Below, in pieces: positions 1 through 64,000 of a stretch of DNA of 64,000 bases. Position 1 is the stretch's first letter, and the number at the start of each line of letters is the position of its first letter. The notes beneath the pieces were generated by a model. It saw nothing but the letters and a program-made list of their open reading frames with translations, did no database searches and was not told where the DNA came from. The position numbers and the translations under genes were made by a program. The DNA is from Polyangiales bacterium (GTDB lineage: Bacteria > Myxococcota_A > Polyangia > Polyangiales > Ga0077539). The DNA is taken from NCBI GenBank assembly GCA_046351515.1, contig JAXLYJ010000005.1:370892-434891 (forward strand), written 5' to 3'.

Positions 1-415
1 CGTGCGGCGCGAGCAGCGCGCGAACGTCGGCAGGCACTTCTACCGCCGTCGGCCCTTCGAGCGAGCACACCGCGATCACGTGCTCGAACTTCGCCCGAGG
101 CTTGTGATCGCTCTCGCCGACGACGGTGTGCTCGAAGGTCACGCTCGATCGACCGATGCGACGCACGCGAACCTGCACTGCGCAGCGCTCGCCGTAGCGA
201 ATCGGCGCTGAAAAATCGCCCGCCAATCGCACGGTCGGGATCCCCATCCTGCGCGGCCCTGTGAACTGCGCATAGCCGCCCGGAAGCTCGTTGAACAACG
301 CCTCGAGCGCCCGGTGGCACCAGTCGAGAATCCGCGGAAAATACACGAGGCCCGCGATGTCGCACTCGCCCCAGGTCACGTCGATCCGGTGTTCGAACAC
401 GGGCCAGACGTACAC
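1..415 (-). CDS. Hotdog-fold acyl-CoA thioesterase (4HBT-like); 3' end lies beyond the left window edge, so it is absent from the ORF track
   Basis: Manual translation of the minus strand gives ...(M)YVWPVFEHRIDVTWGECDIAGLVYFPRILDWCHRALEALFNELPGGYAQF...VTFEHTVVGESDHKPRAKFEHVIAVCSLEG..., a typical 4HBT thioesterase N-terminus. Putative GTG start at 413-415. It diverges from the SDR gene. Confidence 0.55.
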   Translation of the reverse strand, partial: MYVWPVFEHRIDVTWGECDIAGLVYFPRILDWCHRALEALFNELPGGYAQFTGPRRMGIPTVRLAGDFSAPIRYGERCAVQVRVRRIGRSSVTFEHTVVGESDHKPRAKFEHVIAVCSLEGPTAVEVPADVRALLAPH

Positions 416-530
416 CCAGCGCGCGCGCCGTGGCCAGTCGCGTCGCGAACGCCGCTCGTATGCGCGACGTTCATGGCTCGAGCGCTCGATTCATCGTGCG
501 CGAGTGCGGTATCCATCTCGACCATCAGAG

Positions 531-1295
531 ATGACGGACCATCGCGGAAGAGTGGCGCTCGTCACGGGCGCGAGTCGGGGGATCGGCGAGGCTGTGGCGC
601 GCAGGCTGGCGCGCGAGGGGCTTCGCGTCGCCGCGATGGGACGCGACCGAACGGCGCTCGAGCGCGTCGCGACCGCGTGCGACGGCGCTGCGTTCGCGTG
701 CGACCTCACGGCGCCGGGCGACGTCTCGCGCGCGCTCGCGGACATCGAGCGAGCGCTCGGCCCGATCGACGTGCTCGTGAACAACGCCGGCGTCGCCGAG
801 AGCGCGCCGCTCGAGCTCACGGATGACGCGATGATCGAGCGCACGTTCGCGGTCAACGTCTGGCCTGTGATGCGCCTGTGTCGCGAGCTCGCGCCCAAGA
901 TGGCCAAGCGCGGCTGGGGGCGGGTCATCAACGTCGCGTCCAACGCGGGGCTCACGGGCTACGCGTACACGAGCGCGTACTGCGCCTCGAAGCACGCCGT
1001 CGTGGGATTTACCCGCGCGCTCGCGGCGGAGATCGCGCGCAGCGGCGTGACGGTCAACGCGATCTGTCCGGGCTTCGTCGACACCGAGATGACCGTCGCC
1101 GCGGTCGAGCGGATCGTGAAAAAGACCGGGCGCAGCGCCGAGGAAGCGCGAAGGGCGCTCGAGTCGCAGTCGCCGCAGCGACGGCTGATGACCGTTGAAG
1201 AGGTCGCGCACGCGGTGTTCGCGCTCGTTCCGCACGAGGCGCGGGGCGTGCACGGACAGGCGATCGCGCTCGATGGAGGACAGGTGCTGTCATGA
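531..1295 (+). CDS. Short-chain dehydrogenase/reductase (SDR, 3-oxoacyl/3-hydroxyacyl reductase-like)
   Basis: Start refined to the ATG at 531 (MTDHRGRVALVTGASRGIGEAV...). TGxxxGIG Rossmann motif, NNAG, and catalytic YxxxK (YCASKHAVVGFTRALA). The 240-nt upstream part of ORF 291..1295 is noise. Confidence 0.85.
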   Translation: MTDHRGRVALVTGASRGIGEAVARRLAREGLRVAAMGRDRTALERVATACDGAAFACDLTAPGDVSRALADIERALGPIDVLVNNAGVAESAPLELTDDAMIERTFAVNVWPVMRLCRELAPKMAKRGWGRVINVASNAGLTGYAYTSAYCASKHAVVGFTRALAAEIARSGVTVNAICPGFVDTEMTVAAVERIVKKTGRSAEEARRALESQSPQRRLMTVEEVAHAVFALVPHEARGVHGQAIALDGGQVLS

Positions 1296-1687
1296 AGATC
1301 GTGCAACCCGAGGGATGGCCTTCACCGCGTGGATACGCGAACGGAATCCTCGCCGACGGCCCGACGCTCTACGTCGCCGGCCAAATCGGCTGGAACGAGC
1401 GCTGCGAGTTCACCACCGACGATCTCATCGAGCAGTTCGACCAGGCGCTCGCCAACGTCGTCGCCGTGCTGCGCGCCGGTGGAGCGCGGCCTGAACACGT
1501 CGTCCGTATGACGGTCTACGTCACGGATCTGCCCGCGTATCGCATAGGAGCTCCCAAGCTCAAGGAGCCTTGGCGCAGGCACTTCGGGCGGCATTTTCCC
1601 GCGATGGCGCTCGTCGGTGTCGCCGGGCTCGTCGAGCCTCGGGCGAAGGTCGAGATCGAGGCGACCGCAGTGCTGCCGAGCGCGTGA
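1292..1687 (+). CDS. RidA/YjgF/TdcF-family reactive-intermediate deaminase
   Basis: 131 aa with a YjgF-like fold signature (GPTLYVAGQIG...VVRMTVYVTDL). ATGA overlap with the SDR stop implies translational coupling. Confidence 0.8.
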   Translation: MKIVQPEGWPSPRGYANGILADGPTLYVAGQIGWNERCEFTTDDLIEQFDQALANVVAVLRAGGARPEHVVRMTVYVTDLPAYRIGAPKLKEPWRRHFGRHFPAMALVGVAGLVEPRAKVEIEATAVLPSA

Positions 1688-1746
1688 CGTTCGGGCTCGC
1701 GCGGCTTCCAACGTGAGCCCCAGGGGTAGATACTCCGCGCACGCTC

Positions 1747-2568
1747 ATGGCCGAACTGTCTCCCGTTGGCTTTCTCTTTCGCCTCGATCGCGGCGTCGCG
1801 AAGATCACGCTCAACCGTCCGACGCGACTCAACTCGCTGACGTTCGAGATCTACCAAGAGCTCGCCGAGTTCTTCGTCACGCTCTCGAGCCACCCTGACG
1901 TTCGCTCGATCGTCATCACCGGCGAAGGACGCGGGTTCTGTTCGGGCGGAGACGTGCAGGACATCATCGCCGAGCTGTTCGCTCGAGACGCGAAGGGCAT
2001 GCTCGCCTTCACGCGCACGACGGGCGAGCTCATCGCCAACGTGCGGCGCTGCCGAAAGCCCGTGATCGCCGCGGTCAACGGCGTCGCCGTCGGCGCTGGC
2101 GCGGTGCTGGCAGCGGCGTCGGACGTTCGCTACTTCGCGCGCTCTGCTCGCATCGGGTTCATCTTTCCGAAGGTCGGGCTGTGCGGCGCGGACATGGGCG
2201 CGGCGTACTTGCTTCCGCGCATCGTTGGCCTCGGTCACGCGAGCGAGCTTCTCTTCTCGGGCGCGGTCATCGACGCCGACGAAGCGGCGCGCATCGGGCT
2301 CGCCAACCGCGTGTACGCCGACGACGAGCTGCTCGACAAGGCCATGACGTTCGCGCTGCAGCTGTCGCAGGGGCCCGCGTTCGCGCACTCGATGACGAAG
2401 CAGATGCTCGAGAGCGAGGCGCGGATGGGCCTCGCCGAGGCGATCGAGAGCGAGGCTCAGGCGCAGGCGCTGTGCATGTTTCACCCTGATTTTCGCACTG
2501 CGTACGAGGCCAACACACGCAAGCTCGCCCCTCGTTTCGAGGGTGCTCCCCACGGCGAATCGAAGTAA
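1747..2568 (+). CDS. Enoyl-CoA hydratase/isomerase (crotonase superfamily)
   Basis: ITLNRPTRLNSLT...ITGEGRGFCSGGDV...AAVNGVAVGAGAVLAAASD: canonical crotonase oxyanion-hole motifs. Confidence 0.85.
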   Translation: MAELSPVGFLFRLDRGVAKITLNRPTRLNSLTFEIYQELAEFFVTLSSHPDVRSIVITGEGRGFCSGGDVQDIIAELFARDAKGMLAFTRTTGELIANVRRCRKPVIAAVNGVAVGAGAVLAAASDVRYFARSARIGFIFPKVGLCGADMGAAYLLPRIVGLGHASELLFSGAVIDADEAARIGLANRVYADDELLDKAMTFALQLSQGPAFAHSMTKQMLESEARMGLAEAIESEAQAQALCMFHPDFRTAYEANTRKLAPRFEGAPHGESK

Positions 2569-2583
2569 GCAAGAGGCACCGAA

Positions 2584-4128
2584 GTGACCCCGCTCGCTCG
2601 CACGCGCAACACGCCCAGCACCGACGAGTTTCCGTTCTTCTTCGAGCCCGTGCACATCGCTCTCGCCGAGCGTGCGCGGGACTTCGCGATGAACGTCGCC
2701 GGTCCCGAAGAAGACCTGCACCGTCGAGCCGCCGCAGCGACCTACGAAGTTCTCGGCGAACGCTGCAAGGCGCTCGCGCTGCGCCTCGGAAAAGAGCGGC
2801 TCATCGACGCGTGCGTCCCAGCTGCGTACGGCGGACTGCCGTTCGGCGGTCGGCGCGAGCAGCTCGATGTTCGCTCGATCTGTTTGCTGCGCGAGACCCT
2901 CGCGTGGTCGAGCGCGCTCGCGGAGTTCGTCCTCGCGATGCAGGGGCTCGGCACCTACCCGATCGTCGTCGCGGGCAGCGACGAGCAACGCAAAGAGTAC
3001 TTGCCCCCCGTGTTGCGCGGCGAGTCCATCGCCGCGTTCGCCGTGACCGAGCCGGAGGCAGGCTCGGACGTGGGCGCGATGCGCACGACGGCCGATCGAC
3101 GCAAGGACGTCTACGTGATCAACGGTCGCAAGACGTTCATCTCGAACGCCGGCATCGCGGGACAGTACGTCGTGTTCGCGAAGACCGATCCGGCCGCAGG
3201 AAGCCGCGGAATCTCTGCGTTCATCGTGAAGGACTCAGACCCGGGCTTTCACTTCGAAGGTCCGCAGATGCTCATCACCGAGCACCCCGTCGGGTCGATT
3301 CGCTTCGATGAGCTCACGATCCCCGCCAACCGTCGGCTCGGCCGCGAAGGAGAGGGATTCAAGCTCGCGATGCGGACGCTCGACACGTTTCGCACCACCG
3401 TCGGCGCTGCCGCCTGCGGAATGGCGCGCCGCGCCCTCGACGAGTCGCTCTTTCGCGCGACGACGCGAGAGCAGTTCGGCAAGGCGATCTCGGACAACCA
3501 GCTCGTGCAGGGGTTGCTCGCGAACATGGCGACCGACCTCGACGCTGCTCGCCTGCTCGTCTACCGCGCCGCGTACGGGCGCGACAAAGCGATCGAGCGC
3601 GTCTCGATCGACTCGAGCATGGCCAAGTACTTTGCGACCGAGGCCGCGCAGCGCGTGATCGACAGCGCGGTGCAGGTGCACGGCGGCGCCGGCGTGCTGA
3701 GAGGGATCGCCGTCGAGCGTCTCTACCGAGACATTCGCGCGCTGCGTATCTACGAAGGCACGTCGGAGATCCACCAGGTGATCATCGCGCGCGTGCTCGT
3801 GGGCGGAGAGAAGGCGCGGCAGGACGCGCGCATCCCCGGTGACGCGGGAGACAACCTTCGCGACACGATTCGCGAGGGGCGCGGGCGCGACGGTGACACC
3901 GCGCAGACGGCGCAGATGCCAGCGGTGCTCGCGCCGCCGACGAAGGCTCCGCAGCGACCGACGCCGAAGAAGCCGTTGATCGCCGCGAATCTCTCGGACG
4001 ATCCGCGAAAGACACTGCCCGAGATTCCTGCGCGAAAAGCGCAGGCGGTGATCCGCGAGACGATGCCCGACACGCCCGCGTCCAAGCTGCTCGGAAAGGG
4101 CGGCAAGCGCGAGAACAGCAACGAGTGA
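2584..4128 (+). CDS. Acyl-CoA dehydrogenase with an unusual ~130-aa low-complexity C-terminal tail
   Basis: GTG start. AFAVTEPEAGSDV, YVINGRKTFISNAG, IYEGTSEIHQVIIARVL: full acyl-CoA dehydrogenase N-terminal, middle and C-terminal domains. After ...ARVLVGG there is a Pro/Lys/Arg-rich extension ending ...KGGKRENSNE. Confidence 0.85.
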   Translation: MTPLARTRNTPSTDEFPFFFEPVHIALAERARDFAMNVAGPEEDLHRRAAAATYEVLGERCKALALRLGKERLIDACVPAAYGGLPFGGRREQLDVRSICLLRETLAWSSALAEFVLAMQGLGTYPIVVAGSDEQRKEYLPPVLRGESIAAFAVTEPEAGSDVGAMRTTADRRKDVYVINGRKTFISNAGIAGQYVVFAKTDPAAGSRGISAFIVKDSDPGFHFEGPQMLITEHPVGSIRFDELTIPANRRLGREGEGFKLAMRTLDTFRTTVGAAACGMARRALDESLFRATTREQFGKAISDNQLVQGLLANMATDLDAARLLVYRAAYGRDKAIERVSIDSSMAKYFATEAAQRVIDSAVQVHGGAGVLRGIAVERLYRDIRALRIYEGTSEIHQVIIARVLVGGEKARQDARIPGDAGDNLRDTIREGRGRDGDTAQTAQMPAVLAPPTKAPQRPTPKKPLIAANLSDDPRKTLPEIPARKAQAVIRETMPDTPASKLLGKGGKRENSNE

Positions 4129-4152
4129 CAGTGTGATCGACGGATCGACGCC

Positions 4153-5802
4153 ATGACCGACACGCCGACGTTCGCGGACGACTTCAATCTTGCTGACTAC
4201 TTCCTGCACGATCGAATCCGCGAAGGTCGCGGCGATCGCGTGGCGGTTCGCTTCGGTGATCGACGGTACACGTACCAGTCGGTGAGCGATCGTTCGCGCG
4301 GGTTCGCCGCGTCGCTCCGCGCTGCGGGCGTCGAGCAAGAGCAACGAGTGCTCGTGATCCTGCCCGACCTTCCTCCCTTCGCGTGGTCGATCATGGGGAC
4401 GCTCGAGGCGGGCTGCGTGCTCGCGATGGGCAACCCCGACGCGCCTGCGAAGGACCTCGCGTACTTGCTCGAGTACACCCGCGCCGCAGCGCTCGTCACG
4501 GTGCCTCGCGTGATCGAGTCGCTCGCGTCCGAGCTCGAGCGATCCGCGCACCTCGAGGCGGTGTACGTCGTCGCCGACGCGAAGACCGGCGAGGATCCGT
4601 GCGCGACGGTGGAGCTTCCGACGCTCGGTGATCGCGCGGTGTACTTGCTCGAAGACGAGGTCAGCGCGAAGCGACCGTGGAGCGAGCCGGTCAAGACCCG
4701 CCGTGACGACGTCGCGATCTGGCTGTTCACCTCGGGGTCGACGGGGCACCCGAAGGCGGCGATGCACACGCATCGAGACTTCGCGTTCAACACCGAGGTG
4801 TTTGCCAAGCGCACGATCGGGATGCGCGAAGACGACGTGACCGTGAGCATTCCGAGGCTCTTCTTCGGGTACGCGACGGGGACGAACCTGTTCTTTCCGT
4901 TCGCGGTGGGCGCGACGGCGGCGCTGTTCAGCGAGCGACCGACGCCCGACTCGCTGATGCGCGCGATCGAGTGGTATCGGCCGACGGTGCTCACCAACGT
5001 CCCCACGATGATCGGAAAGCTCCTCGATCACGACGAGGCGCTTCGCTCGAAGGGTGAGAGCGGTCTCGACCTCTCGTGCTTGCGGTTCTGCTTCTCTGCG
5101 GGCGAGGCGCTGCCGCCGCCGCTGCTCACGCGATGGACCGAGCGCTTTGCGATCGACGTGTACGACGGGATCGGCTCGGCCGAGATGTTTCACATCTACG
5201 TGAGCAATCGCCCAGGAGACATCAAGCCGGGATCGCTTGGTCGCGTGGTCGATGGCTACGTCGCGAGGGTCTTGCCCGCGGAGGCCGAGGGCCCCGGAGC
5301 GCCTGAAGTGAGCGCCGACGAAGTAGGCGTCCTGTGGATCCGCGGAGACTCGGTCGCGCTCGGGTACTTTCAAGATCGCGACAAGTCGTGGCGCACGTTT
5401 CACGGCCACTGGTGCCGCACAGGAGACCTCTTTCGCCGCGACGCAGACGGCTACTTCTGGTTCGCCGGCCGGGCGGACGAGATGCTCAAGGTCTCGGGCC
5501 AGTGGGTCTCGCCGATCGAGGTCGAAGAGTGCTTGCTCGCACACGAGGCGGTGCTCTCGTGCGCGCTCATCGGCGTGGATCAGGGCGGAGGGATGCTCTC
5601 GACGCGCGCGTATGTGCAGCTTCGAACAGGATTTTCTGCGGCAGAATCGCTCGCCTCGGCCCTGCAAGAGCACGTGAAGGCGCGCCTGACGAAGCACAAG
5701 TACCCGCGTGAAGTCGTGTTCGTGGACGATCTTCCGCGCAACGACCGCGGCAAGATCGACCGTAAGGCGATCAAGGCGATGGCTGGGGGATCGGCGTCGT
5801 GA
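4153..5802 (+). CDS. Benzoate-CoA ligase-family aryl/alicyclic-acid CoA ligase (AMP-dependent synthetase)
   Basis: FTSGSTGHPKAAMHTH AMP-binding motif, YGxTE-like GYATGTN, and C-terminal ...PRNDRGKIDRKAIKA. Overall resembles the BadA/BclA/AliA family. Confidence 0.8.
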   Translation: MTDTPTFADDFNLADYFLHDRIREGRGDRVAVRFGDRRYTYQSVSDRSRGFAASLRAAGVEQEQRVLVILPDLPPFAWSIMGTLEAGCVLAMGNPDAPAKDLAYLLEYTRAAALVTVPRVIESLASELERSAHLEAVYVVADAKTGEDPCATVELPTLGDRAVYLLEDEVSAKRPWSEPVKTRRDDVAIWLFTSGSTGHPKAAMHTHRDFAFNTEVFAKRTIGMREDDVTVSIPRLFFGYATGTNLFFPFAVGATAALFSERPTPDSLMRAIEWYRPTVLTNVPTMIGKLLDHDEALRSKGESGLDLSCLRFCFSAGEALPPPLLTRWTERFAIDVYDGIGSAEMFHIYVSNRPGDIKPGSLGRVVDGYVARVLPAEAEGPGAPEVSADEVGVLWIRGDSVALGYFQDRDKSWRTFHGHWCRTGDLFRRDADGYFWFAGRADEMLKVSGQWVSPIEVEECLLAHEAVLSCALIGVDQGGGMLSTRAYVQLRTGFSAAESLASALQEHVKARLTKHKYPREVVFVDDLPRNDRGKIDRKAIKAMAGGSAS

Positions 5803-6584
5803 GCGAGCGCTGGCGCGAGGCTCCGCTCTCGCTGAGCGAGTGCACGATGAAGGACTGCGCTGACGTGCTCGCGGGCCCGACGCCGGTGGCGATCGTGGGG
5901 CTGGGATCGACCGAGCCGCACGGGCCGCATCTGCCGCTCGAGACCGACGCGCTGCTCGCGAGAGAGAGCGCGATTCGCGCGGCGAAGGAGCTGCGCGCGC
6001 GCGGGGTGAGCGCCGTCGCCGCGCCGGTGGTCTCGTATGGCGTGACGCGATACGCGGCGGCGTTTGCGGGCGCGGTGACGGTGAGCGACGAGGCGCTGAT
6101 CGCGTACGTCAGCAGCGTGTGCGAGGGGCTGCGCAACGCGGGGTTCGCGCTGGTGTGCGCGACCAATCACCACCTCGAGCCCGAGCACGTGCGCGCGATC
6201 GAAGCGGCGATTTCCAAGGCGAACGAGAGCGTTGGTGCGGTGTGCTTCGCCAATCAGCTCACGCGGCGATGGGGAAGGACGCTCTCGAGCGAGTTCAAGC
6301 GCGGGGCGTGCCACGCCGGGAGCTACGAGAGCTCGCTGGTCCTCGCGGCGCGGCCCGAGCTGGTGCGCGAGTCGATCCGCGAAGCGCTGCCCGACGTCGA
6401 CGTCTCGCTCAGCGAGGCGATTCGCGAGGGAAAAACCGAGTTCGTCGCGATGGGGCTCACTGACGCGTACGCGGGTGAGCCGCGCGAGGCGAGCGCGCGC
6501 GAGGGCGACGAGCTGTACGCGAAGCTCACCGAGATGATCGTGACCGAGGTGCTCGAAGCGATCGGGCGCGGCGTCGCGCGATGA
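5799..6584 (+). CDS. Creatininase-family amidohydrolase (creatinine amidohydrolase/MftE-like)
   Basis: GSTEPHGPHLPLETD metal-binding motif, ATNHH and ESSL motifs typical of the creatininase fold. GTGA overlap with the ligase stop. Confidence 0.7.
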   Translation: MSERWREAPLSLSECTMKDCADVLAGPTPVAIVGLGSTEPHGPHLPLETDALLARESAIRAAKELRARGVSAVAAPVVSYGVTRYAAAFAGAVTVSDEALIAYVSSVCEGLRNAGFALVCATNHHLEPEHVRAIEAAISKANESVGAVCFANQLTRRWGRTLSSEFKRGACHAGSYESSLVLAARPELVRESIREALPDVDVSLSEAIREGKTEFVAMGLTDAYAGEPREASAREGDELYAKLTEMIVTEVLEAIGRGVAR

Positions 6585-7903
6585 GCGAGCCCCGCGACGA
6601 GCCGGGGCTGCACCGAGAGCTCGGGGTGCGCTCGTCGACGCTGCTGACCGCGGGGGCGATGATCGGAACAGGGATCTTCGTCTCGCCCATCGCGACGGCG
6701 AAGGCGACGACGAGCGCGGGATGGATGCTGTTCGCGTGGCTCTTGGGCGGCGCGCTCTCGCTGCTCGGCGCGCTGTCCTTCGCCGAGGCGGGCTCGGCGT
6801 TGCCCGAGACCGGCGGTCTCGCGGTTTATCTGCGTCGCGCGTTCGGTGATTGGGCGGCGTTCTTGTTTGGCTGGGCGATGGTCGCGGTGCTCGTTCCGTC
6901 GAGCGTCGCGTTCTTTGCGCAGGTGGCGTATTGGCATCTTCGCGACGCTGGGGTGCTGCTTCGGCCGGCGTGGCCCACGGTGTTCATCGTGGTGCTCGCG
7001 GCGGTCAACGTTGCGGGGCTGCGCTCGGGCGCGCGAACGCAGAACGCGCTCACGGTGTGCAAGGTGATCGGCGTGGCGCTGGTCGCTGCGCTGGGCTCGA
7101 GCAGGATTTCTCCTGGCGAAATCTCAGCGTCCGCGCAGGCTCCCCGCGGCTCGATCGCGGCGTTCGCGGCGGCGATGGTCCCCGTGCTGTGGGCGTACGA
7201 CGGCTGGATCGACATCACGAGCGTCGCGGGCGAAGTGCGCGAGCCGCGACGCACGATCCCGCGCGCGATCCTCGGCGGAACGCTGCTCGTCACCGCGCTC
7301 TATCTCTTCGCCAACCTCGGCCTGCTCGCGGCGTTCGGCCATCACGGGCTCGCGTCGCTCGGCGAGCGCGACACGGTCTTCACCGTGGGGCCGTGGTCGT
7401 CCGGTGGGCTGCGCGTCGCGCTCGCGCTGCTCGTCGCCGTGGCGTCGATCGGCGGCGGCGCCGTTGGGCTCATGAGCGGCGCTCGCGTGGTGTTCGCGGT
7501 CGCTCGCGACGGGCTTCTCTTCTCGTGGCTCGGTCGCGTCTCGTCCCGGGGCGTGCCCGCAAACGCGCTGATCGCCTGCTCGATCGTGGCGCTCGCGTAT
7601 GTGCACTCGCCGCTCGCGAGGCTCGGCGAGGTGTTCGTGCTCGGCGCGTGGCCGTTCTACGCGCTCGGAGCGGTCGCGGTCGTCGTGCTTCGCAAGCGTT
7701 CGCTGCTCGGAGCGCTCGAGGACCGAGCGGTGTTTCGAACGCCCTTGTTTCCGTGGCCACAAATCATCTTCGCGCTCGTGAGCGTGGCGATCGTCCTTGG
7801 CTACGCGGCGCGCGAGCCGAAGAACACCGCGATCTCTCTCGGGGCGATCGTCGCGGGTCTCGCGCTGTTTCCGTGGTTTCGAGCCCGACGAAAACAACAA
7901 TAG
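6581..7903 (+). CDS. APC-superfamily amino acid permease
   Basis: 440 aa with about 12 predicted TM helices. N-terminal GAMIGTGIFVSPIATA motif typical of APC transporters. ATGA overlap with the upstream gene. Confidence 0.8.
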   Translation: MSEPRDEPGLHRELGVRSSTLLTAGAMIGTGIFVSPIATAKATTSAGWMLFAWLLGGALSLLGALSFAEAGSALPETGGLAVYLRRAFGDWAAFLFGWAMVAVLVPSSVAFFAQVAYWHLRDAGVLLRPAWPTVFIVVLAAVNVAGLRSGARTQNALTVCKVIGVALVAALGSSRISPGEISASAQAPRGSIAAFAAAMVPVLWAYDGWIDITSVAGEVREPRRTIPRAILGGTLLVTALYLFANLGLLAAFGHHGLASLGERDTVFTVGPWSSGGLRVALALLVAVASIGGGAVGLMSGARVVFAVARDGLLFSWLGRVSSRGVPANALIACSIVALAYVHSPLARLGEVFVLGAWPFYALGAVAVVVLRKRSLLGALEDRAVFRTPLFPWPQIIFALVSVAIVLGYAAREPKNTAISLGAIVAGLALFPWFRARRKQQ

Positions 7904-8121
7904 ACTCGATGTGTTGACGGCAATTCGCGCGCTCGAGCTTGCGCCGCGCGCGGTTCGTTGCCACCGTGTCGCCCGCTTCTCGCTCTGCCACCCAACGGTG
8001 TTCGGCACCGCCGAAGAAGCTGCCATCAGACTCACAGGGGCGACGGTCCTACCCCGAGGACCGTAGGGCGGGATGGCAAACAGCGCTCCCCAGCACCGCC
8101 GCGTGCGATGGAGGATGTGTC

Positions 8122-8451
8122 ATGTCGATTCGCTCGATCGTTGCCGTCGCGTTCGTCGCTCTCTTCAGCGTCGCTGGCTGTCGCAACAACGGACAGCCCG
8201 CGCTCGCTCCGTCTCGCGTCGCGTGCGATCGCGTCGTCTCGCTCTGTCAGGGCAACGACACCGATCGCCGTCAGTGCGAGCAGACCTTCGCGGACCTTCG
8301 CCCCAACGTCGACGCTGAAAACGCTGCCCGCACCGCGCGATGCGTCGCCGAGGCGCGCACGTGCGGCGAAGCGACGGGCTGCATGGCGGGCGGCGCCGCA
8401 CGCGCGGGGGCTGGCTTCCTCCGCGACTTCACCAACGGGCTGACGCGCTAG
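8122..8451 (+). CDS. Small Cys-rich lipoprotein (hypothetical)
   Basis: MSIRSIVAVAFVALFSVAGC lipobox followed by about 90 aa carrying 7 Cys. Start refined to the ATG at 8122 inside ORF 7939..8451. Confidence 0.5.
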   Translation: MSIRSIVAVAFVALFSVAGCRNNGQPALAPSRVACDRVVSLCQGNDTDRRQCEQTFADLRPNVDAENAARTARCVAEARTCGEATGCMAGGAARAGAGFLRDFTNGLTR

Positions 8452-9917
8452 CCCACGCGATAGCGCGCGACGCGGCGGCCGCTGGGATCGATGCGGTCGA
8501 CGATTCCGTCGTACTCGATCCACGCGCCACCGTCCTCGAGCGTGACGCTCGCCGTGCGTCCTTCAGGGACGGTCACCGCGTACGTCACGCGCTCGTTCGC
8601 GCTGATCGCGACGTCGCTGCCCGAGTGATAGAGCAGCACGCCGTTGCCGAGCTCGGCCGTGGGGGCCTTGGTCGACTCGGGCCGCGCCACGGAGAAGCGT
8701 CGGCGCCCCTCGGCGTCGATCACGATGCACTCGATGCGGCGCCCTGCTTTCTCCCAGCGATCGCGCACGAGCGCCACGCCTCCGCTGCGCAGCGGAAGCG
8801 CGTTGGCCCCTTGCGCGATCCAGCGAACGGACGGCTTTGGGCTGCGCACGTCCACGCGCGCGACGACGTCGCTCGAGGCCACCAGCACGTGACCGTCGCC
8901 CGAAGGAGCGATCTGCGCGTTCTTGTCGACCGGCAGGCTCCAGCGTTCGCTGCCGTCGGGCAGCGCGAGGGAGACGAGCTTCCACGGAGGCTCGATGACT
9001 TGAACGCTGTCCGAAAACGAGACCGCGTTGGCGACGGTGGCGCTCGGAGCCTGCCACGCGATGCTCGCGTCCTCGCGAAGCACCATTTGTGATTGATAGC
9101 CGGCGACGAAGACGCATCCGCGCGAGAGCGAGATCGCTTCGAACGCGCTCGCTCGGCCTTCATGGCGCGCCGGTCCGCGCACGGCGCCTTCGGCGTCGAT
9201 CACGTAGGCGAGCGCGCCGCCGCCGTCGCTGGGCGTCGCGAGCGCGACGATCACGAGCGCGTTGGTGTTGCGGGCGCGCGCGACGAAGGTGTCTCGGCCT
9301 GCTCCCTCCAGGTCCGCGCGCCACAGAACGCGATCGCCTCGAAGCCGAACGAGCTGCGTTCGGTCCCCTGCGCTCTGCGTGACGACGCGCGAGCCGTCAT
9401 CGAGCTCGAGCGTGCTTCGCGGCGGGACCGCGGCGCCTGGCTTGCGCGAGGACCACGTGCGAGGGCGCACGTCGCTGAGCTTGGGCAAGTCCGGGGTCGA
9501 GAGCGCGAAGACGCGGGTGACGAGCGCGCGAAACAGCTCGGTGCACGCGACGGACCCTTGCTCGATCCAGCCGAGCGCGTCGCGGTCGCGCGTGGGCATT
9601 TCGGCGGAGAGCTCTTCGAGGTGCCTTCGTCGAAGCTGCGGAGAAAGCGCGGCGAGCGCGAGCGGCGTGCGATCGAGCAGCGCGGCGCGAGCGGACTCGT
9701 GCTGAACGACGCACACGTCGTGCATGACCAGCTCGGCTCGCTCGCGGTCGCACGAGACGACGTCGACGAGATAGCTCGAGCAGCGGGTGCAGCGCGCGAC
9801 GCGGAGCTGGCGTTGACCGGGCGAGGGGTTCGTCGTCGATCCGAGGAGCCACTCGATGTCGTCCTTGGGCTCGTTGCTTCCGAAGCCTTTTCTGCAGCGA
9901 TCGCAGCGCTCGCTCAT
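8448..9917 (-). CDS. Hypothetical protein: N-terminal CxxC...CxxC zinc ribbon plus beta-propeller-like (PQQ-like) repeats
   Basis: True start taken at the ATG at 9915-9917 (MSERCDRCRKGF...CTRCSSY). The 225-codon Arg-rich extension of ORF 8448..10592 is an out-of-frame shadow overlapping the next gene. ATGA overlap with the upstream gene stop. Confidence 0.5.
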   Translation of the reverse strand: MSERCDRCRKGFGSNEPKDDIEWLLGSTTNPSPGQRQLRVARCTRCSSYLVDVVSCDRERAELVMHDVCVVQHESARAALLDRTPLALAALSPQLRRRHLEELSAEMPTRDRDALGWIEQGSVACTELFRALVTRVFALSTPDLPKLSDVRPRTWSSRKPGAAVPPRSTLELDDGSRVVTQSAGDRTQLVRLRGDRVLWRADLEGAGRDTFVARARNTNALVIVALATPSDGGGALAYVIDAEGAVRGPARHEGRASAFEAISLSRGCVFVAGYQSQMVLREDASIAWQAPSATVANAVSFSDSVQVIEPPWKLVSLALPDGSERWSLPVDKNAQIAPSGDGHVLVASSDVVARVDVRSPKPSVRWIAQGANALPLRSGGVALVRDRWEKAGRRIECIVIDAEGRRRFSVARPESTKAPTAELGNGVLLYHSGSDVAISANERVTYAVTVPEGRTASVTLEDGGAWIEYDGIVDRIDPSGRRVARYRVG

Positions 9918-11182
9918 GCTGGAGCCCCTGTGTCGTACAAGTCTACGCGCGCCGCGTTGGTGCGGGGAACGGCCACGAGTCCGTCGCTCGCCGCCGCCCA
10001 CCGAGCGCCTGCTCCGCCTTCGGAGATCTCGATGATGCGCGCGCCCGCAGCGTCGACGGCGACCATGCGTTGAGGGTGGGTTCCGCCAGCGGACGGGCGC
10101 TCGAAGGCGACCGCGCCGCCGCCGCGAATGGGCGCGATCTCGATCGAGGTCGAGAAGTCGATGACCTCGCTCGGCGGAGCGCCGGGCGCGATGACGATGG
10201 CGGCGCGATCTCCCACGCGCGCGAGCGCTCCGCTCACCGCGGGCTGCCCTGCGCGAGATCGCTCGAAGATGAGCTCGCCGTCGCGCAGGACGAACACGCG
10301 CTCTCCGCCTGCTTGCGCGCCGTACACCAGCGTCTCGCCGCCGATGAAGAAGCCTGCGCCGACGGCGGTTTGCGTGGCCGGCAGAGCGCAGCTCCAGCGC
10401 ACGGCGCCGTCGTCGTCGAGGCACTCGATCGACGCGGGCGGGCCCGATTGAAATCGCAGGTTCGAGTCGGCGGTGTTGGGCGTCGAGGCCAGGCCGCCGA
10501 CGAACGCGCGCAGCCTCGGCAGCGCGGCGGCGTCGTCGACGTCGAGCGAGCACAAGACTCGGTCGACGCGAACTGCCAGTCTTTTCTCCCACGAATCGAC
10601 GCGAATGGCCGTGGGCTTTCCGTCGAGCGGGATGCGCGAGCGAACCGCGCCAGTGACGAGGTCGACGCAGGCGATGGACGTTCCGTCGAAGGCGAAGAGC
10701 CGACGGCCCTCGACGCAGTAAGGAGCGTCGACCGCGGGTCGCGCGAGGTCTGCGACGACATCGCCTTGCGAGTCGAGCACGAGATGTCGGTCATCGAGGT
10801 GCAGCACCGGACCGTGTTCGGTCTCGGTGATCGCGACCGCGCGACCGTCGCGCCAACCGAGCTCGGGGCGCGAGATGTCCATGGTGATTTCACCCTCGCC
10901 GTTGATCGCGATGAGCCTGGGCGTCACGCCAGCGGTGGTGCTGTAGCCGACGACCCACGCGAGCGATGGAAGCCCGTACGGAGAGGGTTGCGCGAAGATC
11001 GCGACGCCGCGTGGCTCGAGCTTGAGCGGGCGAGCGAAGCGCGTCGCGCGGCGGCCGAGACCGACGATCGTCGCGCCAGACTCCGTGTTGATCGCAGTCG
11101 CGATGAATCCACCACGGGCGGGAACGATGAACGGGTTCGGCCCACCCGCGGCCGAGTACGTCCACGTCGGAGCGGTCAGCAC
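9914..11182 (-). CDS. Hypothetical beta-propeller-like protein (partner of the Zn-ribbon protein)
   Basis: 422 aa with repeated Gly/Asp-rich beta-strand motifs (VVGYSTTAGV..., LVLDSQGDVVADL..., FVLRDGELIF...). No recognisable catalytic motif. Translationally coupled to the downstream gene. Confidence 0.5.
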   Translation of the reverse strand: MLTAPTWTYSAAGGPNPFIVPARGGFIATAINTESGATIVGLGRRATRFARPLKLEPRGVAIFAQPSPYGLPSLAWVVGYSTTAGVTPRLIAINGEGEITMDISRPELGWRDGRAVAITETEHGPVLHLDDRHLVLDSQGDVVADLARPAVDAPYCVEGRRLFAFDGTSIACVDLVTGAVRSRIPLDGKPTAIRVDSWEKRLAVRVDRVLCSLDVDDAAALPRLRAFVGGLASTPNTADSNLRFQSGPPASIECLDDDGAVRWSCALPATQTAVGAGFFIGGETLVYGAQAGGERVFVLRDGELIFERSRAGQPAVSGALARVGDRAAIVIAPGAPPSEVIDFSTSIEIAPIRGGGAVAFERPSAGGTHPQRMVAVDAAGARIIEISEGGAGARWAAASDGLVAVPRTNAARVDLYDTGAPA

Positions 11183-11277
11183 AGTTGCAGGAGCCTATCA
11201 CGGATCGCCCGAGAGACGAGCGGCACTTGTGTTCGCCGAGCGCGCTCTGTCGCTTTGCTACAGTGCGAGGACAGTCG

Positions 11278-12162
11278 ATGAAGCGCGCGGTTGAGTCGGT
11301 GCAGCGGTGGCGTTCGCGTGGAAAATTCCTGACGGTTCATGGGCACGAGCTCTTCGTCGTCGACGAGGGCGAGGGGCCGTGCGTCCTGGTCCTGCACGGG
11401 TTTCCGACGAGCGGATACGATTGGAGCGCGTCGCTCACGGACCTGCGCAAGAAGCACAGGGTGATCGTCACGGACATGTTGGGCTACGGCCTGTCCGCCA
11501 AGCCAGAGGGGTTCTCGTACTCGCTCGAAGCGCAAGCGGACGTCCTGATCGAGCTCTGGCAGCGCCTCGGCGTCCGCCGCGCGCACCTCGTCGCGCACGA
11601 CATGGGCACCTCGGTGCTCTGCGCGCTGCTCGCTCGCCGCGCGAAGGGCGCGCTGCCCATCGAAGTCGAGAGCGCGACCTTCTGCAACGGGAGCGTCTTC
11701 ATCGAGATGGCGAGGCTCACTCCGTCACAGAAAATCCTACGCAACTCGTACGTCGGCCCGGTGTTCGCGAGCCTCGGATCGCGCGCGGTGTTCGGGCTGC
11801 AGCTGCGGAGGATCTTCGGCCGAGCGGACAGCGTTCCGAGCGACGAGCTCGATGCGATGTGGGAGCTGCTCTGCGCCAACGACGGTCGCAAACGACTGCC
11901 GGCGATCATCCGGTACATCGATGAGCGCTACGAGAAGGCTCCGCTCTGGCTCGCGCCGCTCGGCAAGCTCGACGTCCCTGCGCTCGTGCTCTGGGGTGAC
12001 CGCGACCCGGTCTCGATCGTCGAGATCGCCGAGCGATTGGCGAGAGAAATCCCAGGTTCTCAGCTCGTGAAGCTCACGGGCGTCGGCCACTATCCCATGG
12101 TCGAAGACCCCGCGCGCTTCACCGCGGCGCTCGAGGCGTTCTTCGCGAAGGTCGAGCGATGA
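11278..12162 (+). CDS. Alpha/beta-fold hydrolase
   Basis: Start refined to the ATG at 11278 (MKRAVESVQRW). LVLHGFPTSGYDW, nucleophile elbow HDMGTS, and C-terminal GHYPMVEDP His motif. Confidence 0.75.
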   Translation: MKRAVESVQRWRSRGKFLTVHGHELFVVDEGEGPCVLVLHGFPTSGYDWSASLTDLRKKHRVIVTDMLGYGLSAKPEGFSYSLEAQADVLIELWQRLGVRRAHLVAHDMGTSVLCALLARRAKGALPIEVESATFCNGSVFIEMARLTPSQKILRNSYVGPVFASLGSRAVFGLQLRRIFGRADSVPSDELDAMWELLCANDGRKRLPAIIRYIDERYEKAPLWLAPLGKLDVPALVLWGDRDPVSIVEIAERLAREIPGSQLVKLTGVGHYPMVEDPARFTAALEAFFAKVER

Positions 12163-13274
12163 ACGCGACGCGCTTGATGGTGTGTGCCGCCGCTGCTGTG
12201 CTCACCGCCACGTGCGCGGCGCGACAGACTCCTGCGCCCGAGCGACCCGTCCGAGCGGCGAGCGCGTCCACGACGGCGCCGCAGCGAATGAGCGTCGACG
12301 ACGTGATCGCGTTCGTTCGCGCGATTCGGCCGGATGATCCCGAGCGCCCCGCTCACTTGCAGCGCGCGATGCAGTGGGCGTTTGCTGCGGCGGACGAAGA
12401 GCGAGCGCGGATCGCTCCGCTCGATCCTGCGACGGTCCCGTGGGAGCCCGAGGCCGAGGCGAGCGACGCTCCCGTGCACGAGTCCGCGCGGCGAGAGCGC
12501 GATCCGCGCGCGATGCGCGAGCTCGAAGAGAGGACGCGCGCCGGGTTGCTGCGCTTCGATCGAGCGACGATCGCCGGCCTTCGGATCGCGCAGCAGCGGT
12601 TGTTCGTCGAAGAGCGCAGCGACGAGGCGGCGAACGTCCTCGTCGAGATGGGCGTGCGACAGACGCAGCTCGGGCTGGAGAGCGGCGCGACGCTGACGCG
12701 TTTCGTGCGGATATTTCCAGGGCATCCTCGGGTTGCAGAGGCGTACTTCAACCTGGGGATCGCGAGCCTCGCGCGACTGCGACTCGACGCGGCCAGGCCG
12801 ATCTTCGAGAGGACGCTCGAGCTCGGCGGCGCGGGGCATCGGGCGGCGGTGCTCATGTACCTCGCGAGGATCGCGCTCATTCAAGCGCGGCTCGACGACG
12901 CGCTCGGGCTCGCGAGGCTTGCGTTGCAAGAGCCGACGGCGCGCGAGGTCGAGCAGGATGTATGGCGGATCATGGGCGCTGCGCTCGCAGAGTCCGCGAG
13001 CGCAGATCCGCGATGGATCGAGCGCGTCGAGTCGTGCGCGCAGGCGGCGCGTTTGCCCAGCGCGCTGACGGTGATGCTCGAGTCGATGCTCTACGCGCGG
13101 GTGACGGACGAGCCGCGGCAGCGCGCGATCATCGCGTTGTTCGAGCAGGTGCTCGCGAGGGATCGAGCGACGTTCTGCGCGGTGCGCGAGGTCGAGCGCG
13201 AGGATCAGCCGCTCGTTCCGCGGGTGATCGAGCGCGTGAGAGCGCTGCGGATCAGCGCGCGCTGCGAGCCGTGA
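12159..13274 (+). CDS. Secreted hypothetical protein with helical/TPR-like repeats
   Basis: Signal peptide MNATRLMVCAAAAVLTATCAA, then an Ala/Arg/Leu-rich helical repeat region. ATGA overlap with the hydrolase stop. Confidence 0.5.
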   Translation: MNATRLMVCAAAAVLTATCAARQTPAPERPVRAASASTTAPQRMSVDDVIAFVRAIRPDDPERPAHLQRAMQWAFAAADEERARIAPLDPATVPWEPEAEASDAPVHESARRERDPRAMRELEERTRAGLLRFDRATIAGLRIAQQRLFVEERSDEAANVLVEMGVRQTQLGLESGATLTRFVRIFPGHPRVAEAYFNLGIASLARLRLDAARPIFERTLELGGAGHRAAVLMYLARIALIQARLDDALGLARLALQEPTAREVEQDVWRIMGAALAESASADPRWIERVESCAQAARLPSALTVMLESMLYARVTDEPRQRAIIALFEQVLARDRATFCAVREVEREDQPLVPRVIERVRALRISARCEP

Positions 13275-13280
13275 GCGAGC

Positions 13281-14894
<1,614 letters not shown>

Positions 14895-14950
14895 GGTGCG
14901 AGGGGCGCGGGAGAGTAGATGAAGTTAGCCCGCGGGTCGGAGGTAATTGG

Positions 14951-14978
14951 TTGACGTGCGGGGTGCGGTGCTTATCCT
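14951..14978 (+). promoter_or_regulatory. Putative sigma70-type promoter for ssrA (TTGACG -16 nt- TATCCT)
   Basis: TTGACG at 14951-14956 and TATCCT at 14973-14978 with a 16-nt spacer, about 20 nt upstream of the tmRNA 5' end. Confidence 0.3.
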
Positions 14979-14998
14979 CCGCGGCACGTTTCGCCAAT

Positions 14999-15361
14999 GG
15001 GGGCGATACGGTTTCGACGTGGGTTGTGAAGGTTCAGTTGCGTGACCGCCGATGATCGTGACGGCGCAAGCGACACGATCAAAACAGAGAAGCGAACGAC
15101 AACGCTCTCGCTCTCGCCGCCTGAATAAAGCGTGCTGAGACGTCTCCCGAAGAGTCCGCCGGTACTCTTCGACGAGGCGCCAAAGAACCGGATGCCTCCT
15201 GGGGACCGCACCCCGACCTGGGAGAAAGCTAAAGGAGTGATTGCCGGTGAGGCAGCCTGTCGATCGGCGGCCTCACCGGTGAAATAAAAGATCGACTACG
15301 TCATGTAGAAGCTGCGCTGGAACTCTCGCGGACCCGGGTTCGACTCCCGGCGCCTCCACCA
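14999..15361 (+). ncRNA. ssrA: tmRNA (SsrA); tag reading frame encodes ANDNALALAA-stop at 15092..15124
   Basis: 5' GGGGGCGAUACGGUUUCGACG..., 3' ...GGACCCGGGUUCGACUCCCGGCGCCUCCACCA (tRNA-Ala-like acceptor/T-arm). Internal ORF gcg aac gac aac gct ctc gct ctc gcc gcc tga gives ANDNALALAA. Confidence 0.9.
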
Positions 15362-15717
15362 TCCAATCCCGCACTCAAGTCCAGGTCTTTGTCACTCCTG
15401 GTCCTCCGTGTGGACGATTCGCCAGGACGAGACCCCCCCTCCCGGGGGACCGTCAATGTCCTCTTCCCAGAGGTGCGCTGGCAACACCGGGAGCCGTTCG
15501 CCGAACGCGCTGTGCAGCGATGCCGCGCTTCCGATGAAGTGCTGCGTCGTGTGCAGGTCTGCGTCTCGATCACGCTTCCTCCGCGCGCTCGAAGACAAGG
15601 CGATCGTCCGTTGCACGCCCAAGCCGATCGACCAGATCACAAGAGATTCTCGATCGTGTGACCGAGTGTTCGTCGGTTGTTGGACGCGATCAATCGCGGG
15701 CGTGTCTGATCGCGTTC

Positions 15718-16443
15718 ATGTCGAATCCACAGCAACCATGGGGCCCTGGTGGCCCGCAGGGCTACGGGCAACAACAACAACCGCCGCAGGGCTACGGCCA
15801 GCCCCCACAGGGCTACGGACAACAGCCGAGTCCGTACGCGGCGACGGCCGCTTCGCTGCAAGCGACGGGCGGCCAGCTCGCGCACTCAGCGAAGGGCGCG
15901 GCCGTTCGCATCGGAGTGATCTTCGGGCTCTCTGCGCTCGTGATCGCTGGTGTCGTGGCGAAGAAGGCGTTTGGCAACCGGCCCGATCTGGTCTTTCTGC
16001 ACAACGTGCGGACGGTGGCCGCGACGGTGACGGTCAACGGCGCGCCCAGCGGGAGCGTGGCGTCCACCGAGGTGCTCGAGATCCCTGTTTCGCCCGGAAG
16101 CTACACGGTGGTGAGCACGTTCGCGGACGGTCAGACGCAGACGTTGGCCTTCACCGTTCCGCCGCGAGAGAGCTTCTTCGAGGGCTTTCGAGCGGTTGGA
16201 TTGCTGGGCAATCCGTTTCGCTACGCGAGCGTCACCGTGCGCTATCCGAGCTACGGAATGCGCCCGACGATCGCGCCGCTCACCACTGGGCCGCAGCAGT
16301 TCGTCCCGCTGCCGGTGGGCGCGAATCGCGAGACCATCAACACGTCGTTTCCTCGCTCGGTCTCCGCTCGAAGAGGAAGCACCGTGACGCTCACGCACTA
16401 CTGTCCGATCACGGCAGACGGCGACGTTCCCTGCCTGCAGTGA
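15718..16443 (+). CDS. Single-pass membrane protein with Q/P/G/Y-rich (PQGYGQ) N-terminal repeats
   Basis: Start refined to the ATG at 15718 (MSNPQQPWGPGGPQGYGQQQQPPQGYGQPPQGYGQQ). TM helix IGVIFGLSALVIAGVV followed by a 150-aa extracytoplasmic domain. Confidence 0.5.
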   Translation: MSNPQQPWGPGGPQGYGQQQQPPQGYGQPPQGYGQQPSPYAATAASLQATGGQLAHSAKGAAVRIGVIFGLSALVIAGVVAKKAFGNRPDLVFLHNVRTVAATVTVNGAPSGSVASTEVLEIPVSPGSYTVVSTFADGQTQTLAFTVPPRESFFEGFRAVGLLGNPFRYASVTVRYPSYGMRPTIAPLTTGPQQFVPLPVGANRETINTSFPRSVSARRGSTVTLTHYCPITADGDVPCLQ

Positions 16444-16530
16444 GCCGTGCGCTGCGACCGTGACGCGCCGACCTCACAGTGACCTCTCGCGTCGATGCCG
16501 CGCGCAGCGCTCGGCGATACAGTGCGGTCG

Positions 16531-17094
16531 ATGCAACCCGTTCGATCGTGCGCAGCGAACAAGCGCTGCGCGTGGCTCGTCGCGCTATGGACCGCATCAT
16601 CGAGCGTCGGATGCGCGTCGATGTCGAGCCCGACCTCGCCGGCCTCGCTCGATGAAGGCCGCTCTTCGGGCGCGCAGTCGTCGTGCCCTGCCTGGGGATC
16701 GCGAGGGTTTTCTCTGGTGGTTCGCGCCCAGAGCTCGCACGCGCTGTTCTTTCGAGAGTTCGCCTACGACGATCGAAGCGGCGTGGTCCGTGTTCATGAC
16801 TCGGACTTGTTCGCGGCTGCGGACGGGCACGAGAGTCGAGAGCCGCGGGTGATCCAGCGTACGCTCACGCTCGATCGCGCGCAGCGCGACGAGCTCGCGC
16901 GCGACTTGATGGCGATGTGCCCCGACCCGAGAGAGCTCGAGCCGCTCGAAGCCGCAGGCGGCGGAACGACGCTCGTGGTCACCACGGCCTCGGGGGCGCA
17001 GTCCCGGGTTCGGTACGCGACGGGCACCGCGGACGTGGCTCGACGGGCACACGCGCGATTCGTTCGGTATTTTCCTGAGCTTCGGCGCCAGTGA
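16531..17094 (+). CDS. Hypothetical lipoprotein
   Basis: MQPVRSCAANKRCAWLVALWTASSSVGC lipobox; start refined to the ATG at 16531. Confidence 0.45.
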   Translation: MQPVRSCAANKRCAWLVALWTASSSVGCASMSSPTSPASLDEGRSSGAQSSCPAWGSRGFSLVVRAQSSHALFFREFAYDDRSGVVRVHDSDLFAAADGHESREPRVIQRTLTLDRAQRDELARDLMAMCPDPRELEPLEAAGGGTTLVVTTASGAQSRVRYATGTADVARRAHARFVRYFPELRRQ

Positions 17095-17125
17095 GCCTGG
17101 GGTGATGCGCCGGGGAACGGGCGGT

Positions 17126-17253
17126 TTTGTAGGGTTAGGGGACGGTGTTCAAAAGTTCAAAGTTGGGTCTCAACGTGACTCACTCGCGCGGGGCGATGGG
17201 CCGGAGTGAGACCAACAAATGAACTTTTGAACACCGTCCCCTCACCCTACAAA
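17126..17253. repeat. Large imperfect inverted repeat (33-bp arms, 1 mismatch, 62-bp spacer with nested palindromes) just upstream of the ECF sigma gene
   Basis: Arm 17126-17158 TTTGTAGGGTTAGGGGACGGTGTTCAAAAGTTC versus reverse complement of 17221-17253 TTTGTAGGGTGAGGGGACGGTGTTCAAAAGTTC. Spacer contains GTCTCA...TGAGAC and CTCACTC...GAGTGAG. Confidence 0.6.
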
Positions 17254-17325
17254 GCCGCTGCGTCGATTTCCCTGAAACCAAACGGCGGCTCGAAGCACTT
17301 GCTCGTCGTGAGTGTTCTCGTTGCA

Positions 17326-17925
17326 ATGTCTGCGGTGGAGCCGCCGTCGTCTCGGGTGCCGGTCGTTCCGATCGAACGGGCGGTGGTCGAGCGCGTTCGG
17401 TCTGGCGACGCGAGCGCGTTTCGTGAGCTGTTTCGCAGTCACGCTGCGCGCGTGCGGCGATTTCTTCGCAACCTCGTCGACTCCGATGCCGCGGCTGATG
17501 AGGCGACGCAAGAGTGCTTCGTCCGCGCGCACGCGGCGCTGACGGGCGGCGCCGAGGTGCAGAGCCTCGTCCCGTGGTTGCTCGGAGTGGCGCGCAACGT
17601 AGCCCGCGAACAACAGCGCTCACGCAAGAACCTCGTCGCGCTCGAAGCCGACGAAGCCGAGCAGCACGTGAGCCCCGCGCCGGACCCCGAGGCGCTCTTG
17701 CTCGGTCGAGAGGCGGACGCGCTCTTGTCGCGCGCGCTCGAGAGGCTCAGCGAAGACCGTCGCGCGGCGCTCGTGCTGCGCGTTGATCAAGGCCTCGCCT
17801 ACGAAGACATCGCCGCCATCCTCGGATGGAACGTCGCGCGCGTGAAGAACGAGATCCACCGCGCTCGCATGCAACTTCGCGCAGCCATCGCCGCGCGCCT
17901 CGATCGCTCGGAGGACGAACGATGA
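17326..17925 (+). CDS. ECF (sigma-70 group 4) RNA polymerase sigma factor
   Basis: Start refined to the ATG at 17326. Region 2 (FRELFRSHAARVRRFLRNLV...ATQECFVRAH) and region 4 (LVLRVDQGLAYEDIAAILGWNVARVKNEIHRARMQLR). Confidence 0.85.
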   Translation: MSAVEPPSSRVPVVPIERAVVERVRSGDASAFRELFRSHAARVRRFLRNLVDSDAAADEATQECFVRAHAALTGGAEVQSLVPWLLGVARNVAREQQRSRKNLVALEADEAEQHVSPAPDPEALLLGREADALLSRALERLSEDRRAALVLRVDQGLAYEDIAAILGWNVARVKNEIHRARMQLRAAIAARLDRSEDER

Positions 17926-19055
17926 GCACGCACGTCGACATCGAATCGCTCGAAGCTCTCGCCGCTGACCAGCCCATCTCCAACGGCGCGCTCGTCGCGG
18001 CGCACCTCGAATCGTGTGAAGAGTGCCGCGAAGAGCTCGCGTGGCTGCGCGCCGAACGCGCGCTCTTCGAGAAGCGAGCAGACGCGCAAGGCTCGGTCGA
18101 GCACTTGTGGGCAGGCGTCGAAGAGAAGCGCGCGCAGCGCAAGACGCAGAGCGCGCCGTATCGAGCCAACGCGCTGCCGCTGCCGAATCCTGCGAGGGTG
18201 AGCTCGTCGCGTTGGTGGCTGCTGGCTGCGGCGCTCCCGTTGGTCCTCGCGGGGACAGCGACGTTTGCGATCGTGAAGCGCGCGAGAGCGGCGCGCGGAG
18301 TGGATGCCGTGGTCGAGCAGCGAGCGGTCGGAAGCGGAGCGCGGTTGCGCGTGCGCGTGGCGTCGGCGGACCTGCAGATCGAGCGCAGCGCGAGCGGGCT
18401 GGTCGTCGTGCGAAGCGCAGAGCGAGCCGCAGAGCCGAGGCTCGTGGCCATCGACGCGCGCACGTTCGAGCTGCGATTCGAGCGAAATCCGACGGAGCGA
18501 GTGCGCATCGAGGTTCCGCAGGGGACGGCGCTGGACATCACAACGTCGTCCGGTGACGTGACGATCGGAGCGATCGGCGGAGCGACGAAGATCCTCACAA
18601 GCTCCGGTGACATTCGCGCAGCCGAACTCGGCGAGACGGACATCACGACCACGTCGGGCGACGTTCGTGTGCGCTCGATCGTGGGATCGATCGCGATTCG
18701 CTCGTCGTCGGGAGACATCGAAGTCGAACGCTCTCTTCACGCGAGCCGGGTGCTCGCGACGAGCACGTCGGGCTCCGTGCAATGGGCGGGGCGGTGCGCG
18801 CTCGAGTGCGCGATGCAAGTGCGCACCAACTCGGGTGACGTGCGGCTCTCGTTCGACCGAGCGAGCGCGGCGACCGTTCGCTTCGAGACGAGCTCCGGCA
18901 GTTTTCGCGACGGAACGACCTCGGGCCGCACGCTCCAACAGCCCTCGATTCTCTGGCAGATGGGCTCGGGCGTCGGCGTGATCAACGTCGAGACCACCTC
19001 GGGGTCGCTCGCGCTCGACGGCGCGGGCGCGCTCGTGATCGACGGCGTCGACTGA
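17922..19055 (+). CDS. Anti-sigma factor: N-terminal zinc-binding anti-sigma domain, TM helix, C-terminal DUF4097-like beta-strand repeat (putative adhesin) domain
   Basis: ATGA overlap with the sigma stop. HLESCEECREELAWL (HxxxCxxC), TM WWLLAAALPLVLAG, then TSSGDV/SSGDI repeats (at least 8). Confidence 0.7.
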   Translation: MSTHVDIESLEALAADQPISNGALVAAHLESCEECREELAWLRAERALFEKRADAQGSVEHLWAGVEEKRAQRKTQSAPYRANALPLPNPARVSSSRWWLLAAALPLVLAGTATFAIVKRARAARGVDAVVEQRAVGSGARLRVRVASADLQIERSASGLVVVRSAERAAEPRLVAIDARTFELRFERNPTERVRIEVPQGTALDITTSSGDVTIGAIGGATKILTSSGDIRAAELGETDITTTSGDVRVRSIVGSIAIRSSSGDIEVERSLHASRVLATSTSGSVQWAGRCALECAMQVRTNSGDVRLSFDRASAATVRFETSSGSFRDGTTSGRTLQQPSILWQMGSGVGVINVETTSGSLALDGAGALVIDGVD

Positions 19056-19058
19056 GCG

Positions 19059-20639
19059 CTACCTCGCTGGCAGCGCGAGGGTGAAGCGCGCTCCATCTTG
19101 CGCGCGAAGCTCGACGTGGGTCGCGCTCGAGAACGCGTCGGGCACGAAGACGTTCGCTCGCGTGCTTGGCTCTCCGTCGGCGAGCTCGACGAGCGAGGCG
19201 GCGCCCGTTCCGAGCAGTGTTGCGCGCGCGTCGAAGTAGCGCGCCTGCAGCGTGGCGCTTCCCCGCGGAAGCGCCTTGGGCCTTCGCGAGTGCGAATAGC
19301 GAAGCGCTCCGTCGTCGAAGAGCGTGGCCACGTGCACGAGCGGGTTGCCCTCGTCGCTCGTGAGCGCCATCGGCCCGGGACGCAGCGTCGAAGCGCGCTC
19401 GTACAGCGCGCGATACGTGTAGTCCGAGAGCCACTGCGGGTCGCAATAGCCCATGAAGTCCGTCGTCATCGTGGGGTCGAAGAACGTGTTGTCCCTCGCG
19501 TCCCAGCCCCACACGCCGAGCGCCGCGCCGCGGTACGGATAGCGAGCGTCGGCGCCGGAGGTCGAACAGGGGGCGTGCTCTCTTCCGAACAAGTGACCGA
19601 GCTCGTGCGCGAAGGTCCACGCGGTGTCGTCGCCGGTGAATCCCACGCCGCTGCCGACGCGGATCGTTGCGTCGGTGATGTCGCTCACGACGTAGCTCTG
19701 TCCCGTCACGCACGAGCGACCGCAGTACGCGGCGCGCGAGACGTCCGGCGCGACGAGCGCGTAGTAGTACACGTCGTCCGCGGGCATCTCGCGGTCGCGC
19801 AGCGTCTCGAGCACGCCGTTGAGCGAGCCGAAGTTGACGTTGCCAGTGAACGTGGTCGTTCCGAAATCGATCGGAGCGTGGACGGTGAACTCGACGGCGG
19901 TGATGGGATAGAGCGCGACGAGCAGCGAGCGCATGCGCTGCAGTTGTTCGGCGCTGGTGTCGGGCAAGCGATTGGATCCGTCGCGGGTCCAACGCACAGG
20001 GACGAGCGTGACGCGCACGGCTCCGGGCGCGTTCGACGGGGCGAGGGGCGCGAGGGCTCCGTCGCGCGGCGCGCGCGCGGGGCTCGCGGCGGCGGGAGCG
20101 GCGCCCGATGGGTCGAGCAGGCGGATGGACCAGCGCGAGGTCGAGCGCACTCTCGCTGCGTCGACTTGAAATGTGAACACAGAGTTCGGGTCGCTCTCGC
20201 GAGACGCAGCAGAGATCATTCGCGTCTCGCGCAGGGCGGTGACCGCGCCGGGGGACTCTTCCCAGAGCAGCTCGGCGGTGACGTTTCGCGCGGTGAATCC
20301 CGCGGCAGGAGCGACGTACGCGCGGACGGCGGCGGCGCGCCCGGCGACGAGCGGCGCGTTGCGGTTCGAGACGAGCGCGTCGTTGGAGAACAGGCCGACG
20401 CGGACGCCCTGAAAGATCGCGACTTCGCTCACCGCGAGGTCGCGCGCGAGCGCGGGGTTGGCCGCGGGCGCGTCGGGCGCGGCGACGGCGTCGTTCGCGG
20501 TCGAGTCCGCCGCGGGCGAAGCTCTGTCCGACATGGGTGCGGTCGCGTCGTTGCCGAGCGAGCTGTCCGGGTCGATGGGCGGAGCGCCCGCGCAAGCGGC
20601 GAGCGCGAGGCAGAGCGAGGAGGTGGTGAGCGCGCGCAT
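19059..20639 (-). CDS. Secreted zinc metalloprotease lipoprotein (HExxHxxGxxH metzincin-like)
   Basis: MRALTTSSLCLALAAC lipobox; FAHELGHLFGREH zinc-binding motif; 526 aa. Convergent with the anti-sigma gene, 3-nt gap. Confidence 0.75.
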   Translation of the reverse strand: MRALTTSSLCLALAACAGAPPIDPDSSLGNDATAPMSDRASPAADSTANDAVAAPDAPAANPALARDLAVSEVAIFQGVRVGLFSNDALVSNRNAPLVAGRAAAVRAYVAPAAGFTARNVTAELLWEESPGAVTALRETRMISAASRESDPNSVFTFQVDAARVRSTSRWSIRLLDPSGAAPAAASPARAPRDGALAPLAPSNAPGAVRVTLVPVRWTRDGSNRLPDTSAEQLQRMRSLLVALYPITAVEFTVHAPIDFGTTTFTGNVNFGSLNGVLETLRDREMPADDVYYYALVAPDVSRAAYCGRSCVTGQSYVVSDITDATIRVGSGVGFTGDDTAWTFAHELGHLFGREHAPCSTSGADARYPYRGAALGVWGWDARDNTFFDPTMTTDFMGYCDPQWLSDYTYRALYERASTLRPGPMALTSDEGNPLVHVATLFDDGALRYSHSRRPKALPRGSATLQARYFDARATLLGTGAASLVELADGEPSTRANVFVPDAFSSATHVELRAQDGARFTLALPAR

Positions 20640-20803
20640 GAAGAGAGCGCAACGATTTCACAGCGCGAGGGTGTTGTCGCGGTCAGCCGCGATGGGGCGA
20701 GCGCGAGTCCAACGCCCGGCATCAGCCCGCAGAACACGAGACGAAAGCGTTTTGCGCTGCGATGGCTCTCCCCCGTCGAAGCGCATATCTCGCCGGGCGG
20801 CGC

Positions 20804-21553
20804 TCACCAGCACCCCGCCGCGCCCCATCGAAGCGCGAGCACCGTCTCCGCGGCTTCTGCGTCGTCGTGCTCGAGCGCCGCGTAGCCGATCAGCGCGCGC
20901 CCGGCGCAGTCGGCGATCGCGGCGTGCTCGCTCCGCGCGCTCGCTTCGATCGGAACGATCCATCCTCCTCGCGTCACCCACGCACGCACGAGCACGGTCA
21001 CGTCGCTCGCCCCGCGGTAGCAATCGCGCAGCGGTCGTCGCTCGATCGCGCGGCGCAGAAGCTCTCGCGTCGCGCAGCTGGTCGCTCCGTCCGCTGGCGC
21101 TGCGGCAAACCATCGCTCGAAGCACACGCGCCGCTGCGAGCGCGCGAGCGACCAGTGTTCGGCGAGCGCGCTCTCCCACACGCGATACGCGTGCACGCCG
21201 AAGCCGAAGCCGGTCGAAATCGGCCCGAGCGGATATTGATGAATCCACACCGCGGGTTGGTACGAAAACGTCGGGTCGCGATCGGGCGCCTCGGACCGTT
21301 GGTTCGCGGCGTCGAGCCGCGTTTCGTGAACCGGCTCGCATCCCGCATTGGCGTCGCGAACTCGCTCGCCGTTGCTCCACCGTGGCCAGTCGACACGAAT
21401 GCGACGCGCGCTCGTTGGCATGGTGAGCGGAGGCGATCGAGTCATTTCCGTTGTCGTGGGGCGCTGCTCGATGGAGGGGCGCGACGCACAACCTGTCGCG
21501 AGCATGACGGTCAGACCGACGGAACAGCGGCGAATCTGCAAGCTGGCCAACAT
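20804..21553 (-). CDS. Hypothetical lipoprotein
   Basis: Start chosen at the ATG at 21551-21553 (MLASLQIRRCSVGLTVMLATGC lipobox). Upstream part of ORF 20804..21976 is Ser/Arg-rich noise. C-terminal domain has conserved-looking W/Y-rich stretches. Confidence 0.45.
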   Translation of the reverse strand: MLASLQIRRCSVGLTVMLATGCASRPSIEQRPTTTEMTRSPPLTMPTSARRIRVDWPRWSNGERVRDANAGCEPVHETRLDAANQRSEAPDRDPTFSYQPAVWIHQYPLGPISTGFGFGVHAYRVWESALAEHWSLARSQRRVCFERWFAAAPADGATSCATRELLRRAIERRPLRDCYRGASDVTVLVRAWVTRGGWIVPIEASARSEHAAIADCAGRALIGYAALEHDDAEAAETVLALRWGAAGCW

Positions 21554-21725
21554 TCGAAATCCGACCGACACCGCCACTCGTAATCCGTTCTCCGACGAAT
21601 CAGGGCGGTCGTTCGGCAGGCGTTGCGTGCGGTCGACGAAAAAACTGCTAACCCCATCGAGACGCGAAAACGATCGCCTATTTAGGTGATGTGACATATA
21701 ACGAGGCGTTGGAGGACGTTCGGCG

Positions 21726-22790
21726 TTGGACGCGTACGAAGTGCGATTTCGATCGATCACCGAGCTCGCGGAGGCGTTCGCCACGGATCTGGCACAGCAT
21801 CGTCTCTTCGTGCGCGGCGCGCATCGCACCCGCCTCGGCGACGACATCTCGATTCGCATGGTTCTTCCCGAGACGCAGTCGGTGCTCACGCTCACGGGGC
21901 TGGTCCTCGAGCACGTGAAGGACGACGCTCGCGGCGAGGGTGCGCTGGTCGTGCTGCTCGATCTGCTCGACGACACCGTCGCGCTGATCGACCTGTTTAT
22001 CTCCGAGCGACTCGACGTCTCGCAGCCCGATCGCGAGCCGCCGAGCGTCGACCAACCGCTCGACGTGCTCGTGGTGGGCGGAGAGCCGTTTGTGACTCAA
22101 GCGACGCGCGCGTTTCGGCGCGATGGAGATCGTGTTCGGTTCGCGACCGACGGCTTCGAGGCGCTCGCCGCGGCGATTCGTCGACGGCCGGACGTGATCT
22201 TCTCCGACGTCACGATGCCGCGCATGGATGGCTGGCAGTTCTTGCGGATGTTGCGCAACAACGAGCGTCTCGCGGCGGTGCCCGTCGTGTTCACCAGCGA
22301 GCTGGCGAGCGAGCGAGAGCGCTTGCGAGGGTATCAGCTCGGGGTCGACGACTATCTTCCGCGGACGTGCCGACCGAGCGAGCTGCGATCGTGCGCGGAC
22401 CGGCTCGTGCGTCGAGCGCACACGATCGCGCCCGAGCCGCGAAAGCGCACGGCGATCCGCGGAGAGCTCTCACACGTCTCGCTCGCAGCGCTGCTCTCAC
22501 TGCTCGAGCTCGAACAGCGATCAGGGTCGATCGCGGTCAACGGATCGATCTCGGGAGTGCTGTGGATCGGCGACGGCCGCGTGCTCGACGCGCAAGTGTC
22601 CAAGCCGATCATGGAGCGTCACTCGACCGCGTTCGAGCACGCGTTGGCGTTGCTCAGCGCGACGGACGGCGAGTTCGTCTTCAACGCCGCCGCTGCGCGC
22701 CAGCAAGGCGCGCTCGACGTCTCGATCTCCGAGCTCGTCGCAGAGCACGCTCGGCTGCTCGCCGAGCTCGCACAGCGCAAGACGTCGTAA
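21726..22790 (+). CDS. Response regulator with N-terminal PilZ domain, central receiver (REC) domain and C-terminal DUF4388-like domain
   Basis: TTG start. The receiver core is recognisable as LDVLVVGGEP...DVIFSDVTMPRMDGWQFLRMLR...PVVFTS; the phospho-acceptor Asp is in DVTMPRMDG. N-terminal RxxxR-like PilZ region. Typical myxobacterial architecture. Confidence 0.7.
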   Translation: MDAYEVRFRSITELAEAFATDLAQHRLFVRGAHRTRLGDDISIRMVLPETQSVLTLTGLVLEHVKDDARGEGALVVLLDLLDDTVALIDLFISERLDVSQPDREPPSVDQPLDVLVVGGEPFVTQATRAFRRDGDRVRFATDGFEALAAAIRRRPDVIFSDVTMPRMDGWQFLRMLRNNERLAAVPVVFTSELASERERLRGYQLGVDDYLPRTCRPSELRSCADRLVRRAHTIAPEPRKRTAIRGELSHVSLAALLSLLELEQRSGSIAVNGSISGVLWIGDGRVLDAQVSKPIMERHSTAFEHALALLSATDGEFVFNAAAARQQGALDVSISELVAEHARLLAELAQRKTS

Positions 22791-22841
22791 TCAACCACGC
22801 GCTTCGGGAACAGCGCGCGTCCTCGCCGAGTTCACCGATCG

Positions 22842-23186
22842 ATGGAGCGAAGCACGCGCGCGCCGCTGATCGCCTCGGTGCTCGCGCACGGCGCGTTCTT
22901 CGCGTTGTGCGGCCGGGTGCGTGAGCAACGATGGCTGGAGGTGGCAGCCGCGACGGACGCGATCGAGCTCGAGCTCGTGTTCGCGACGTCCGCGCATCGC
23001 AACGCTCCTCGTCGCGACGAGCCTCCGCCCGTGATCGTCGCTCAACCGCGGCCCGAGAGGCTCTCGCGCACGCTCCCGCGCTCGACGCAGACGCCCACCG
23101 AACCGACGGCGACGAGCGAACCCGCGGTCGGTGCGCGCGCGCCGAGCCCGCTGCCTCAGCCGCGCAGTCCTCGGTCACGGGGATGA
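22842..23186 (+). CDS. TonB-like protein, N-terminal TM plus Pro-rich segment (possibly the 5' half of a split TonB gene)
   Basis: TM helix LIASVLAHGAFFALCG, then Pro-rich EPPPVIVAQPRPE...PSPLPQPRSP. Stop TGA overlaps the ATG of the next ORF (ATGA). Confidence 0.45.
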   Translation: MERSTRAPLIASVLAHGAFFALCGRVREQRWLEVAAATDAIELELVFATSAHRNAPRRDEPPPVIVAQPRPERLSRTLPRSTQTPTEPTATSEPAVGARAPSPLPQPRSPRSRG

Positions 23187-24067
23187 ATCTCTTGCGCTCG
23201 ATGTCGCGCGACGCGTACGCCAACGAGCGCTGGCGCTTCGGCTCAGCTCCGGTTGAAGGACCGCTCACGCCCGAGCAGCTCGCCGAGCAGCGCGCGCTCG
23301 ATCGAAACGTCGGTCGAATCACCGATCGATGGAGAGAAGACGCGCTTCGCGCCGCGCCGCCGCCGCGCCCGCCTGGCTCGTCGGAGTACGTTCGCCGCGT
23401 CGCGACTGCGGCTGCGAGGGCCTGGGCGCCGGTTCGCGCGCAAGATCCGTCGATCGCCGAGGGGCTGCTGCGCCTTCTTCTCGCGGGCAGCGAGGGATAC
23501 CGCGCGGCGCAGGCGGACTCGCTGGGCATGTTCGCGAATGGCCGCGTCGCTGCCGGCGCAGACGCGGTGAACGACGCGCATCCGCACTCGCCCATGCTGC
23601 AGAGCAACCCGACGCTCAACGAGGTTGGGCGCGCCGCTGCCCAGCGAATCGCGGTCGAAATCGACGTACGACAGAGCGCCGACGGCAGGCTCGTGGCGAT
23701 CTCCGTCGCCCGCTCGTCGGGCAGCGGGTTCTTCGATCGGCAGGCGATCGAGGCCGTTCGTCGCGCCATCGAGCAGAGCGGAGCCCGCGCGTCCTCGGAC
23801 TCGACCGTCCCGACGCGCACACGCTGGGAGTTCGAGCTTCGCGTCGCGCGCAATCCTCCGTTCGCGCTCGGGCCGCAATTGCCTGGAGCTCCCACGGTGT
23901 TCAACCTCGCGTCGGGCGGCGTCGAGTGGGGCGGCGTCGATCCTCCGCGCCCGATGTATCCCTTCGCGCTGCATCGCTATCAACGCGTGCGGATCCTCTG
24001 GGTGACCGCAGACACGACGCCGAACGCAGCCGCGGCTCGTGGCCCGACTCGCGACGCGGGGCGCTGA
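23183..24067 (+). CDS. TonB C-terminal-domain-like protein (possibly the 3' half of the same TonB-family gene, or a coupled separate gene)
   Basis: ...IAVEIDVRQSADGRLVAISVARSSGSGFFDRQAIEAVRRAI resembles the TonB C-terminal domain. Reading frame differs from 22842..23186 by +1. Confidence 0.5.
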   Translation: MNLLRSMSRDAYANERWRFGSAPVEGPLTPEQLAEQRALDRNVGRITDRWREDALRAAPPPRPPGSSEYVRRVATAAARAWAPVRAQDPSIAEGLLRLLLAGSEGYRAAQADSLGMFANGRVAAGADAVNDAHPHSPMLQSNPTLNEVGRAAAQRIAVEIDVRQSADGRLVAISVARSSGSGFFDRQAIEAVRRAIEQSGARASSDSTVPTRTRWEFELRVARNPPFALGPQLPGAPTVFNLASGGVEWGGVDPPRPMYPFALHRYQRVRILWVTADTTPNAAAARGPTRDAGR

Positions 24068-24144
24068 TCCCCAATCGAGCGGCGAGCGTTCGCGAGGCAA
24101 TTCCCGTGGGCCACTTGCTGCGACCATGCGCCGCGCGGTAGGCA

Positions 24145-24966
24145 GTGAATATGCGTTCAACGTGGACCCGATTCGTCGCGGCGATGCTCGTGACGACCGT
24201 CGCTGCCGACGCGCTCGCTCGTGATCGCATCACCTACCCGTATCGAGGCGTGACCCATGTGCATCGGCGGCTCGATCAGCTCGAGGCGCACGTGCTCACG
24301 ATCGACCTGGCGTGCGCCGAGATCGACGTCGTCGCGACGCGACCGCGCGAGCGATTCACCACGGTCTCGAATTTTGCTCACGAGCAGCACGCGCAGATCG
24401 CCATCAACGCGAACTTCTTCGACGACGGAGCGACCTCGTGCGGACTCGCCGTCGGCGACGGGCGTGTGTGGCGCGACTCGTCCCAGTCCAACTGCGGCGC
24501 TTCGCTCGCGTTCGGTCGCAACAGCGCTGGGTGGCGCGCGGAGGTGTTCGACTCGTTCGGCTGGGTGCGAGACAACCCCATGCGCTGGGCGTCGCAGGTG
24601 ATCACCGGAAAGCCCGTGATGCTTCGCCACGGTGAGCTCTTGTTTCACCCACACGAGCCCACGGGCATGTGGCGTCAGCACCCCCGCACCGCGATCGGGA
24701 TGGCCGCAGACCGCCACACGCTGGTGATCGCCGTGATCGAAGGCCGCCGGCGCAGCACCCCCGGAGCGACGACGAACGAGATGGTTCCGTTGCTCGAGGA
24801 GTTCGCGGTGTCCGACGCGATCAACTTGGATGGCGGCGGATCGTCGGCGCTCTACATCGCGTCCGAAGGCGGCATCGTGAATCGCCCGGCAGACGGCCAC
24901 GAGCGCTCGGTGCTCAATCACCTCGGGTTTCGCATGACGTCCGCGTGGAGTTCGATCGACCCATAG
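24145..24966 (+). CDS. Secreted phosphodiester glycosidase-family protein (DUF2233/NAGPA-like)
   Basis: Signal peptide MNMRSTWTRFVAAMLVTTVAADALA; conserved AINANFFDD...GMAADRHTLVIAVIEGRR...INLDGGGSSALY motifs. Confidence 0.65.
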   Translation: MNMRSTWTRFVAAMLVTTVAADALARDRITYPYRGVTHVHRRLDQLEAHVLTIDLACAEIDVVATRPRERFTTVSNFAHEQHAQIAINANFFDDGATSCGLAVGDGRVWRDSSQSNCGASLAFGRNSAGWRAEVFDSFGWVRDNPMRWASQVITGKPVMLRHGELLFHPHEPTGMWRQHPRTAIGMAADRHTLVIAVIEGRRRSTPGATTNEMVPLLEEFAVSDAINLDGGGSSALYIASEGGIVNRPADGHERSVLNHLGFRMTSAWSSIDP

Positions 24967-24994
24967 CGCCGTCGCGCGCTGGCGCGCTCGCGCT

Positions 24995-25411
24995 TCACTC
25001 GGGCAGGTACGCGATGGTGTTCACGAGCTGAACGAGGCGCTCGCGCTGCTCGGGCGTCAGGTCGATGAAGCGCACGCCCATCCCCGGATTCGGGTTGTCG
25101 CCGGCTTCGCGCCAGGGATTGATCCACGCGACTTCACCCACGAGCGTGAAGAGCTCTTCTCCCGGAGGCGCGAAGGAGAGCTGCAGCCGCGTGCCCCTCG
25201 GCAAAGGCTCCTTCGAGTACACGAAGATGCCCATCGCAGAGATGTTGGTGATGGTCGAGTACAGGAAGTTGTCCTGTGACTTGAAGTCCAACGGCCACGC
25301 GACCGGGATGCGGTCGTGCGAGCGTCGTTCGTTGACTCCATCCGGCGGAATCGATCGCCTCGGGGGAGAGTCCTGGTCTGATTTGTCGCCGTTATCGCCG
25401 TGGTCAGTCAT
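24995..25411 (-). CDS. PilZ-domain c-di-GMP-binding protein
   Basis: Start refined to the ATG at 25409-25411 (MTDHGDNGDK). RRSHDRIPVAW (RxxxR) and DNFLYSTITNISAMGIFV (D/NxSxxG) PilZ motifs. Confidence 0.7.
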   Translation of the reverse strand: MTDHGDNGDKSDQDSPPRRSIPPDGVNERRSHDRIPVAWPLDFKSQDNFLYSTITNISAMGIFVYSKEPLPRGTRLQLSFAPPGEELFTLVGEVAWINPWREAGDNPNPGMGVRFIDLTPEQRERLVQLVNTIAYLPE

Positions 25412-25460
25412 GACTCGCCCTCCGTAGCGCTTCCCTCTGCGAGCGTGTGTCGCAGCGTCG

Positions 25461-28142
25461 TTACCGCACCACGATGCGCGCTGCAACGACTCTGTTCTCG
25501 CGGTCGTGATCTCCGCCGCTCACGCGCATGCGATCGTCGCCTTGGAAGAAGCCGATGAAGACCGAGTACGTGCCGGCCCGACAATATCCAGGGATCGTGA
25601 TCTCTTGCTCGTCGTGGATAATGTCGCCCGGAAGCCAATTCGACACCGCGTAGCGCCCGCCAGCCGGCTCGTGATCGCCGTTGATGCGCGGGCACTGACC
25701 GTCGACGTGCACGAAGATCTGCCAGTTTCCTGACATCTCGCGCAGCACGCGGAAGTGGTACTTGATCTTGAACGAGCCGCCGACGGGCACGTACGACATG
25801 CCCTTCGAGTCGAGGTTGTAGCCCAAGAACTCGAGGTTCTCGTCGAAGCGCGCGGGCTGCTCGACGAAGCGACCGTTCTCCTGCGTTCCGTGCGCGTGCC
25901 AGTGATCGTTGCGCGTGAGCAAGCGATCCTGGCTCATCACGATTTCGTCCAGCGGATTGCGCGAGCCGCGCTCGCCCGCGTCCGACGCCGCGACGTAGAG
26001 GTTCGAGTTGCTCGCGTCGAGCACGGGGATGTTGTTGCGCTGCCCCTGCGGCTGCGCGTTGCGAAAGGCACGATTGAGCCGAGAGAAAACCCGCGCATCG
26101 ACGAGCATGAAGCGTCGGTCCGTGGGCGAGCCCGTGCGCAGCCACTCGACCGCTTCGGTCTCAGTGTCGATGTCGCGCACCGGAAAGTCCGCGTAGTAGC
26201 CAGCGTTGCGCTCTTCGGACGAGCCGCCGTAGCGCGCGACGCGCTCGTGCGGACGGCGCATCTGCTTGATCACCGCCCACACTCCGCGCGGCGAGAGGTG
26301 CTCGCTGAGCGCGGGGATGTAGAGCTTGGTGAACATCAGCGCGACGAAGATCGCGCCAAACGCCGTGATCCCGACGCGCGAGCCGCGCAGCGCGACCATC
26401 CACGGACGGGTGCGATCGCCGATCCAGCCGAAGAAGTTCCAGAGGAGGATGAAGCCGTAGACGCCTCCGACCACGACGAACGGAATCGCCGCAAATCCCA
26501 AGAACGCGGCCTTCGTCTGCGTCCCCATGTTCGCGGTGGTCAGCGCCGAGCCGCCGCACGTGCCGATCAGCGCGACCGCGCTCGCCAGCGCCCACGCGCG
26601 GAAGCTCGCGAGGATCCCCGTCCCCGTGAGCGCGTGCCACGACCGCCACAGCCCCTTGGCCGCGAGCTCGTCGCGCTCTTTGCGAGCGCCCGCTTCGACC
26701 TCGAGCATCCACTCGTAGGGGCGCTTGAGCCCGAACGCCTGCACCGTTCCGCTGCCCTGAAAGAACGCAGGCAAAGCGATGGCGATGTACGCGACGCCCA
26801 TCAGCAAGAAGTACGCTTCACCGGGCGCGCTGCCCTTGAAGAGATGGCCGATCGCCGCTCCCTTCTGCGCCCCGAGCCACTGAAAAATGCTCTTGTTGGG
26901 CTGGTTGTCCTGCGACCAACGAAAGCCGTCCGGAAACGCAGGACCGCCGTCGGGCAGCCCCAGCGCGGCGTACGAGCTCTTGGGAAACAAGAGGTAGTCG
27001 CGCATCATGATCACGGTGAAGAAGGTCACGCCCGCCGTGACGATCTTCCAACCGATGGCGGAGCGCTCAGCGTCGCGAAGCGCGATGGCCGCGGCGATCG
27101 CGAGCGGAGCGGCAGCCACGAACGGCGACGGACCGAACTGCTGCAGGTGAAACCCTTGCAGCCCAAACGCCACCAGCGCAGCGCCGGCCGCGCTCAAGCG
27201 AAGGCCCGCTTCACGCCACGCTTCGTCCGTCGCGACGACCGAGCCCTCGCGGCCGATCTCGCTGGCGTCCATCGGAGGCGCCGCAGCCAGTCGCGCCAGT
27301 CCGAACGCCACGAGGCCCGTCCACGGAAAGAGCGCGTGGCCCACGTGCTCGATGAGCGAGTCGTGCGTCGGAAGCCCCGTCGGCGGCCGGGAGTCCGCGC
27401 CCACGCCGACGAGCCAGCTGTAGTGCTCGAGCGGGAGCTTCACCGCCGCGCGCGAGGCCGCGAGCCCGAGCACGGCGCCCACGACAACGAGCACGAGGCC
27501 CGTGTTTCGCGTGGTGGGATCCTCGTCCTTCCAGCGAAACAGCGGGACGATTCCCACGCCGACGAGCACTGGGACGACGCCGAGCATCGCGCCGCCCGCT
27601 TGCACGGCGAACAGCGCAGCCACGAGCACGAGCAGCGCGCGCGCTTTGTAGAGGTTTTGCAAGAGGGGCTTGTCCGCGGGTGGCGGACGGCAGAACAGCG
27701 TCACCACCGCGCTGGCGAACAACAGCGTAAACGCGCTCTGCGCCACGCCGCCGCCGAACATCTGCCGCGCGTTCATGAAGACGAGCGGCATGGAGGCGTA
27801 CGCGGTTCCTGCGAACGCGGCGGTGCGAGCGTCGCTCGCGGACCATACGGCGGCCGCGAGCGCGAGCGTCGAGAGCGCTGCGAGCAGGGCCGTCGGCATG
27901 CGTCCGCCGGACTCGCTCGCGCCAAAGGAGCGAAACCCAGCGCGCACCATCGCGATCTGCGCAGGGGGACGGTTGTTGAGGACCTCCGATGCTTGCGTGG
28001 TGCCGCGCGCGGCGTCCGCGACGCGAAGCTCGGATGGCTGCCAGATGCCGAAATTGCCGAGGCCCGTGACGATCACGAGCAACGCGACGATCAGCGGCGC
28101 GGTCAGCGCTTGGAGTGGACCCTTCGAAGGAGGAAAGGACAT
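25461..28142 (-). CDS. Large polytopic membrane glycosyltransferase, family 39-like (ArnT/PMT-like) with a C-terminal extracytoplasmic domain
   Basis: About 890 aa with more than 12 TM helices in the N-terminal 600 aa and a soluble C-terminal 250 aa. Start taken at ATG 28140-28142 (MSFPPSKGPL); the ORF track uses a TTG at 28163. Family assignment is by architecture only. Confidence 0.55.
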   Translation of the reverse strand: MSFPPSKGPLQALTAPLIVALLVIVTGLGNFGIWQPSELRVADAARGTTQASEVLNNRPPAQIAMVRAGFRSFGASESGGRMPTALLAALSTLALAAAVWSASDARTAAFAGTAYASMPLVFMNARQMFGGGVAQSAFTLLFASAVVTLFCRPPPADKPLLQNLYKARALLVLVAALFAVQAGGAMLGVVPVLVGVGIVPLFRWKDEDPTTRNTGLVLVVVGAVLGLAASRAAVKLPLEHYSWLVGVGADSRPPTGLPTHDSLIEHVGHALFPWTGLVAFGLARLAAAPPMDASEIGREGSVVATDEAWREAGLRLSAAGAALVAFGLQGFHLQQFGPSPFVAAAPLAIAAAIALRDAERSAIGWKIVTAGVTFFTVIMMRDYLLFPKSSYAALGLPDGGPAFPDGFRWSQDNQPNKSIFQWLGAQKGAAIGHLFKGSAPGEAYFLLMGVAYIAIALPAFFQGSGTVQAFGLKRPYEWMLEVEAGARKERDELAAKGLWRSWHALTGTGILASFRAWALASAVALIGTCGGSALTTANMGTQTKAAFLGFAAIPFVVVGGVYGFILLWNFFGWIGDRTRPWMVALRGSRVGITAFGAIFVALMFTKLYIPALSEHLSPRGVWAVIKQMRRPHERVARYGGSSEERNAGYYADFPVRDIDTETEAVEWLRTGSPTDRRFMLVDARVFSRLNRAFRNAQPQGQRNNIPVLDASNSNLYVAASDAGERGSRNPLDEIVMSQDRLLTRNDHWHAHGTQENGRFVEQPARFDENLEFLGYNLDSKGMSYVPVGGSFKIKYHFRVLREMSGNWQIFVHVDGQCPRINGDHEPAGGRYAVSNWLPGDIIHDEQEITIPGYCRAGTYSVFIGFFQGDDRMRVSGGDHDRENRVVAARIVVR

Positions 28143-28215
28143 GCGACCGCGGCGTTGATACAACGAACGTTCCCGCGGCTACAGGGGGATGCGTGGCGTT
28201 TTGTTCGCGGGTCGA

Positions 28216-29812
28216 TCAGGGGCTCTGTGGTGGCGCGGTCGCAGCCGTGCCGGGTTGCGCCGCGGCGCCTTCCACGCGAATCGCGTCGAGCTCTGCGTCG
28301 AGCTGCGCGACGAGCGCGGTGAACTGCGGTCGCAAATTCGCCGGGACTTGCCGCCTCCACGCGAGAAACGGCGCTCCGTCGATGAACTGCCCCGAGCGCT
28401 TGACGCTCCAGTGAAGGTGCGGGCCTGTGCTGCGCCCGGTCGATCCGACATAGCCGATCACCTGCCCGACGCGCACGCGCTGACCGAGCGAGATCGACGG
28501 CTCGAATCGAATCAAGTGCGCGTAGCCCGTCTCGAGGTTGAGCTGGGGATGCGAGAGGCGAACGAGGTTTCCCGTAGGGCCGCCCCATCCGCGAAACACC
28601 ACGATCCCGTCGCCCGCGGCCATGACCGGCGTGCCCGCAGGAGCTCCGAAGTCCGTCCCCTGATGGGGCATCACGCGATGCAACACCGGGTGCATGCGGT
28701 GCGGGTTGAACGGCGAGGTGATCCTCGGCGGATTGACCGGCGGTTGCAGCGCGCCCTGCACTTGCGCGGTTCCTTGCGCGTCGAAGTAATCGCCGCCGCG
28801 CGGTCCCGTCTGCATCCAATACCCGCGCTTGTTGCGTCCGCTGGCCGCGCGAAGCTCGATCGCTGTGATCTTCGCGTAGCGAAAGAAGCTGTCGTTGAGG
28901 CGCTCTTCATCGACGATCAACCGCACCGAGTCGCCTTCGTGCAGCGACGCGCCCAGGTCCAGCTCTCGAAACACCTGCTGCAACAGCGGAACGATGTCCG
29001 CGTGCAAGTGCGCCGCGCGCAGCGTGTCCTGCAGCGAGCCGCGGACGACGAAGCCGGCGCCGACGCGGATCGTGGATTTCACCACGCGGATTCGCTCTGC
29101 GCTGCACGAGTTGTCCGCCGCGACCGTGACCGCGATCACCTCGCTCTCGCCGCGACGGTACTCGACCCTGCGCAGCGCGTTGTCGCGCGTCGGATCGCGC
29201 TGCGCGACGACCACGTCCGTCGGCTGAAGCGCCCGCATGTTGACGAGCGTGCGCATCGACGAGATGACTTTGGTCTGGATATTTCCTGTCACTCCGAGCA
29301 GGCGGAGCACCTGCGGCAGCGTGCGTCCTCGCCCGAGCCGCTGATGCGTCGCGATCCAACCCTCGGGCGTCTGTGAAGAGCGGCGACGGAGCCACCGCGC
29401 TCGTCACGTAAGCGCCGCCGCCGTCCGCGCCGCCGTCGCCGTTGTCGAGGGACAGCGCGATCGCAGAAGAGCCCGTGTTTCCTCCGTCCGATGCGCTGGG
29501 CGTGGCCGCGTGCGCCGACGCGCCGAAGCCCGCGCGCGGCAGTCGCACTTTGTTCACCGCGACCGCGACGATCAGTCCGATCGCGCCGAGCGTCGCGCCG
29601 AGCCCGCCCGCGACCGCGCCCACGCGCGTCACGATGCGCCGCGTGTACATCGGCGCCTCGGGCAGCTGCACCATGGTCTTGGGCTGGCGCACGACCGGGT
29701 CTTCGCCGCTCGGAAGCTCGTCGAGATCCAGCGGCTCGGGCTCCGATGGGCGAGGCGGCGGCGCGACCACGCGTCGCGGCGGTTCCTCGATCGGTTCGGG
29801 CAGGTGGGCCAT
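28216..29812 (-). CDS. M23-family (LytM-like) metallopeptidase with N-terminal cytoplasmic segment and TM helix; apparent frameshift near 29370-29404
   Basis: C-terminal HxxxD...HLHWSV M23 motifs (PHQGTDFGAP, GPHLHWSVKR) in frame of 28216..29310. N-terminal MAHLPEP...TM(VGAVAGGLGATLGAIGLIVAVAV) in frame of 28907..30538. Stop in the downstream frame at 29404-29406 forces a +/-1 shift. Confidence 0.6.
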
Positions 29813-30231
29813 CGGCCGCTGGAGTGTGGCAGTGTTCGCGCCCTCGTGCACCCGCTCCTGTTCGTCCTTGCCCTCGCGCGCCCGACGGAGGTCCTCGAAG
29901 AGTGGACCCTGCTCGAGACCGCGCCCGTGCGCGAGCTCGTCACCGCGCGCGTCGTGTACGACCGTGATCGCGGCCCCGAAATCGCACTTCCAACGGTCTT
30001 CGACAGCGACCGCGCGCCTCCCTCGGTCGAACTCGTCGGCCACCTTCGACCGTTGGTGGTCACGCGCGTCGGAGCCTCGTGGCACGCGCGTTTGCCCGAG
30101 CCGACGAGCACGCCGCGGCCGCGCGTCGTGGTGCGATCGGTGCGTGAGGCGAGGGACGTTCGGCTGTTTCAGCTCGGATGGCCAGTCACGAACGGTGAGG
30201 CGATTCGCAGGGTGGCGATCGTTCCTCGCGG

Positions 30232-30801
30232 GTGGATGCAGGTGATGAGCGAGGGGTGGACGTGCGCCGACGATTCGATCTCGTCGATCGCGTGCGTCTC
30301 GATCGACACTCGTCCCAACCCGCTGCGCGTGCGCGTCTCGCCGCTCGCCTCTTCGCGCGGCGCGTGGATCGCGACGGCGGTCTTCTCCTCGCGCTCTGCG
30401 CGTTGTTGACGCTGCGAAAGCCGAAGACCGAGCGCCTGGCCGCTGCATCGACGTGGCTCGTCGCGCTGATCGCGACCAGCTCGGTCGCGCTCTCGCTCGT
30501 CGGCGCTCGCTGGACGTCCTGGAGCATCGCGCTCTCAACCGCAGCGCTCAGCGCGACGGCGCTCGCCGCGGTCGTGGGCTCCGATGACGGCGCTCGCCGC
30601 ACCGGCGCGATCGCTGCGCTCGCCATCGCGTTGCTCTCGGTCTTCGACGGGCGACCTTCGCTCTCGTTGGCGGCGCTCGCGGCGGCGTTGTTTGCGCTCG
30701 CTGGCGCTCGATGGATCAGCCGCGCGTCCCCGCGTCCGAGCCCACCGCGCACGGATCCACGACCATCGGAGGCGGAGGAGTCGCGTCCCCCGACACCGTG
30801 A
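30232..30801 (+). CDS. Possible small polytopic membrane protein (hypothetical)
   Basis: Ala/Leu-rich hydrophobic segments (3-4 predicted TM). Start uncertain; overlaps the 3' end of the next minus-strand gene. Confidence 0.3.
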   Translation: MDAGDERGVDVRRRFDLVDRVRLDRHSSQPAARARLAARLFARRVDRDGGLLLALCALLTLRKPKTERLAAASTWLVALIATSSVALSLVGARWTSWSIALSTAALSATALAAVVGSDDGARRTGAIAALAIALLSVFDGRPSLSLAALAAALFALAGARWISRASPRPSPPRTDPRPSEAEESRPPTP

Positions 30802-31887
30802 TCGGGACGAGCTCGAAGCGAAACGCGACGCTCATGGCGCTGCAATCCGCAGCGGGGTTGGGCACGCCGCTCGCGGTGATGTCGAGCGCCGCTGCGACGC
30901 CGAGCAGAACGGTCGTCCATTCCATCGTCGACTGTCGCTCTTGGCACACGCCGAAGGTGCGGAGGTCTTCGAAGATCTGATTGCGCGCCCAGATCGCGCT
31001 CAGATCCAAGGTGGTCACGTTGCCCATCGCGTCGAGTTGGCCCGAGAGGCGGATGTCCGTGAGCGTGATCTGCGTGCGAATTCGCGCGTTGGCGAAGTAC
31101 AGCGGGGCGTTGTTCGGAAACGGCATCACGATGGTGCCGCACGAGGAGAACGCGTCCGTGGTCGAGACGCGGATCGTGCGACCGTCGGCGCCGTAGGCGA
31201 GTCCGCGGTGGATGCTCCACTCGTCGCGTCCGTCCCAGTTGGGCATCGCGGTGGGGTTGGACGGCGGGTGACCGTCGACGAGCGGCAAGAGTTCGACGGT
31301 GATCGAGGCGTCATTTGCCCGCCAAAATCGCGGAGGCGCAGACCGATCGTCGACGACCCGTCGGCGATGTTGCTGTTGAGATCGCTCTCGTTGAACGAGC
31401 TGCCGAAGACGCCGACCTGGCCGATGACGCTGCCGAAGGCGTTGTCGCGGCCGTTCATCCCGTCGGCGAGCACGAGCGGCGAGCGGCACGGGACCATCGG
31501 CGCGCCGCCGCCCGGCGGGTTGGGGGTGGTGCACATTCCATCGCGATCGAAGCCGATGCCCGACCATGCGCCGCCTGCGCCCAACAACACGCGACGCACC
31601 GCGAAGACCTTGGTCGACCCGATGCTGTTCGCAAGCCCCGCCGGCAGCGACGGAACGATCGCCAAATCGCAGCCCGCTCCCGCGTCGCGCGTTCGCTGAG
31701 CACACGCGGCGGGGCCTCCGTCGCCGCTCGCGTCGCTGCTCGCGTCGTTGCGCGGCGCGAGGGCGTCGTTGCTCGCGTCGCCGCGGCCCATCAGCCGCGC
31801 GTACTCGGCGCGATCGAAGGCCTGACACGCGTGGGTCGCGGGGATGGCCAAGAGCGCAGCGCACAGCGTGAGCGTTCGGTGTTTCAT
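30716..31887 (-). CDS. Secreted Cys-containing hypothetical protein, paralog 1 of a tandem pair; apparent frameshift near 31305-31320
   Basis: Signal peptide MKHRTLTLCAALLAIPATHAC. N-terminal part is in the frame of 31126..31887 and the C-terminal part in the frame of 30716..31864. Shares DAG(A)GC...LAI(V/I)P, DGxxGRDNAFG, WDGRD(E/T)W and C-terminal motifs with paralog 2. Confidence 0.5.
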
Positions 31888-31897
31888 CGCGGAGCCT

Positions 31898-33069
31898 CTA
31901 AGGATCGACCGGCGCGCCGCCGTCGGAATTGCAGTTGTTCAGCTGAGGAAACGAGGTGCTCGCGACGCCTTCGACCGTGACCGGGCGCCACACCAACCGA
32001 AGCGCGAGCGTGGCTGCGTTGCACGCGACAGCGCTGTTTTGCGAGAGGTTGTTGAGCACGTCGAAGGCCTGCGAGATCGCGTCGATCCGGTCGTTGAACG
32101 TGCCGCTCGGACCGATCGGGGCGGGCAGTAGTCGAACCACGGCAGCGACTCGATGACGTTTTGCCTCGTCCACACGCCGATCAGATCGGTCGTCCCTCCG
32201 TTGGCGGGATCGAACGCGCCGGCGAGCTTGACGAGGTCGACCGACAACATGCGCAGCCGTCCGGTGTTGAGAAACGCGAGCGGAACGCGATCACCAAACG
32301 ACGCGACGAAGTAGCCACACGCCACGAACGCGTCGGACGAGCGCGCGCGAGGCGTCGTGGTGGACGGCGCGAACGACAGCCCGGGATCGATCGTCCACGT
32401 GTCGCGACCGTCCCAGGTCAGCGCCGTCGAGCCCGCAGGAGGGCGACCGTTGGTGAGCGTGAGCCAGTCGACCGAGACGTTGCGATCGTCGCCGCCGCCC
32501 CACTCGGTGATGCGCAATCCGAGCGCCAATCTCCCGGTTTGAAGCCCGTCGGTGACCTCGGTGTCGACGAGCGTTCGAGTGATGAGGAGGCTCGTCGCGA
32601 TCGCTCCGCCAAACGCGTTGTCGCGGCCATCGAGGCCATCGGCGACGATCTGCATGGGGCGGCACGACTGCTGTTCGGGCGTCGCCGTCGGAGCGGTGCA
32701 GCGTCGATCGACGTCGAAGCCGATTTGGCTCCAGTTTCCGAAGGAGCCAGGGCCGATGTCGAGTCGCTGCAACGCGAGGGTGTACGTGCGGCCGTTCGTC
32801 GGCTGATCGGCGAGCGCGCTCGGAGGCGCAGGGATGATCGCGAGCGAGCAGCCTGCGTCGTCTGTGGCGGTGCGCTGCAGGCACGCGCCTGCGCCGTCTT
32901 CGACGCTCGCCTCCGAGCCGACCGCGTCGAGCAGCGCGTGATAACGATCGCGGTCGAACGCCTTGCATCCAGCGAACGAGCACAGAATCGATCCGACGAT
33001 GAGCGAGCGAACGCGCACGACCCTCGAAGGGTAGCGCATCCGCGGCCTGGATCGCTGCACTGCAAACAA
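31898..33069 (-). CDS. Secreted Cys-containing hypothetical lipoprotein, paralog 2 of the tandem pair; apparent frameshift near 32140-32150
   Basis: ...LIVGSILCSFAGC lipobox. The body is in the frame of 31939..33069; the conserved C-terminus (GTFNDRIDAISQAFDVLNN...VACNAATLALRLV) is in the frame of 31898..32173, after the WFDYC motif. Confidence 0.5.
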
Positions 33070-33100
33070 GCGCCGCTCAGAATGGTACGCTGCCTTCGCA

Positions 33101-34216
33101 GTGGCGAAGAAATCAGTCGTGTGGGTCGTAGGTCGCGCGCCAGACTGCGACGTCGTCGTGGATCACCCGACGGTGAGCGGTCGGCACCTGCGAATTTCCT
33201 GGCAGGGTGATCGTGTGCTCATCGAGGACCTCGCGAGCGCCAACGGCACGTTCGTGGGAGAGCAGCGCGTCTCGAAGGCGACCGTTCGACCGGGCGATGA
33301 CGTGATGATCGGCCAGGTGGCCTTTCCGTGGGGCCACGCTTCGCTCAAGCCGTTTCTTCGCATGGCGGCGAAGGGCACGATCGTCGCGCCGCCGACGCTC
33401 GCGGGAAACGTCGCGCGATCGACGCTTCGAATCGTGGGCGTGTTCGTGGGCATCGGCGCAGCGCTGATCGGAGGGCTGTGGTTGACCGAGCCCGGCCGCA
33501 ATTTTCTGGCGTATTTGCGGCTGCAAGAGCAGGCGGCGACGGCGAGCACCGACGAAGAAGCGTTTGTCCGGACGACGATGGTTCCGCAGCTGCGCCGAGC
33601 GCTCGATCCGATGGAGCCCACCGTGCGCAACACCGCAGTGCAGCTCGCGGCGCGCAACGAGGGCACGTTTCGGGTGGAGCAGGTGGCCTCGATTTGGTCG
33701 TACGTGCGAGAGCACTGGCGGTATGTCAACGATCCGCGGGGGCGCGAGTACGTCGCGCTTCCTCGCGAGTCGATCCAGAACAACTACGCGGGCGACTGCG
33801 ACGACTTCGCGGTGACGCTCGCCGCGATGGTGCGCGCGATCGGCGGCGAGGCGCGCGTCGTGTTTATGGAGGGATCGCGCGGCGGCCACGCGTACGCAGA
33901 GGCGTGCGTGCAAGAGCCGGCGAACACCGTGGCGACGAAGATCGCGCAGTTCTATGGGCGCAATTGGGCGCGATACGCGTCGGGCCGACAGCACATCGCC
34001 TATCGCTCGTCGCAAGCGTGCCCCGTGTGGCTCAACCTCGATTGGAACGCGAACGTCCCCGGCGGCGACTACGAGCCCGAGCGCTGGGCGGTCGCCGCGT
34101 ACGCTGACGGTCACACCGAGGTGCTCGCGGTGGCGCCCGGCGCCGAGCCGACGGCGCGCGCGCGACAAGCGGCGACGGCGAGCGCTCCTCAGCGGCTCTC
34201 GACGCGCGGACGCTGA
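33101..34216 (+). CDS. FHA-domain protein with TM helix and C-terminal transglutaminase-like (papain-fold) domain
   Basis: N-terminal FHA (VVGRAPDCDVVVDHPTVSGRHLRISWQGDRVLIEDLASANGTFVGEQRV); TM LRIVGVFVGIGAALIGGLWL; transglutaminase core GDCDDFAVTLAAMVRAIG...GGHAYAE. Confidence 0.75.
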   Translation: MAKKSVVWVVGRAPDCDVVVDHPTVSGRHLRISWQGDRVLIEDLASANGTFVGEQRVSKATVRPGDDVMIGQVAFPWGHASLKPFLRMAAKGTIVAPPTLAGNVARSTLRIVGVFVGIGAALIGGLWLTEPGRNFLAYLRLQEQAATASTDEEAFVRTTMVPQLRRALDPMEPTVRNTAVQLAARNEGTFRVEQVASIWSYVREHWRYVNDPRGREYVALPRESIQNNYAGDCDDFAVTLAAMVRAIGGEARVVFMEGSRGGHAYAEACVQEPANTVATKIAQFYGRNWARYASGRQHIAYRSSQACPVWLNLDWNANVPGGDYEPERWAVAAYADGHTEVLAVAPGAEPTARARQAATASAPQRLSTRGR

Positions 34217-34233
34217 GAGGGCGTCGAGCGTGA

Positions 34234-36269
34234 CTACGCGGCGCGCTCGACGAGTCCGATGCGCGCGAGCAGCGCGTCTACGGTGGCGTCGCGGCCCATG
34301 AACTCGCGAAACAGCACGGCGGGGTCTTCGCTGTCGCCTCGAGAGAGCACGCTCTTGCGAAACGCCTCGCCGGTGGCGCGGTTGAAGATGCCCTCGCGCT
34401 CGAAGCGGGTAAACGCGTCGGCGTCGAGGACCTCGGCCCACTTGTACGAGTAGTAGCCGGCCGCGTACCCGACCGGGTCGGCGAACAAGTGGTTGAAGCT
34501 CGCGATCATCGCGTAGTCGTCGGGCAGCGGCGTGGCGGCGAACTGGCCCATCACTTCGCGCGCGAAGCGCACGACGTCGCCGTGCTTGGCGGGGTCGTAC
34601 GTGCGGTGCAGCTCGAGGTCCACCGTCGCGAACGAGAGCTGACGCATCTGCATCGTCGCTTCGCGAAACGTCCGCGCGCGCTTCATCTTGGCGAACAGCT
34701 CGTCGGGCAGGCGCTCGCCTGTGGCGTGATGCTTGGCGAGCAGCTCGAGGGCCTCGCGCTGCCAGCACCAGTTTTCATGGATCTGCGAGGGAAGCTCGAC
34801 GAAGTCCCACGCGACGCGGGTGCCGACCATTCCTCGGATGTCCACCGACGAGAGCGCGTGATGAAGGAGGTGTCCGAACTCGTGAAAGAGCGTCTCGACC
34901 TCGCGAAACGTGAGCAGCGCGGGGCGCTCGGCGGACGCGGGCGTGACGTTGGCGCAGAAGAGCCCCACCTGCGGCCCCTCGCTCGGCAGCGACGAGAGGA
35001 TCCCGTTCATCCACGCGCCGTCGCGCTTGTTCTCGCGCGGGTACAGGTCGATCGCGAAGCGGCAGAGCTCGCGCTCGCCGTCGAAGATCGAGAACGCGCG
35101 CACGCTCTCGTGATAGCGCGCGGCGTCTTCGCGCTCGCGCACCGAGAGGCCGTAGACGCGCTCGATCACCGAGAACATTCCGCGGACGACGGCGTTGGCC
35201 TCGAAGTACGGCCGCAGCATCTCTTCGTCGAAGGCGTACCGCGCGAGCCGCATCTTCTCGGAGTAGTACGAGACGTCCCACGGCTCGAGCTCGGGCGCCT
35301 TCGGCCCTTCGAGCTCGCGGCGAAACGCGAGCAGCTCGGCCTTCTCTCGCTCGAAGAACGGGACGGTCCTCCGCCGCAAATCATCGACGAATCGCGAGGC
35401 GGTCTCTCCGGTCTTCGCCATGCGATCGGCGAGGACGTAGTCCGAGAAGTCTTTGAAGCCCAAGAGCTGCGCTTGCTCTTTGCGAAGCGCGAGGATCTCT
35501 CCGAGCAGCGGTCGATTGTCGAACGGCTCGCGCGTCGCGCTGGTGTTGTACGCGTGCCACAGCGTCTTTCGCAGCGCGGCGTCGTTGGCGTACGTGAGCA
35601 CCGCGAGGTAGCTCGGCGACTGCAGGGTGAATCGAAAGCCCGTGAGTCCCTTGCTCTTCGCGCTCTCTTTGGCCATCGCGAGCGCCGAGGGCGGCAGGCC
35701 CGCGACCTTCGACTCGTCGCTGATCACGATGTCGAACGCGGCGTGCGAGTCCAGGACGTTCTGCGAGAACTTCGTGGTGATCTCGCTCAGGCGAGCGGCG
35801 ATCGCGGCGAGGCGCTCTTTGCCTTCGGGGGCGAGCTCGGCGCCCTGTCGACGAAAGCCGTCGAGCGTCTTGTCGAGAAAGCGCTTCTGCGGCCCGGTGA
35901 GCGCGCGCGCTTCGTCGGTCTTCGCGTAGCTCGAGACGGCCTGCCACAGCGCGGGGTCCAAGGGAATCTTCGAGTAGAACTCGCTCACCTTCGGCTGAAC
36001 GTCGTTGTACGCGTCGCGCAGCGCCGGCTCGTTCATCACGGCTTCGAGGTGTGAGACCACCGCCATCGCCCACTCGAGCTCGCGGGTGCTCTCGTCGAGC
36101 GCGCGCAGCGTGTTGTCGAAGGACCGCGGCCCGGTGAGCGCACAAATCGCCGCGATGCGCTGCTTCGAACGCGCGATCAACGCGTCGATGGCGGGACGAA
36201 CATGCTCAGCGCGCGGACGCGCTCGTACGGGGGATCGATGCTCAGTTCGAGCAGAGGGTTGTCGCTCAT
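34234..36269 (-). CDS. M3-family oligopeptidase A / peptidyl-dipeptidase (PrlC/Dcp-like); N-terminal 20 codons lie in a different frame (apparent 1-nt indel near 36205)
   Basis: HEFGHLLHH zinc motif; end-to-end similarity to E. coli OpdA. MSDNPLLELSIDPPYERVRA (ATG at 36267-36269) aligns to E. coli MTNPLLTPFELPPFSKIRPEH but is frame-shifted relative to the body ...EHVRPAIDALI. Confidence 0.85.
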
Positions 36270-36324
36270 GGAGGGGCGGAAGGATACCCTCTCGGCTGCC
36301 GCCCGCGAGGGCGACGGAGGCAGT

Positions 36325-36673
36325 CATGGCAAAGCTCACCCTCGACACCATCAAACGACTCGCACCGGACTCCAAGAGCGTCTCGAACGCCAAGAGCGTC
36401 GCCGACCCGCGCAAGTGGAGCGCCCTCGGCATCGACGAGGGCGGAGTGCTCTGGGGCGAGTACAACGGCAGCGAGCGCTACTCGCTCTACGCGTCGACGA
36501 GCGCGCCGTCGTCGGACTCGGGCTGCTCGTGTCCGTCGCGCAAACGCCCGTGCAAACACGTCCTGGGGCTGCTCATGCTCGCCGCGGGCGGCCACCCGAT
36601 CGAGACCAAAGCGATGCCCGATTACATTCGTGACGAGGCCAACGAGGCCTACTACGAATCGACCTTCGAATAG
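36325..36673 (+). CDS. SWIM zinc-finger protein (small, stand-alone)
   Basis: CSCPSRKRPCKHVLGLL = CxC...CxH SWIM signature; 116 aa; start ATG at 36325. Confidence 0.65.
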
Positions 36674-36685
36674 TCCCTGCGCACC

Positions 36686-37627
36686 ATGGCGACGAAGAAA
36701 AAGACCGAGCCGCTCAGCGCTGCGACGACGCACTCCGACGATCTGTCGCTCTCGGACAAAGAGCTCACGCAGCGAGTGTTCGAGCCCGATCGAACGACGC
36801 TCGAAGCCACGCGCGACGCGGTGCGAGACGTCGATGATCCCGCAGAGGCGTGGGAGCTGTTGGCTGGGCGAGGGATCGTTCCGAGCGAGTGGCTCGGGGA
36901 TGGTGATCGCGTGTTTGCCGAGGACGAGCGGCCGCCGGCGCTCGCCGAGCGAGGCTTCAACGACCAGCCGACGCGCGCGGCGATCCTGCGCTACCTCGAG
37001 GTCGGTCCGCGACTGTGCGACGCTCCTCCGACGGTGATCGCAGCGTGCTCGCTCGCGTGCGACATCCCCGGCGTCACCACGGCCGAGCGCGTGGCGCGAG
37101 AGGCTGTTCGACGCCTCGCTGCGTGGGGCGCGCCGCAGCCGTCGCGGGTGTGTTGGCGCATCGTCGACCCCGAGGACTGGGAGACGCAGCCCGGTGATTT
37201 TCGGCACATGCCCGCGGCGATGGCCGTCGGTGACGCGTACGTGCCGACGCCCACGACCGAGCGAACGATCATGCGCGCGAGGCTCTACGACTTCGGGACG
37301 CCCGCCTGGCGCGCGGCGTTCACGTGGGAGTGCGCCGCGCTCTGGCGCCTCGTGTCCAAAGGCAACCGCGTGATCGCCGCGAGCACGTCGCTCGCGCCCG
37401 ACTCGATCGCCGCGAGCGGATACCCGCCGATCCCGTCGGAGCTGAGAGCGAAGCGCTTCGCTGACGTTCCCAACCCGTTCGAGCCGCTGCTCTCGCTGTG
37501 GGCCGCGGGCTACGCGCTCGACGCGATCACCGAGCACACGATCGTGCTCGCGGCGCCGCGCGTGAAAGAGAAGCGAGCGGCGATCACCACCCCGAAGAAG
37601 CGTGCGTCCAAACGCAGCGCCGAGTGA
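36686..37627 (+). CDS. Hypothetical protein, co-directional partner of the SWIM protein
   Basis: 313 aa with no recognisable motif. Starts 12 nt after the SWIM gene stop. Convergent with the C1-TerB gene (stop codons abut at 37627/37628). Confidence 0.5.
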   Translation: MATKKKTEPLSAATTHSDDLSLSDKELTQRVFEPDRTTLEATRDAVRDVDDPAEAWELLAGRGIVPSEWLGDGDRVFAEDERPPALAERGFNDQPTRAAILRYLEVGPRLCDAPPTVIAACSLACDIPGVTTAERVAREAVRRLAAWGAPQPSRVCWRIVDPEDWETQPGDFRHMPAAMAVGDAYVPTPTTERTIMRARLYDFGTPAWRAAFTWECAALWRLVSKGNRVIAASTSLAPDSIAASGYPPIPSELRAKRFADVPNPFEPLLSLWAAGYALDAITEHTIVLAAPRVKEKRAAITTPKKRASKRSAE

Positions 37628-38887
37628 TCACTCTTCGATCTGCCACTCTTCGACGAGCTGCGCGAGAAGTCCCTCTTCGTCTTCGTTGAGCTCGTCCGAG
37701 CCGGCGATCTCCTGCGCCTTGCTGATGATGTTCGCGAGCATTCCCGCGGACAAGTGCTCGCCGAAGATCTGCACGGTCTCGTTGAGCAGCTCTTCGTTCT
37801 CGACGTGGCGCGCGGCGAAGCGGAGCACCTTTTGCGGGTCGAGCTCGGAGCCGATTCGCTCGAAGGTGTCCTGCAAGTGCGCGGCGAGCGTCTGCAGCTC
37901 TTCGTCGCTCACGTCTCCGTCAGCGTTGGCCACCACCAAGAAGAGCTGCGCCAGGCGACTCTCGAAAGGAACCTCTCCGCACGCGTCGTGAAACGCCTGA
38001 AACTCGTCCTCGCTCATGTTCGCGAACTCGTTGTCGATCTCGGGCAAGACCGACTCGTCGTCCTCGGACCAGCCCTCATCCGCGGCGACCGCGTCCACGC
38101 GGCGGATGATCCACGAGTCGCCGTTGTTGAAGCGCTCGTTCACGAGATAGTCGTACGGGATGTAGCAGTAGCCGTCGTCGCCCCAGTCGGTTCCCCACGA
38201 GTTGCGGACGATGAAGACTCGGTCTTGATCGCTGTATCCGACGGCGAGCATCGCGTGTCCGCCGTGCGATTCGCGCGACGATTCGCGGGGCGAAGGCATG
38301 GGAACGAGCCCCGGCTTTCGGTGCTTGTCGAACGAGCGAAACAGCGAGATCCCGAAGATGATCGGGTAGCCCTCGGCGAGCGCGCTCTTCCACGCCTCGA
38401 GGCGCGTGGGCACCACGGCGGTGTCCTCGATGAGAAACTCCGAGGCCTCTTGGTACGCCTCGTCGCTCGGCTGCTCATTGACGATCTCTGCGTCGAACGG
38501 CCACGTCGCTTCGGAGCACGCGCCGTACTGCTTCAAGCTCTCGATGAGCGAGCCGATCACCGAGCCTTCGTCCTCGTTCTCGATCCCGTCGACCGCGCGG
38601 CCGTTGTAGTAGATGAACAGTCGGCTGACGTCGTAGGCCTCTTCGCCGAGGTGGCGTTTGACCAGGTATTCGTACGCTCCGGCGACGGCGTTGGCTGCGC
38701 ACGAGTTGGTGTCTTCTTGGTTCTCGACCTCCGTGAGAAACGGTCGGAGGTCGACGCGGCGAGGCAGCTTCGAGCTCGCGGCGGAGGCGCTCGGCGCCCA
38801 CGTTCGCGTCCCTGGTTTCGGAGCGGCGTACCGATAGCCCGAGACCTGTCGGCTGCTTCCATCGGCGCGGTTGATGATGAAGCCCAT
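37628..38887 (-). CDS. Cytoplasmic papain-like (C1) cysteine peptidase fused to a C-terminal TerB-like domain
   Basis: Q...NSCAANAVAGAYEY (catalytic Cys), GGHAMLAVGY (His) and NSWGTDWGDDGY (Asn/Trp) C1 motifs. No signal peptide. C-terminal 130 aa LFLVVANADGDVSDEELQTLAAH... resembles the TerB/DjlA-N fold. Confidence 0.7.
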   Translation of the reverse strand: MGFIINRADGSSRQVSGYRYAAPKPGTRTWAPSASAASSKLPRRVDLRPFLTEVENQEDTNSCAANAVAGAYEYLVKRHLGEEAYDVSRLFIYYNGRAVDGIENEDEGSVIGSLIESLKQYGACSEATWPFDAEIVNEQPSDEAYQEASEFLIEDTAVVPTRLEAWKSALAEGYPIIFGISLFRSFDKHRKPGLVPMPSPRESSRESHGGHAMLAVGYSDQDRVFIVRNSWGTDWGDDGYCYIPYDYLVNERFNNGDSWIIRRVDAVAADEGWSEDDESVLPEIDNEFANMSEDEFQAFHDACGEVPFESRLAQLFLVVANADGDVSDEELQTLAAHLQDTFERIGSELDPQKVLRFAARHVENEELLNETVQIFGEHLSAGMLANIISKAQEIAGSDELNEDEEGLLAQLVEEWQIEE

Positions 38888-39007
38888 GACGAGTGGATCC
38901 TCCTGCCAGCGAGCGCGAGGGCGCTCGATTTTGTGTGCGGGCAGAAGGCTACTCGCCTCGCGCTCTGACGTTGAGCGCGAAGTGACGCTCCGTCGCGTGA
39001 CGCGGCG

Positions 39008-40042
39008 TTACTCCGCGATCACGACGGGGACGGGGTTCGCTTGCACGTTCACGTTCACATGCACCTGCAGCGGCTGCACGGGTTGCACGGGGAGCACGGG
39101 CACCACGACTTGCTGCGGGGTCGGATACACCACGGGCTGCGAGTACGGGTTCACTCGCACGGGGCGGAGCACGGGCTCGGGGTACACCACCAACGGTTGC
39201 ACGTACGGCTGCACGTAGGGCTGCGGATAGACCACCGGCTGCACATACGGCTGCGGATAGACCACGGGCTGCACGATGGGTTGAACCACGGGCTGCACAT
39301 ATGGCTGCGCGATCGGCTCGGCGGGGCCGTCCCATCCGAGGTCGTGCGGCGCTTCGGCGAGGTGCGAGCCCAGGCGATTGACCGCGACCGCGAGCGAGCC
39401 GTCGAAGTTTGCCTCGAGCTCTTGGATCACTTGCACGAAGTGAGACTGCAGCCGAGCGCGCTCTTGCTGCTGCGCCTGCCACTCATTCTGCACGGGAATT
39501 CCCTGGGGAATGTACTCATACGGCTCTTGGATGCGGATGATCTCTTCGCGCGTGAGGCCCGACGAGAGTGACCAGTCGACGAGCGGTCCTGCGCCCACGT
39601 CGGCGAAGCGCACGAAATTGTTGGCGCGAGACACTCGGTCCACCAGTACGCGATGGCCCGAGTGCGCGAGGAGATTCGCCACGGCGCACAGCCTTCCGTT
39701 CGCGTCGACGAACACGTTGAGCCGCCCCGGTCGCACGCGATTCTCGGGGAAGACTCCCGCTTGCATGTACGCGCGCAGCCACCCGATGTTTTGCCTTCGC
39801 TGCGTCGCGAGGTAGTTGCGCCACGCTTGAACGTTGGGCGCGACCGTCACGACGGGCCGCCACTGTCGAGGCGCCACGCGCGCCATGGTGTCCATGGTCT
39901 CGTCGGGGATCGGCGCGCGCATCATCACGGGCGCTCCGGCGACGACAGTTTGCAGCGTCTGTGCGTCGGCGTGGCGAGCGCCTGCAGAGATCGCGACGGC
40001 GACGAGACCAACGAGCACTCGACGAACGGACCAACGCTTCAT
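39008..40042 (-). CDS. Secreted protein with C-terminal QPYVQPVV(Y)P tandem peptide repeats
   Basis: Signal peptide MKRWSVRRVLVGLVAVAISAGARHADA. C-terminal 110 aa made of 8-10 copies of a P/V/Q/Y-rich 8-mer. Confidence 0.55.
   Translation of the reverse strand: MKRWSVRRVLVGLVAVAISAGARHADAQTLQTVVAGAPVMMRAPIPDETMDTMARVAPRQWRPVVTVAPNVQAWRNYLATQRRQNIGWLRAYMQAGVFPENRVRPGRLNVFVDANGRLCAVANLLAHSGHRVLVDRVSRANNFVRFADVGAGPLVDWSLSSGLTREEIIRIQEPYEYIPQGIPVQNEWQAQQQERARLQSHFVQVIQELEANFDGSLAVAVNRLGSHLAEAPHDLGWDGPAEPIAQPYVQPVVQPIVQPVVYPQPYVQPVVYPQPYVQPYVQPLVVYPEPVLRPVRVNPYSQPVVYPTPQQVVVPVLPVQPVQPLQVHVNVNVQANPVPVVIAE
39100..39310. repeat. Coding tandem repeat (about 24-nt unit, GGCTGCACRTAYGGCTGCGGATAGACCAC-like) inside the 39008..40042 gene
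   Basis: Multiple imperfect copies are visible directly in the sequence and encode the QPYVQPVV repeats. Confidence 0.6.
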
Positions 40043-40190
40043 GGGGGACCTTGCGCTTCCTCGACGCTCCCGTGGCGGCTGGGAGCGGTTCTGTGACGGG
40101 CGAGGGCGCTGAAAGGTTTGATTCCTTTTGGCGCCGACGCGCGTTCACCGTCGAGAACGGCCGATCCCCGTCGCGCTTACAGTCCGTCGC

Positions 40191-40838
40191 TCACGAAGCG
40201 CGGGCAGACCACGCGATGAGCACGGTGCTCGCGTAGTACAGCGGCAGCCCCCAGAGCCGATTGACGAACGCGGGCTTCACGAAGCGATCGCGCGCCACGG
40301 AGAGGTCCGAGAGGTAGAAGAGCACCGCGCCCGCGGGCACGAGCCATCGGGCGCCGTGTCCGAAAGCCCCGAACGCGAGCGCGACCATCGCCGAGATCGC
40401 CGCGCAGTACGCGAGCACGGGGAGCTTCATCTTCTTCTCGACGTGCGGGAGCAGCCAATAGATCACTCGCGCGCCGATCGCCCCGAGCACGAAGAGCGCC
40501 GCGGGCAACCAGCCGCGCTGCAGACCGAGCGTGGTGAACGCCACCGCGAGCGCGACGTGTCCGACGAGAAAGCTCACGAGCCCGCCCAAGAACGCGGGCG
40601 TTGCGCGAGAGAGCAGGAGCACGTCGCCGATCGCGCAGAAGGCGAGCGCGCCGAGGATGAGCTTGGCGTAGAGCGTCGCGCCTGCGCTCACCGTCCAAGC
40701 GATGCCCAGAAACGAGGCGCTCGCGAGCACCTTGGTGATGGCCGCGAGGATCTTCTGTCCCTGGTGCTCGCTCGCGATGTGCAGCGCTACGAAGAGCGCA
40801 CACAAAATCGAGGCGGCCCACGGAAGGATCGCGCTCAC
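40191..40838 (-). CDS. YhhN-family (lysoplasmalogenase-like) integral membrane protein
   Basis: 215 aa with 7-8 TM helices; conserved HxxxE-like start (ALHIASEHQG) and overall YhhN topology. Confidence 0.65.
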   Translation of the reverse strand: MSAILPWAASILCALFVALHIASEHQGQKILAAITKVLASASFLGIAWTVSAGATLYAKLILGALAFCAIGDVLLLSRATPAFLGGLVSFLVGHVALAVAFTTLGLQRGWLPAALFVLGAIGARVIYWLLPHVEKKMKLPVLAYCAAISAMVALAFGAFGHGARWLVPAGAVLFYLSDLSVARDRFVKPAFVNRLWGLPLYYASTVLIAWSARAS

Positions 40839-41146
40839 GTCTTCACCGCCGGGCGAGCGGGGGCGTTCTCTTGCCGCTCTTTCTCGTGGTCGTGGTCGTG
40901 GTCGTGGTCGTGATCGTGATCGTGCGCTTTGCCTGCGCGCTTGAGCTGCACTTCGACGTGCTCGCCGAGCGCTCCGAGCGGAACACCGAGGATCTCTTCG
41001 GCCATCTCCTTGAGGTCCTGCCGGTGCTCGTGCGGCATCTCGTCCTCGGGCACCTCGACGTCGACCGTGAGCGAGGTGCGGCCCGTTTGCCGGTCGAACT
41101 TGTAGCGAAGCGTCACGCGTCGCTCGTCTGAACGTGCTTGTTTCAT
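40835..41146 (-). CDS. Small hypothetical protein ending in an (HD)7 His-Asp repeat
   Basis: 103 aa ...KRAGKAHDHDHDHDHDHDHEKERQ. The repeat is encoded by a GTGGTC/GTGATC hexanucleotide microsatellite at 40878-40920. ATGA overlap with the YhhN gene. Confidence 0.5.
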   Translation of the reverse strand: MKQARSDERRVTLRYKFDRQTGRTSLTVDVEVPEDEMPHEHRQDLKEMAEEILGVPLGALGEHVEVQLKRAGKAHDHDHDHDHDHDHEKERQENAPARPAVKT

Positions 41147-41156
41147 CGCATCGACC

Positions 41157-41780
41157 TCACGCCTTCACGACCAGGGTCACTTCGTAGTTTCCGCCCGGAT
41201 CGCCCTGTTCTTTCACCCACTCGACGCTGCCGAGCTGCTTGGCCCGCTGCTCGAGCGCCTCGCGATACACCTTGTTGAGGGCGGTCTGGACCTGCTCGCG
41301 CAAGGACGGTTCGGCGCCGAGCAGCCTCGCCACGGCGGCGCGAGAGAGCGCCTCTTCTTGCGCCTTCTTCGCGCGGTCCATTTGATCGTCGAGGCCCTTG
41401 TCGAGCTGTTGGTCGATCTCTTCGTCCTTGGTGTCCTTGTCGAAGCCGCGCCGCTCGGTGACGGTGATCGTCTTCTTCTCGACCGCGCGAAGCACCACGC
41501 GCGAGGCGTCGGGCTCGAGCTGAGCGACGACGCCTTCGATGTTCTTCGTGAGCGATCCGTCCTCTTGTTTGCTCCAGCCGTCCGCTTCGAGAACGCGCCG
41601 CAAGATCTCGCGCATCTGCTCTTCAGGAAGCACCGGCAAGAGCTTCACGTCGACGTGGATCTCGTCCTGAGCGCTCACGTCTTGCGAGCGATCCTTGCTT
41701 CGGACGATGCGGCCGAGACCTTCCCAGCCGAGTTCGAGGTTCATTCCGCAGGGCATGTGGGGGTATTTCATCGGTACCAC
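41157..41780 (-). CDS. Hypothetical acidic protein (207 aa), upstream partner of the HD-repeat protein
   Basis: Charged and coiled-coil-like; no known motif. 10-nt spacing to the downstream gene suggests an operon. Confidence 0.5.
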   Translation of the reverse strand: MVPMKYPHMPCGMNLELGWEGLGRIVRSKDRSQDVSAQDEIHVDVKLLPVLPEEQMREILRRVLEADGWSKQEDGSLTKNIEGVVAQLEPDASRVVLRAVEKKTITVTERRGFDKDTKDEEIDQQLDKGLDDQMDRAKKAQEEALSRAAVARLLGAEPSLREQVQTALNKVYREALEQRAKQLGSVEWVKEQGDPGGNYEVTLVVKA

Positions 41781-41886
41781 TGATGCGTGGGGCTCGCACG
41801 TCGAGAAGCGTTGCGCCCGAGGCTCGATCGACCGCGAGCCGCCCTAGAAAATCAGCGCTTTGTGCGCTACGCCCAGCAGCGGACGA

Positions 41887-42417
41887 ATGGCCGAAGACGA
41901 GGGGTTCAAGCGCGTGTACTCGAGGGCGCTGGCGATGCTCGCGGCGCGGGCGCGGCTCGCGCGCGACCTGCGCAGAAAGCTCATCGACAAGGGCGAAGAA
42001 GCGGCCACGGTCGACGCGGTGATCAAGCGATTGCTCGAGCAGAAGTTTCTCGACGACCGCGCTTTTGCTGCGGCGAAGGCGCGCTCTTCCGTCGCGCGAG
42101 GGCGCTCGTCGCGGCGCGCGGCGCTCGAGCTCACGCACAAAGGCATCGATCGCGAGACCGCGTCCACCGTCGTGGCTGAAGCGCTCGACGAGCGAGGCGA
42201 GGACGAGAGCGCCGTCTGTGAGCGCGCCGCGCGAAAGAAGCTGCGTTCGCTGAGCGCGGCTGAGCCTGCAGAGCGCCGTCGAAAGCTCTGGGCGTTTCTC
42301 GCGCGGCAAGGCTTCTCGGGCGACGCCGTGCGCAAGGCGCTGCGCGCGGTCCTCGACGCTGCGCCGTCGGTCGAAGGCGATCTCGCAGCGGACGGCGACG
42401 ACCTGTCAGACCCGTGA
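41887..42417 (+). CDS. recX: Recombination regulator RecX
   Basis: Start refined to the ATG at 41887. RecX three-helix repeats (RALAMLAARARLARDLRRKLIDKG...VDAVIKRLLEQKFLDDRAFAAA...). Confidence 0.8.
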   Translation: MAEDEGFKRVYSRALAMLAARARLARDLRRKLIDKGEEAATVDAVIKRLLEQKFLDDRAFAAAKARSSVARGRSSRRAALELTHKGIDRETASTVVAEALDERGEDESAVCERAARKKLRSLSAAEPAERRRKLWAFLARQGFSGDAVRKALRAVLDAAPSVEGDLAADGDDLSDP

Positions 42418-42516
42418 CTGCGTTTGCGCTCGCCGCGATCGTGCTCGCGCCCGTCGCGCCGTCGCCGGTGTACTGTGCGAACCCGCTCGAAATCGTGTAC
42501 CCACTGCGCAGTCGTG

Positions 42517-43891
42517 ATGGATCCGAGCCCGTGGGCACTTGAACGAGTCGGCCTCGTCGTCGCCGAGCGTTATCGCATCGAGCGATTGTTGGGCGAGGGC
42601 GCGATGGGCGCGGTCTTCGGTGCGCGTCACGTCAAGCTCGGTCGACCGGTGGCCATCAAGCTCATGCCGCCCGAGGACAAGCACGAGGCCGAGGCGGTGC
42701 AGCGCTTCGAGCAAGAGGCGGTCGCAGCGGCGTCCGTCGCGCGTCGAGGCGTCGTCGAGGTCTTGGACTTCGGCGTCGATCCCGTCGTCGGCGCGTACAT
42801 CGTGATGGAGCTGCTCGAAGGCGAGTCGCTCGAAGCGCGGATTCGTCGCGAGCGAACGCTCTCTCCGACGATCACGGTCTCGCTGCTCGCGCCGGTGCTC
42901 GACGCGCTCTCGTCTGTGCACGCGCGGTCGATCGTGCACCGGGATTTGAAGCCCGCGAACCTCTTCGTATCGCGCAACGAAGAGGGCGAAGAGGTCGTGA
43001 AGATCCTCGACTTCGGCGTCTCGCGGGTGCGTGATGGACGACGCGTTCCGACGACGGCGGTGGGCATCGTTGTGGGGACGCCGCGCTTCATGGCGCCCGA
43101 GCAAGCGCGGGGCGTCGCAGACCTCGACGCGCGCGCGGACCTCTACGCGATCGGCGCCATCGCCTACGCGTGCCTCGCAGGAAAGCCACCGTACGCAGAC
43201 CTCGGCTACGTCGACGTGATCTCTGCGATCCTCTCGGGGCCGCCCACGCCGTTGACGCAGCTCGTGGCCAATGTCCCTCAAGGGCTGCTCGCGGTGATCG
43301 AGAAGGCGATGGCGCGCGATCGCGAGGCGCGCTTCGCCAACGCCGCAGAGATGCGCGCGGCGTTGCTCGTCGCGGCGAGCTCGAACTCGAAGCCGCCCCC
43401 CGAGCCGAACGTCACCGTCGCCGCGCGCCCGAGCGCGACGATCGACAGCCCCGTCACGAAAGAAATCGCCGGCGTCACTCGCCCCAGCGCTCTGTCGTCG
43501 CCGCCGGTCTCGGTCATTCCCGCGACGAAGTCCGCGCAGCCCGAGGACCCCAAGGCGCCCATCCTCGCGCACCTCGCGATCCCGAACGCCGCGTTGCCGC
43601 CGCTCGGCCCCGCTCCCGCCGCGATGCCCGCGCCGTCGCCGTACGCGATCGCGGCGCCGCCCGCGGCGATGTCGCTCGCGCCCGCTCCGCAGCCCGCCCC
43701 GATCGGTGCGCGCTGCGCCGATGGCGGTCCCTGCCAAGAGCGGAGGCCGAGGGTGGCTCGTCGCGCTCGCGTTGATCGTCACGCTCTTCGTCGGGTTCGC
43801 GGCGTTTGCGGTTTGGTACTTCGTGGACGACGACTCGGAGGTGACGACGGGCGCGCGCTCGCTCGCTCCGTGCTCGTCGGCTGCAAGCTGA
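42517..43891 (+). CDS. Ser/Thr protein kinase with C-terminal TM anchor; apparent frameshift near 43700-43740
   Basis: Start at ATG 42517. GEGAMGAVF, AIK, HRDLKPANL, DFG, APE motifs. The C-terminal TM (GWLVALALIVTLFVGFAAFAVWYF) lies in the frame of ORF 43706..43891. Confidence 0.75.
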
Positions 43892-44786
43892 ACACCATCG
43901 CGCGCAGCCACTGGTGCGCGGCGTCTCGCTCTTGTGAGCGCGGCCACAGCGCGATGAACTTCGGCGCCATCAGCGCGATCGGCGGCGCGAGCACTTGCAG
44001 ATCGAGCATCGCGGCGGCGCGCTTCGCGACGCTCGAGGGCAACGTGCAGAGCAGATCGGACTCGGCGACGGCGAGCGCCGCGGAGACGAAATTCTCCACG
44101 CGAACCGCGATCCGGCGCGCGCGGCCGAGCGCCGCGAGCGCCACGTCGACGACGCCGTGCGACTTGGACTCGAGCGAGACGAGCACGTGTCCCGATGACG
44201 CAAACTGATCCACCGAGAGCCGCCCGCGAATCGCTGGGTGCGCTCGGCGCGCGATGACGACAAACGGGTCCGACCCGAGCGAGCGCACGCACAGCGCGGC
44301 GTTCGTCGGGCGCTGCCCCGCGCCGATGAGCGCAAGGTCCACCGCGCCCTCGATGAGCTGCTCGATCGTGCTTCGGCCATAGCGCTGCACGTCGAACGAG
44401 ACGCGCGGCGCGCGCTCGCCGCTCGCCGCGAGCAGCGCCGGCAGCTGCGTAAACTCGAAGTAGTCGAAGCTCGCGATGCGAAACGTTCGCTCCGAGCGCG
44501 CGGGATCAAACGGCGCCTCTCCCTGCAGCGCGCGCCGCACGTGCGCGAGCGCCGCGGGCAGCTCTTTGGCCAGCGCTCCGGCGCGCGGAGTCAGCGCAAA
44601 CGAGCGCCCGTTTTGCACGAGGAGCTCGTCGCCGAGCTGCTCGCGCAGCGCCGAGAGCGAGTGGCTCATCGCCGATTGCGAGACGCCCGCGCGCCGGGCC
44701 GCGTGCGTCACGTTGCGCGCCTCGAGCAGCAGCGCGAGCGACGGAAGCAAGTTCAGGTTGAGCGACGAGATATCGAGATCACTCAT
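43779..44786 (-). CDS. LysR-family transcriptional regulator
   Basis: N-terminal helix-turn-helix LLEARNVTHAARRAGVSQSAMSHSLSALRE plus a LysR substrate-binding domain. The C-terminal 40 aa are low-complexity and overlap the kinase 3' end (possible further indel). Confidence 0.7.
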   Translation of the reverse strand: MSDLDISSLNLNLLPSLALLLEARNVTHAARRAGVSQSAMSHSLSALREQLGDELLVQNGRSFALTPRAGALAKELPAALAHVRRALQGEAPFDPARSERTFRIASFDYFEFTQLPALLAASGERAPRVSFDVQRYGRSTIEQLIEGAVDLALIGAGQRPTNAALCVRSLGSDPFVVIARRAHPAIRGRLSVDQFASSGHVLVSLESKSHGVVDVALAALGRARRIAVRVENFVSAALAVAESDLLCTLPSSVAKRAAAMLDLQVLAPPIALMAPKFIALWPRSQERDAAHQWLRAMVFSLQPTSTERASARPSSPPSRRPRSTKPQTPRTRRRA

Positions 44787-44845
44787 ACGTTCTATGAGAA
44801 CAATGATAGTTTGCTCATGCGTGTCTGGGCATCACGATCCTGCCC

Positions 44846-45899
44846 ATGAACGACGCACCCACCGTGGTCACCGGCGGCACTGGCTTCATCGGCCGCTGGC
44901 TTCTCAGCGAGCTCACCGCGAGGCGCCGCGCGGTCGTCGCGCTCGTTCGCGACGGCGCGCGCAGAGAGAGAGCTTCGCGCGTTCGTCGACGGACACGGCG
45001 GCGACGGCGCGCGGCTGACGGTCCTCGACGCGGATCTGCACCGAGACGACCTCGGGATCGGCGAGACGCTCGGCGAGGTGCGCGCCGTGTTGCACCTCGC
45101 GGCGCACATGGAGTTCGGACTCACCGTCGAGCAAGCGCGCAGGAGCAACGTCGAGACGACGCTCAACGTCCTGCGATGGGCCTCGCGGCGCGCCCGCGTC
45201 GAGCGCGTGGTCCTGCTCGGCGGCTACAGGATGACCCGGCCCGAGCCAGCGCTGCGCGCGTTCTCCCGCGAGCTCAGCGAGCGCGAAGCGCTTCGGCTCT
45301 ACCGCGGTCGCGGGGCGTACGAAGTGTCCAAGCACGAGGCGTACTGGGCGTTTCGACGGCTCGCGGACGAGCGCGGCGTTCGATGGTCCGCCGTGCATCC
45401 ATCGAGCGTGATCGGCGATTCGCGCACGGGAGAGACGCTGCAATTGATGGGGCTCGCGGAGACCGTGCGCAGCCTGCACGAGGGACGAATGCCAGCGATG
45501 GTGGGCGGGGCAGAGACGTTCGTTCCGGTGGTGGCCGTGGATCATCTCGCGCGCGTCTTGGCCACGGTGGACGAGCGCGAAGAGACGCTGTCGCAGGACC
45601 TGGTGGTGCTGGCGTCGGACACGCCCGCGTTGCCCGCGTTGATCGCGCGGATCGCGGCGCGCATGGGCCGACGTTCGCCGCGGATTTCGCTGCCCGTCGA
45701 GCTCGTGCGCGCGCTTCCGAAATGGCTGAGCGGCGTCGAACGCGAGGCGCTCGATTTCATCGCGAGCGATCGGTACGACACCGAGAGCGCCGACGCTCAC
45801 GCGCACGCCATGGGCATCGAGGCTCCCCCGACGCTCGCGACGATCGACCGCTGGTGCGACTACCTCGTGCAGACGCGGTTTCTTCAGACCCCGCGCTGA
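44846..45899 (+). CDS. NAD-dependent epimerase/dehydratase-family protein; frameshift at an (AG)5 tract at 44963-44972
   Basis: N-terminal VVTGGTGFIGRWL Rossmann motif (frame of 44846). The remainder, ...AVLHLAAHMEFG...YEVSKHEAYW (YxxxK), is in the frame of 45078..45899. The frames diverge exactly at CAGAGAGAGAGC. Confidence 0.7.
44963..44972. repeat. (AG)5 dinucleotide tract at the epimerase frameshift point
   Basis: The tract gcAGAGAGAGAGct is visible in the sequence; both flanking frames encode conserved epimerase segments. Confidence 0.6.
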
Positions 45900-45905
45900 G
45901 CGCGC

Positions 45906-46886
45906 TCAGCGCATCGCGGGCGTCGGAAGCTCGGTGCACACGCGTTGGCTCGCGCCGCTGACCGGAGCGCTCTCGAGAAACGCGCGCACTTGCTCGAGGT
46001 AGAGCGAGCCTGGCTGCGCGGGAAGGCACGGCTGGTCGTCCTGATTCGAGCACGCCGCGTGGCCGTGGTCAGCGCCCGCGATGAGCGCGAGCGTCGAGCG
46101 ATTCGCCACGGGTTCGCGGCAGATCGTCTCCCACAGCTCGCGGCCGTACTTGGTCTGCACGTAGTCGTCCGCGGTCCCGTGGACGATGAGCACGCCGCGC
46201 GCGGCGCGCTGGGAAGCGAGGCGGATCTTCGACTTGTTGTCGAAGCGGTTGGACATCAAGAACGACGACGGGATGATCAAGCTCGAGTCCGCCGCGAGCG
46301 CCATGACGCTCGTGAAGGGCGCTTCGAGGATGAGCCCTGCGCTCAGCGATTCCCAGGCCATTTGCGTGGCGGGCGCGCCGCCGAGCGAGTAGCCGTAGTG
46401 AAAGATCCTGCTCGCGTCGACGCCCGCCGCGGCCGAGCGGAGGTAGTTGTGCGCGGCGCGCGCTGCTCGATACACGCCCTCTTCGCTCGGCGATCCAGGG
46501 GTGCGCCCGTACCCTGGATAATCGTAGACGATCACGTTGACGCCCAACGCGAAGAGCGTCGCTGCGCGCGGCCAGTAGCCGTCGATGTTGCTGCCGTTGC
46601 CGTGGTGATAGAGCACGGTCGCGTGCGTCGCGGCGTCGGGCTGACGCGCGATGGCGGCGAACACCGTCGAGCCGTCCTCGGCGGTGAGCGTGAGCCGCTC
46701 GATGCGATCGGCTGGGATCTTCATCGCCTCAGGAAATCCCGCGGGATACGTCGCGAGCGTGTAGTCCTGCCCGTCGGGGATCTTCGTCGGGTTGAAGAAG
46801 AACGAGTCGAGCGAGATGCACGAGCTCAGAGAGAGCGCGCCGACGATCGCGAGCGTCGCGCGAGCGAGAAGAGTCGAGCGCTTCAT
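45906..46886 (-). CDS. Alpha/beta-hydrolase lipoprotein (S9/dienelactone-hydrolase-like)
   Basis: Start at ATG 46884-46886 (MKRSTLLARATLAIVGALSLSSC lipobox). GYSLGG nucleophile elbow, HGTADDYV His motif. The upstream 131 codons of ORF 45906..47279 are an Arg-rich shadow. Confidence 0.7.
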   Translation of the reverse strand: MKRSTLLARATLAIVGALSLSSCISLDSFFFNPTKIPDGQDYTLATYPAGFPEAMKIPADRIERLTLTAEDGSTVFAAIARQPDAATHATVLYHHGNGSNIDGYWPRAATLFALGVNVIVYDYPGYGRTPGSPSEEGVYRAARAAHNYLRSAAAGVDASRIFHYGYSLGGAPATQMAWESLSAGLILEAPFTSVMALAADSSLIIPSSFLMSNRFDNKSKIRLASQRAARGVLIVHGTADDYVQTKYGRELWETICREPVANRSTLALIAGADHGHAACSNQDDQPCLPAQPGSLYLEQVRAFLESAPVSGASQRVCTELPTPAMR

Positions 46887-47572
46887 CGAACACCCGGTCC
46901 GAAGTTGACGTTGAAGCCCAGCATCGCGCCGATCACGCCGATGCCGCCTGGGCTCAGCCAATCGACGGTCACCAGTCCTGCGTTTTGGCTGAAGGCGTAC
47001 CAGCGCATCTCGAGGTCGATCGAGAAGCGCGCGTTCGGAGAAAACTGCGCGAGGCCAAAGAGCGTCGGAGTCCAGAAGGGGCGCGCGTCGAGCTCGCGGT
47101 CGCTCGAGCCGATGCGCAGCATGTTGTGCACGCCGCCGCCGAGCAGAAGCCAGCGCGTCGGTCGCCCCGCGCCGCCGACCCACGCGTCGGCGAAGACGAC
47201 CGCGTCGCGACGATTGCCCATCCCCTGCAGCGAGCCGCCGATCGCGAGCGCGTGGCGCACGTTGGGGATCGGGTGCCACACCGCGCCGCCCGTCATGCTC
47301 AAGATCGCCGTCGAGCCGCCGCCGCCGCTGAACGCCATGGCCAGCGGCTGAACGCTCGCGTGCAGATCGATGTCGTCTTCGATTCCGTACGCGACGTCGA
47401 CGGCGACGATCGGCGCAGGGATCGGCAGCGGACGACGCAGAATGGGGCCGCCGAGCGAAGCGTTGACTCGAAGATTGTTCTTTCCGACCGGTTGCAGCAG
47501 GTGCGACGTCGCGCAGCCCGTAGGAGCCGCGAGGAGCGTCACGACCGCTGCCCGAAGCAGCCAGTATCGCAC
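46883..47572 (-). CDS. Hypothetical lipoprotein / possible small outer-membrane beta-barrel
   Basis: GTG start at 47570-47572; ...LLAAPTGC lipobox; alternating hydrophobic beta-strand pattern with C-terminal ...NVNFGPGVR. ATGA overlap with the downstream hydrolase. Confidence 0.45.
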   Translation of the reverse strand: MRYWLLRAAVVTLLAAPTGCATSHLLQPVGKNNLRVNASLGGPILRRPLPIPAPIVAVDVAYGIEDDIDLHASVQPLAMAFSGGGGSTAILSMTGGAVWHPIPNVRHALAIGGSLQGMGNRRDAVVFADAWVGGAGRPTRWLLLGGGVHNMLRIGSSDRELDARPFWTPTLFGLAQFSPNARFSIDLEMRWYAFSQNAGLVTVDWLSPGGIGVIGAMLGFNVNFGPGVR

Positions 47573-47793
47573 GGGCGCGACGCTACCACGGTGCTCGCGA
47601 GACCGACTGTCCTGTGTGCGCTCTCGCGCGCACGCGAGGGCCTCGCTCGGCGCTCGCAACGAATTTTGCTTGCGTGCTTCGCTGGACGAGCACCGTCCGT
47701 TGTGTGCTAGAAATGTGCTGCCGTCAGAGACGAAAAGGGGGTTGGCCATCGGGCTTTCGGCCGTTGCCGAGCCCGACGCTCAGCCCCCCACTG

Positions 47794-50700
47794 ATGGAGC
47801 GACGCAGCGTCTCTCTAGACCCAGCGTGGTCGGTCACGTTTTCCCCGCTCAGAGTGTGCGGTGACCGATGGGATCCAGAGCCCTACTGCGTCGTGGCGTT
47901 GTGTCCCGTCGACGCATGGAGTGCAGTGTTGACTACGGAAGCTGCGGTGGATGTGCAGAGCCCTGTCATTCAGGCGGTGGCTCGACTCAGTGATCGCGCG
48001 TTGGCCCGCCTGGTGGGCGCGAACGCGTACCTTCGGGGCCGGGTGTACGCGAGGCAAGCTTGCGTTCACGCGCTCGCGGTCGCGGGCAGTGAAGCCTCCG
48101 GTCGCGTTCATGGCCGCGCGAGCGACCCTTACGACGTGAAGGTCAACCTCTCGGACGAGGGCGGCTTGACCAGCCAGTGCTCGTGTCCCGCGTGGCGCGG
48201 ACCGGACCGGCACTGCAAGCACGTCGCTGCGTTGCTCGTGGCGTTGCGCGACAAAGTCCGCCCGCCGCGATCACAGCAGCAAGGGGAGGGTGGGGAGAGA
48301 GACTCGAGCGCGCCGCCCGCGCCCAACGCGACGCCCAACGCAGCGAGCAACAACAACGCTGGCAGCGCGAACAACGCTCTCAGGCCGCCCAAGCCCAAGG
48401 ACGGCGGTCGCGAGCGTGAGCGCGAGCGAGAGCGAGACCGAGATCGCCACGATCGCCGCGACGCGAAGAACCCGCGACGGCGCGATGACACGGGCTCTGC
48501 GCGCGAAGTGGTCGTGATGGATCGATCGGGCCCTCGCGTGGTGTCCGCCGGGGAATGTCCACGGTGCAGTCGGTCTCGGCGTCCGCGAGCGCGAGCAACG
48601 AGCAGCCCAAGGGGTTTGCGGCGTGGGTTCCGTCGAACGAGCCGAGAAAGGCGCCGGAGATCGAGTACCGCGTGCACGTGCGGTCCAACTCGCTCGCGAT
48701 CACGCCGTACCTCGCTGAGTCGCGCACGGCCGTCGCGCCGTCGGACGCGCTCGATCAGCTCGGCGCGCTCCCGAGCGTGCATCGTCCGATCCTTCGCTTG
48801 CTCGCGCGGTTGCACCCCAAGGGTGCCCGAGGAGCGCAGGTCGAGGCGCGCAACGAAGACGCTGCTGAGCTGGTCGCGCGGCTGCGCGGGCGGCGCGTGC
48901 TGGTCGAGCCGATGCTCATGGAGCTCCGGTACCTCGACGAGCCGCTCGTCCCGAAGATCGAGCTCGAGATGGTCCCGCCGTCGCACGTGCGCGTGCGTGT
49001 TGTGTTCGAGCGCAAGTCCGGCGATGCGCGGCGATTCAACCTCAATCAGGGCCTGTGGCTCGAAGGCGATCCGGGCTGGCACCTGGACCCGATTCAAGGC
49101 GTCGCGCGGCCGCTCGCGGATCACGTCACGTCCACGTGGCTCGAGCGTCTGCTCAAGACGCCGGCGGTCACTCACCCCACGAGCGACGTCGCGCGGTTGC
49201 TGAGCGAACACCTGCCCAAGGTCTCGCTCGCGCTCAACGCTCCGCTGCCGGACATTCGCGCGATCGTCGACGAGATCGACGTCGCGCCGAAGTTCGTGAT
49301 GCGCGCGGCGGGTGACCTCACGCGCGTGGTCGGAACGCTCGATGTGAAGTACGGCGAGCACGAGTTTCAGGTGCCGCCGGTCGAGCTTCCTCCGCCGCTC
49401 GTCATCTTGGAGAGCGCGGGCGTGCGGCCCAAGTGCCTGCGTCGAGACGTGGGCGCTGAGCGCCTCGCGGTGAACATGCTGCTCGATGGCGGGCTCGAAG
49501 TGACCGATGATTTCCGTGCGTTTCAAGCGACGGAAGACCGCGCGGTGAAGTTCTGGAGCGAGTGCGTCCCGTCGCTGCCGCGCGAGTGGGAGAAGTACGT
49601 CCCCGAGCACATGGCGAACGTGAAGGTTCGCAGCGCTCCCCTGACGCCGCGCGCGCGTCTCGTCCGGTGTGGATTGGCTCTCGGTCGACGTCGAGTTCGG
49701 CTCGGAGGGCAGCAAGGCGGCGGAAGAAGACCTGCGCCGCGCCCTCGAAATGGGCCACAAGCTCGTCCGCCTCGAAGACGGAACGTACGCGCGCATCGAA
49801 GGCCTCCAAGTCGCCGAGGTGCTCTCTCGCCTGCAAGAGATCTATCAAAACGGCAAGGGGCAGCTCCCGCTCTCGCAAGCAGGGCGCGTGCAGGACCTGC
49901 TCTCGCAGCTCGGGCAGCGCGCGGACGTCGGCAAGAGCACGAAGGACTTCTTCGCGGCGCTCGGCGAGCACAAGGTCGAGTCCATCGATCCGCCGAAGGA
50001 CCTCGACGCGACGATGCGCCCCTACCAGCAAGAGGGCTTCTCGTGGCTCGCGTACCTGTACCGCACAGGGACTGGCGGAATCCTCGCGGACGACATGGGT
50101 CTCGGAAAGACCCTGCAAGCCATCGCGCTGCTCTTGTGGGTCAAGCGCTTGAGCGAGCCGTTCGTCGAGGCCGACGAAGCGCCGCGCACCAAGGCGAAGA
50201 AGGGCGCGAAGAAGGCCGCCGCTGCGAAGGAAGCGTCCGTCGACGACGACGAAGAAGAGAGCGCGGCGACGAAGAAGGGCGCGAAGAAGGGCGCGAAGAA
50301 GGCTGCGAAGAAGGGCGAAGAGTCCAGCGCTGGCCCGGTGATGGGACCGATGGCGAAGCCGCTCGAGCAGGGCGGTCCGCTGGCGTTGGTCGTGGCGCCG
50401 ACGTCGGTGGTTCCGAACTGGGTGCGCGAGGTGCAGAAGTTTGCGCCCGCGCTGCGAGCGATCGCGTGGACGGGCTCGGATCGCGCTCAGTACAAGAGCG
50501 AGATCGAGCGCGCGGACGTGGTCGTGACGTCCTACGCGCTGCTGCGTCGCGACGAGGAGTTTCTCTCGTCGATCGACTGGGGCTACGTGATCCTCGACGA
50601 AGCGCAGTCGATCAAGAACCCGACCTCGGCCACCGCGCGCGCCGCGAAGAACCTCAAGGGCAAGCGTCGCCTGGCCCTCACGGGAACGCCGATCGAGAAC

Positions 50701-51627
50701 CGCCTGAGCGAGATCTGGTCGATCTTCGACTTCGTCTCTCCGGGCCTTCTGCCGGCGCTCGCGCAGTTCGAAGAGCGCTACGCCAGGCCCATCGATCGCG
50801 GCGACGAGGACGCGGCGCGCAGGCTCCGCTCGACGATTCACCCGTTCGTCCTGCGTCGCACGAAGAACGAAGTGGCCCAGGATCTCCCTGAGAAGATCGT
50901 CACCGAGCGGCTGTGCGAAATGCCGCCAGAGCAGCTCGCTGTGTACAAGACCGTGCTCAAGAGCGTGCGCGACACGATCATGGGCGAGGTCGAAGCGAAC
51001 GGACTGGCGCGCTCGCAGCTGCAGATCCTGGCGGGCCTCACGCGACTGCGTCAGGCCGCGTGCGACCCGCGGTTGCTCGGGATCACAGGCCCGTTCAGCG
51101 ACGAGACCTCGGGCAAGCTGTTGGCGTTGCGCGAGCTGATCAGCGAGGCGCAGCAAGGCGGGCACCGGACGCTGGTGTTCTCGCAGTTCGTCTCGATGCT
51201 GCAGCTCATCAAGACCGCGCTCGATCAGGACGGCGTCACGTACGAGTACATCGACGGCGACACGAAGGACCGTCAGTCGCGCGTCGATCGCTTCAACAAG
51301 GACGAGAAGGTCTCCGTCTTCTTGATCTCGCTGAAGGCCGGCGGAACGGGCTTGAACCTCACCGGCGCCGACACCGTCGTGCACTTCGATCCCTGGTGGA
51401 ACCCCGCGGTCGAAGATCAAGCGACGGATCGCGCGCACCGCATCGGGCAGACCAAGGTCGTCACGGCGTATCGCTTCGTCGCCCGCGGGACGATCGAAGA
51501 GAAGATCCTCGAGCTCAGCGCCAAGAAGCGCGAGCTGGTCGAGAACGTGCTCGGACAAGAGCAAGACGAGAAGGTCTCGGGCGTGCTCACGCGCGCCGAG
51601 CTCGATCGACTGTTCAGCGACGAGTGA
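47794..51627 (+). CDS. SWIM zinc finger / SNF2-family helicase, about 1,260 aa, currently split over three frames (47794-~48500, 48555-~49650, 49669-51627)
   Basis: N-terminal CSCPAWRGPDRHCKHVAALLV SWIM finger. C-terminal SNF2 motifs LADDMGLGKT, DEAQSIKN, LALTGTPIEN, helicase-C (LVFSQF...DRFNKDEKVSVFLISLKAGGTGLNLTGADTVVHFDPWWNPAVEDQATDRAHRIGQ). Lys/Ala-rich insert at 50150-50340. Two apparent indels join the three pieces. Confidence 0.7.
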
Positions 51628-51786
51628 CGTTCACGCGCGGCGCGGGGGCGTCGCGCGTCGCGTTCGAGCGCGTATCGCGAGAGAGTCGAGCGTCAGCGCC
51701 GCGGGGAGGGGCGCTGTGGAGCTTCGACGACGCGCGGCACGCTGTGCGATTCGATCAGCGATTTTACTGACCGAATCGCGATGACC

Positions 51787-53598
<1,812 letters not shown>

Positions 53599-53659
53599 AG
53601 GTCCGAGCCTCCTCCACGTTGCTATTGTCGGCGTCGCTGCTCCGCGGCGCGCCACGCGG

Positions 53660-53689
53660 CGATGCACTCTGCATCGCGCGTGACGTCAC
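53660..53689. promoter_or_regulatory. Two adjacent palindromes (CGATGCA-ctc-TGCATCG and GTGACGTCAC) in the fadD-like gene's 5' region; candidate operator
   Basis: Perfect 7-bp-arm hairpin at 53660-53676 and a perfect 10-bp palindrome at 53680-53689, 60-90 nt upstream of the start codon. Confidence 0.3.
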
Positions 53690-53791
53690 GTGACCGTTGA
53701 GCGCCGAAGCCGCTATAGGGGAGGCGAAAGGTAGTCGATTTCGTTGCGGCTCGGTGCGACGAACTGCGCGAAATTCCCCACGCTTGTTCGC

Positions 53792-54817
53792 TCAGCTCTT
53801 GTGCTCGTTTCCGTCCGGGTCGAGCACCCGTTCGAGCACGCCCGCGGTGATCTTCACCACAGGAACCACCGCCCCGTAATCGATCCGCGTCGGCCCGATC
53901 ACGCCGATCGCTCCCCCTGCGACCGGCGCGGCGACCATCGTGAGCGCGCCCGCTCCCGTGACCTCGTCCTCGGCGCCGATCAGCACATGAATGCCCGGCG
54001 CCGCCATCGCTCGATCGATCAGCTGCACGAGCAGCGCCTTGTCTTCGAGCGTCTTGAGCGCGCTTCGAGCCCGGTCGATGTCCGCGAACTCCGGTCGTTG
54101 AATCAACTGCGCCGCGCCTTCGACCAGCAGCTCGACCGGCTGTTCGGCGGTCGAGAGCGCGCGCTCAGCCAGGGTGAGCGCCAGCCGCAGCCGCGCGTCG
54201 GCCTGCGCTCGCTCGGTCTCGAGCTCGTGCCCGAGCAGCGTTCGCACCTGGGCGAGCGTGCGCCCCGCGACGATCTGCGTGAGCATGTTGTTCATGCGCT
54301 CGAGCTCTGGCGGGTGAATGGGCTGCTCCGAGCGCAGGACGCGGTTCTGCACGGTGCCGTCGCTGCCCACGAGCACCGCGAGCACTTCGTTCGCGCGGAG
54401 CTGAATGAACCGGAGCTCTCGAAGCGTGCGGTCCGTCGACGGAGAGGCCATCACGATGGACGCCACGCCCGAGACGTCCGCGAGCAGCTTGCTCGTCGCC
54501 TTCAACGCCGCCTCGGGGCCGGGGTCGATCTCGCGAAACCTCGCCTCGATGTTGCTGCGAAGATCCGCGGGCAGCTCGATCGTGGCGAGCAGCGCGTCGA
54601 CGAACACACGCAGCGCGCGCTCGGTCGGGATTCGGCCCGCGCTCGTGTGCGGTTTGTGCAGCAATCCCTGCCCTTCGAGCTCGGCGAGGACCGCGCGAAT
54701 GGACGCGCTCGAGAGCTCCATCTCCCGCGCGAGCGCGCTCGACGCGACGGGCTCACCGCTGGCGATGTACTCCGAGACGAGCGCGAACAGGATGCGACGG
54801 CCACGAGGCGAAAGCAT
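53792..54817 (-). CDS. hrcA: Heat-inducible transcription repressor HrcA
   Basis: Start ATG at 54815-54817 (MLSPRGRRILFALVSEYIASGEPVAS...). Winged-helix N-terminus and full-length HrcA similarity (342 aa). Confidence 0.85.
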   Translation of the reverse strand: MLSPRGRRILFALVSEYIASGEPVASSALAREMELSSASIRAVLAELEGQGLLHKPHTSAGRIPTERALRVFVDALLATIELPADLRSNIEARFREIDPGPEAALKATSKLLADVSGVASIVMASPSTDRTLRELRFIQLRANEVLAVLVGSDGTVQNRVLRSEQPIHPPELERMNNMLTQIVAGRTLAQVRTLLGHELETERAQADARLRLALTLAERALSTAEQPVELLVEGAAQLIQRPEFADIDRARSALKTLEDKALLVQLIDRAMAAPGIHVLIGAEDEVTGAGALTMVAAPVAGGAIGVIGPTRIDYGAVVPVVKITAGVLERVLDPDGNEHKS

Positions 54818-54978
54818 GGATCCGACCTGCGAAGGGTAGTGAGCCAGCCGAGGCCCGGTCAAACGCCGCGTGCGGTCCGCGCCGAACAGCCGCGGCTCGA
54901 AGAGGGTTGAGCCGCGAAATGTGCGCGTGATACGGTCCCGCCCGCGCGAACGTTTTTCGTCGCGGAGGCACACACACG

Positions 54979-55653
54979 ATGCGGACTACATGGCTCGCCC
55001 TCTCGGGACTGATCGCAGGCACGGCGCTCGCCGTGGCGTGCGGCGGCGAGAGCAAGCTCAACATCACCGTCGAAGAGGGAGCGAACGCTCGCCGAGCGAA
55101 TCTCCCCGCCGTTCCAACGTTGCCGCCTCCGCCTCCGGCGCATCCGTCGGGCTCCAATGACATCTTTACGGTGTACGGAGTGCGTCACTTCGCGGCGAAG
55201 AACTGGACCAAGAGCGTCCAGGTGCGCGGCTTCATCGTGAAGGTGCACGAAGAGTTCGTCCCCAACTCGAACCCGCAGCGACTCTGCCTCGAGCGCGACC
55301 ACTGCAACGAAGAGCGCCCGCACGTGTATCTCGCGGACAACGCGAACGAGCAGGACCAGGAGAAGTGGATCCAGGTCACGGGCTACGCGCAGTTTCAGTA
55401 CGAAGTGCTCGACGCGCAGCGCGCCGCTCGCAGCGGTCGCCCGCCGGCGCCGCAACCGGGAGCGCAGCTCGGCGCGATGGCCCCGCCGCAAATCCCCACG
55501 GATTTCTACCGTGGGGCGCAGGTCACCGTGACGGGTGAGTTCACCCGTCGCGCGGCCAACGGACAGGCCGACTCGCGCGGGTTGATCAACTACCGCAGCC
55601 ACACGACGGACACGCCCTCGCCGGACGACCCCGCCGCGCGTCGTCCTCGCTGA
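54979..55653 (+). CDS. Hypothetical lipoprotein
   Basis: MRTTWLALSGLIAGTALAVAC lipobox; 224 aa; Pro-rich linker. Confidence 0.5.
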   Translation: MRTTWLALSGLIAGTALAVACGGESKLNITVEEGANARRANLPAVPTLPPPPPAHPSGSNDIFTVYGVRHFAAKNWTKSVQVRGFIVKVHEEFVPNSNPQRLCLERDHCNEERPHVYLADNANEQDQEKWIQVTGYAQFQYEVLDAQRAARSGRPPAPQPGAQLGAMAPPQIPTDFYRGAQVTVTGEFTRRAANGQADSRGLINYRSHTTDTPSPDDPAARRPR

Positions 55654-55660
55654 ACGAGAT

Positions 55661-56923
55661 TCAGCGCAGCGAGAGCGCGACGACCAGCGCGACGCCGACC
55701 AAGAGCACGCCTCCGATCACCCATGCGGTCGAACGGTTGCTCGTCGGCGAAGCGACCTCGGACGACGCCTGTGACGCCGGCTCGATCGGCAGGATCGACG
55801 AGGCCGCCACTCTCGCGACGGGAACCTTCTTCGTCGGGTCGTCGCGATGCGCGTCGGCCACGTTCGTCGGCGGCTCACTCGGCGTGAGATCGAGCTGCGC
55901 CGGCCGCGCGTCCTCGGGCGGCGTCACGTTCGCAGGGGCGGGAATCGACGCTGCGCTCTCGCGGATCAACGCGACCGCGACCTGCCGTGGCATGTCCTCG
56001 GTGGGCGCGATCGACGCAGGCACGGTCTTTCGCTCTCCCGTCGCGACCCACGGAATCACCTCGGCGCTCGCGAACGGCTCGAGCGCGTCGCACAGCGCGT
56101 CCATCGACGGCCACCGCGTCTCGGGCGAGATCGACATCGCGCGGGCGATGCACGCTGCGAGCTCTGGCGACACCGACGGGACCAGCTCGCGAATGTCCGT
56201 CGGAGTCGTCGTGGCCTTCGCCAGCGCGAGTGACGTGAGCGACTTCGCGGTGAACGGCGCGGCGCGCGAGATGCACTCGTACAACACGCAGCCGAAGGCG
56301 TATTGATCCGCCTCGGGGCCGACGTCCTTCGACGCGCCGATTTGCTCGGGCGCCATGTACATCGGCGTTCCGAGGGTGGCGCCGGTTCGCGTGAGGCGCT
56401 CGCGCGACGAGCGAAACTTCGCGACGCCGAAGTCCAAGAGCTTCGGCGTGGGCTCGGCCATCCCTTCTTCGCGCGCGATCACGATGTTCTCGGGCTTCAC
56501 GTCGCGGTGGACAAACCCGCGCTGATGCGCGAACGCCAGCGCCCTGCCGATCGGAAGCAGCGCTCGCACGATGGTGCCCACGCTCGCCTCGGGCAGCGCC
56601 GAGCGCCACTCGCGAAGCGTGGTTCCGTCGAGGTACTCCATCACGAGATACGTGCGACCCGCGTCCGTGCCGTAGTCGCTGACCTCGACGATGTTGCGAT
56701 GACGCGCCTCGTTGACCGCGCGCGCCTCGTTGAGAAACCGCGCGCTGCCCTCGGAGTCGAGCGTCTCTGGGTGCAAGACCTTCAGCGCGACGCGCCGGTT
56801 GATGTCCACGTGCGTGGCTTCGAACACCGCGCCCATCCCTCCTTCAGCGATCAACCGCTGAACGAGGTATTTGCCGCCAATGGTGCGGCCGATCAATTCA
56901 AGGTGCGCAGGCTCGGATGGCAC
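55661..56923 (-). CDS. Ser/Thr protein kinase with C-terminal TM anchor
   Basis: GEGGMGAVF, ALK, HRDVKPENI, DFG, APE motifs; C-terminal TM AWVIGGVLLVGVALVVALSL; intact. Confidence 0.8.
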   Translation of the reverse strand: MPSEPAHLELIGRTIGGKYLVQRLIAEGGMGAVFEATHVDINRRVALKVLHPETLDSEGSARFLNEARAVNEARHRNIVEVSDYGTDAGRTYLVMEYLDGTTLREWRSALPEASVGTIVRALLPIGRALAFAHQRGFVHRDVKPENIVIAREEGMAEPTPKLLDFGVAKFRSSRERLTRTGATLGTPMYMAPEQIGASKDVGPEADQYAFGCVLYECISRAAPFTAKSLTSLALAKATTTPTDIRELVPSVSPELAACIARAMSISPETRWPSMDALCDALEPFASAEVIPWVATGERKTVPASIAPTEDMPRQVAVALIRESAASIPAPANVTPPEDARPAQLDLTPSEPPTNVADAHRDDPTKKVPVARVAASSILPIEPASQASSEVASPTSNRSTAWVIGGVLLVGVALVVALSLR

Positions 56924-59074
56924 GCGAGACCTCCTCGGAGACGCTCATGGTCGCGTCCGTGTCGTCGACGCGAGCGTAGACCCCAGAGGGTGTGCCTGCG
57001 AACTCCCTTCCGAGCGTGAGCCGCACGATTCGTGTCGCCGCGTCGCCTTCGCTCAGCGAGAGCGCGACCGACGCTTCGCCGAGCGCGGCGTTCGCGGCGC
57101 TTGGTCCATAGCCAAACACTCTTGGCGCTCGCACGGATGAGAGCGTCTCGAGCATGGCCTCGACTCGCGAACGATCGAAGCTCGCGCCGCCTTCGACGCG
57201 CCATCCGCTCGCCTCGCGACGCAGGACGAACCGCGGTTGCCCGCGCTGTTGGCACTCGATGCGCTGCACGGCGCTTCGGTCGAACGCGAGCACCTCGCGA
57301 TCCACGTGCGGCTGCAAGAGCTCGTCGAGCGCGGACTGCCCGAGCACGAACACGCCGTCGCGATCGACGATGCGCGCGTACGCCCCTCCGCCGGCGATGG
57401 CCGCGCCGATCGCGATTTGGTACTCGCGCACGCGCGGGCCGCCGTCGGCGCCGGCGTCAGCGTTGGGCGCGCCTTCTCCTCGAAGCGCGCGATCAACCGC
57501 GCGCGCGGACGGTCGAGTCCGTGCTCGGGCCGCGGCGAGAGCGAGACCCAGCGTTGCGCGTCGAGCGAGGCGAGGCGCTCGGAGATCGTGCGCATCACCA
57601 CCGGATCTGCGTCGCCGCTCGAGGGGTGGATGAGCGACCAACGTCCGGCGTCTCGGCTCACTTCGTCGCGAAAATCACTGCTCTCGGTGACGAGCGCGCG
57701 CAGCTCGTCGGGCACGTCACGGATGACCGCCTGCGAGCGAAAGCGCGCGGCGTCGACGAAGAGGGTCGTCTCTGCGGCGGTCGACATCGCCAGGATCGAT
57801 CGCTCGCCTTCTCGACGAACGTACACGTGGTCGGCGTCGCGCGCGCCGATCTCGATGCGCTCGCGTCCTTCGATTCCGGTGCGCGAGACCTCGATCCACA
57901 TCGTCGCAGGGGCGAGCGATCGGGCGGGCGCTTCGCTCTCGGGCAAGCGCGACTCGACGCGCAACGACGAGAGCGCGTCGAGCCACTGTTGAACGCTGTC
58001 GGCGTCGGCGTCGCCACGCACTCCTTCGAGCCGCCAGCTGTCGGCGTTGCGCCGCGCGGTGACCTCGCCGCTCGGCCCGTGCAAGAGCACGCGCTCGACC
58101 TCGTCCGAGCGCGCGAAGAGCACTTGATTGTCTCGCAGATCGTCGGCGGTGCGCGCGGCGTTGTCGAAGCTCGTGCGGGCGACGCACGCGATCTCGCGCG
58201 AGTCGTCGCGGCGCGCGATCACCTCGTCGGCGTGCTCGGGGCAGGGGCCTCCGTAGCGAATCACGAGCGCCGGTCGTCCGCTGCGCGTGACGGTCATCGT
58301 GGCCCGAGGCCGATCGAGGCCGAACCGCGCGAGCGCCGCGTCGTCGGCGTTGTCTTCGACGAAGCGGGTCGCGCGAAGCTCGCGCAGATCTCCGAGCAGC
58401 GCGTCGATCGCCGCGCGCCCGACGCGCTCGTTGTCCTCGAGGCGCCACACGTTGTTCTGCTTGGCGAGGACGGTGCTGCGCTCGCCCGAGCGAAGCTCGA
58501 TGCGCGTGACGCGGTCGACCTCGACCTCGACGATGTTGCGCGAGCGCAGGTCGCGGGCGCGGACGAGAAACGCGTCGGCGACCGAGCGCGCGAGCACGAA
58601 GCCTTTGCCGTCGTACTCGACGTAGACGGCGCGCTCGTCGCGGACGTCGGCGCCGATGGTGAATCGGGTGGAGACCGTCGCGTTCGACTCGCGGAGGGTG
58701 ACGCGCGCGCGCGGGGCGTCGAGGCCGAACTGATGGCGTTGCTGCGCGTCGAGGGCGCCGAGAACGCGCGTTGGCTGCGCGTATTCGGCCTCGGTGAGCA
58801 TGCGCTCGACCTCGGTGTCGTCCGCTTCGGAGGCGCGGTTGCCGCGCTCGACGAGCCAGCGCGCGCCGTCTTTGCGACAGGTGAACTGCTCGATCCCGCG
58901 GTCGACCTCGATGCGCTGAATCTGGTCTCGTCGCAGCGCAGAGAACACGCGGGCGTGTCGCTCGTCACGGACGATGTCGGGCACCTGGCGGTTGGACCAC
59001 CAGAGACCCGCCGCTCCGACGGCGACCATCACCGCGAGCACTCCTGTCGTGCGAAGCTGATTCTTCTTCGCCAT
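56898..59074 (-). CDS. DUF4340-family protein (GldG-associated); apparent frameshift near 57480-57500
   Basis: N-terminal TM anchor MAKKNQLRTTGVLAVMVAVGAAGLWW with repeated domain body in the frame of 57053..59074. The conserved C-terminal domain is in the frame of ORF 56898..57641. Confidence 0.55.
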
Positions 59075-59077
59075 CGA

Positions 59078-60649
59078 TCACTCCACGCTCTTTCGCGCGC
59101 GCAGCACCGCGACGCCCACGAGCAGCGCCGCGAGCGGAACGAACACCAACGCGTACCAACGCACCATCTTCACGCTCTCGGCCGAGACCATGAGCGCCGC
59201 TGAATTCGCAGGCTTCGGCGGAACGTCGATCAGGTCGCTGCGCTCGATGAGCCACCCGACCGAGGCCTGCAGCAGCGCCGCGTCCACGAAGCGCGCGCGC
59301 GCCCCGGTCGCCATCGACTCGTTCGTCGCGAGGTAGCTGAAGCCGAACACGACGACCCTGCCGTTCGCCGCGCGTCCCGCGCGAGCGCGCGCGTCGGGGA
59401 TGCGTGAGGCGACGGCGATGTCGACGGGCCCCGCGATGTCGCTTCCGTCGCGTCGCAGCGCCCCGTCGCGCACCGCGTCGAGCTCGCCCGTCTCGGCCCA
59501 GCTGTTGTTCGTCGTGCGAAGGATGGACTCGGGCTGCACCGAGGCGCCCGACGAGACGCGCAGCGCGCGAGAGGTGCGGACGAGCACCTCGGCGTCGATG
59601 CCGCGAAAATTGTGGGCGATCTCGTGCGAGCCGAAGTCTCCCGCGGTGAACACCATCGGAGGCAGCCCCTCGAGCAGCTTCTGCGGGTCGGCCTCGACCA
59701 CGACTGAGCTGGTCGGCTCGATGCCCGCGAGGCGCGTGACCGACTCGAGCCCCGAGGGCGCGTGGTGACGATCGACGAAGAAGGGATCGAGGAGGATGAG
59801 GAGGTTTCCGCCGGATTGTCCGTAGCGCGCGACCGCGTTGGCCTCGCCCTCGGTGAACGCCTGCCTCGGTCCCGCGATCAGCAGCGCGTCGCAGTCGGAG
59901 GGGACCGACGCTGTTCCGCGCAGCTCGACGGCGCGCGTGGTGATGTTGTCGTGCTCGAGCTCTTGCAGAAACAGCTGCATCGACTCGTCGCTGCCCTGCA
60001 TGGGCACTTCATCGTGACCGGTCGAGACGCAGAGCGTGGGGCGATCTCCGCGCTCGATCTGCACGATCGCGCTCGAGAGCGCGCGCTCGACGGTGACGCG
60101 CGCGTTGGCCAGCCGCTCGCCCGCCGTCGCGTCGCCGCCGCCCGCTCGCTGCGCGTCGCCGAGCGCCGCGAGGTCTTCGCGACGGATCTCCAAGTGTCGC
60201 TCGCCGCGGATCACGACGATGCCCGCCTCGGCGGCGATGTCGCTCTGCGAAGACCGCCCTGCGCGAAGGCCGTAGCGCTGCAGAAACGCGACGAACGCCT
60301 CGCGTTGGCGATCGGGGTCGATGGTTCGAACGGTGATCTTGTTGCTGAGCGCGCGATAGCGCTCGGCGAGCTCGACGGCGTCGCGCCACTGCGGCTCGGC
60401 GCGGCCCAGCAGGACCACGATCTCAACGGGGTCGCGCACCGAGCGGGCCACTTGCTGCGAGCGCTGCGAGAGCGTGAACAGCTTGGCTTTGGTCCAGTCG
60501 AAGCGACGGTAGTGCCGCGCGGCGAGCACGTTGATCATCGCGAAGAGCACGATCCCGAGCAGCGCCGAGGCGGGGCCGCCTGCGAGCGTCGTGAGCGTCG
60601 ACTCGAGCTTCGAGGGAGCCTTCGCGCGAGCGGTGTCCTTGTCGCTCAT
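59078..60649 (-). CDS. GldG-like ABC-type system auxiliary/substrate-binding protein
   Basis: Start ATG at 60647-60649 (MSDKDTARAK...). N-terminal TM; two conserved GldG-type domains; C-terminal TM VRWYALVFVPLAALLVGVAVL. The upstream 178 codons of ORF 59078..61183 are an Arg-rich shadow. Confidence 0.7.
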   Translation of the reverse strand: MSDKDTARAKAPSKLESTLTTLAGGPASALLGIVLFAMINVLAARHYRRFDWTKAKLFTLSQRSQQVARSVRDPVEIVVLLGRAEPQWRDAVELAERYRALSNKITVRTIDPDRQREAFVAFLQRYGLRAGRSSQSDIAAEAGIVVIRGERHLEIRREDLAALGDAQRAGGGDATAGERLANARVTVERALSSAIVQIERGDRPTLCVSTGHDEVPMQGSDESMQLFLQELEHDNITTRAVELRGTASVPSDCDALLIAGPRQAFTEGEANAVARYGQSGGNLLILLDPFFVDRHHAPSGLESVTRLAGIEPTSSVVVEADPQKLLEGLPPMVFTAGDFGSHEIAHNFRGIDAEVLVRTSRALRVSSGASVQPESILRTTNNSWAETGELDAVRDGALRRDGSDIAGPVDIAVASRIPDARARAGRAANGRVVVFGFSYLATNESMATGARARFVDAALLQASVGWLIERSDLIDVPPKPANSAALMVSAESVKMVRWYALVFVPLAALLVGVAVLRARKSVE

Positions 60650-60651
60650 GG

Positions 60652-61401
60652 TCACTGCACTCCCTTGCGCGCTTCGAGGACGCGGACGCTCTGAAAGAGC
60701 GCGAGCGCGGCGATCGAGCAGTAGAAGACCACGCGACGCGTGTCGACCACGCCCACGGCGAACTCTTCCATGTGCTCCCACTGGTTGAGGTGCGAGAAGA
60801 GCGCCTGCTGCGTCTCGGACTCGAAGACGTACTTGCCGAGCCCTGCGAGAAAGAGCCCGCTGGTGAGCGCGAAGCCGAGGATGAACGCCGTGACCTGCGA
60901 GCGGGCCATGGCGCTCGCGAGGATTCCCAGCGCGATAAACGCGGCGCCGAGCAGCATCGTGCCGAGGTAGGCCGAGGCGAGCGTGCCCCAGTCGACGGCG
61001 CCGAACTTTCGGATCACGAGCGCGTAGAGCGCGGTCGGAGCCCAGATCGTCGCGTACACCGTGAGCGCTGCGAAGTACTTGCCGAGCACCACCTCGACGT
61101 CGCGCACGGGCGCGGTCATGAGGGCTTCGAGCGTTCCGGCGCGGCGCTCTTCGGCGAACGAGCGCATGGTAATCGCCGGGCAAAACAGCAGGATCGGGAG
61201 GAAGTACAGGATCGAGCCGCCGAACAAGAGCTGCAGCGGCCCGCGGGTCCCGCTGATCTCAGGGTTGGCCGCGAACTGCTGCAGCAGCAGCACGAAGGTC
61301 CCGCCGTTCCACAGCAAGAACACGACGAGGATCACGTACGCCAGCGGCGTGTAGAAGCTCGCCGCGAGCTCGCGCTTGAAGATGGCCCACGCGCGTCTCA
61401 C
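60652..61401 (-). CDS. ABC-2 family transporter permease (GldF-like)
   Basis: 249 aa with 6 TM helices and an ABC-2 fold pattern. ATGA overlap with the ATPase gene. Confidence 0.75.
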   Translation of the reverse strand: MRRAWAIFKRELAASFYTPLAYVILVVFLLWNGGTFVLLLQQFAANPEISGTRGPLQLLFGGSILYFLPILLFCPAITMRSFAEERRAGTLEALMTAPVRDVEVVLGKYFAALTVYATIWAPTALYALVIRKFGAVDWGTLASAYLGTMLLGAAFIALGILASAMARSQVTAFILGFALTSGLFLAGLGKYVFESETQQALFSHLNQWEHMEEFAVGVVDTRRVVFYCSIAALALFQSVRVLEARKGVQ

Positions 61402-62406
61402 TTGGATTTCTCCTTCTCGCTCTCTTCGTTCGCCTCGCTCTTGTCCTCGGCGCGATCGGTGGTCGTGAGCTCACGAAACACCTCTTCGAGGCTCTTGGCG
61501 GCGAGCGCCACCTCGCGCACGCCCACGGACTCGCCTACGAGCGCGCTCACGAGCTTCTCGACTCGCTCGCTCGCGTCTCCGTCCTGGTCGACGAGCTCGA
61601 TCGACGCGCGTCTCACGTTGTCTTCGACCGTCTGCACGTCGAGCAACGCCGCGCCGTCGCAGCGGCCGAGCGCGCGTTCGAGCGAGGATTTCTCCCCGCG
61701 AAACACGATCGAGAGACCGCGCTTGTCCGACGATAGCCGCGCGCGGATCTCGTCCATCGTGCCTTGCGCGACGACCTTGCCCTTGGTGAGGATGATCACG
61801 CGCGAGCAGGTCGCTTCGACCTCGGGGAGGATGTGCGTCGAGATGACGATCGTGTGCTCTTTTCCGAGCGCTTTGATGAGCTCGCGGACCTCGACGATCT
61901 GGTTCGGATCGAGGCTCGCCGTGGGCTCGTCGAGGATGAGCACCGGCGGGTTCGCGACGATGGCGTCGGCGAGCGCGACGCGCTGCTTGTAGCCCTTGGA
62001 GAGCTCTCCCACGAGCCACTTGGCGCGGTCCTCGAGCTTGGTGAGCTCCATCGCTCGGGCGACGGCCTTCTTGCGCGCGCCCCCCGACGAGCGAACGCCC
62101 TTCAGCTCCGCGCGAAACGACAAAAACTCCTCGACTCGCAGCTCGGGATAGACCGGAACGGTCTCGGGCATGTACCCGAGCTTCTCTCTCGCGGCGATCG
62201 AGTCCTCTTGCACGTCGAGCCCGTCGATCGTCACCGTGCCCTCCGTGGGCGGGAGAAACCCGGCCATCATGCGCAGCGTCGTGCTCTTTCCCGCGCCGTT
62301 GGGGCCGAGAAATCCCACGATCTGGCCCTTGGGAATCTCGAACGAGATCCCGTCCACCGCGGCCCTCGCTCCGTATCGCTTGGTCAATCCAGTCGCGACG
62401 ATCAAT
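61398..62406 (-). CDS. ABC transporter ATP-binding protein (GldA-like) with acidic C-terminal tail
   Basis: Start placed at TTG 62404-62406 (M/L-IVATGLTKRYG) with GGAGA 6 nt upstream. Walker A GPNGAGKST, signature LSKGYKQRV, Walker B LILDEPT, H-loop. Confidence 0.8.
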
Positions 62407-62730
62407 GCCTTGTCTCCAGTGCCGATCCGCCGCGCTCGCGCCGCGGACCGGGCGCGGTTTCTACAACGGTTTTCGGTGCGCTCGGCAGGCTCAACGCGCG
62501 AGCCCCGCGAATCGTGCCCAAAAAGTTGCTGGGCCGCGCCGCGCGGGTGCACCTGAGAGCCCATGAGCGTGGTCGTCGCGACGGTCGTGGTTGGGCTCGT
62601 GGCAGCGGACGTGTACTCGGCGTTGACCCGCCGAATGCGCAGATGACCGCGGTTTCGCGCCGTTGAATCGCGCTGTTGCGCCGAGCAACTCCCTGTCGAA
62701 CGCGGTCTTGCCCTGCGGTCGCGGGCGCCG

Positions 62731-63540
62731 GTGGTACAACGTCGAATCGCTATGAATGGCAGCCGGCCCTCCAGCATCCCAGCAGATACCGCGGCCCCCG
62801 ACGCCGCGAGCCAGGGTGCCCAGGGCGAAGCAAACGAGCCTTCTTCCCCGCGGCCAAGAGCCCTGGACGGAGGTTCGCCCATGCACGCACCCGCCCTCGC
62901 TTCAGTCACGCAGCTTCACGCCTCGCAGTCATCGAGCGCGTCGAACACCGACGAGGGCATCCCTCCGTATGTGCGCCGCGCGCAGAGCGGAGACAGCGCG
63001 GGCTTTCGCGACCTGTACACTCGCCACAAGCGCGACGTCGCGCGGCTCGTCCTGCGCATGATCGGGCCTCGCGCGGACCTCGAAGACGTCGTCCAAGAGG
63101 TGTTCGTGCAGGTGTTTCGATCGCTCAACGCGTTTCGCGCTGAATCGCGGTTCAGCACATGGCTGCACCGCGTGACGGTCAACGTCTCGCTGATGTACCT
63201 GCGCGCGCAGAAGTCCCGCCCGCAGCTCGCGCGCGACAGCACCGTCCCCGAGCCCCCCGCGCCCGAGCTCGAGTCGCCCGCCTCGGGCGCCGCGACCGCT
63301 GAGCGGCTTCGCGCGCTCTACACAATCCTCGATCAACTCTCGGACAAAAAGCGCGTCGTGTTCGTGCTGCACGACCTCGAAGGCGTCCCTGCGTCGGAGA
63401 TCGCCACCATGGTCGACGCGCCTGTGCTCACCGTTCGCACGCGGCTCTTCTACGCGCGGCGCGAGGTGTACGCGGCGATGGCCAAGGATCCTGCGCTCGA
63501 CTCGATCGCGCGCGAGTTGGGTCTCGAAGAGGTTCGCTGA
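62731..63540 (+). CDS. ECF sigma factor with a long Pro/Ser-rich N-terminal extension
   Basis: Region 2 FRDLYTRHKRDVARLVLRMIG...VQEVFVQVFRS; region 4 RVVFVLHDLEGVPASEIATMVDAPVLTVRTRLFYARRE. True start may be the ATG at 62752 or further downstream. Confidence 0.8.
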   Translation: MVQRRIAMNGSRPSSIPADTAAPDAASQGAQGEANEPSSPRPRALDGGSPMHAPALASVTQLHASQSSSASNTDEGIPPYVRRAQSGDSAGFRDLYTRHKRDVARLVLRMIGPRADLEDVVQEVFVQVFRSLNAFRAESRFSTWLHRVTVNVSLMYLRAQKSRPQLARDSTVPEPPAPELESPASGAATAERLRALYTILDQLSDKKRVVFVLHDLEGVPASEIATMVDAPVLTVRTRLFYARREVYAAMAKDPALDSIARELGLEEVR

Positions 63541-63549
63541 GGTGCATGC

Positions 63550-64000
63550 ATGAGCGCCGAGAATCACCCCACTGACGAAGAGCTCTTCAACGGCGATCGA
63601 ACCGCGATCGAGCACGCCAAATCGTGCGACGAGTGTCGGGTTCGCGCCGTTCGGTTGAAGACCGGCGCGGCGCTCGTCCAACGCGTGCGCAAGACCTCTC
63701 AGCCCGAGCTCGACTGGGCCAAGGTCGACGCGATGATCGCGAAGGCCGCAGACCAGACCGCAGAGGACATCCGCGCTGGGCGTATTCGCAAGCCCGCGCC
63801 CGTGCGTCCGTACGCGGTCGTCGGAGGCGGGCTGGCGCTCGCCGCAGGCGCGCTGCTCGCGTGGAGGCTCGTGAGCGCGCCGGCGCCGCAGCAGCTCGCC
63901 CATGGCCCGTCGTCGAACCACGGTCCCTCCGCGCAACAGCCCGCGACCACGCACACCGGCGGAGAGGCTCCGCTGCCGGCGATCGCCGCGTGGCCCGAGG
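63550..64000 (+). CDS. Anti-sigma factor (zinc-finger type), partial, runs off the right edge
   Basis: ATG at 63550, 10 nt after the sigma stop. HAKSCDECRV (HxxxCxxC) and TM AVVGGGLALAAGALLAW. No stop in window. Confidence 0.55.
   Translation, partial: MSAENHPTDEELFNGDRTAIEHAKSCDECRVRAVRLKTGAALVQRVRKTSQPELDWAKVDAMIAKAADQTAEDIRAGRIRKPAPVRPYAVVGGGLALAAGALLAWRLVSAPAPQQLAHGPSSNHGPSAQQPATTHTGGEAPLPAIAAWPE

Follow-up and report, generated by a model that had tools for sequence, protein, structure and literature searches.

Does a locus in which a stand-alone SWIM zinc-finger gene, a 313-aa open reading frame (ORF) and a papain-like peptidase gene lie side by side encode one functional module, and what might the SWIM protein and its partner do? 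The stretch of Polyangiales DNA analysed here, hereafter the window, spans 64 kb. The genes in question form two independent units, the peptidase adjoining the SWIM-313 pair only through lineage synteny. We put at about one in two the probability of a fuller reading, in which SWIM and the 313-aa protein are carrier and binder in a module detached from the pathway encoded by STM4015-STM4011 clusters, and the peptidase is an ordinary C1-terB neighbour. The features of the locus are the following:

34234..36269, minus strand: M3 oligopeptidase, divergent from the SWIM gene (synteny; start codon located)
36326..36673, plus strand: stand-alone SWIM-module protein, 115 aa, soluble (Pfam SWIM match, GGAGG, homologues, dN/dS)
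36524..36559, plus strand: predicted SWIM zinc-ligand motif C67-S-C69-PSRKRP-C76-K-H78 (homologue alignment)
36650..36670, plus strand: conserved C-terminal tail YYESTFE-COOH of the SWIM protein, aromatic at -6 and Glu at -1 (tail pattern counts)
36674..36685, no strand: 12-nt SWIM-313 spacer, no Shine-Dalgarno sequence (sequence read)
36686..37627, plus strand: 313-aa protein, member of a large unnamed family; probably a binding partner without enzymatic activity
37628..38887, minus strand: 419-aa predicted cytoplasmic xylellain-type C1 peptidase-TerB fusion, independent neighbour of the pair
38096..38767, minus strand: papain-like catalytic domain, residues ~41-264, with Q57, C63, H211 and N229 (Pfam, 3OIS)
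37649..37954, minus strand: TerB-like C-terminal domain, residues 312-413 (Pfam TerB, E 1.1e-4)

The SWIM gene and the 313-aa ORF

A first-pass annotation of this DNA had described a SWIM gene of 116 aa starting at 36325. The finger stands, but the start and length do not: the gene begins at 36326, encodes 115 aa and is preceded by a GGAGG Shine-Dalgarno sequence 5 nt upstream of its start codon. The product combines the CxCxnCxH motif with a score above the gathering cutoff of Pfam SWIM (PF04434; 23.9 bits against 19.6) and is a predicted SWIM zinc finger. Its zinc ligands are read from the motif, in which C67, C69, C76 and H78 are invariant across an alignment of 16 SWIM homologues, and the gene shows a dN/dS of 0.16-0.27. 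The 313-aa ORF does lie 12 nt past the SWIM stop (36686-37627), as had been described, and a GC3 of 0.85 together with a dN/dS of 0.29-0.43 against its orthologues identifies it as a real gene. Since the 12-nt spacer lacks a Shine-Dalgarno sequence, translation of the two ORFs may be coupled. In the window they share a reading frame, separated by TAG and four codons; a fusion produced by stop-codon read-through is nevertheless rejected, because this frame relation is not kept in the orthologous loci, where the spacing ranges from -41 to +44 nt.

The view that the two genes are a genuine pair is borne out by the SWIM gene lying directly upstream of a close 313 homologue in nine of nine loci (53-99% identity). 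SWIM and 313 constitute a bicistronic operon that is under purifying selection and confined to a Polyangiales-like clade of soil myxobacteria, the close 313 clade having 14 members. Their co-occurrence holds throughout these close loci but breaks down among distant relatives, where 313 relatives (at most 35% identity) and SWIM relatives (at most 50%) are found without each other.

The wider 313 family comprises ~800 clusters at 50% identity, for which there is no Pfam or NCBIfam model, and the confident predicted structure of the 313-aa protein has no relative among solved structures; a sizeable protein family is thereby brought to light. Catalytic residues are not conserved in the family, and no nucleic-acid-binding or nuclease signature was seen. 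Because its sole invariant polar residue is one Glu, the 313-aa protein is probably a soluble binding protein rather than an enzyme, and it would most likely act as a binding partner or scaffold of the SWIM protein. Some small SWIM genes elsewhere have unrelated neighbours, either a protein of 187/205 aa or one with HEAT repeats, which tells against the fuller reading. Profile comparisons (hhalign/HMM) detected no similarity between the 313 family and any of these partners, and were likewise negative for the C-terminal part of large SWIM proteins, for DUF6745 and for DUF5691 (hhalign probability 0.2%).

The convergent C1-TerB peptidase

Beyond the pair lies the 419-aa peptidase gene, whose stop codon meets that of the 313-aa ORF as TGATCA, the stop-to-stop abutment noted in the first-pass annotation. 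The protein matches Pfam Peptidase_C1 (E 1.7e-15), and xylellain (3OIS) aligns to its residues 13-264 with an E value of 1e-40. The alignment places Q57, C63, H211 and N229 on the catalytic residues of 3OIS, so the complete catalytic set claimed for the protein is present and assigns it to the xylellain type of papain family C1A. It also takes in the pre-catalytic segment (residues 13-40). In xylellain the N-terminal segment reportedly restrains the active site, and by analogy that of the 419-aa peptidase probably does the same. The similarity thus covers the catalytic domain, the segment before it and all catalytic residues, whereas xylellain has no TerB domain. For the TerB-like C-terminal domain there is a match to Pfam TerB (PF05099) just under the gathering cutoff (22.9 bits against 24.4, E 1.1e-4), and many full-length homologues (55-82% identity) carry precomputed PF05099 annotation. 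The lack of a signal peptide also agrees with our analysis, the first 60 aa containing no hydrophobic N-terminal segment (maximal Kyte-Doolittle value, 15-residue window, of -0.15).

The supposed rarity of the fusion does not survive. At least 120 homologue clusters share at least 55% identity with the peptidase, nearly all covering 98-100% of it, and the homologues listed carry the NCBI name 'C1 family peptidase'. Moreover, the architecture has already been named, as 'short bacterial C1-terB peptidases' (Kordis & Turk 2023, PMC10380794), a group that the 419-aa protein resembles in joining C1 and TerB domains in one chain, in its short length and in the absence of a signal peptide. Judged by its sequence, the protein is an ordinary member of these xylellain-type 'C1-terB' cytoplasmic cysteine peptidases. 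No biochemical study of any member of the group was found in the searched literature.

Could the three genes nevertheless form one module, in which the SWIM and 313-aa proteins serve the C1-TerB protease by recognising or regulating its substrates? Besides the abutment in the window, gaps of 10-34 nt in four related loci (L001, L009, L010 and L011), within a block that stays syntenic at 53-71% identity of the 313 protein, speak for such a link. However, synteny extends equally to the entire block around these genes (FHA-TGase, M3, p344, YhhN, fvmX), which leaves little information in the adjacency. Two rearranged loci of one related lineage, L002 and L003, keep M3-SWIM-307 and the p344 gene that follows but have no peptidase, which largely refutes the single module. 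Orthologues of the peptidase (~58-60% identity) occur in Vitiosangium and Leptospiraceae in unrelated contexts with no SWIM or 313 neighbours, and the 14 members of the 313 clade are far outnumbered by the peptidase family. A shared function of all three genes, implied in the first-pass annotation, is therefore very improbable, and no meaning could be demonstrated for their convergent arrangement.

DNA transactions, conflict systems and the M3 peptidase

With the peptidase set apart, the question becomes what the pair does. The SWIM module itself is not confined to this clade: 34 metagenome loci with its CPSRKRPCKH signature were retrieved, and it occurs in MoxR/VWA operons, in DUF4132/WGR proteins, in uracil-DNA glycosylase fusions and as stand-alone genes, showing that one specific SWIM module is mobile between very different settings. 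The 115-aa protein is a stand-alone copy of this mobile module, bearing a tail of the form ...Y-x4-E-COOH. In SWIM-DUF5691-AAA(MoxR)-DUF5682-VWA operons (Rhizobium sp. K102, Deinococcus taeanensis), which we take to be of the E. coli yehLMPQ type, the same module forms the N-terminal ~100 aa of SWIM proteins of ~460 aa (40-46% identity to the window protein, CPSRKRPCKH included). The window protein, in contrast, adds to the module no more than an acidic tail, and its gene neighbours are the M3, 313-aa and C1-TerB genes; MoxR, VWA, DUF5682 and DUF5691 are absent near the pair, which places it outside this operon type.

Other settings of the module bring DNA to mind. It is fused to family-1 uracil-DNA glycosylase in four loci (L025, L029, L030 and L034), and lies within a WGR+LRR protein (L037) and within the DUF4132 proteins of L032 and L040. 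The DUF4132 protein of L032 also has a sub-threshold zf-PARP match. In Deinococcus, DUF4132 and WGR genes are DdrO-regulated, and the WGR protein MolR of E. coli is described as LexA-regulated (PMC8533742). The window further holds recX and a SWIM-SNF2 helicase locus, the second SWIM domain reported for the window being found in ORF 47524-49203, which adjoins the SNF2 ORF 49669-51627. The pair might then be a DNA-damage or DNA-transaction module, with SWIM as its DNA-binding component and the 313-aa protein as an accessory. Against this, a DNA-repair gene is adjacent in none of the nine loci, no conserved SOS-type operator is evident in the aligned upstream regions of the SWIM gene (eight loci), and the 313 family is devoid of nucleic-acid-related signatures. 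Stand-alone SWIM genes, furthermore, associate with ATP-grasp and radical-SAM genes and not with repair genes. We consider a role in DNA transactions unlikely.

An immunity-like or conflict-system role of the 313-aa protein, which would make the pair a toxin/antitoxin-like or anti-phage element, is given little credence. PADLOC models gave no match for the SWIM, 313-aa or 419-aa proteins and PHROGs none for the first two, plasmid and phage collections contained no match to the 313-aa protein, and phage collections none to the protein P0152. Neither a PADLOC match nor a toxin domain places the locus among known anti-phage defence or toxin-immunity systems.

Another candidate partner is the divergently encoded zinc oligopeptidase M3, the SWIM tail then being a peptide that it would cleave. 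M3 is the only other gene adjoining SWIM and 313 in every related locus, the rearranged L002 and L003 and the short contig L012 included, across a divergent intergenic region of only ~56 nt. The arrangement recalls FxSxx-COOH systems (PMC7159879), in which a small protein with a conserved C-terminal peptide accompanies a zincin peptidase. However, the strong conservation of M3 (61-90% identity) is what is expected of a housekeeping OpdA-type enzyme, no M3 neighbour is seen in any of the 30-odd loci that carry the SWIM module beyond this clade, and the window copy carries a 5' frame break (near 36208). Processing of the tail by M3 thus appears improbable.

Relatives of the pair in STM4015-STM4011 clusters

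The reading that we favour, a detached module of the STM pathway, draws on the distant relatives of both proteins. STM4015-STM4011 clusters (NCBIfam models NF038076, NF038074, NF038075, NF006067 and NF038073) encode an LRR protein, an ATP-grasp enzyme, a sulfatase-like hydrolase and two radical-SAM enzymes. On the 313 side, the distant relatives P0014, P0151 and P0195 lie directly past STM4011, and the full operon 4015-4014-4013-4012-4011-P0195 is present in L056. As for SWIM, L007 and L008 have a small SWIM gene that converges on STM4011, and in L031, L042 and L043 such genes stand directly upstream of STM4014 (scoring 287-352 bits where the cutoff is 175), in the slot that STM4015 holds in canonical operons. 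Because distant relatives of the two proteins sit, independently of each other, in or beside STM clusters, where SWIM can replace STM4015, we infer that the pair would derive from this pathway as a tail-bearing adaptor and its binding partner. These associations rest on ~2-3 lineages for each of the two sides, and the operon that they link to both proteins has been conserved in bacteria ranging from Salmonella to Deinococcus, Streptomyces and Bacteroides.

The pair and the operon differ in that neither the SWIM nor the 313-aa protein is homologous to any of the five STM proteins. The window holds none of the five genes and so does not itself belong to the system, and in close relatives a search up to 6 kb from the pair showed no STM4011-4014 gene. 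In none of the loci examined do STM genes accompany both SWIM and a 313-like gene, and six canonical annotated STM operons include neither of the two.

A further likeness is an acidic, Glu-ending tail common to SWIM and STM4015, which suggests what the ATP-grasp and radical-SAM enzymes of the operon might act on. The pattern [RKY][YFW]x4E$ is found at 19 of 28 SWIM-module C-termini and in 7 of 9 STM4015 proteins, as against 0 of 292 other compared proteins. The register is not uniform, the aromatic residue being at -8 in STM4015 of Salmonella and Methylobacterium, and Tyr replaces the -7 Arg in SWIM tails of the window clade. The tail may serve the SWIM protein as a functional handle. A more specific and rather doubtful proposal is that small SWIM and STM4015 LRR proteins are interchangeable tail carriers, that the ATP-grasp ligase STM4014 and the radical-SAM enzymes STM4011/4012 use this tail as their substrate, and that the 313 family provides a dedicated carrier- or tail-binding accessory. 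The outcome would be modification of a protein tail, or a small-molecule pathway templated by the carrier, as with RimK/S6 or PQQ. If true, this would provide STM4011-4015, a widespread operon that also occurs in Salmonella and is as yet unstudied, with its first testable prediction of a substrate.

Known systems provide analogies. RimK/S6 and other ATP-grasp C-terminal ligases share the encoding of a protein with a Glu-ending tail beside an ATP-grasp enzyme, although STM4014 is not RimK, which it resembles weakly (E 5e-6; score 26 bits, cutoff 143). FxSxx-COOH systems, again by analogy only, share radical-SAM and zincin peptidase neighbours. Unlike both, the window pair has no ATP-grasp or radical-SAM neighbour. 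Finally, pairs of a small 98-109-aa protein and a DUF6745 protein flank STM operons; with no sequence similarity to SWIM or the 313 family, they repeat both the pattern of ~100 aa plus ~330 aa and the association with STM4015-4011, in Deinococcus, Streptomyces and Methylobacterium.

The SWIM zinc-finger gene and its downstream partner

The high-GC window (about 67% GC), whose close matches are Polyangiales-like Myxococcota MAGs, carries a trio of genes with the features described in the first-pass annotation, as judged from ORF reading and Pfam scores:

36326–36673, plus strand: SWIM protein, 115 aa; Pfam SWIM score above cutoff
36686–37627, plus strand: 313-aa ORF, starting 12 nt past the SWIM ORF
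37628–38887, minus strand: 419-aa ORF; Peptidase_C1 (E 1.7e-15) and TerB (22.9 bits, just below cutoff)

The SWIM gene itself stands, but its start and size had each been off by one (36326 and 115 aa are correct). GGAGG lies 5 nt 5′ of its ORF, all four zinc ligands are invariant across 16 homologues, and the 313-aa and 419-aa ORFs meet stop-to-stop. Hydrophobic segments are present in none of the three proteins. Immediately before the SWIM Shine-Dalgarno motif, CGCCC-GCGA-GGGCG (within 36290–36325) forms a short GC hairpin; the matching positions in two relatives (L009 and L010) are also able to pair, with different sequences.

The pairing of SWIM with the 313-aa gene is borne out by all nine loci with a close homologue of the 313-aa protein, where SWIM lies directly upstream on the same strand, either overlapping the 313 gene by up to 41 nt or separated from it by at most 44 nt. 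Compared with four orthologues, dN/dS is 0.16–0.27 for SWIM and 0.29–0.43 for the 313-aa gene. The two genes are a co-transcribed pair, and are probably translationally coupled. Their close families are small (16 SWIM and 14 313-aa proteins), and more distant relatives (≤50% identity for SWIM, ≤35% for 313) are found without each other; the pairing is clade-restricted. The pair is a new, narrowly distributed variant in which a known SWIM module is joined to an undescribed family; its SWIM protein is a zinc-finger module that ends in a conserved tail, and its 313-aa protein has a novel fold and is probably non-catalytic.

The 313-aa protein has no match in Pfam, NCBIfam, PADLOC or PHROGs. Its profile, run against 1.84 billion representatives, recovers 794 clusters at E≤1e-3, of which 331 also pass E≤1e-10, with members mostly of 230–300 aa. 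None of 20 sampled members has a Pfam or NCBIfam match over the 313-like region, and named members (for example from Pendulispora albinea) are all ‘hypothetical'. Fusions include T6SS VipA, TIGR02996 with LRR, ankyrin, PQQ/WD40 propellers, PP2C and MshEN, and about one-sixth of members carry an inserted CxxCxGxG zinc knuckle. Only P34, E134, W157 and G275 are invariant in 36 diverse members, a degree of conservation that argues against the family being enzymes. One family member with the zinc knuckle (P0152; L064, 7001–7801) has as neighbours genes for an integrase, a DNA methylase, DUF5131 and peptidoglycan-binding proteins as well as numerous small ORFs, in a region that looks like a prophage.

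The convergent C1-TerB peptidase

The nearest solved structure to the 419-aa peptidase is 3OIS (E 1e-40, residues 13–264), deposited as ‘Cysteine protease' and which we take to be xylellain. The alignment takes in the segment preceding the catalytic domain and pairs Q57, C63, H211 and N229 with their counterparts in 3OIS, upholding the catalytic Cys, His and Asn assigned in the first-pass annotation. A search of the protein collection gave 2,298 matches; the best 120, drawn from Polyangium, Vitiosangium, Minicystis, Byssovorax and Leptospiraceae, share 55–100% identity, and nearly all cover 98–100% of the protein. Many of these 120 have a precomputed PF05099 match, and homologues are named ‘C1 family peptidase' (NCBI) or ‘C1A family cysteine protease/tellurite resistance protein B-like' (JGI). 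[quoted passage not shown]

The first reading had implied a three-gene module of SWIM, the 313-aa gene and the peptidase gene. In L001/L013, L009, L010 and L011 the whole block is syntenic (FHA-transglutaminase, M3 oligopeptidase, SWIM, 313, C1-TerB, the secreted repeat protein p344, YhhN, fvmX3-analog and fvmX5), as it is from M3 to p344 in the shorter contig L020, and being neighbours in a conserved stretch of this kind is little guide to function. L002/L003, whose 307-aa homologue shares 53% identity with the 313-aa protein, keep M3, SWIM, the 307-aa gene and p344 and lack the peptidase; peptidase orthologues in Vitiosangium and two Leptospiraceae genomes have unrelated surroundings that include neither a SWIM nor a 313-like gene. 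We therefore conclude that the convergent layout reflects lineage synteny rather than a system.

A less likely alternative is that the pair cooperates with the M3 zincin, which always adjoins it, by analogy with FxSxx-COOH systems. At the 5′ end of the M3 gene (36200–36270, minus strand), the conserved start MSDNPLL (ATG at 36267–36269) does not share the frame of the long M3 ORF, and a GC run near 36208–36211 is 2 nt longer in the window than in L009, L010, L011 and L020. A real frameshift or an assembly error would account for this, as would translation from an alternative upstream start (MTASV, about 36327) that overlaps the SWIM ATG.

On the minus strand, p344 (39008–40042; 344 aa) has a signal-peptide-like N terminus, C-terminal PVVYPQPYVQ-type repeats and no Pfam match, and is kept beside the locus in all relatives, L002 included. 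The fvmX3-analog and fvmX5 genes (40835–41780, minus strand), with Pfam ‘FtsH ternary system' domains, have YhhN, p344 and the peptidase gene downstream of them in the same orientation; no FtsH, MoxR or vWA partner was seen near them.

SWIM modules in other settings

A metagenome scan for the CPSRKRPCKH signature gave 34 loci. The module, about 100 aa long, occurs in five settings:

Setting 1: stand-alone proteins, 102–124 aa
Setting 2: N terminus of 430–490-aa proteins
Setting 3: fused to family-1 uracil-DNA glycosylase (UDG)
Setting 4: C terminus of DUF4132 proteins, one also with a sub-threshold zf-PARP match
Setting 5: C terminus of a WGR+LRR protein

The 430–490-aa proteins lead a SWIM-DUF5691-AAA-DUF5682-VWA operon in annotated Rhizobium and Deinococcus records. 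The fusions with UDG, WGR and DUF4132, together with PMC8533742, lend support to a less likely alternative, that the pair is a DNA-damage module; another alternative is an immunity-like element. In L025, L029, L030 and L034 the module is N-terminal to the glycosylase, which has a GQDPYH motif (Pfam UDG match confirmed for L025), an architecture that may merit separate study.

Stand-alone SWIM genes have various upstream partners: five loci have a HEAT-repeat protein and two a 187/205-aa protein, neither of them related to the 313 family. The conserved HEAT-repeat protein (377–578 aa; L021, L024, L031, L042 and L043) has a distinctive C-terminal domain; in L042/L043 its gene follows one encoding a secreted Cu-monooxygenase-like protein, and L042 also has a gene for a HemN/HutW-like radical-SAM enzyme upstream of it.

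A second SWIM domain in the window is real and lies next to the SNF2 helicase: on the plus strand (47524–51627), a SWIM ORF (47524–49203) and an SNF2/Helicase_C ORF (49669–51627) are separate, about 460 nt apart. Relatives have a single SNF2 protein of ~1250 aa (L002); gene splitting or a frameshift may account for the two ORFs.

STM4015–STM4011 operons and the C-terminal tail

Three distant 313 relatives (P0014, P0151 and P0195) have an N-terminal Cys/His extension in common, and each lies directly 3′ of an STM4011 radical-SAM gene, whose stop overlaps the next start in L004 and L014. L056 holds a complete operon (two STM4015-like LRR genes, STM4014, STM4013, STM4012, STM4011 and P0195). Independently, a small SWIM gene is convergent with STM4011 in L007/L008, where all four STM models score far above cutoffs, and is directly upstream of STM4014, which encodes an ATP-grasp protein weakly similar to RimK, in L031, L042 and L043. 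This slot belongs to the LRR protein STM4015 in the canonical operons of Salmonella, Methylobacterium, Paenibacillus, Deinococcus, Streptomyces and Bacteroides. At the C terminus of STM4015 proteins, an acidic run precedes a final stretch such as WRYVALGE, RYVAVAE or RYPDVGE; the last residues of tail-bearing small SWIM proteins are RYQSTWE, RYYSSWE or RFYNSWE, or, within the window clade, YYESTFE or YYESTWE. A match to [RKY][YFW]x4E-COOH occurs in 7 of 9 STM4015 proteins, 19 of 28 SWIM-module C termini and 0 of 292 other proteins compared, and no STM gene adjoins SWIM at L005 or L023, where the tail is missing.

These convergent links and the common tail, newly inferred here, suggest a connection that deserves testing. 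Caveats are substantial. Neither the window nor the surroundings of the pair in close relatives contain STM genes, no locus among those examined combines SWIM, 313-like and STM genes, and neither family is found near the six canonical operons; the lineages behind the association are few on both the SWIM and the 313 side. The SWIM and 313-aa proteins may bind each other, and the SWIM tail would be a functional handle for STM4014-type enzymes that recognise or modify it, their genes lying elsewhere in the genome or having been present ancestrally, with the 313-family protein as a putative carrier- or tail-binding accessory.

In three species, STM4015–STM4011 operons are also flanked by a small 98–109-aa protein and a DUF6745 protein (~330–360 aa), which share no sequence similarity with SWIM+313 but resemble it in size pattern:

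L058, 9890–11187: 98–109-aa + DUF6745 pair, Deinococcus taeanensis
L059, 2424–4046: 98–109-aa + DUF6745 pair, Streptomyces cadmiisoli
L061, 2316–3641: 98–109-aa + DUF6745 pair, Methylobacterium currus
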